From an uncultured Pseudomonadota bacterium (GTDB lineage: Bacteria; SAR324; NAC60-12), in NCBI GenBank assembly GCA_913020725.1, contig CAJWCD010000044.1, forward strand, positions 1 to 23,823: a stretch of 23,823 nucleotides of DNA, written 5' to 3'. The position numbers and the translations under genes are program-made. Below, in pieces: positions 1-23,823 of this stretch. Numbering within the stretch: the first letter of the stretch is position 1; each line of letters starts with the position of its first letter. Under the pieces are notes generated by a model. That model had not been told where the DNA came from and ran no database searches. It saw nothing but the letters and a program-made list of their open reading frames with translations.

Positions 1-2
1 CC

Positions 3-215
3 CCGACCCTCTTCGTCTCACACGAGAACGGTCCCTACAACCCGATCGCCGACGCCGCGAGCCGCACCAAGACGGCGGAGCTCAACGCGCTCATGCAGCA
101 CATGGGGCTCAAGGCGCAGATGGTGAACGTCACGCCGCAGATGGAGAAGATCATGAGCGACACGGTTGCCATGTGGCGCTCGATGGGCGCCCCCGCGCGC
201 GCCGAGGCGGCGGTG
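3..215 (+). CDS. Partial unidentified coding fragment, open from the window edge, probably of foreign (possibly eukaryotic) origin
   Basis: Frame +3 reads PTLFVSHENGPYNPIADAASRTKTAELNALMQHMGLKAQMVNVTPQMEKIMSDTVAMWRSMGAP with most codons ending in G/C. The frame formally continues to a stop at 389, but that part is antisense to the EGF/GPS frame. No family recognised; 3' end approximate. Confidence 0.3.
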
Positions 216-223
216 GGTGTGCT

Positions 224-763
224 TCACGCGTTTGCCGACGCCGCCGCGGCCTTCGTTGGTGGAGAGGTTGGTGCAGAGGTGTCTGTGCGCTGTGCGAGCA
301 GCTTGTGCCAGAGTGGCATGAAGCCCACCTGCAGCGCCCGCTCATCGCGGCGGTGCATGGCGAGGAGCGCGGCAAGCATCGCCAGATAGACGGCGACAAC
401 GAGCGACCAGCCGGCGGCGCCGAGGCTGCGCAACACGTCAGCCAGCTCGGACCACGAGGCGAAGGGCGTCGTGAGCTTGAGGTCACTCAGATCGAACGAG
501 AGCGTGCTGCTGCTGCCCTCGAGGAGCGCCGTCTTGGCGAAGGTGGAGAAGGACGTGAGGTGCGTGCAGCCGCACGTGACGGAGCCGGCCGCGCCGTCCT
601 TGGGGGAAATCTCCGAGACGATCTCGCAGCCGTCGGTCGCCCACGCCCCTTGGTCCTCGGAGTAGTAACGGCACTCGAACTGTGCGTTGCACTCGGGGCC
701 GAGCCAGCCATCGTCACAGGCGCAGCTGCCGTCGTTACAGGCGCCGTGGCCAGAGCAGGGAGC
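224..763 (-). CDS. C-terminal fragment of a eukaryote-type membrane protein: EGF-like repeat + GPS/GAIN autoproteolysis motif + single TM helix (adhesion-GPCR/polycystin-1-like architecture)
   Basis: Manual translation upstream of the track ORF 224..436 (same frame, no stop until 827-829): [25 protein letters not shown] (EGF-like, 757-689), [47 protein letters not shown] (GPS, 673-548, H-L|T at 562-554), then hydrophobic [21 protein letters not shown] followed by HRR, TGA at 226-224. No ATG upstream of the domains. Confidence 0.8.
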
Positions 764-1544
764 CTCGATGGCCGCGCACGTGCGGGCGATGGTCGGCTTC
801 CAGGACGCCGGCGCCGAGGTCTTCGACTACGGCAACTCGATCCGCGACGAGGCCCGCAAAGCCGGCTACGACCGCGCCCTCGAGTTCCCGGGCTTCGTCC
901 CGGCCTACATCCGCCCGCTGTTCTGCCGCGGGATCGGCCCGTTCCGCTGGGCCGCGCTGTCGGGCGATCCGGAAGACATCTACAAGACCGACGCCAAGGT
1001 GAAGGAACTGCTGCCCGACAACCATGCCTTGCACAACTGGCTCGACATGGCCCGCGAGCGTATTTCCTTCCAAGGTCTGCCCGCACGGATCTGCTGGGTG
1101 GGTCTGGGTGTGCGCCACAAGCTCGGTCTCGCCTTCAACGAGATGGTCCGCACTGGCGAGCTAAGCGCGCCCATCGTGATCGGGCGCGACCACCTCGACA
1201 GCGGCTCCGTCGCCTCGCCCAACCGCGAGACGGAGGCGATGAAAGACGGCTCCGATGCTGTTTCGGATTGGCCTTTGTTGAATGCGCTGCTCAACTGCGC
1301 GTCCGGAGCCACTTGGGTCAGCTTCCACCACGGGGGCGGTGTGGGCATCGGCTTCAGTCAGCACGCCGGGTTGGTGATCTGCTGCGATGGCACTCCGGAG
1401 GCCACCAAGCGCATCGAGCGTGTGCTGTGGAACGATCCCGCGACCAGTGTGATGCGTCATGCCGATGCGGGTTACGACATCGCCCTTGACTGTGCCCGTG
1501 AACAAGGTTTAAACCTTCCGGGCATTCTTGGCAACGAACCCTAA
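762..1544 (+). CDS. hutU: Urocanate hydratase (urocanase), C-terminal ~260 aa only; 5' half missing
   Basis: Motifs [19 protein letters not shown], urocanase signature [44 protein letters not shown]. Similarity starts at ASMAAHV (762); track residues 687-761 are antisense of the EGF region. Full-length HutU is about 550 aa. Confidence 0.93.
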
Positions 1545-1654
1545 ACCAAAGGAGGCACCAACTCATAAACCCAGACCCCTTAGATTTGAAGACTTGACTG
1601 CGCTAACAGCCAATTCTTTTCTTTATTTATCCTATTCAAAATTGGAGACGATCA

Positions 1655-2797
1655 ATGAAACTCAAACAAACCCTTTCCTTCATCACAGCTTTGACTCTGA
1701 CCGTCGGAGTTGCCTGGGCCGATACCGTAAAAATCGGCTTCAACGTACCCCTGACCGGCTTTGCCGCTGCCGATGGGGAATCCGCCCTGACCGGAGCAAA
1801 ACTGGCCGTGAAGCAAGCCAACGCCGCAGGCGGCATCAATGGCAAGCAGATCGAACTAGTGGTTTATGACGACCAAGCCTCTCCCAAAGAAGCGCTCCCA
1901 ATCGCTAACCGTCTCATCGAGAAGGACGGGGTGAAAGTCGCTGTTTCCGGCAGCTACTCCGGTTCCACTCGTGCAGCCGCAGGTGTGTTCCAAGCCGCAA
2001 ACATCCCCTACATTTCGGCCTACGCCGTCCACCCGGACATCACTCGCAGTGGAAAGTACGTGTTCCGCACCTCCTTCATGGGAGAAGTTCAGGGACGCGC
2101 CGGAGCCTTGTTGATTGGGCAAACCATGCAACACAAGCGCGTGGTTATGATCACGCTCAAAAACGATTTCGGGAAGTCACTGGCGGCAGGTTTTAAGGCC
2201 GAGGCTGCAAATTACGGAATCGAGATCATCAACGAGTACGAGTACTCGATCCGTGATCGGCAGTTCGGTTCGATTGTTGCCAAGGTTCGCTCTGATCAAC
2301 CGGACGCCATTTATGCTTCCGGTTACTTCTTCACCGCCGGCCCCTTGGTCAGACAGCTTCGCTCCGGAGGTGTGGCCGCCCCAGTGATTGGGCAGGAAGG
2401 CTATGATGGCGAGCAGTTCATCAAAATTGCCGGCCCTGCCGCCGAAGGGGTGCTGATCACCACCTCCCTTGATCGTGATTCCACCGATTCCGAAGCACGC
2501 GCCTTCATCACAGAGTACGAGAAATTCTCCGGAAACAAGGTGGACATGGTTTCGGCTTCCACCCACACCGCCATCAATGTCGTGGTTGCTGCACTGCGCA
2601 TGGCCGGAACCAGCAACCCGGATGCAATCCGCGATGCTATCTCCAAGACCAGCCTCAAGGCCGCTACGGGGCATATTTCCTTCAATCAACTTGGAGAAGT
2701 TCGCAAGAACGTTCAGGTCCAGATTGTGCGAGGGGGCGACTGGCACTACCACTCTGAAATCAGGGATCGAGTCCTGTTGGCTCCCCCCGAGTCCTGA
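1655..2797 (+). CDS. ABC transporter substrate-binding protein, branched-chain amino acid (LivJ/LivK, HAAT) family
   Basis: Signal peptide (MKLKQTLSFITALTLTVGVAWA), KIGFNVPLTG, NAAGGINGKQIELVVYDD, NDFG motifs; GGAG upstream; first of a 5-gene ABC cluster. Confidence 0.9.
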   Translation: MKLKQTLSFITALTLTVGVAWADTVKIGFNVPLTGFAAADGESALTGAKLAVKQANAAGGINGKQIELVVYDDQASPKEALPIANRLIEKDGVKVAVSGSYSGSTRAAAGVFQAANIPYISAYAVHPDITRSGKYVFRTSFMGEVQGRAGALLIGQTMQHKRVVMITLKNDFGKSLAAGFKAEAANYGIEIINEYEYSIRDRQFGSIVAKVRSDQPDAIYASGYFFTAGPLVRQLRSGGVAAPVIGQEGYDGEQFIKIAGPAAEGVLITTSLDRDSTDSEARAFITEYEKFSGNKVDMVSASTHTAINVVVAALRMAGTSNPDAIRDAISKTSLKAATGHISFNQLGEVRKNVQVQIVRGGDWHYHSEIRDRVLLAPPES

Positions 2798-2812
2798 TTC
2801 CTGAGCAATCGT

Positions 2813-2849
2813 AGGGGAGCAAGGCATTGGTTTGCGACGCTCCCCTTTC
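2813..2849 (+). terminator. Intergenic stem-loop after the SBP gene (mRNA-stabilising or partial terminator)
   Basis: AGGGGAGC (2813-2820) / GCTCCCCT (2839-2846) perfect 8-bp inverted repeat followed by a pyrimidine tract. Confidence 0.45.
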
Positions 2850-2871
2850 CCCATCCTTCTTTCTCTGAAAA

Positions 2872-3732
2872 ATGCTTTACGTTGAACTGTTCCTTCAGGG
2901 GATTCTGCAAGGCAGCATCTACGCCCTGATCGCAGTAGGGCTGACGCTCGTTTACGGGCTGTTGCGAATCCTGCACGTTGCCCATGCTGGACTCTATACG
3001 CTGGGGGGCTACTTCAGTATTCTTGTCATCAACAACACAGGGAGTTTGGCACTTGGAGCCTTAGTTGCCATGCTCGGCGTGGGATTGTTGGGGGTCGTGC
3101 TGTATCGGTTCTGCTACGAACCGATTTTGGATCAGCCCCCCTTCGTGCCCTTGATCGCATCCATTGGCCTGTTCATCGCGATGGAGGAGTTGTATCGCAT
3201 TCTGTTCGGTTCGTATGGGGTGACCTACACCGACCCACCTCTCCAACAAATGCTGCCCTTGGGCGGACTCTATTTGCGTCAAGCAGAGTGGGTGACCATG
3301 CTCGTCAGTGTAGCTCTGATCGGCGGACTCGCCTGGCTGTCGAGCAAAACCCGTCTGGGGCTTGCATGGCGAGCAACAGTGACCGACCCCCAAATGGCTG
3401 AATCCTTCGGAATCGATCCAATTCGGGTGCGACACCTCAACTTTTTCATCGGGTCGGCACTTGCGGGCGCGGCTGGCATGATCGTGGGGATTCTCAACAA
3501 CCTCGTGGAGCCAACCATGGGGAGCGTCCCAAGTTACAAAGCCCTCGCGATTATCGTGCTGGGTGGTTTGGGCAGCGTCCGGGGAACCTTAGTTGCTGCA
3601 TTAGCTCTTGGAGTGGTGGAGTCGTATGGAACGATCTACCTTGGCCATGTGCTGAACCGTGACGCGATCGCTTTTGTCTTTTTGATCCTTGTGCTGATGG
3701 TGCGTCCGCAAGGCATGTTTCGGGGAGTGTGA
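2872..3732 (+). CDS. livH: Branched-chain amino acid ABC transporter permease (LivH-like)
   Basis: GSIYALIAVGLTLVYG, AHAG, IIVLGGLGS, VRPQGMF motifs; polytopic membrane protein. Confidence 0.88.
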   Translation: MLYVELFLQGILQGSIYALIAVGLTLVYGLLRILHVAHAGLYTLGGYFSILVINNTGSLALGALVAMLGVGLLGVVLYRFCYEPILDQPPFVPLIASIGLFIAMEELYRILFGSYGVTYTDPPLQQMLPLGGLYLRQAEWVTMLVSVALIGGLAWLSSKTRLGLAWRATVTDPQMAESFGIDPIRVRHLNFFIGSALAGAAGMIVGILNNLVEPTMGSVPSYKALAIIVLGGLGSVRGTLVAALALGVVESYGTIYLGHVLNRDAIAFVFLILVLMVRPQGMFRGV

Positions 3733-3733
3733 A

Positions 3734-4609
3734 ATGGGTTACGAAATCAGTCTGCTCACCATCATGGGAATCAGCATCATCGGCAGTTTGAGCCTCAATC
3801 TGATCACAGGGTTCTGCGGACAGGTGAGCTTGGGGCACGTTGCCTTTGTTGGCATTGGCGCCTACACGGCAAGCCTCTTGACCAAAGCGGGAACTCCCTT
3901 TTTTGCCGCCTTAGTCGCTGGAATGCTCCTCGCAGGTGTTTTTGGAATTATTGTTGGATTGGCCAGTCTGCGGGTTCGACACGATTTTTTGGCCATCACC
4001 ACCATGGGTGTGAACTTCGTCTTCCTGGGTGTGGTGCGGCAACAGGAATGGCTGGGTGGCGAATTGGGAGTGTCCTCAATCCCTGATCCGGGATTCGGAA
4101 AGCTGGGCTTTCTTGTGGTTGTGTTTGGAGGTGTGGTGCTTGTTGTCCTACTGAGTGTCCAAATCCGACGATCCTGGATGGGGTATGCCTTTGAAGCAAT
4201 CGCCGGAGATGAGGACACGGCACGTATGCTGGGCTTGGACGTTTCCCGCTACAAGCTCATCGCCTTCGCCCTTGGCACCGCTTTGGCCGGACTCGCAGGC
4301 GGACTCTACGCGCACCATGTTCGCTTCATCTATCCAGACAGCTTTGCCTTTGTTGAATCAATCACCTTGCTGGCGATGGTAGTGGTTGGCGGAAATGGCT
4401 CGATCTGGGGGGTGATGCTGGCCTCGGCCCTGCTCAGTGTCCTACCCCAATGGTTCCAGTTCATTGATGACTATAAACTGCTGCTCTATGGCAGTTTGTT
4501 GTTTGTGGTTATGCGTTTCAGTCCGGGCGGTTTGGCAGGACTCCTTCAACAATGCTTCCCCAAGGCTCAAAATTACTTGCCGCAAAGGAGGGAGGATGAG
4601 CCTACTTGA
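3734..4609 (+). CDS. livM: Branched-chain amino acid ABC transporter permease (LivM-like)
   Basis: SLNLITGFCGQVSLGHVAFVGIGAY, LRVRHDFLAITT, MVVVGGNGS, PGGL motifs; starts 1 nt after the livH stop. Confidence 0.88.
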   Translation: MGYEISLLTIMGISIIGSLSLNLITGFCGQVSLGHVAFVGIGAYTASLLTKAGTPFFAALVAGMLLAGVFGIIVGLASLRVRHDFLAITTMGVNFVFLGVVRQQEWLGGELGVSSIPDPGFGKLGFLVVVFGGVVLVVLLSVQIRRSWMGYAFEAIAGDEDTARMLGLDVSRYKLIAFALGTALAGLAGGLYAHHVRFIYPDSFAFVESITLLAMVVVGGNGSIWGVMLASALLSVLPQWFQFIDDYKLLLYGSLLFVVMRFSPGGLAGLLQQCFPKAQNYLPQRREDEPT

Positions 4610-5357
4610 CATCAGGGGAGTCTCAGTCCACTTCGGCGGAGTTCACGCGCTGGAGCAGGTTTCCCTCAACCTGAATGATGGCGAACTGCTTGGGTTAATT
4701 GGCCCAAACGGCGCGGGGAAAACCACAATGCTCCGAGTGATCACCGGAGTGGTGCGGGCAAGCAGGGGCACCGTCCAGCTGGAAGGCAAACTGCTTAATG
4801 CTCTGCCCACCCACCTCCGGGTTCGCAAGGGGTTGGGGTTTGCACAGCAGCTTGTGCGTCCTTTCCAAGAAATGACCCTTGTTGAAAACGTCGCGTTTGC
4901 CGTCGGCTCAGAGCATACACGGCACCCTTGGCGATCCCTGTTACGAGTTGAACGCAAAGCCGCACTGAGAGAGGGGCGGGAATGGCTGGCCAAGGTGGGA
5001 ATCGACGGGGCAGCGGATTCCCTTCCGACAGCGGTTCCGTTGGGCTTCCTCAAGCGACTGGAAGTCGCCCGTGCTTTGGCAATACGACCCCGGATGCTGC
5101 TGCTGGATGAACCCCTTGCGGGGCTGAATCAGGCCGAAGCAACAGCCTTTGCTGATATCCTCGTGGAACTTAACCACCAAGGGCAGACGATTTTGCTCAT
5201 CGAACACAATCTCGCTGAGGTGCGGCGGATTTGTTCCCGGTTGGTGGTGTTGGACAACGGGCGGAAACTGGACGAAGGATCCCCCGAAGTTGTTTTGACC
5301 AACCCCGCTGTTCAAGAAGCTTACATCGGCCAAGGGACTGTCTATGCTGACAATTGA
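4596..5357 (+). CDS. livG: ABC transporter ATP-binding protein (LivG-like)
   Basis: Start reassigned to ATG 4596 (MSLLDIRGVSVHFGGVHAL) preceded by GGAGG; Walker A GPNGAGKT, LLLDEPLAG, IEH, VQEAYIG. Confidence 0.88.
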   Translation: MSLLDIRGVSVHFGGVHALEQVSLNLNDGELLGLIGPNGAGKTTMLRVITGVVRASRGTVQLEGKLLNALPTHLRVRKGLGFAQQLVRPFQEMTLVENVAFAVGSEHTRHPWRSLLRVERKAALREGREWLAKVGIDGAADSLPTAVPLGFLKRLEVARALAIRPRMLLLDEPLAGLNQAEATAFADILVELNHQGQTILLIEHNLAEVRRICSRLVVLDNGRKLDEGSPEVVLTNPAVQEAYIGQGTVYADN

Positions 5358-6051
5358 GAAACTATCCTGTGGCTATGGGCCACTCACGGTGGTGCATGAA
5401 ATAGATATGATCGTAAAAGAGGGTACTATTCACGCCCTCATTGGAGCAAATGGAGCAGGAAAAACCACAGCCTTGATGACGATTGCGGGGCATGTGGAGG
5501 TCAAATCCGGGAGTATCCGGATGGGAGTCGAGCGGCTGGATCAGGTACCCACGAAAGAGCGAGTGCAACGTGGGGTTGCGCTAGTACCGGAGGGCCGCCG
5601 CTTGTTCCCAGATTTGACGGTGCGGGAAAATCTGGAGGTTGGCGGTTACTCACGACCTAAAGCTCGAATACCACAAAACCTCGACCGTGTGTTATCCCTG
5701 TTTCCACGACTGGCGGAGCGACTGGGTCAGCAGTCCGGATCCCTGTCGGGGGGCGAACAGCAAATGTTGGCCATTGGTCGGGGGTTGATGGCCGAGCCCA
5801 AGCTATTGCTGCTCGATGAACTCTCGCTCGGACTCATGCCTCGGATGGTCGAAGATTGCTACGCTGCACTTCAGCAACTCCGTAGCGAAGGCATGACCCT
5901 GTTGCTGGTGGAACAAAACACCCGTCAGGCACTCGCCGTGGCCGATGAGGTTTGTGTGTTGGAATCTGGAAGTGTGGCGTGGCGTGGCACCGCCGAGCAG
6001 GCCCGTCAAGACACCGGAATTATCGAAGCCTATATCGGCTTGCGGCGTTGA
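5344..6051 (+). CDS. livF: ABC transporter ATP-binding protein (LivF-like)
   Basis: Walker A GANGAGKT, VPEGRRLF, signature LSGGEQQMLAIGR, LLLDELSLGL, VEQN. Confidence 0.9.
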   Translation: MLTIEKLSCGYGPLTVVHEIDMIVKEGTIHALIGANGAGKTTALMTIAGHVEVKSGSIRMGVERLDQVPTKERVQRGVALVPEGRRLFPDLTVRENLEVGGYSRPKARIPQNLDRVLSLFPRLAERLGQQSGSLSGGEQQMLAIGRGLMAEPKLLLLDELSLGLMPRMVEDCYAALQQLRSEGMTLLLVEQNTRQALAVADEVCVLESGSVAWRGTAEQARQDTGIIEAYIGLRR

Positions 6052-6184
6052 CCAAGATCTGCTCAGGATGTCTTTTCAAAACTGGATTATTTCAGGAAGG
6101 ATGATGGAATTTGAGTAGCCAGCAGTTCTCGGTCTTTCGAGTTCGACAACCTAAACTCAGACTTGCTGAAAAAGTTTCAGAATT

Positions 6185-6388
6185 CAAGAAAAGCTCCGGA
6201 AAACCTCCGTGAACTCACAGGTTGGTCTGCTGCTGGGCTCCGACTTCCAGCAGATTGAACGGTGCCAGTTCCAAGTAGGCTACTCGACCTGCCAAGGATT
6301 CCGAGGTCTGCTGTAGTAACGCATTTGTAGCGGAACCCAGCAACAGAAAACGTCCGGTGCGCTGACCCTCACACCGATCACGATCAAT
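6185..6388 (-). pseudogene. Internal fragment of an AAA+ ATPase (AAA_14/DUF4143-associated family) with an in-frame stop
   Basis: IDRDR...GRFLLLGSATNALLQQTSESLAGRVAYLELAPFNLLEV...NL*VHGGFPELFL matches the family motifs F-L-L-L-G-S, ESLAGR and LW-x-RGGFP, with TGA (6217-6215) at the Trp position. Walker A/B and the C-terminal domain are absent. Confidence 0.72.
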
Positions 6389-6392
6389 CCAT

Positions 6393-6427
6393 CTTGCAAA
6401 TTTACTGGGGTATCGTAAATTTGCGAG
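6393..6427. promoter_or_regulatory. 13-bp inverted repeat (operator-like) at the 5' break of the ATPase remnant
   Basis: CTTGCAAATTTAC (6393-6405), 9-nt spacer, GTAAATTTGCGAG (6415-6427), 12/13 match; a minus-strand ATG (6392-6390) follows immediately. Confidence 0.45.
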
Positions 6428-6636
6428 GAAAAAATCTAAAGAAGACACCTGCCGGGAACCGAATTCGGTGAGCACAGCCTTCTGGCCTATCCACGCTCCT
6501 GTGCCCAATCCGGCAGAATTGGAAACTCCGTTCTCTCTCATCCTCTGCTTGACGTCTGCGTCGGCAAATGCCAGATTGATGACCTGTTCTGCTGGTTCAT
6601 CCGACGTCATCACTTGCCTTCATCTTCACCCTTTCC

Positions 6637-7440
6637 ATGAAAAAAATCTGCTGGGGAACGGGCCTCTTAATGTGGCTGTTCACCTCGTTCGTGCAGGCGG
6701 CTCCACTGCGTTTGGCGACGACCACCAGCACCGACAATTCGGGATTGATGCGGGAACTGCTCCCGTATTTTGAGGCTAAGACCGGCTACAAGGTTCATGT
6801 CATTGCGGTGGGCACCGGACAAGCCCTGCGCCTTGGACGGGACGGCAACGTGGATGTCGTGCTGGTGCATGCGCCCAAGGCCGAACTCCAGTTTGTCGAG
6901 GCAGGCTATGGGATTAACCGTCGCCAAGTGATGTCCAACGATTTCGTGTTCGTTGGCCCCAAGCACGATCCGGCAGGACTGCGGAGGCTCCGTGACTCCG
7001 TGCAGGCGTTGCAACGCATCGCAGCAACCCAAAGTCTCTTCATCTCTCGCGGTGATGATTCCGGAACCCACAAAAAAGAACGGTCGCTGTGGGAAAAACT
7101 CTCGCAGAAATCCGATCCTGCATGGTACCGCGAAGCGGGTCAAGGCATGGGTCGCACCCTGCAAATCGCAGGGGAATTGGACGCCTACACCCTCACGGAT
7201 CGTGGCACATGGCTGGTGTTCCGGAAGCGCTTGCCATTGGAATTGCTGGTGGAAGGCGATCCCCGCTTGCACAATCCTTACGGGATTATTGCCGTCAATC
7301 CCAAACGGCATCCGCATGTGAACCACCAAGGAGCGCTGGCCCTGATTGACTGGATCACTTCGGACGAGGGCAAGCACCTCATCCGGGAATTTAAACTGGA
7401 AGGGAGACCCCTGTTCGTTCCCATCGAGACCACGGACTGA
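6637..7440 (+). CDS. tupA: Tungstate ABC transporter substrate-binding protein
   Basis: Signal peptide; TupA signature LATTTS, VGTGQAL, HAP, SRGDDSGTH, YTLTDRGT, NPY. Confidence 0.9.
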   Translation: MKKICWGTGLLMWLFTSFVQAAPLRLATTTSTDNSGLMRELLPYFEAKTGYKVHVIAVGTGQALRLGRDGNVDVVLVHAPKAELQFVEAGYGINRRQVMSNDFVFVGPKHDPAGLRRLRDSVQALQRIAATQSLFISRGDDSGTHKKERSLWEKLSQKSDPAWYREAGQGMGRTLQIAGELDAYTLTDRGTWLVFRKRLPLELLVEGDPRLHNPYGIIAVNPKRHPHVNHQGALALIDWITSDEGKHLIREFKLEGRPLFVPIETTD

Positions 7441-7441
7441 A

Positions 7442-8143
7442 GTGGACGGACTGCTCGGCACCACCCAGCAAGCCCTTCAGTTGCTGCTGACTGGCAATCC
7501 GGAACTGTGGACTATTGTAGGAGTTTCCTTTTCTGTGTCCCTCAAGGCCATCATCTTCACCACCCCTGTTGCCTTGGTACTGGCGTTTGTGCTGGCCTAT
7601 CTGGACTTTCCGGGCAATCGACTGCTGCTCTCCGTGTTCAATTCTCTGCTGTCGGTGCCCACCGTTGTGGTCGGCCTGCTGCTCTACTTGCTGCTTTCCC
7701 GACAGGGACCGTTCGGTGATTTGAAGCTGCTGTTCACGCAAACCGCGATGGTGGTCGCGCAGATGATCCTGTGCTTCCCCATTCTGGTCGCTCTGGGACA
7801 TGCGGCCATGCAGGCGGCGGATCAGCGAGCGTGGGAAACCGCCCGGACGCTCGGTGCCCCACCTTGGTACGCCATGTTGACGGTGTTGTATGAGGTGCGC
7901 TTTGCCCTCATCACTGCCGTGCTCACGGGTTTCGGGCGCATCATCTCCGAAGTTGGTGCGTCCATGATGGTCGGCGGTAACATTATGGGCTTCACCCGCA
8001 ACATCACCACCGCCATTGCGCTGGAAACCAGCAAGGGTGAATTTGTCCAAGGGGTCGCCCTCGGGCTGGTTTTGCTGCTGCTCGCGTTCCTGCTCAATTT
8101 CCTGCTGGGTTACTTTCAGGGGAAGGGAAAGCTGATCGCATGA
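7442..8143 (+). CDS. tupB: Tungstate ABC transporter permease
   Basis: Probable GTG start at 7442, 1 nt after the tupA stop; PTVVVGL, LSRQGPFG, GFGRIISEVGASMMVGGNI, TTAIALETSKG. Confidence 0.88.
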   Translation: MDGLLGTTQQALQLLLTGNPELWTIVGVSFSVSLKAIIFTTPVALVLAFVLAYLDFPGNRLLLSVFNSLLSVPTVVVGLLLYLLLSRQGPFGDLKLLFTQTAMVVAQMILCFPILVALGHAAMQAADQRAWETARTLGAPPWYAMLTVLYEVRFALITAVLTGFGRIISEVGASMMVGGNIMGFTRNITTAIALETSKGEFVQGVALGLVLLLLAFLLNFLLGYFQGKGKLIA

Positions 8144-8826
8144 GTGCCCCCTTGATCACCTTCCGGAACCTCGACAAGTGGTATGGAGCGCAGCAAGTTC
8201 TTGAGCAGGTGAAGCTCTCGTTGTATTCCGGACAGTGCATTTTGTTGGCAGGCGAAAACGGTTCCGGGAAAACCACACTGCTGAAAATTCTCGCAGGTTT
8301 GGAAACACCAACCCGCGCCGAAGTCGAATATGCAGACACGACCCAGCCTTGGAAAACCGCTGTTCGCCGCTACCGACGGGAGGTGATCTACCTCCACCAA
8401 ACCCCTTACCTCTTCAACGGGACGGTCGCCTCCAATGTCGCCTACGGCCTGCGTTTTACTGGCCTGAACCGCGAGCAGCAACAGCAGGCGCTGGCACGTG
8501 GGCTGGTGTGGGCGAACCTCACCGAACAAGCCAAGCGTCCGGCACACACCCTCTCCGGAGGCATCCGACAGCGCGTGGCCTTCACGCGCGCATGGGTGCT
8601 GTCTCCCAAAATCTTGCTGCTCGACGAACCGATTGCCAACATGGACGACGCTTCGCGCAAGCAAACCTGCGACCTGCTGGGCCGCATGAAATCCGCAGGC
8701 ATGTCCATCGTGATCACCAGTCATGATGCCCAGCCCTTTGAAACGCTGGCGGACGTCCGCTTTCAGTTGGAGAACAACCAGCTACGCCCCTGCGAATTGC
8801 ACTCCACCGCACGGGAAAGCGTTTGA
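8140..8826 (+). CDS. tupC: Tungstate ABC transporter ATP-binding protein
   Basis: ATGA overlap with tupB; Walker A GENGSGKT, LSGGIRQR, LLLDEP, TSH. Confidence 0.82.
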   Translation: MSAPLITFRNLDKWYGAQQVLEQVKLSLYSGQCILLAGENGSGKTTLLKILAGLETPTRAEVEYADTTQPWKTAVRRYRREVIYLHQTPYLFNGTVASNVAYGLRFTGLNREQQQQALARGLVWANLTEQAKRPAHTLSGGIRQRVAFTRAWVLSPKILLLDEPIANMDDASRKQTCDLLGRMKSAGMSIVITSHDAQPFETLADVRFQLENNQLRPCELHSTARESV

Positions 8827-8919
8827 CGATTCTCCCCCCTGTCCTACGCTGATTACACACGCATGACACGGCTCCGAACCCGGAGTCCTTCTACTCACTG
8901 ACCACACGGAGATCACGAC

Positions 8920-9747
8920 ATGGGAACCTTGACGGGCAAGACCCTTTTCATCACTGGAGCCAGCCGGGGCATCGGGCTGGCCATTGCACTACGGGCGGCA
9001 CAAGACGGCGCGAATGTCACCATCGCTGCAAAAACCACTGAGCCACACCCGAAGCTGCCCGGCACGATCTACACGGCTGCGGAAGCGATTGAGCAGGCCG
9101 GAGGGCAGGCGCTCGCCTGTGTGGTGGACATCCGGAACGAAGCAATGGTGCAGCAGGCCGTGGCGCAAACGGCGGAGAAGTTCGGGGGCATTGACATTCT
9201 CGTCAATAACGCCAGCGCGATCAGCTTGACCGGTACCTTGCAGACGCCGATGAAGCGCTACGACCTCATGCAGCAGATCAACACGCGGGGCACCTTCCTC
9301 TGTTCCCAAACCTGCTTGCCCCACTTGCTGAAAGCGGAGAATCCGCACGTCCTCAACCTCGCTCCACCACTCAATATGGAAACCCGCTGGTTTGCCCCGC
9401 ACACGGCGTACACGATGGCCAAGTTCGGCATGAGCCTCTGTGTCCTTGGCATGGCTGGGGAGTTCAAAAAACAGGGAGTTGCTTTCAATGCCCTCTGGCC
9501 GAAAACGACCATTGACACTGCTGCGATCCGCAACGTTGTCGGGGCTGAACTGGCGAACCGCAGTCGCAAACCGGACATCATGGCAGATGCCGCCCATGCA
9601 ATCCTCACCCGCTCCAGCCGCGACTGCACCGGAAATTTTTATGTGGACGAAGAGGTGTTGCGTGAGGAAGGTGTTTCCGATTTCTCCGGATACGCGGTCA
9701 CTCCGGGCTTGAAGAACGCGGAACTCCAGCCGGATTTCTTCATCTGA
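8920..9747 (+). CDS. Short-chain dehydrogenase/reductase, HSDL2/AtuG-like
   Basis: TGASRGIG, AAKTTEPHPKLPGTI (HSDL2-family motif), NNASAI, catalytic YTMAK; GGAG RBS. Confidence 0.88.
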   Translation: MGTLTGKTLFITGASRGIGLAIALRAAQDGANVTIAAKTTEPHPKLPGTIYTAAEAIEQAGGQALACVVDIRNEAMVQQAVAQTAEKFGGIDILVNNASAISLTGTLQTPMKRYDLMQQINTRGTFLCSQTCLPHLLKAENPHVLNLAPPLNMETRWFAPHTAYTMAKFGMSLCVLGMAGEFKKQGVAFNALWPKTTIDTAAIRNVVGAELANRSRKPDIMADAAHAILTRSSRDCTGNFYVDEEVLREEGVSDFSGYAVTPGLKNAELQPDFFI

Positions 9748-9757
9748 GCGCGCCGAC

Positions 9758-10603
9758 GTGAAACCCTACCTGTTCGCACTGGGGGCGTTTTTTTGCTGGG
9801 GCAGCCTACCCGCCGCCACTGGCTCGGGACTGCAAGGATTGCGGGTTCCAGAACTGCTGACATTCAGCTTCGTTCCTGCCGCCTGCTACCTGCTGTTCCA
9901 GCACATGCTGCTACACCGAAACCTGCGCCTGTACTGGCCGGGTTGGCGGGTCAGCCTGCTTGGTATCTACGGGCTGCTCGGCTACCACGCACTCTACTAC
10001 TTTGCGCTCGACCACGCTCCGCTTGCCGAGGGTGCGATCCTCACCACCACTTGGTCTTTCTGGATCATCGTTTTTGGCTCTTTTTTAAGACACCGTCGGC
10101 TGAAACTCGGAGTTTTAGGAGGTGCCTTGCTCGGCATATTGGGTGCGGGTGTGGTCATCGGCGGAGGTCAAGAACTGCAACTCACCTCGGAGTACAGTCT
10201 GGGCTATGGGATGGCCTTGGGGTGCGGGCTGCTCTGGGGTAGTTTCTCGGTCAGGCTCTCGCGGCTGGAGCTTCCGGAAGACCCGATGCCGCTGTTTACC
10301 GCACAAGCTGCCGTGTTGGCCGTGCTGGCCTACGGCCTGTCCGGGGATTTCCAGATGCCGGAACCGAGTTCACTCGCCGCCGCACTCTACTTGGGCATTG
10401 TGCCACTGGGGCTCTCCTTCACTTTCTGGCACCAAGCGCTCAAGGCACCGAACCTTGCCCTCGTCGGCGCCCTCAGCTACCTCACGCCTCCGCTGGCTGT
10501 GTTGCTGGTTGGGCTGGTTCACGGCGTGGCAATCTCTCCCTTCGTCTGGAGCGGCATGGCCCTGATCCTCGCGGCATCCTACCTCTGTCGACGTTTTGGG
10601 TGA
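9758..10603 (+). CDS. EamA/DMT family transporter
   Basis: About 10 hydrophobic segments in two repeats; YYFALDHAP and WHQALK...LSYLTP motifs; GTG start 10 nt after the SDR stop. Confidence 0.8.
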   Translation: MKPYLFALGAFFCWGSLPAATGSGLQGLRVPELLTFSFVPAACYLLFQHMLLHRNLRLYWPGWRVSLLGIYGLLGYHALYYFALDHAPLAEGAILTTTWSFWIIVFGSFLRHRRLKLGVLGGALLGILGAGVVIGGGQELQLTSEYSLGYGMALGCGLLWGSFSVRLSRLELPEDPMPLFTAQAAVLAVLAYGLSGDFQMPEPSSLAAALYLGIVPLGLSFTFWHQALKAPNLALVGALSYLTPPLAVLLVGLVHGVAISPFVWSGMALILAASYLCRRFG

Positions 10604-10692
10604 GAAGGAGCGCAGCGTAAATCGCTCAAGCAGGCATAACACTTTTGCTTGAATGGTGCCTCTAGCAAGAGGCGGGAAAGCAGGGAGTGGGG

Positions 10693-11484
10693 CTATTGCC
10701 CTTGGCCGGCAAATTCGCTCAGCCGCCCAGCAAGCCCGGCCTGCTGTTGTCCGCTCAGCGGGGCGAGGCGCTCTAGCTTCTCACGGAGCAGGCTACCGCT
10801 CTGCTGGCGTTTGATCTTCACGTCAGGATACGCGAGCTTCCCCGCAGAGACGATGTTGGTGTCCGAGACATCCGCAGGGCGCAAAATGCCGGTCACTGTG
10901 GTGATGTAGCGGACCTTGTTGCGCTGACGATAGACCACCTTGCGGCCACGGACCACCATGTTTCCATCCGGAAGCACACGCATCACCCGTGCGGAAATGA
11001 TTTCGAGATCGCGGAGAATCTTGTTTTGTTCCTCCTCAATCTGGTCCCGCATGGTGAAGGCTTCCAGTAGAATATTCGCCCTTGCCGTGTCCGAGGTCGG
11101 TGTCTGCTCGCCACCTTCCTCCTGTTCCTTGGGCGGGGGTACCGAGACAATCACTTGCAATTCACTGATGCTCAAAATATCGCCCTGGAAACGGGCGCGG
11201 TGATCCCGGAAGAGGTTACCAAACGAGGATTCGTAGCGCCAAAGCGAGCCTTCATACGGGTTGCGCTTCGCCGTGATCAGGCCGCGGCGCTTAGTGCGGA
11301 GGTCACTTTTTACTGGGGACGTTGGTTTTGCAACCGCAAGACGGCCAGTCTGTGGAGTGTCCGGGGCCATTTGGCCTGCAGTGGCCAGAGTGCGGCATCC
11401 GGACAAGGCCATCACAGCGGCCAGCAACAAAATCCCGCACCACCCGTGCCGGAATTGGGGGTTGGTGGTGGATTTTCCGATCAT
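10693..11484 (-). CDS. flgH: Flagellar basal body L-ring protein FlgH (divergent)
   Basis: Lipobox LSGC; GSLW...LFRDHRARFQGDIL; ISARVMRVLPDGNMVVRGRK; TGILRPADV; directly after flgA with TGATG overlap. Confidence 0.75.
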   Translation of the reverse strand: MIGKSTTNPQFRHGWCGILLLAAVMALSGCRTLATAGQMAPDTPQTGRLAVAKPTSPVKSDLRTKRRGLITAKRNPYEGSLWRYESSFGNLFRDHRARFQGDILSISELQVIVSVPPPKEQEEGGEQTPTSDTARANILLEAFTMRDQIEEEQNKILRDLEIISARVMRVLPDGNMVVRGRKVVYRQRNKVRYITTVTGILRPADVSDTNIVSAGKLAYPDVKIKRQQSGSLLREKLERLAPLSGQQQAGLAGRLSEFAGQGQ

Positions 11485-12467
11485 CAGTTGACCTGCACCA
11501 AGTTACGGCTCTTCACCTGCGCGTACACCACCATCTTGCTCTCAGTATTGCGCACGGGAATGCGCTCGCCTAAGTGTCCCTTCGCCATGGAAACTCCTTG
11601 GACGGACAGCAGCAAATTCGGGGTTTCGTAAACGATGAGCAGGCGATCCCCCACTTTCACCAGCGGTGGTGTGCTGAAACTGCTGCCCTTCAGCACTTCC
11701 TTGGGATTGATGTGCCGCGTGGCGATCTTGCCCACAAGTTGCTGCTTGTCGGTGACGTAATTCTGCGGCATCCGGTCCACCGTGCGGCGCACCGCCAGCA
11801 GGTCGGACTCCTGCACCACAGTTTCCGAACGAATCTCGTGCTTGGCGACGTAAACCTCCTTGTACACCTTCAGGTAGGTGCGCACCGGAACCTTCTGCAC
11901 AAGCTTGCTGTCCACGCTGAAGAGGACTTCGTAAGTCCAGTAGCCGCCCTCCTTGCGATGTGTTCCGCGCTCCTGGATTTCGTAACTGATGTCGCCTCGC
12001 GGCAGGAACAGATCGCGGCTGGAGGCCAGCAAACGAGGCTTGATGTCAGAGTTTCTGTTGGTTTTCCGGATGTGTTCCAACACCACCTGATCAATGTCCT
12101 CTCCCGGAATGCGGGTTGCCAGACGCTGGATGGTTGTGGATTCCAAGCTTGGAAATTCGAGGCGGTTGACATCGAAGCGCCCCGACCGCAATCGAGAACG
12201 AATCAGCGATTGAGTTACGGTAAGCCGACGTCCGGGCAAGGGTGAGCGTCCAATCACGATTTGCGAAAGCCGCTCCACCGCATTGAAATCTTCTCCCTCA
12301 AGCCGTGCGATCTCCCCCAGCCGATACTTCTCCCCCTCCACGGTCGCGGTGCTGTTCAGCAGCACCCGGATGCGCTTGCTCTCCGGAACCTGCTTGCGGG
12401 ACGCAGCGAGTGCGCTACCATCGAGCAAGAACGCTGCGAGCGTCAGGAAAAGGAGCAGTCGCATCAT
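11484..12467 (-). CDS. flgA: Flagellar P-ring formation chaperone FlgA (long form with N-terminal extension)
   Basis: Signal peptide, N-terminal RLGEIA...IGRSPLPG region, C-terminal SAF/ChapFlgA region (LVGKIATRHI, PPLVKVGD, GERIPVRNTES). Start taken as ATG 12467; TTG 12479 is possible. Confidence 0.85.
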   Translation of the reverse strand: MMRLLLFLTLAAFLLDGSALAASRKQVPESKRIRVLLNSTATVEGEKYRLGEIARLEGEDFNAVERLSQIVIGRSPLPGRRLTVTQSLIRSRLRSGRFDVNRLEFPSLESTTIQRLATRIPGEDIDQVVLEHIRKTNRNSDIKPRLLASSRDLFLPRGDISYEIQERGTHRKEGGYWTYEVLFSVDSKLVQKVPVRTYLKVYKEVYVAKHEIRSETVVQESDLLAVRRTVDRMPQNYVTDKQQLVGKIATRHINPKEVLKGSSFSTPPLVKVGDRLLIVYETPNLLLSVQGVSMAKGHLGERIPVRNTESKMVVYAQVKSRNLVQVN

Positions 12468-12479
12468 GGCGGTGAGCAA

Positions 12480-13268
12480 TCAGCGGGTCAGGTTGTTCGC
12501 GGTCTGGAGCATCTCATCGGAGGCTTGGATCGCCTTGGAGTTGACCTCGTAGGCCCGCTGCGCGGTGATCATGTCCACCATCTCCTCGACGAGCGAGACA
12601 TTGGAAAGCTCCAAGAAGCCCTGATTGAGGGCGCCCATGCCGTTGGAACCGGGGGCATCGATGAGCGGATTACCGGAAGCAGCGGTCGGGATGTAGAGAT
12701 TTTTGCTGATCGGAGTCATGCCCGAAGGGTTGCGGAAGCGGGCGAGTGTGAGGCTGCCGATGACTTCCGGAAGGGTTTCATCCCGCATATAAACCGAAAT
12801 CGTGCCGTCGAAGCCCATCTCCACCTTGCGTGTCTCAACTGGGATGTTGATTTCCGGGTCAACGAGGAAGCCGTCGCTGGTCACGAGCCGTCCCTGTCCG
12901 TCCACGTTGAAGTGACCGTCGCGGGTGTAGGCGACAATCCCGCTGGTCTGAAGGATCTGGAAGTAGCCGGGACCGTCAATGCCAATGTCCAACTCGCGCT
13001 CCGTGTTCTCCATCCCCCCCTGGCTGTGCATTTTCTCGGTGGAGACGTATTTCACACCGTGGCCGACGTGCAGCCCCACCGGAACCTGAGTCGAGAGCGA
13101 AGAGGGCACCCCCGCTGATTTCTCATTTTGATAGAGCAAATCTTGAAAATGGACCTTGCTCTTCTTGAAGCCCGTCGTGTTGACGTTGGCGAGGTTGTTG
13201 GCAACGGTGTCAATGTTGCGCTGCTGGGCCTGCATGCCGCTGGCCGCTGTGTAAAGAGACCGCATCAT
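12480..13268 (-). CDS. flgG: Flagellar basal-body distal rod protein FlgG
   Basis: MMRSLYTAASGM, ANNLANVNTTGFK, FQDLLYQ, YTRDG, LELSNV...EEMVDMITAQRAYEVNSKAIQASDEML. Confidence 0.95.
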   Translation of the reverse strand: MMRSLYTAASGMQAQQRNIDTVANNLANVNTTGFKKSKVHFQDLLYQNEKSAGVPSSLSTQVPVGLHVGHGVKYVSTEKMHSQGGMENTERELDIGIDGPGYFQILQTSGIVAYTRDGHFNVDGQGRLVTSDGFLVDPEINIPVETRKVEMGFDGTISVYMRDETLPEVIGSLTLARFRNPSGMTPISKNLYIPTAASGNPLIDAPGSNGMGALNQGFLELSNVSLVEEMVDMITAQRAYEVNSKAIQASDEMLQTANNLTR

Positions 13269-13312
13269 AAGCGTTCAACTCCTGCGATAAAATCGGTTAC
13301 AGAATTCCAAAA

Positions 13313-14086
13313 TCAACTCACACGCGCCAGTCCAATGGCCCGTTCGTTCAATTTGTCAATGTTGCTCAAAGCCCGCTGCACCCCTTCATACGCCCGTTGG
13401 GCGCTGATCATGCGGGTCATTTCCAAGACGCTGTTGACGTTTGAATCCTCCAAACTGCCTTGCAGCACTCCGACCTCGTCGGCGGGAATCGGCACATCGT
13501 CACTGCGGATTGGCGCAAAGAAGGTCTGTCCTAGTTTCTGGAGGTTTTCGGGATGCCGGAAGCGCACGAGCCGCAGCCGGTCGATGATCTCGCCATCCAC
13601 CTTCACTTGTCCGTCCACACCCACGGTGAAATCGTTGCCCGTGACAAGGATCGGCCCTTTTTCGCCCATCACCGGAAAGCCATCGTGCGTGACGAGGCGT
13701 CCATTACCCTCAAGCTGGAAGTTCCCGGCGCGGGTGAAGCGGTCGCCTTGGGGAGTGGCAATGGTGAAAAAACCTTCGTTCTCAAGCGCCAAGTCCAGTT
13801 TGCTTCCGGTGTTGCGGAAGCGTCCAATCGTGAAATCTTTCCCAATCTCGTCCACGACCACGGCAGATTTGTCCATGCCGACATACTGGTCGAGGTACTC
13901 ATGGGAGAGGAACGATTCCTCGTCGGATTCCGGCGCCACGCGCTGAGCGGCGGAAAGCACTTCCCTGAAGACGGGCTGGTCGCCCTTGTAACCCACGGTG
14001 CTGACGTTGGCGAGGTTGTTGGCCACCGTCTCCATTTGCCGCTCCACAACTCCGGCGGCCTGCACCAAACTAACAATTCCTGTCAT
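13313..14086 (-). CDS. flgF: Flagellar basal-body rod protein FlgF
   Basis: Start reassigned to ATG 14086 with GAAGGAG RBS; ANNLANVSTVGYK, FTRAGNF, LEDSNVN...MISAQRAYE; lies upstream of flgG. Confidence 0.88.
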   Translation of the reverse strand: MTGIVSLVQAAGVVERQMETVANNLANVSTVGYKGDQPVFREVLSAAQRVAPESDEESFLSHEYLDQYVGMDKSAVVVDEIGKDFTIGRFRNTGSKLDLALENEGFFTIATPQGDRFTRAGNFQLEGNGRLVTHDGFPVMGEKGPILVTGNDFTVGVDGQVKVDGEIIDRLRLVRFRHPENLQKLGQTFFAPIRSDDVPIPADEVGVLQGSLEDSNVNSVLEMTRMISAQRAYEGVQRALSNIDKLNERAIGLARVS

Positions 14087-14129
14087 ATCTCCTTCCACAA
14101 GTGGAGGTTTTGTAACTGGCCGGAATCTA

Positions 14130-14145
14130 AGCAAGCAACATACCA
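14130..14145 (-). promoter_or_regulatory. sigma54 (-24/-12) promoter of the flgFGAH operon
   Basis: Minus strand TGGTATGTTGCTTGCT = TGG-N8-TTGCT with exact GG-N10-GC spacing, 43 nt upstream of the flgF ATG. Confidence 0.65.
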
Positions 14146-14203
14146 CTCCCGCTTGGCCTCCCTGAGCCGACCAGCGGATTCTGCTCCCGGAGTTTCGCCA
14201 ACG

Positions 14204-14220
14204 TGCTTAAATTCTGAGCA
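14204..14220. promoter_or_regulatory. NtrC-like enhancer dyad
   Basis: TGCTTAAATTCTGAGCA: 17-bp TGC-N11-GCA dyad with AT-rich centre, centred about 106 nt upstream of the predicted glnA sigma54 start. Confidence 0.45.
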
Positions 14221-14291
14221 GCTGGCTAAAACATGGGCGATCTTCCTGAAGGAATTTTTTATTTTATTGAACAATTTCAGATAGTTGAAAT

Positions 14292-14308
14292 TGGCAAAGA
14301 AATTGCCA
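14292..14308 (+). promoter_or_regulatory. sigma54 (-24/-12) promoter of glnA
   Basis: TGGCAAAGAAATTGC, exact GG-N10-GC spacing, preceded by an AT-rich tract with an IHF-like sequence (14278-14290). The element is also a dyad (TGGCA-N7-TGCCA). Confidence 0.65.
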
Positions 14309-14321
14309 TAGAAAGAGAATG

Positions 14322-14376
14322 CAGGAGTCAGGAGTCAGCATGAGTGATCCTGACTCCTGGATACTAACTCCTGAAT
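14322..14376. repeat. Heptamer tandem repeats arranged as an inverted pair (STRR-like hairpin)
   Basis: CAGGAGT CAGGAGT CAG... then CCTGACT CCTGGAT ACTAACT CCTGAAT. CAGGAGTCAGG (14322-14332) is the exact reverse complement of CCTGACTCCTG (14349-14359). Confidence 0.7.
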
Positions 14377-14536
14377 GCTTCTCCCGTCGAGAGCGACCTC
14401 CCATGCATTGCTTGACGCAGCAAGTTGCGGGGAATCAGTTCCGAAAGAGATTTAGTGTTGGGCCTGCCTCCGGGCACACGCCAAACTACCGGACTCGCGG
14501 GTCCGGCCTTCTTCAACTCGATTTGTAAAACTTGCT

Positions 14537-15946
14537 ATGGCCACGGTCAACGACGTCATCAAACTCGCCAAGGACAACGAGGTGGTCACGGTGGACCTCA
14601 AGTTCATCGACTTCCTCGGCACTTGGCAGCACATCATGTTCTCCATGTCCGACTTCGGCGAGGACCTGCTGGAAAACGGTCGCATGTTCGACGGCTCCAG
14701 CATCCGCTGCTGGCAGACGATCGACGCTAGTGACATGAAGGTGGTTCCGGATCTCTCCACCGCCAAGCTCGACCCCTTCTTCGCTCAGCCGACGCTCTCG
14801 CTGATCTGTGACATCGTGGACCCCGTCACGGGCGAAGGCTACAACCGCGACCCGCGCAGCGTTGCCAAGAAAGCCGAAAAGTACCTCGCCTCCACTGGGA
14901 TTGGCGACACCGCCTTCTTTGGTCCGGAAGCGGAGTTTTTCATTTTTGACGACGTGCAGTACTCCTACGGTTCTGACGGAGGATTTTTCTCGATTGACTC
15001 GGAAGAGTGCCCGTGGAACACCGGAGCGGATGAGCATCCGAACCTCGGCTACAAGACGATGCCGAAGCTGGGTTATTTCCCGACCGCACCCTTCGACACC
15101 CAGAGCGACCTGCGCGTTGAGATGGTGATGATGATGGAACAGATGGGCATTGAAGTGGAGCGCCACCACCATGAGGTGGCCCCGGCCCAGCATGAAATCA
15201 ACTTCAAGTTCAGCACGCTGGTCGAGACGGCGGACAACCTCCAGTGGTACAAGTACATCATCCGCAACATCGCCCGCGCCAACGGCAAGACGGCGACCTT
15301 CATGCCCAAGCCGATGTTCAACGACAATGGTTCTGGAATGCACACCCACCAGTCGCTTTGGCAGAACGGCAAACCCCTCTTCTCCGGAGACCAGTACGGC
15401 GGGCTGAGTGAGACCGCGATGTACTACATCGGCGGCATCCTCAAACACGCTCCGGCGCTGGGCGCACTCATCAATCCGACCACCAACTCCTACAAGCGGC
15501 TCGTTCCGGGCTTTGAGGCGCCGATCAACCTCGCCTACTCCGCCCGCAACCGTTCCGCCTGTGTGCGGATTCCGGTCGCAGATTCGCCCAAGGCCCGCCG
15601 CCTCGAATTCCGCTGTCCGGACGCCACCGCCAACGCCTACCTCGCGTTCTCCGCGATGCTGATGGCCGGACTCGACGGCATCCAGAACAAGATTCATCCC
15701 GGCGACCCGATGGACGTGAACATCTACGACCTCTCGCCGGAGGAGTTGAACAAGGTGGGCCAGATGCCGCGCAACCTCACCGAAGCGCTAGAGGCGTTGC
15801 AAGCTGACAACGAATTTCTGCTCAAGGGTGATGTCTTCACCAAGGATGTCATTGATTACTGGGTGGACTACAAGGTTGAAGAGGAGATCAAACAAGTCGA
15901 TTCCCGCACCCATCCACACGAGTTCACGCTGTACTTCGGGTACTGA
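14537..15946 (+). CDS. glnA: Glutamine synthetase type I (GSI-beta)
   Basis: 469 aa; [56 protein letters not shown]; adenylylation Tyr in NIYDL. Confidence 0.98.
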
Positions 15947-15955
15947 TTCCGGTAT

Positions 15956-15983
15956 ATCCGGGAGGGTGAACTCGCTCCCGGAT
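15956..15983 (+). other. Intergenic stem-loop between glnA and glnE
   Basis: ATCCGGGAG (15956-15964) / CTCCCGGAT (15975-15983) perfect 9-bp inverted repeat, no U-tract, ending 4 nt before the glnE ATG. Confidence 0.5.
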
Positions 15984-15987
15984 TGCC

Positions 15988-18957
15988 ATGAACCTCAGCA
16001 CTTGGATTCGCCAGCTACTCCCACTTGCGCCTGAAAAACATTGGCGGGAGCGGCTGGCAACCGCCCCGTTTCCCTTTCCTGAATCCGGTCCCGACACCCT
16101 CGCCGGATTGCTTGAAGCTCTCGCCGCAGTTCCGGGTTTTCCGGAACATGCCGAGTCGGCACTCGCAACCCTGCTGACCAGTGGCAGTCCGGATTCCGGC
16201 CTTCGGCAGCTTCACGATTTTCTCGCCGCCTACCACGAAAAACACGGACAATTCTTCGATTTTTCCCAGCCCCACACCGCCGCGCTGCTCACCATTTTCG
16301 GGCGCAGCGAATTTCTCGCACGACGACTGATCCGTACACCGGAAGAGGCGGATGACCTGCGGAATTCTGCTTTTGTGACGCAGAAAAAAACGCTGGAGGT
16401 CATGGCCGAGGAGTTGGAATCTCGGATGCCCCCGGATATTTCACCCTCGCTACCCGACCTCAAGAACCTGCTGCGTCGCTACAAGTACGAGGAATTTCTG
16501 CGTATCACCGTCCGGGATCTGGCAGAGACGGGGCCGTTTGAGGAAACGCTGGAGGAGTTGTCATCACTGGCGGTCGTCCTCATCCGCTTGGCTCTGCGGG
16601 AAGTCACCCGGATTGCGCTTGGGACACAGTGGCAGGGGCAGTGGCCGTTCCTTGTGCTGGGCATGGGCAAGCTCGGCGGACACGAACTCAACTACTCCTC
16701 TGATGTGGACCTCATCTTCGTCCACGATTATGAACCACTTTCCGGAGACGATGAACACGATTATACGCTACGACCGAAAATCGCCCGGCAGTTCATTGAT
16801 GCCCTCTGTGACACCACTACCGAAGGTTTCCTCTTTCGCGTTGACATGCGGCTGCGTCCCGGAGGTGACCACAGTCCGCTTGTCGTTTCGTTGGATGAAA
16901 TGGAGGTGTACTACTCAGCACGAGGCGAGCTTTGGGAACGGCAGGCGTTAATCAAGGCGCAAGCACTTGCGGGCAGTCCGGAAGTGGCCGAGCAGTTCCG
17001 GCGCATGATCCAGCCCTTCGTTTACAGCCGCCTGCTTGACGAACGTTTGCTCAAGGAGATGCAGCGCGTCAAGGGGCGCATCGAGGAGGAACACCTCCGG
17101 GAGAGCCACCTCAACGTCAAACTCGGAGTCGGCGGCATCCGTGAGATCGAGTTCTTTGTGCAGGCGTTTCAACTGCTCTACGGCGGTCATCGTCCTACTT
17201 TGCAAACGCCCGGAACCCTCAGTGCGCTTGCCCAGTTGCAGACGCAACAACTTGTTCCGGAAACCGACCTTGACACGCTCCAACACGCTTATGTTTTGCT
17301 GCGTCGTTTGGAGCATCGGCTCCAGCTTCGGGAAGAACACCAAACCCACACCATTCCTGCTGAAATCCCCGCCCAACAACGATTAGCTCGGTCGTTTGGT
17401 TTGCTGGACCTTGACCCAGAACAAGCACGGCAGCGGCTGCTCGCTGAGGTGTTGGACACAATGGCAAAGGTCCGGACGATCTTCGGGGGTCTCTTCAGCG
17501 ACGAACACATTGAACTGGAAGCTTCCTTGCGCAACAGCACGCGCATCCAGCAATTCACCCCCGAAGAGCAAACCCTGCTGGAGACAGTGGCGCGGCAGCT
17601 TGCCCCTCGGCTCCGGGAACGTCCGGAACGTCCGCTGAGCTTGCGGTTCCAGCAGCTTTTTGAGCGCATCGGCCCGCGTTTTCAGCACTACCGGATGCTC
17701 ACCGAACACCCCTCCTCGCTTTCGCGGTTGGCCCGCATTGCCGAAACCAGCGAGTTGCTCTGGCTGCACCTCATCAATCACCTCGAACTGCTCGAACTGT
17801 TGGAATCTCCGGTGCTGGACATCTCTCGGAAAAACTGGGAGCAGCGGCTTCAGGAGTCACTGAACGGCTGTGAGGATGAAGAATCGGAAATCGACCAACT
17901 CCGCAAGTTCAAGCACGAGCTCACCTTCCTGATTGGCAGCGCCGAACTGGAAGGACTGATCGGTTACGAACAGGCCCGCAGCGGCCTCACGCTGCTCGCC
18001 GAGGTGATTTTACAAGCCACCCTCGGACTTGCCCAGCAGTACCTTGCTCCACGCTACGGGAGGCTGCTGGCCGAGGAAAATGCCGAACCCGGATTCGCCA
18101 TCGTTGGCATGGGCAAGCTCGGCGGCGACGAACTCACCTACCACTCTGACCTCGACCTGATCTTCCTGCACTCCGGCGTGGGCCTCAGCTCCGGACCCAA
18201 CGAAATCGAGGCGCAGGAGTACTGGATTCGTGTCACCCAGCGGCTCATCTCGATCCTCACCACCGTGACCCGCACCGGTCACGCCTACAAGCTCGACACC
18301 CGGTTGCGCCCCTCCGGAAACGCCGGAGTGCTGGTCACTTCCTTTGAAAGCTACCTGCACTACCACCAGTCCTCGCAACCGTGGGAGCATCAGGCACTGA
18401 TCAAGGGGCGAATCGTTGCGGGCGCCGGTTCGGAAGCGTGGTTCGACTCGGTGTCGCAAGGCATCCTCCGTGCCACCTACGAATGGGTTCCGCCCGCAGA
18501 CCTTGCCGAGCAGATTTTGCACCTCCGGGGACGCAAGGAACGCGAACTCGCCAAGGAAACCGAACGCCGCCGCAACCTCAAGGAAGGGCGCGGCGGACTG
18601 CTTGATGTCGAGTTCCTCACACAATACCTGCAACTCCTGCACGGTTCCAAGCATCCGGAACTGCGGACCCCGCAGACCCTCACGGCACTCGACGCCTTGG
18701 CACGACTGCAACTCCTGCCTGCAGAAATGTCTACTGAACTCAAGCGCGACTACACCCTCTTGCGACTCATTGAAAACGGGTTGCGTCTGCTCTATGATGA
18801 ATCGACCAACATGCTCGACCTTGACCAGCTTCCGGACGACATCATCACACCTCTGCTTCGCCGACACGGATTTGACGTGAACTCCCTTGCTTCTGCCGCC
18901 CTGCACGCCACCTCGCGCATTCGCAGACACTTCCAATCCGTCTTCAACCCTCAGTGA
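15988..18957 (+). CDS. glnE: Bifunctional glutamine synthetase adenylyltransferase/adenylyl-removing enzyme
   Basis: Two nucleotidyltransferase modules: GMGKLGGHELNYSSDVD...VDMRLRP...WERQA...KLGVGGIREIEF and GMGKLGGDELTYHSDLD...LDTRLRP...WEHQA...GGLLDVEF; 989 aa. Confidence 0.95.
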   Translation: MNLSTWIRQLLPLAPEKHWRERLATAPFPFPESGPDTLAGLLEALAAVPGFPEHAESALATLLTSGSPDSGLRQLHDFLAAYHEKHGQFFDFSQPHTAALLTIFGRSEFLARRLIRTPEEADDLRNSAFVTQKKTLEVMAEELESRMPPDISPSLPDLKNLLRRYKYEEFLRITVRDLAETGPFEETLEELSSLAVVLIRLALREVTRIALGTQWQGQWPFLVLGMGKLGGHELNYSSDVDLIFVHDYEPLSGDDEHDYTLRPKIARQFIDALCDTTTEGFLFRVDMRLRPGGDHSPLVVSLDEMEVYYSARGELWERQALIKAQALAGSPEVAEQFRRMIQPFVYSRLLDERLLKEMQRVKGRIEEEHLRESHLNVKLGVGGIREIEFFVQAFQLLYGGHRPTLQTPGTLSALAQLQTQQLVPETDLDTLQHAYVLLRRLEHRLQLREEHQTHTIPAEIPAQQRLARSFGLLDLDPEQARQRLLAEVLDTMAKVRTIFGGLFSDEHIELEASLRNSTRIQQFTPEEQTLLETVARQLAPRLRERPERPLSLRFQQLFERIGPRFQHYRMLTEHPSSLSRLARIAETSELLWLHLINHLELLELLESPVLDISRKNWEQRLQESLNGCEDEESEIDQLRKFKHELTFLIGSAELEGLIGYEQARSGLTLLAEVILQATLGLAQQYLAPRYGRLLAEENAEPGFAIVGMGKLGGDELTYHSDLDLIFLHSGVGLSSGPNEIEAQEYWIRVTQRLISILTTVTRTGHAYKLDTRLRPSGNAGVLVTSFESYLHYHQSSQPWEHQALIKGRIVAGAGSEAWFDSVSQGILRATYEWVPPADLAEQILHLRGRKERELAKETERRRNLKEGRGGLLDVEFLTQYLQLLHGSKHPELRTPQTLTALDALARLQLLPAEMSTELKRDYTLLRLIENGLRLLYDESTNMLDLDQLPDDIITPLLRRHGFDVNSLASAALHATSRIRRHFQSVFNPQ

Positions 18958-19007
18958 GCATTGTCATTGCATACTGCTAACTGTTCACTGCTAACTGTTC
19001 ACTAATC
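18952..19007. repeat. Heptamer/14-mer tandem repeat in the glnE-recN spacer
   Basis: ACTGCTAACTGTTC twice (18973-18986, 18987-19000) then ACTAATC; CAGTGAGCA (18952-18960) can pair with TGTTCACTG (18982-18990). Confidence 0.65.
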
Positions 19008-19015
19008 CTTGTCCC

Positions 19016-20710
19016 GTGTTGCTCCAGTTACGTCTGCAAAACCTCGCCACCATCAAGGAACTTGAGGCGGAGTTCGACTCCGGGTTCTCCATCCTCACGG
19101 GTGAAACCGGAGCCGGGAAATCGATCCTGATTGATGCGCTGCTGCTCGTGCTGGGGGGGCGTGGTGACACCGGACTGGTGCGCACAGGTGAGGACAATAC
19201 GATCGTCGAAGCCGTGTTTGACCTTTCCGAAACGGAAGGCCTCCGCACCCAGCTTGAGGATGCCGGAATCCCTGTGGAGGACGAACTCATCCTGCGTTGC
19301 GTGATCCCTCGCAAGGGGCGACAGCGCCGCAGTATCAACGGGGCGGCAGTCACGGTGGAGTTTCTAAAAAACCTAGGCCAGCAGTTGGTCAACATTCACG
19401 GTCAGCACGAAAACCAAGCCCTGCTCCAAGTCGGCACTCACATCGAATTTCTCGATCAACACGGCAAGCTTGTGCTGCTACGGAACATTGTCCGGACAGC
19501 CCATGCGGCCCACCAGCAGGCACTCGCCGAGCAACGCGACCTCAACCAGCGCATGGCCGCACGACACGCCCGCACCGAAGAACTGACGATCATCCGGGAA
19601 GAGTTGGAGGAACTCAACCTTCAGGAAGGCGAAGATGAGACACTTCAACAGGAAGCCTCCCGGCTTTCCAACACGGAACGGCTTTCTCTGCTGGTGGGGC
19701 AGGTGCCGAAGCTTTTGCACGATGACGAGGGGGCGATCCTCACGCAACTGGAATCCGCCCGTCGCGTCCTCAGCGAAGCCGAGCGCGTGGACTCTGCTTG
19801 CACCGCGATGCGCGAAGCTCTCGAATCCGCGCTTTTCCAGCTTGAGGACGTGCATCAGGAGGTGGTGAGCTACACCTCCGGAATCGAGGAGAATCCGGAG
19901 CGGCTGGCGTGGATCAACGAACGGCTCAACCGCATCCAGCGGCTCCAGCGCAAACACAAGTTCGATTCTGGGGAGGCGTTACGCGGCTTGCTGGAATCCG
20001 TGATTTCGGAATTGGAGACACTGGAACACTTGGAGGAGGACGGTCAAGTGCTGGCCGAACGCATTGCGACGTGTGAGGCAAAACTGAAACAGGAATCGGA
20101 AAAACTCACAGAACGTCGCAAAAAAGCTGCCCGCAAACTTGACGCAGCAGTCGTCCGGGAGTTGCGGCAGCTCGGCATGGCAAAAGCCCGTTTCGACACC
20201 CAGCTCACCCCGCGTGAATCCCACGGCAAATCCGCATGGTCGCCCTCCGGAAGCGATCGCGTGGAGTTTCTGCTTTCCGTCAATCCCGGACAAGACCTGC
20301 GCAGCCTCGCCAAGGTCGCCTCCGGTGGCGAACTTTCCCGCATCATGCTTGCCCTCAAGACGGTCCTCACCTCACCGGACACCGTGGAAATCCTCATCTT
20401 CGACGAAGTGGATTCCGGAATTAGCGGGCGCATTGCCGAAATCGTCGGCCAGAAACTGCGCTCGCTTGGCACCCGCCACCAGACACTCTGCATCACCCAC
20501 CTCCCGCAGATTGCCGCCTTTTCCCAACACCACTACGTTGTCAGCAAAGCCCAGCACCGCAACGCGACCTTCACCTCCATCGAACGGCTGCAAACACCTG
20601 ATGAGAAAACCGCCGAACTCGCCAAGTTGCTTGGCAGTTCCGAAGTCGCGTCTAAAGCCCAGCAACTCGCCCGCGACATGCTTGCCCGCGCCCAAGCACT
20701 TTCCGCCTAG
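19016..20710 (+). CDS. recN: DNA repair protein RecN
   Basis: Walker A TGETGAGKS, IHGQHE Q-loop, coiled coil, ASGGELSRIMLA, IFDEVDSGISG, CITHLPQ; 564 aa. Confidence 0.96.
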   Translation: MLLQLRLQNLATIKELEAEFDSGFSILTGETGAGKSILIDALLLVLGGRGDTGLVRTGEDNTIVEAVFDLSETEGLRTQLEDAGIPVEDELILRCVIPRKGRQRRSINGAAVTVEFLKNLGQQLVNIHGQHENQALLQVGTHIEFLDQHGKLVLLRNIVRTAHAAHQQALAEQRDLNQRMAARHARTEELTIIREELEELNLQEGEDETLQQEASRLSNTERLSLLVGQVPKLLHDDEGAILTQLESARRVLSEAERVDSACTAMREALESALFQLEDVHQEVVSYTSGIEENPERLAWINERLNRIQRLQRKHKFDSGEALRGLLESVISELETLEHLEEDGQVLAERIATCEAKLKQESEKLTERRKKAARKLDAAVVRELRQLGMAKARFDTQLTPRESHGKSAWSPSGSDRVEFLLSVNPGQDLRSLAKVASGGELSRIMLALKTVLTSPDTVEILIFDEVDSGISGRIAEIVGQKLRSLGTRHQTLCITHLPQIAAFSQHHYVVSKAQHRNATFTSIERLQTPDEKTAELAKLLGSSEVASKAQQLARDMLARAQALSA

Positions 20711-20785
20711 CTGCACTGTGGTTTCGGCACACTCGTTGCTGAGGTGCTAGAGCACCCTGCGAACCCGCACGTTCTCAAAGCCGCC

Positions 20786-21367
20786 ATGAATTTTCGAGGC
20801 CACCTCAACGGGGGGCTGCTGGCCGGAGCCATCACCGCATCGGTCGCGGTCACCACCAAGTACGTTTCACTCTCTCCGGAAGCCTTCCAGCACTTCACGG
20901 GCAACCCTCTGCACTGGCAAGGCGAGGTGCAGACGCTCATCGGGCTCTTCCTCGCCACCCTCTTCATGGCGTTGTTTCCTGACCTCGATACGGCTTCGGT
21001 GCCACAACGCTGGTTCTTCCGGGGCATGTTCGTGCTGCTCGCCTTCCTCTTTTTCACACGACAGATGGAACTGTTCGCCATTCTCGCCTTCGTTTCGCTG
21101 CTCCCCGTGATGCACAAGCACCGGGGCTGGACCCATTGGAAAATCACGCCCTGGGTCATCGCGCTTTTCCTCGCCGTTGTCTTTGAATATTTCCGAGCAA
21201 AGGACTCGTGGGCGCAGGGATTCTCCTGGCAGCGCGTCTGGGAATTTCTCCAGCAGTTCTGGATGTACGTCTTCGCCTGCGTGCTTGGGCACTACACCCA
21301 TCTGCTGCTCGACTCGCGGCAAATCCGCTGGCTACCCTTCATCCGCAACTCCACGAATCACCACTGA
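20786..21367 (+). CDS. Membrane-bound metal-dependent hydrolase (YdjM/DUF457-like)
   Basis: Start reassigned to ATG 20786 (MNFRGH); motifs GH, FPDLD, HRGWTH, HLLLD with TM segments. Confidence 0.8.
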   Translation: MNFRGHLNGGLLAGAITASVAVTTKYVSLSPEAFQHFTGNPLHWQGEVQTLIGLFLATLFMALFPDLDTASVPQRWFFRGMFVLLAFLFFTRQMELFAILAFVSLLPVMHKHRGWTHWKITPWVIALFLAVVFEYFRAKDSWAQGFSWQRVWEFLQQFWMYVFACVLGHYTHLLLDSRQIRWLPFIRNSTNHH

Positions 21368-21384
21368 ACAGTTATCAGTTATCA
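21365..21384. repeat. Short heptamer repeat (CAGTTAT)x2
   Basis: TGAACAGTTATCAGTTATCA; reverse complement ACTGATAACTGTTCA matches the 18973 repeat unit at 14/15 positions. Confidence 0.5.
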
Positions 21385-21389
21385 ATGTT

Positions 21390-22091
21390 ATGGCCCAAGC
21401 CCTTTCCGTCACCGATGTCGCCTTTGCGTTTCTGCTCATCCTGATTGTGGGCGTCATCCAGTGGCGCACGGGCGCGCGGCACTGGACCACGCTCCACGCC
21501 TCGGTGCGGATGATTGTGCAGTTGTTGGCGGTGGGGTTTGTGCTGGTGTACATCTTCGAGACCAGCAACGTTTGGGTGTCCCTGCTTGTGCTGGTCGTGA
21601 TGCTGGCGGTGGCAGGTTACATTGCCCTGCGGTCAGTGAAAGACCACTCGCTCCGACACTATGGACTCATGCTCTTCGCTTTGGTGTCCGGGGGGCTGCT
21701 TGCCCTACTCTATGTGTTGTTTGCCGTGTTTGACCAAGGGTTTCCGTTTGAACCGAGATTTGCAATCCCGCTGGCAGGCATGTCGCTGGCGAATGCGATG
21801 AACACCCTCAGCCTGACCGCCGAACGCTATGACGCCGAACGCTCGCATGGAGAGGATGCCAAGCGGGCCCGTGCCATCGCCTTCGATGCCGCGATGATTC
21901 CACCAACAAACGGGTTGTTCGCCGTTGGGGTCGTCTCGTTGCCCGGCATGATGACCGGACAGATTCTTGCGGGAGTGTCACCCCTGCTCGCAGTGCGTTA
22001 CCAAGTTGTGATCATGTGTCTCGTCTTTGGGGCTTCTGGCATCGCGGCCTCCGTCTATCTGCGGTTGCGGGAGCGGTTTTCCAGTTCATGA
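21390..22091 (+). CDS. ABC transporter permease, FetB/YbbM (UPF0014) family
   Basis: Start reassigned to ATG 21390; RMIVQLLAVGFVL, IPLAGM...NAMN, GVVSLPGMMTGQILAG...AVRYQ motifs. Confidence 0.85.
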   Translation: MAQALSVTDVAFAFLLILIVGVIQWRTGARHWTTLHASVRMIVQLLAVGFVLVYIFETSNVWVSLLVLVVMLAVAGYIALRSVKDHSLRHYGLMLFALVSGGLLALLYVLFAVFDQGFPFEPRFAIPLAGMSLANAMNTLSLTAERYDAERSHGEDAKRARAIAFDAAMIPPTNGLFAVGVVSLPGMMTGQILAGVSPLLAVRYQVVIMCLVFGASGIAASVYLRLRERFSSS

Positions 22092-23117
22092 CGGAAACAA
22101 ATCGGCAAATTCAGAACCGGGGTCGGGGCGGGAGAGCAGTTGGTCAAGGGCTTCCGTGCAGTTCAACTTCCCTTGGATGACAGAGTCCACCACGGTACAA
22201 ATCGGTAGGTCGAGCCCGTAGCGTTTGGCGATTTTGCGGACGGCCCCCGCGTTTTCCATGCCCTCAATCACGGTGTGGCGGCCTTGAAGGTACTCCGCCA
22301 AGGACTCGCCGCTTCCGAGTGCTACGCCGAGGCTGTAGTTGCGGGAGAGGTTCCCGGTGGCGGTCAGCACTAAATCGCCGAGTCCTGCCACACCAGAGAG
22401 GGTTTCCGGACGACCACCGAGCGCCACGCCCAGCCTCATCATTTCCGACAAGCCCCGGCTGATCAGCGCAGCCCGTCCACTCAGGCCCAAGTCCATGCCA
22501 TCCGCGATTCCGGAGGCAATTGCGATCACGTTCTTCATTGCCCCGCCCACCTGCACTCCAACCAAGTCCGTACTCGGATAGAGCCGGAAACGGGAGGAAG
22601 CAAGTTGGCTCTGAAGTCGTCGCAAGCATGCTGAATCCGTACCCGCCAACACCGCCGCCACCGGATGCCCTGCCGCTACGTCCGCTGCGAAAGTGGGTCC
22701 GGACAACACCTGCACGCCGTTCAGCACAGGCCACCCCTCCGCGCATGAATCACTAAGCAGCAAGGTTTCGTTGGAACCAAATCCTTTGGTGGCCAGCACC
22801 ACATCGTGAGCAACGGTGATTCCCTCGGCAAGCGTCTGAATCAGCCACGGCATCGCGTGAGAGGGCACCACGACGAGCAGTGTTTTGGCACGTTCCAGAA
22901 CCTGTTCGGCGGCATCCACCACCTCGATTTTCGCGGGCAACCGCACTCCGGGCAGAAACACCGAGTTTATGTGGTCATGGCGAATCGCCTCACGCACCTT
23001 CGCTTCCCGCGCCCAGAGGTGAACCGAGCGCCCCTGTCGCGCCAGGTGCAGCGCGAGGGCGGTGCCCCATGCTCCGGCTCCGAAGATTCCGATTGCGTTT
23101 GGGTTGTGTTCGGTCAT
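22086..23117 (-). CDS. gpsA: NAD(P)H-dependent glycerol-3-phosphate dehydrogenase
   Basis: GAGAWGTALA, VVVPS, ATKG, LSGPTFA, GGAMKNVIAIASG, GLGDLVLT...SRN, EG; start taken as ATG 23117. Confidence 0.95.
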   Translation of the reverse strand: MTEHNPNAIGIFGAGAWGTALALHLARQGRSVHLWAREAKVREAIRHDHINSVFLPGVRLPAKIEVVDAAEQVLERAKTLLVVVPSHAMPWLIQTLAEGITVAHDVVLATKGFGSNETLLLSDSCAEGWPVLNGVQVLSGPTFAADVAAGHPVAAVLAGTDSACLRRLQSQLASSRFRLYPSTDLVGVQVGGAMKNVIAIASGIADGMDLGLSGRAALISRGLSEMMRLGVALGGRPETLSGVAGLGDLVLTATGNLSRNYSLGVALGSGESLAEYLQGRHTVIEGMENAGAVRKIAKRYGLDLPICTVVDSVIQGKLNCTEALDQLLSRPDPGSEFADLFPS

Positions 23118-23420
23118 GCAGGACACTTGCTGAAGTTTGCCCCACAGCTTACGCAGAACCTCCCGAATCTCAAAGTTAAAACAGGAAACGCCGATGATGA
23201 TTCCTTACCGGACATTGCCAAGTAGAGCAGCGCCAACCCGATCGATTTACTCGCTCCAGCCTCATGCTATTGGAAAGAATGAGCCGGAAATACGACGATG
23301 CCATCCGTGAAGCCATCATCCTTCCGCTTTCCGGCGTATGGGCAGAGTGATTGCAGTTGCTCAGACACAACTTCTTCAGCCCAAGGTTTCAGCAACCACG
23401 GATTTTAAGGCAAAATCCCC

Positions 23421-23449
23421 TTGCAAATCACCTCGACTTCTCCCATGAT
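23421..23449 (+). promoter_or_regulatory. Probable sigma70 promoter for tRNA-Gln
   Basis: TTGCAA (23421-23426), 17 nt, CATGAT (23444-23449), 12 nt before the tRNA. Confidence 0.45.
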
Positions 23450-23461
23450 GATTCCTTCGTT

Positions 23462-23536
23462 TGGGGTGTAGCCAAGTGGTAAGGCAGCGGGTTTTGATCC
23501 CGTCATTCGCAGGTTCGATCCCTGCCACCCCAGCCA
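23462..23536 (+). tRNA. tRNA-Gln (anticodon TTG)
   Basis: Acceptor TGGGGTG/CACCCCA (U1-A72), D-arm TAGCCAAGTGGTAAGGC, anticodon stem GCGGG/CCCGT with loop TT-TTG-AT, T-arm GCAGG-TTCGATC-CCTGC, discriminator G, encoded CCA. Confidence 0.97.
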
Positions 23537-23614
23537 GCTTCCCTTCTTTTTATTTCCTGTAAAAACAAACTCTTGCGTCCGATTTCAGGAACATTTGAAA
23601 CAGAGACCAAAAAG

Positions 23615-23636
23615 TTTCCAACCATATTTCCAACCA
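23615..23636. repeat. 10-bp direct repeat downstream of the tRNA (integrase arm-site-like)
   Basis: TTTCCAACCA (23615-23624), TA, TTTCCAACCA (23627-23636). Confidence 0.55.
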
Positions 23637-23823
23637 CCAGACCTAAAAAAACTGCGGTCACAAAACGTGGTCGGTGCCCTTACCCGCCTCCAATTGGAGA
23701 ACTGAAGCAGAGCCGTGGTAATAGACCTTATCGTAAATAAGCGCGTGAGTCGGCGCGGAGTTTTTCCGTGGAGACACGCCGATTGGCCTCCTTCTCTTCG
23801 GGGCTGAGTTTGCCCCCCTTGGG

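Follow-up and report, generated by a model that had tools for sequence, protein, structure and literature searches.

A eukaryote-type receptor fragment at the tip of a bacterial contig

The window, i.e. the whole stretch of 23,823 nucleotides analysed here, is the start of contig C44 from a bacterial metagenome-assembled genome (MAG; assembly G000, 3.45 Mb in 204 contigs, 56.7% GC), and its first 1,000 bases reach ~68% GC against this assembly-wide value. On the minus strand of this tip, a frame is open from position 826 to a TGA at 224-226 (200 aa), and the 70-codon ORF from which the preliminary description started, beginning at a GTG that is V116 of the 185-aa reading, does continue upstream as proposed there. 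Features of the window are listed below, with the runs (X) and proteins (P) that support them.

1-213, plus strand: foreign piece A, an unassigned ORF (3-213) of a GC-rich contig, exact in long contigs of X1, X5, X3, X6 and X11
193-255, no strand assigned: foreign piece B, source of the false stop at 224-226, known from separate contigs that diverge on both sides
234-782, minus strand: internal fragment of a eukaryotic, likely haptophyte, REJ-GAIN(EGF insert)-GPS multi-transmembrane gene (identity to P0026, independent contigs)
356-412, minus strand: first transmembrane helix (TM1; hydropathy peak 2.16, helix also in the structural model)
548-673, minus strand: GPS motif, the last GAIN strands (PF01825, 29.3 bits against a cut-off of 22.5)
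554-562, minus strand: HLT of the GPS (H-L|T-S-F at 562-548)
686-757, minus strand: EGF-like module (Pfam PF23106, EGF_Teneurin, E 2.4e-9; PF07974, EGF_2, E 3.1e-6; both above cut-off)
762-782: 21-nt word at the chimeric join, minus strand in the algal gene (TCAAIEA) and plus strand in actinobacterial hutU (ASMAAHV), from contig ends and hutU loci
762-960, plus strand: Nocardioides-type urocanate hydratase (hutU) piece (identity to 80 loci, GC3 0.98)
961-1175, plus strand: further non-host hutU piece or pieces (an X13 contig is exact at 969-1057; host contigs of X1, X2 and X13 differ synonymously before 1176)
1176-1544, plus strand: 3' end of the host hutU, the first host DNA of C44 (continuous with 1655 onward in X1 and X2 contigs; Urocanase_C; identity of 0.78-0.98 to the same-genus genome G001 over 1200-1550)
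1655-2797, plus strand: host ABC-transporter substrate-binding protein, downstream of hutU (PF13458; same order in G001, locus L002)

The call of an EGF module, a GPS and a TM helix made from the letters alone was borne out by profile searches, in which both EGF families and the GPS family exceeded their cut-offs, and the HLT is present. The conserved cysteines, the tryptophan and the H-L|T/S site stand directly before TM1, as is characteristic of GAIN/GPS proteins (PF01825, HLTSF, then TM). The coordinates also agree with the short spacer noted before, with 5 residues separating the last EGF cysteine from the first GPS cysteine, and one TM helix is found before the stop. Upstream of 782, the open frame is the antisense of actinobacterial hutU and foreign to the receptor gene.

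The first 1,175 bases are a chain of unrelated pieces

Up to position 1175, the window strings together five or more unrelated DNA pieces through exact overlaps of 21-22 nt. The window was compared with Logan contigs of eight sequencing runs, as distinct from raw reads of the source assembly, and the results below refer to the matching pieces listed. X1 is the best holder of window pieces and may be the source sample. Contigs diverge from the window at 213, 255, 234, 782, 762 and 1176, and among the contigs listed none bridges a join or shows the fragment in physical continuity with host DNA.

At the upstream join, contigs of X3, X5, X6, X11 and X14 (five of the eight runs, from five studies) depart from the window at 782. 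All of them carry an identical stretch of 30 letters beyond it, and the sequence there encodes the P0026 helix located ahead of the EGF. Presence in X14, an RNA library, does not by itself show transcription. Over 292-782, contigs of X3, X5, X6 and X14 match with 9 differences. From the other side, a 29-nt pattern (765-793) occurs at 81 places in bacterial genomes, nearly all of them Nocardioides-type actinobacteria. Over the 80 of these that have flanking sequence, identity to the window averages 0.26 over 662-761, 0.96 over 762-782, 0.91 over 783-860, 0.87 over 861-920 and 0.79 over 921-960, then falls to ~0.6. The match is exact from 762 in 36 of these 80 loci and extends further left in none, and one X13 contig is exact over 762-827 and preceded by 140 other bases. 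Since hutU matches start at 762 and receptor contigs end at 782, the algal gene and the actinobacterial hutU share exactly 21 nt.

Piece B overlaps piece A by 21 nt (193-213) and the receptor gene by 22 nt (234-255), with loose ends at both joins in 4-5 runs. Contigs carrying piece A continue with a different sequence after 213 (loose ends recorded for X1, X3, X6 and X11), and no Pfam match was obtained in this piece. In X1 and X11, a 169-bp record spans 234-383, and its letters before 234 extend a poly-Ala run, as in the homologous contig L011 and protein P0004. Position 224 is a C in X11, giving the minus-strand codon TGG instead of a stop. Because the TGA at 224-226 lies inside an unrelated middle piece, the short tail after the TM helix is not real, and the single-TM form is an artefact of assembly. 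The earlier remark that only one TM precedes the stop hence stands for the letters of the window and fails for the gene, for which ~6 TM segments are predicted after the GPS in the parent protein P0026.

Twenty-one is the default smallest k of both MEGAHIT and metaSPAdes. The chain was likely built at the smallest-k step of a de Bruijn assembler; the joins themselves are observed, and the assembler's behaviour is what we infer from them. The assembler would have strayed from the host path within hutU, a widely conserved gene, continued through the hutU of other organisms and crossed over to the algal gene at the 21-mer 762-782. It would then have left this gene within a GC-rich poly-Ala repeat, creating the false stop.

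The k-mer comparison suggested in the preliminary description pointed to the same tip, as C44:1-550 and 276-825 were the top two of 12,222 scored segments when ranked by an algal-versus-host 3rd-order Markov score. The TCCGGA signature of the host occurs 0 times in 1-782 against ~1.7 expected, which is not significant. Decoupling of coverage was considered as evidence and dropped, as missing cover proves nothing. The depths, which we did not count as evidence, are 10-57x for the algal piece in X3, X5, X6, X11 and X14, where host cover from 1176 is lacking, and 22x for the host in X13, where the algal piece is lacking. Piece A, very deep in X3 (313x) and with Atlas look-alikes scoring 0.93-0.94, differs in depth pattern from the algal piece (313 vs 13 in X3).

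The host locus appears split between two contigs

Contigs of X1, X2 and X13 match the window from 1176 and carry a different, synonymous hutU sequence before that position. In G001, a genome of the same genus, the hutG-hutU-ABC transporter locus is intact, and hutG and the 5' part of hutU of G000 are found on contig C91, 85% identical to G001 up to position 14059 and 0.56-0.78 thereafter. From their sequences, C44 and C91 look like the two halves of one host locus, each continued with a foreign hutU in a reciprocal chimera. On C91, positions 14060-15242 (L103) hold the 3' end of a foreign hutU and, after it, a gene of lower GC for a solute-binding protein.

After the two C44 segments, the next most alga-like segment in the Markov ranking was the tip of contig C108. 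This foreign GC-rich tip (C108:1-643, L102) cuts a TRAP permease gene at ~644 that is intact in G001, and by eye it carries what we take to be a C-terminal sorting-type domain. Among 88 genomes of the phylum, a GPS was found in two, G000 and G007 (contig C651), and in neither of the two same-genus genomes searched. The G007 match is likely animal contamination: C651:5820-5915 (L100) lies on a short contig of 39% GC and consists of stop-interrupted, animal-type adhesion-GPCR-like exons.

Chimeric ends of short-read metagenome contigs typically share these traits, namely overlaps of about the minimum k, a break in a conserved gene and a foreign tip. The present case differs in that 1.2 kb hold at least five sources and C91 took part in a reciprocal swap, and it is unusually well resolved. 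The G000 hutU (C44 and C91) and the C108 tip are unfit for use as host sequence, and the case shows that a MAG with 0.59% reported contamination can hold chimeric tips that look like eukaryote-to-bacterium transfer and contain spurious stop codons.

The parent gene and its probable source

The fragment could be traced to P0026, a protein of 2,306 aa (7 cluster members) that shares 160 of 163 residues with the translation of window 292-781. A search of longer proteins recovered REJ+EGF+GPS proteins of 1,315-3,210 aa; a REJ module lies upstream of the GAIN in P0026 (PF02010, E 2.3e-46) and also in P0002-P0004. After the GPS, P0026 has six hydropathy peaks and family members have 3-6, and in P0027 only ~35 residues separate TM1 from the next TM; C-termini are possibly incomplete, as genomic ORFs read into introns.

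The homologous contigs L010 and L011 have 66% GC. In L010, a 147-nt GT-AG intron (5934-6080) interrupts sequence that is continuous in P0027, and L012 contains an 88-nt GT-AG intron (521-608) within the TM1 region; the gene family is therefore nuclear-eukaryotic. Both introns and one in L011 (after ~7120) consist largely of (CATGCA)n or CCCTAA/CCCTAG repeats, and prokaryotic gene callers run through such repeat introns, leaving HMHMHM and PNPNP tails in database proteins. We also considered the (CATGCA)n and CCCTAA repeats as a mark of Phaeocystis, which was not established, the portion of PMC12480563 consulted stating only that its genomes are rich in simple repeats.

Of 23 clusters looked up for named relatives, four carried an organism name, Prymnesium polylepis twice and Pavlovales CCMP2436 and Plasmodiophora brassicae once each. 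In a quick tree of 32 rows (2 of 34 having been dropped for a missing motif), the parent falls in a supported clade of environmental sequences, and no named member of this clade was found by cluster look-ups, a shorter-length search or the tree. Judging from relatives at ~27% identity, the source of 234-782 is likely a haptophyte alga, and we keep to "likely" because the parent's clade is without a named member. An Atlas look-alike of the algal piece (best score 0.83) is a lead only.

Two near-identical copies of the gene are present, the window tail being found in X1 and X11 (where position 292 is bridged) and the P0026 tail in X3, X5, X6 and X14. The copies are ~98% identical over EGF-GPS-TM1 and split abruptly after TM1 (window 292, minus strand) into an L011-type and an L010-type cytoplasmic tail, which suggests recombination between paralogues. 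Upstream of the REJ, L011 (49-2793) shows an apparent signal peptide, Cys-rich and Pro-rich stretches and, by eye, a C-type-lectin-like segment, for which Pfam gave no support.

The EGF module is predicted to lie inside the GAIN domain

The 670-aa GAIN-to-TM1 region of L010, an 80%-identical homologue, was used as query against 1.84 billion representatives and yielded 106 matches. By regular expression, 41 of these had a GPS head and 39 had head and tail. An EGF directly precedes the GPS in 31 of the 39 GPS-bearing matches, a share biased upward because the query itself contains an EGF; the EGF-GPS spacer is 5 residues in 30 of 41 and 7 in 2 of 41. In nine matches no EGF was detected, several of them being N-terminally cut, three (P0079, P0109, P0120) being ordinary GAIN domains and one (P0051) carrying the hairpin only. 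Between a V-x-NL-x-x-PI-x-I strand and the first GPS cysteine, the insert measures 62-171 aa in the seven proteins with both borders found, and aligns as either an EGF alone or a Cys-patterned helical hairpin followed by an EGF.

An AlphaFold model of the L010 homologue (42 sequences, pLDDT 72, pTM 0.60) places the elements of the region in the following order (residues of the region):

3-209: helices
216-353: strands
367-484: helices
489-510: EGF
516-567: GPS strands, then the TM helix

The EGF is modelled at pLDDT ~90, and the helical part of the insert has low alignment depth and a pLDDT of 44-69 in places. The best ten Foldseek matches are all GAIN structures of adhesion GPCRs, and VIA-align gave BAI3 a Z of 21.1 and an rmsd of 5.6 with 294 residues aligned over 51-568. 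The L010 homologue is thus predicted to contain both subdomain A and subdomain B with its GPS strands, of which the window itself holds only the last strands. In this model, the EGF and the preceding helical hairpin would be embedded in GAIN subdomain B, immediately ahead of the GPS strands, which supports the suggestion in the preliminary description that the EGF is inserted in a GAIN domain. The missing rest of the GAIN lies upstream of the insert and is cut off at the 762-782 join.

Overall, the protein would consist of a PKD/REJ ectodomain followed by a complete GAIN, from which a Cys-stapled helical hairpin and an EGF would protrude as a loop after the last pre-GPS strand and ahead of the GPS strands. 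From family knowledge drawn from sections of PMC3321182, it would cleave itself at H-L|T by the N-O acyl shift of GAIN domains, with the two halves staying bound. Some six TM segments and a large cytoplasmic region, in which no PLAT or channel domain was detected, would follow the GPS. Such a protein may act as a cell-surface adhesion molecule or as a mechano- or ligand sensor, the EGF arm possibly offering a binding or clamping surface beside the cleavage site.

Two axonemal doublet-microtubule chains, 8glv_AE and 9fqr_Hn, also align to the GAIN model over residues ~50-568 (Z of 13.2 and 12.6), and this likeness may reflect either a chance similarity of helical-plus-beta arrangements or a fold related to GAIN.

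Alternative explanations

Taken together, these observations indicate that the bacterial location and the single-TM form of 234-782 are almost certainly assembly artefacts. A real horizontal transfer, in which a fragment of the algal gene entered the bacterial chromosome (or that of a subpopulation) beside hutU, would agree with the fragment being physically on C44 of a bacterial MAG with so little reported contamination (0.59%), and with X1 and X2 holding the host plus some foreign pieces. We nevertheless consider such a transfer exceedingly improbable: it would take at least four insertions, each ending in an exact 21-22-nt overlap, and would destroy hutU, whose other half is on C91. Moreover, start codon and signal peptide are both absent, no contig among those listed bridges any join, and a GPS is absent from the same-genus genomes searched. 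The near-identical match and the lack of bridging contigs among those listed argue against a bacterial location. Co-assembly of GC-rich protist or algal DNA, which the preliminary description had preferred to transfer, is upheld by the near-identical long REJ-GPS protein, the spliceosomal introns in homologues and the divergence of contigs at the joins. A search of viral_contigs found no relative. Giant viruses carry captured host membrane proteins, and a giant virus or other mobile element with a captured GPS protein as the source would be in keeping with this habit, with a marine origin and with the high GC. This origin is still highly improbable, given the result in viral_contigs, the simple-repeat-containing spliceosomal introns of homologous loci and the fact that the named relatives are cellular eukaryotes.

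Accepting the chimera as an artefact, one may still read the EGF-GPS unit as a truncated "mini-GAIN", i.e. a stand-alone GPS behind an EGF, with neither a folded GAIN nor cleavage. No Pfam GAIN family matches these proteins, and the rmsd of the model to GAIN structures is 3.4-7 A, both of which would fit this reading. We find it unlikely, however, as a helical subdomain A and a beta subdomain B are predicted upstream of the insert, structural alignments cross the insert and run from residue ~50 to ~568, the same flanking strands recur in members whose insert is shorter (62 aa) or lacking, and the HLT is kept in 34 of 39 GPS-bearing matches. The reading we retain is that the gene behind the fragment encodes a variant of the REJ-GAIN receptors already known, its subdomain B carrying an EGF or hairpin-EGF insert, with cleavage and function presumed from the family.

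Comparison with known GAIN and REJ receptors

According to the sections of Arac et al. (PMC3321182) used here, cleavage requires the entire GAIN domain, to which the GPS belongs, and GAIN domains are present in Tetrahymena and Dictyostelium. The GAIN domains of the adhesion GPCRs BAI3 (4dlo), BAI2 (8oek) and latrophilin (4dlq) share the fold predicted for the algal family (Z 18-21), with the four GPS cysteines, the tryptophan and H-L|T in common. Unlike these receptors, the algal family combines a REJ ectodomain with a large insert absent from those structures, and no secretin-like 7TM (7tm_2) was detected after the GPS in any long member.

Sea urchin SpREJ proteins, as described in the part of PMC1934368 consulted, contain a REJ, a GPS and 1-11 TM, and SpREJ1 has an EGF. 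Polycystin-1 and SpREJ share with the algal family the order of a REJ, then a GAIN/GPS directly before TM1, then more TM, and differ from it in the position of the EGF, which is predicted to lie inside the GAIN in the algal family and is a separate ectodomain in polycystin-1/SpREJ, as far as that part of the source goes. No PLAT/LH2 was found after TM1 in 10 long members (E 0.05), this domain being usual, not universal, among SpREJ. The 11 TM and the TRP-like channel module, which several SpREJ lack, were likewise not found: 3-6 hydropathy peaks follow the GPS, and the same 10 members gave no PKD_channel match. A motif similar to H..W.S.F..TR.QR, a motif of the TM2-TM3 region of PC1, is kept in P0026, P0027, P0032 and P0118, and PDB searches with the region after TM1 returned no polycystin match. 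Because the PLAT and 11-TM comparisons failed and the ectodomain resembles PKD1/SpREJ, we describe the algal family as PKD1-like, and not as polycystin-1.

Models of PKD1-type GAIN domains contain an extra beta-sandwich between S9 and S10, according to the portion of Seufert et al. (PMC11697300) considered here. On that basis, both families would loop a module out of subdomain B right before the GPS-bearing strand, the algal one being an EGF with or without a Cys-stapled helical hairpin and the PKD1-type one a beta-sandwich. The algal insert site is apparently that of the PKD1 beta-sandwich, judging from the placement of GPR56 C346/W349 in S10 in the same portion of that paper.

A literature search found no paper describing haptophyte REJ/GPS proteins or an EGF within a GAIN, and the main text of the Phaeocystales genome paper makes no mention of polycystin, REJ or PKD. 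A survey of GAIN, ZU5 and Nup98 by Liao and co-workers from 2014 may already mention such insertions. The database entries P0181 and P0118 show this domain order, so the REJ-GAIN(EGF)-GPS layout is annotated and apparently undescribed. On balance, we favour the view that an expanded and undescribed REJ-GAIN family exists in haptophytes and in one or more rhizarians, the pre-GPS loop serving as a modular socket for an EGF that either stands alone or sits at the foot of a disulfide-stapled coiled-coil arm. Counting the animal PKD1 beta-sandwich at the same place, there would be three GAIN topologies, suggesting an ancient site where ligand or force controls cleavage and release of the tethered strand. 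If the insertion is true, a small protist GAIN with an EGF arm would be a tractable model for how the polycystin-1 insert affects cleavage, and REJ-GAIN receptors would extend to bloom-forming algae. In the rhizarian Plasmodiophora brassicae, P0118 and P0185 show the same REJ-GAIN(EGF)-GPS layout; the long form adds laminin-G-like repeats, and between TM1 and TM2, where PKD1 has its PLAT, there is a beta-rich stretch.
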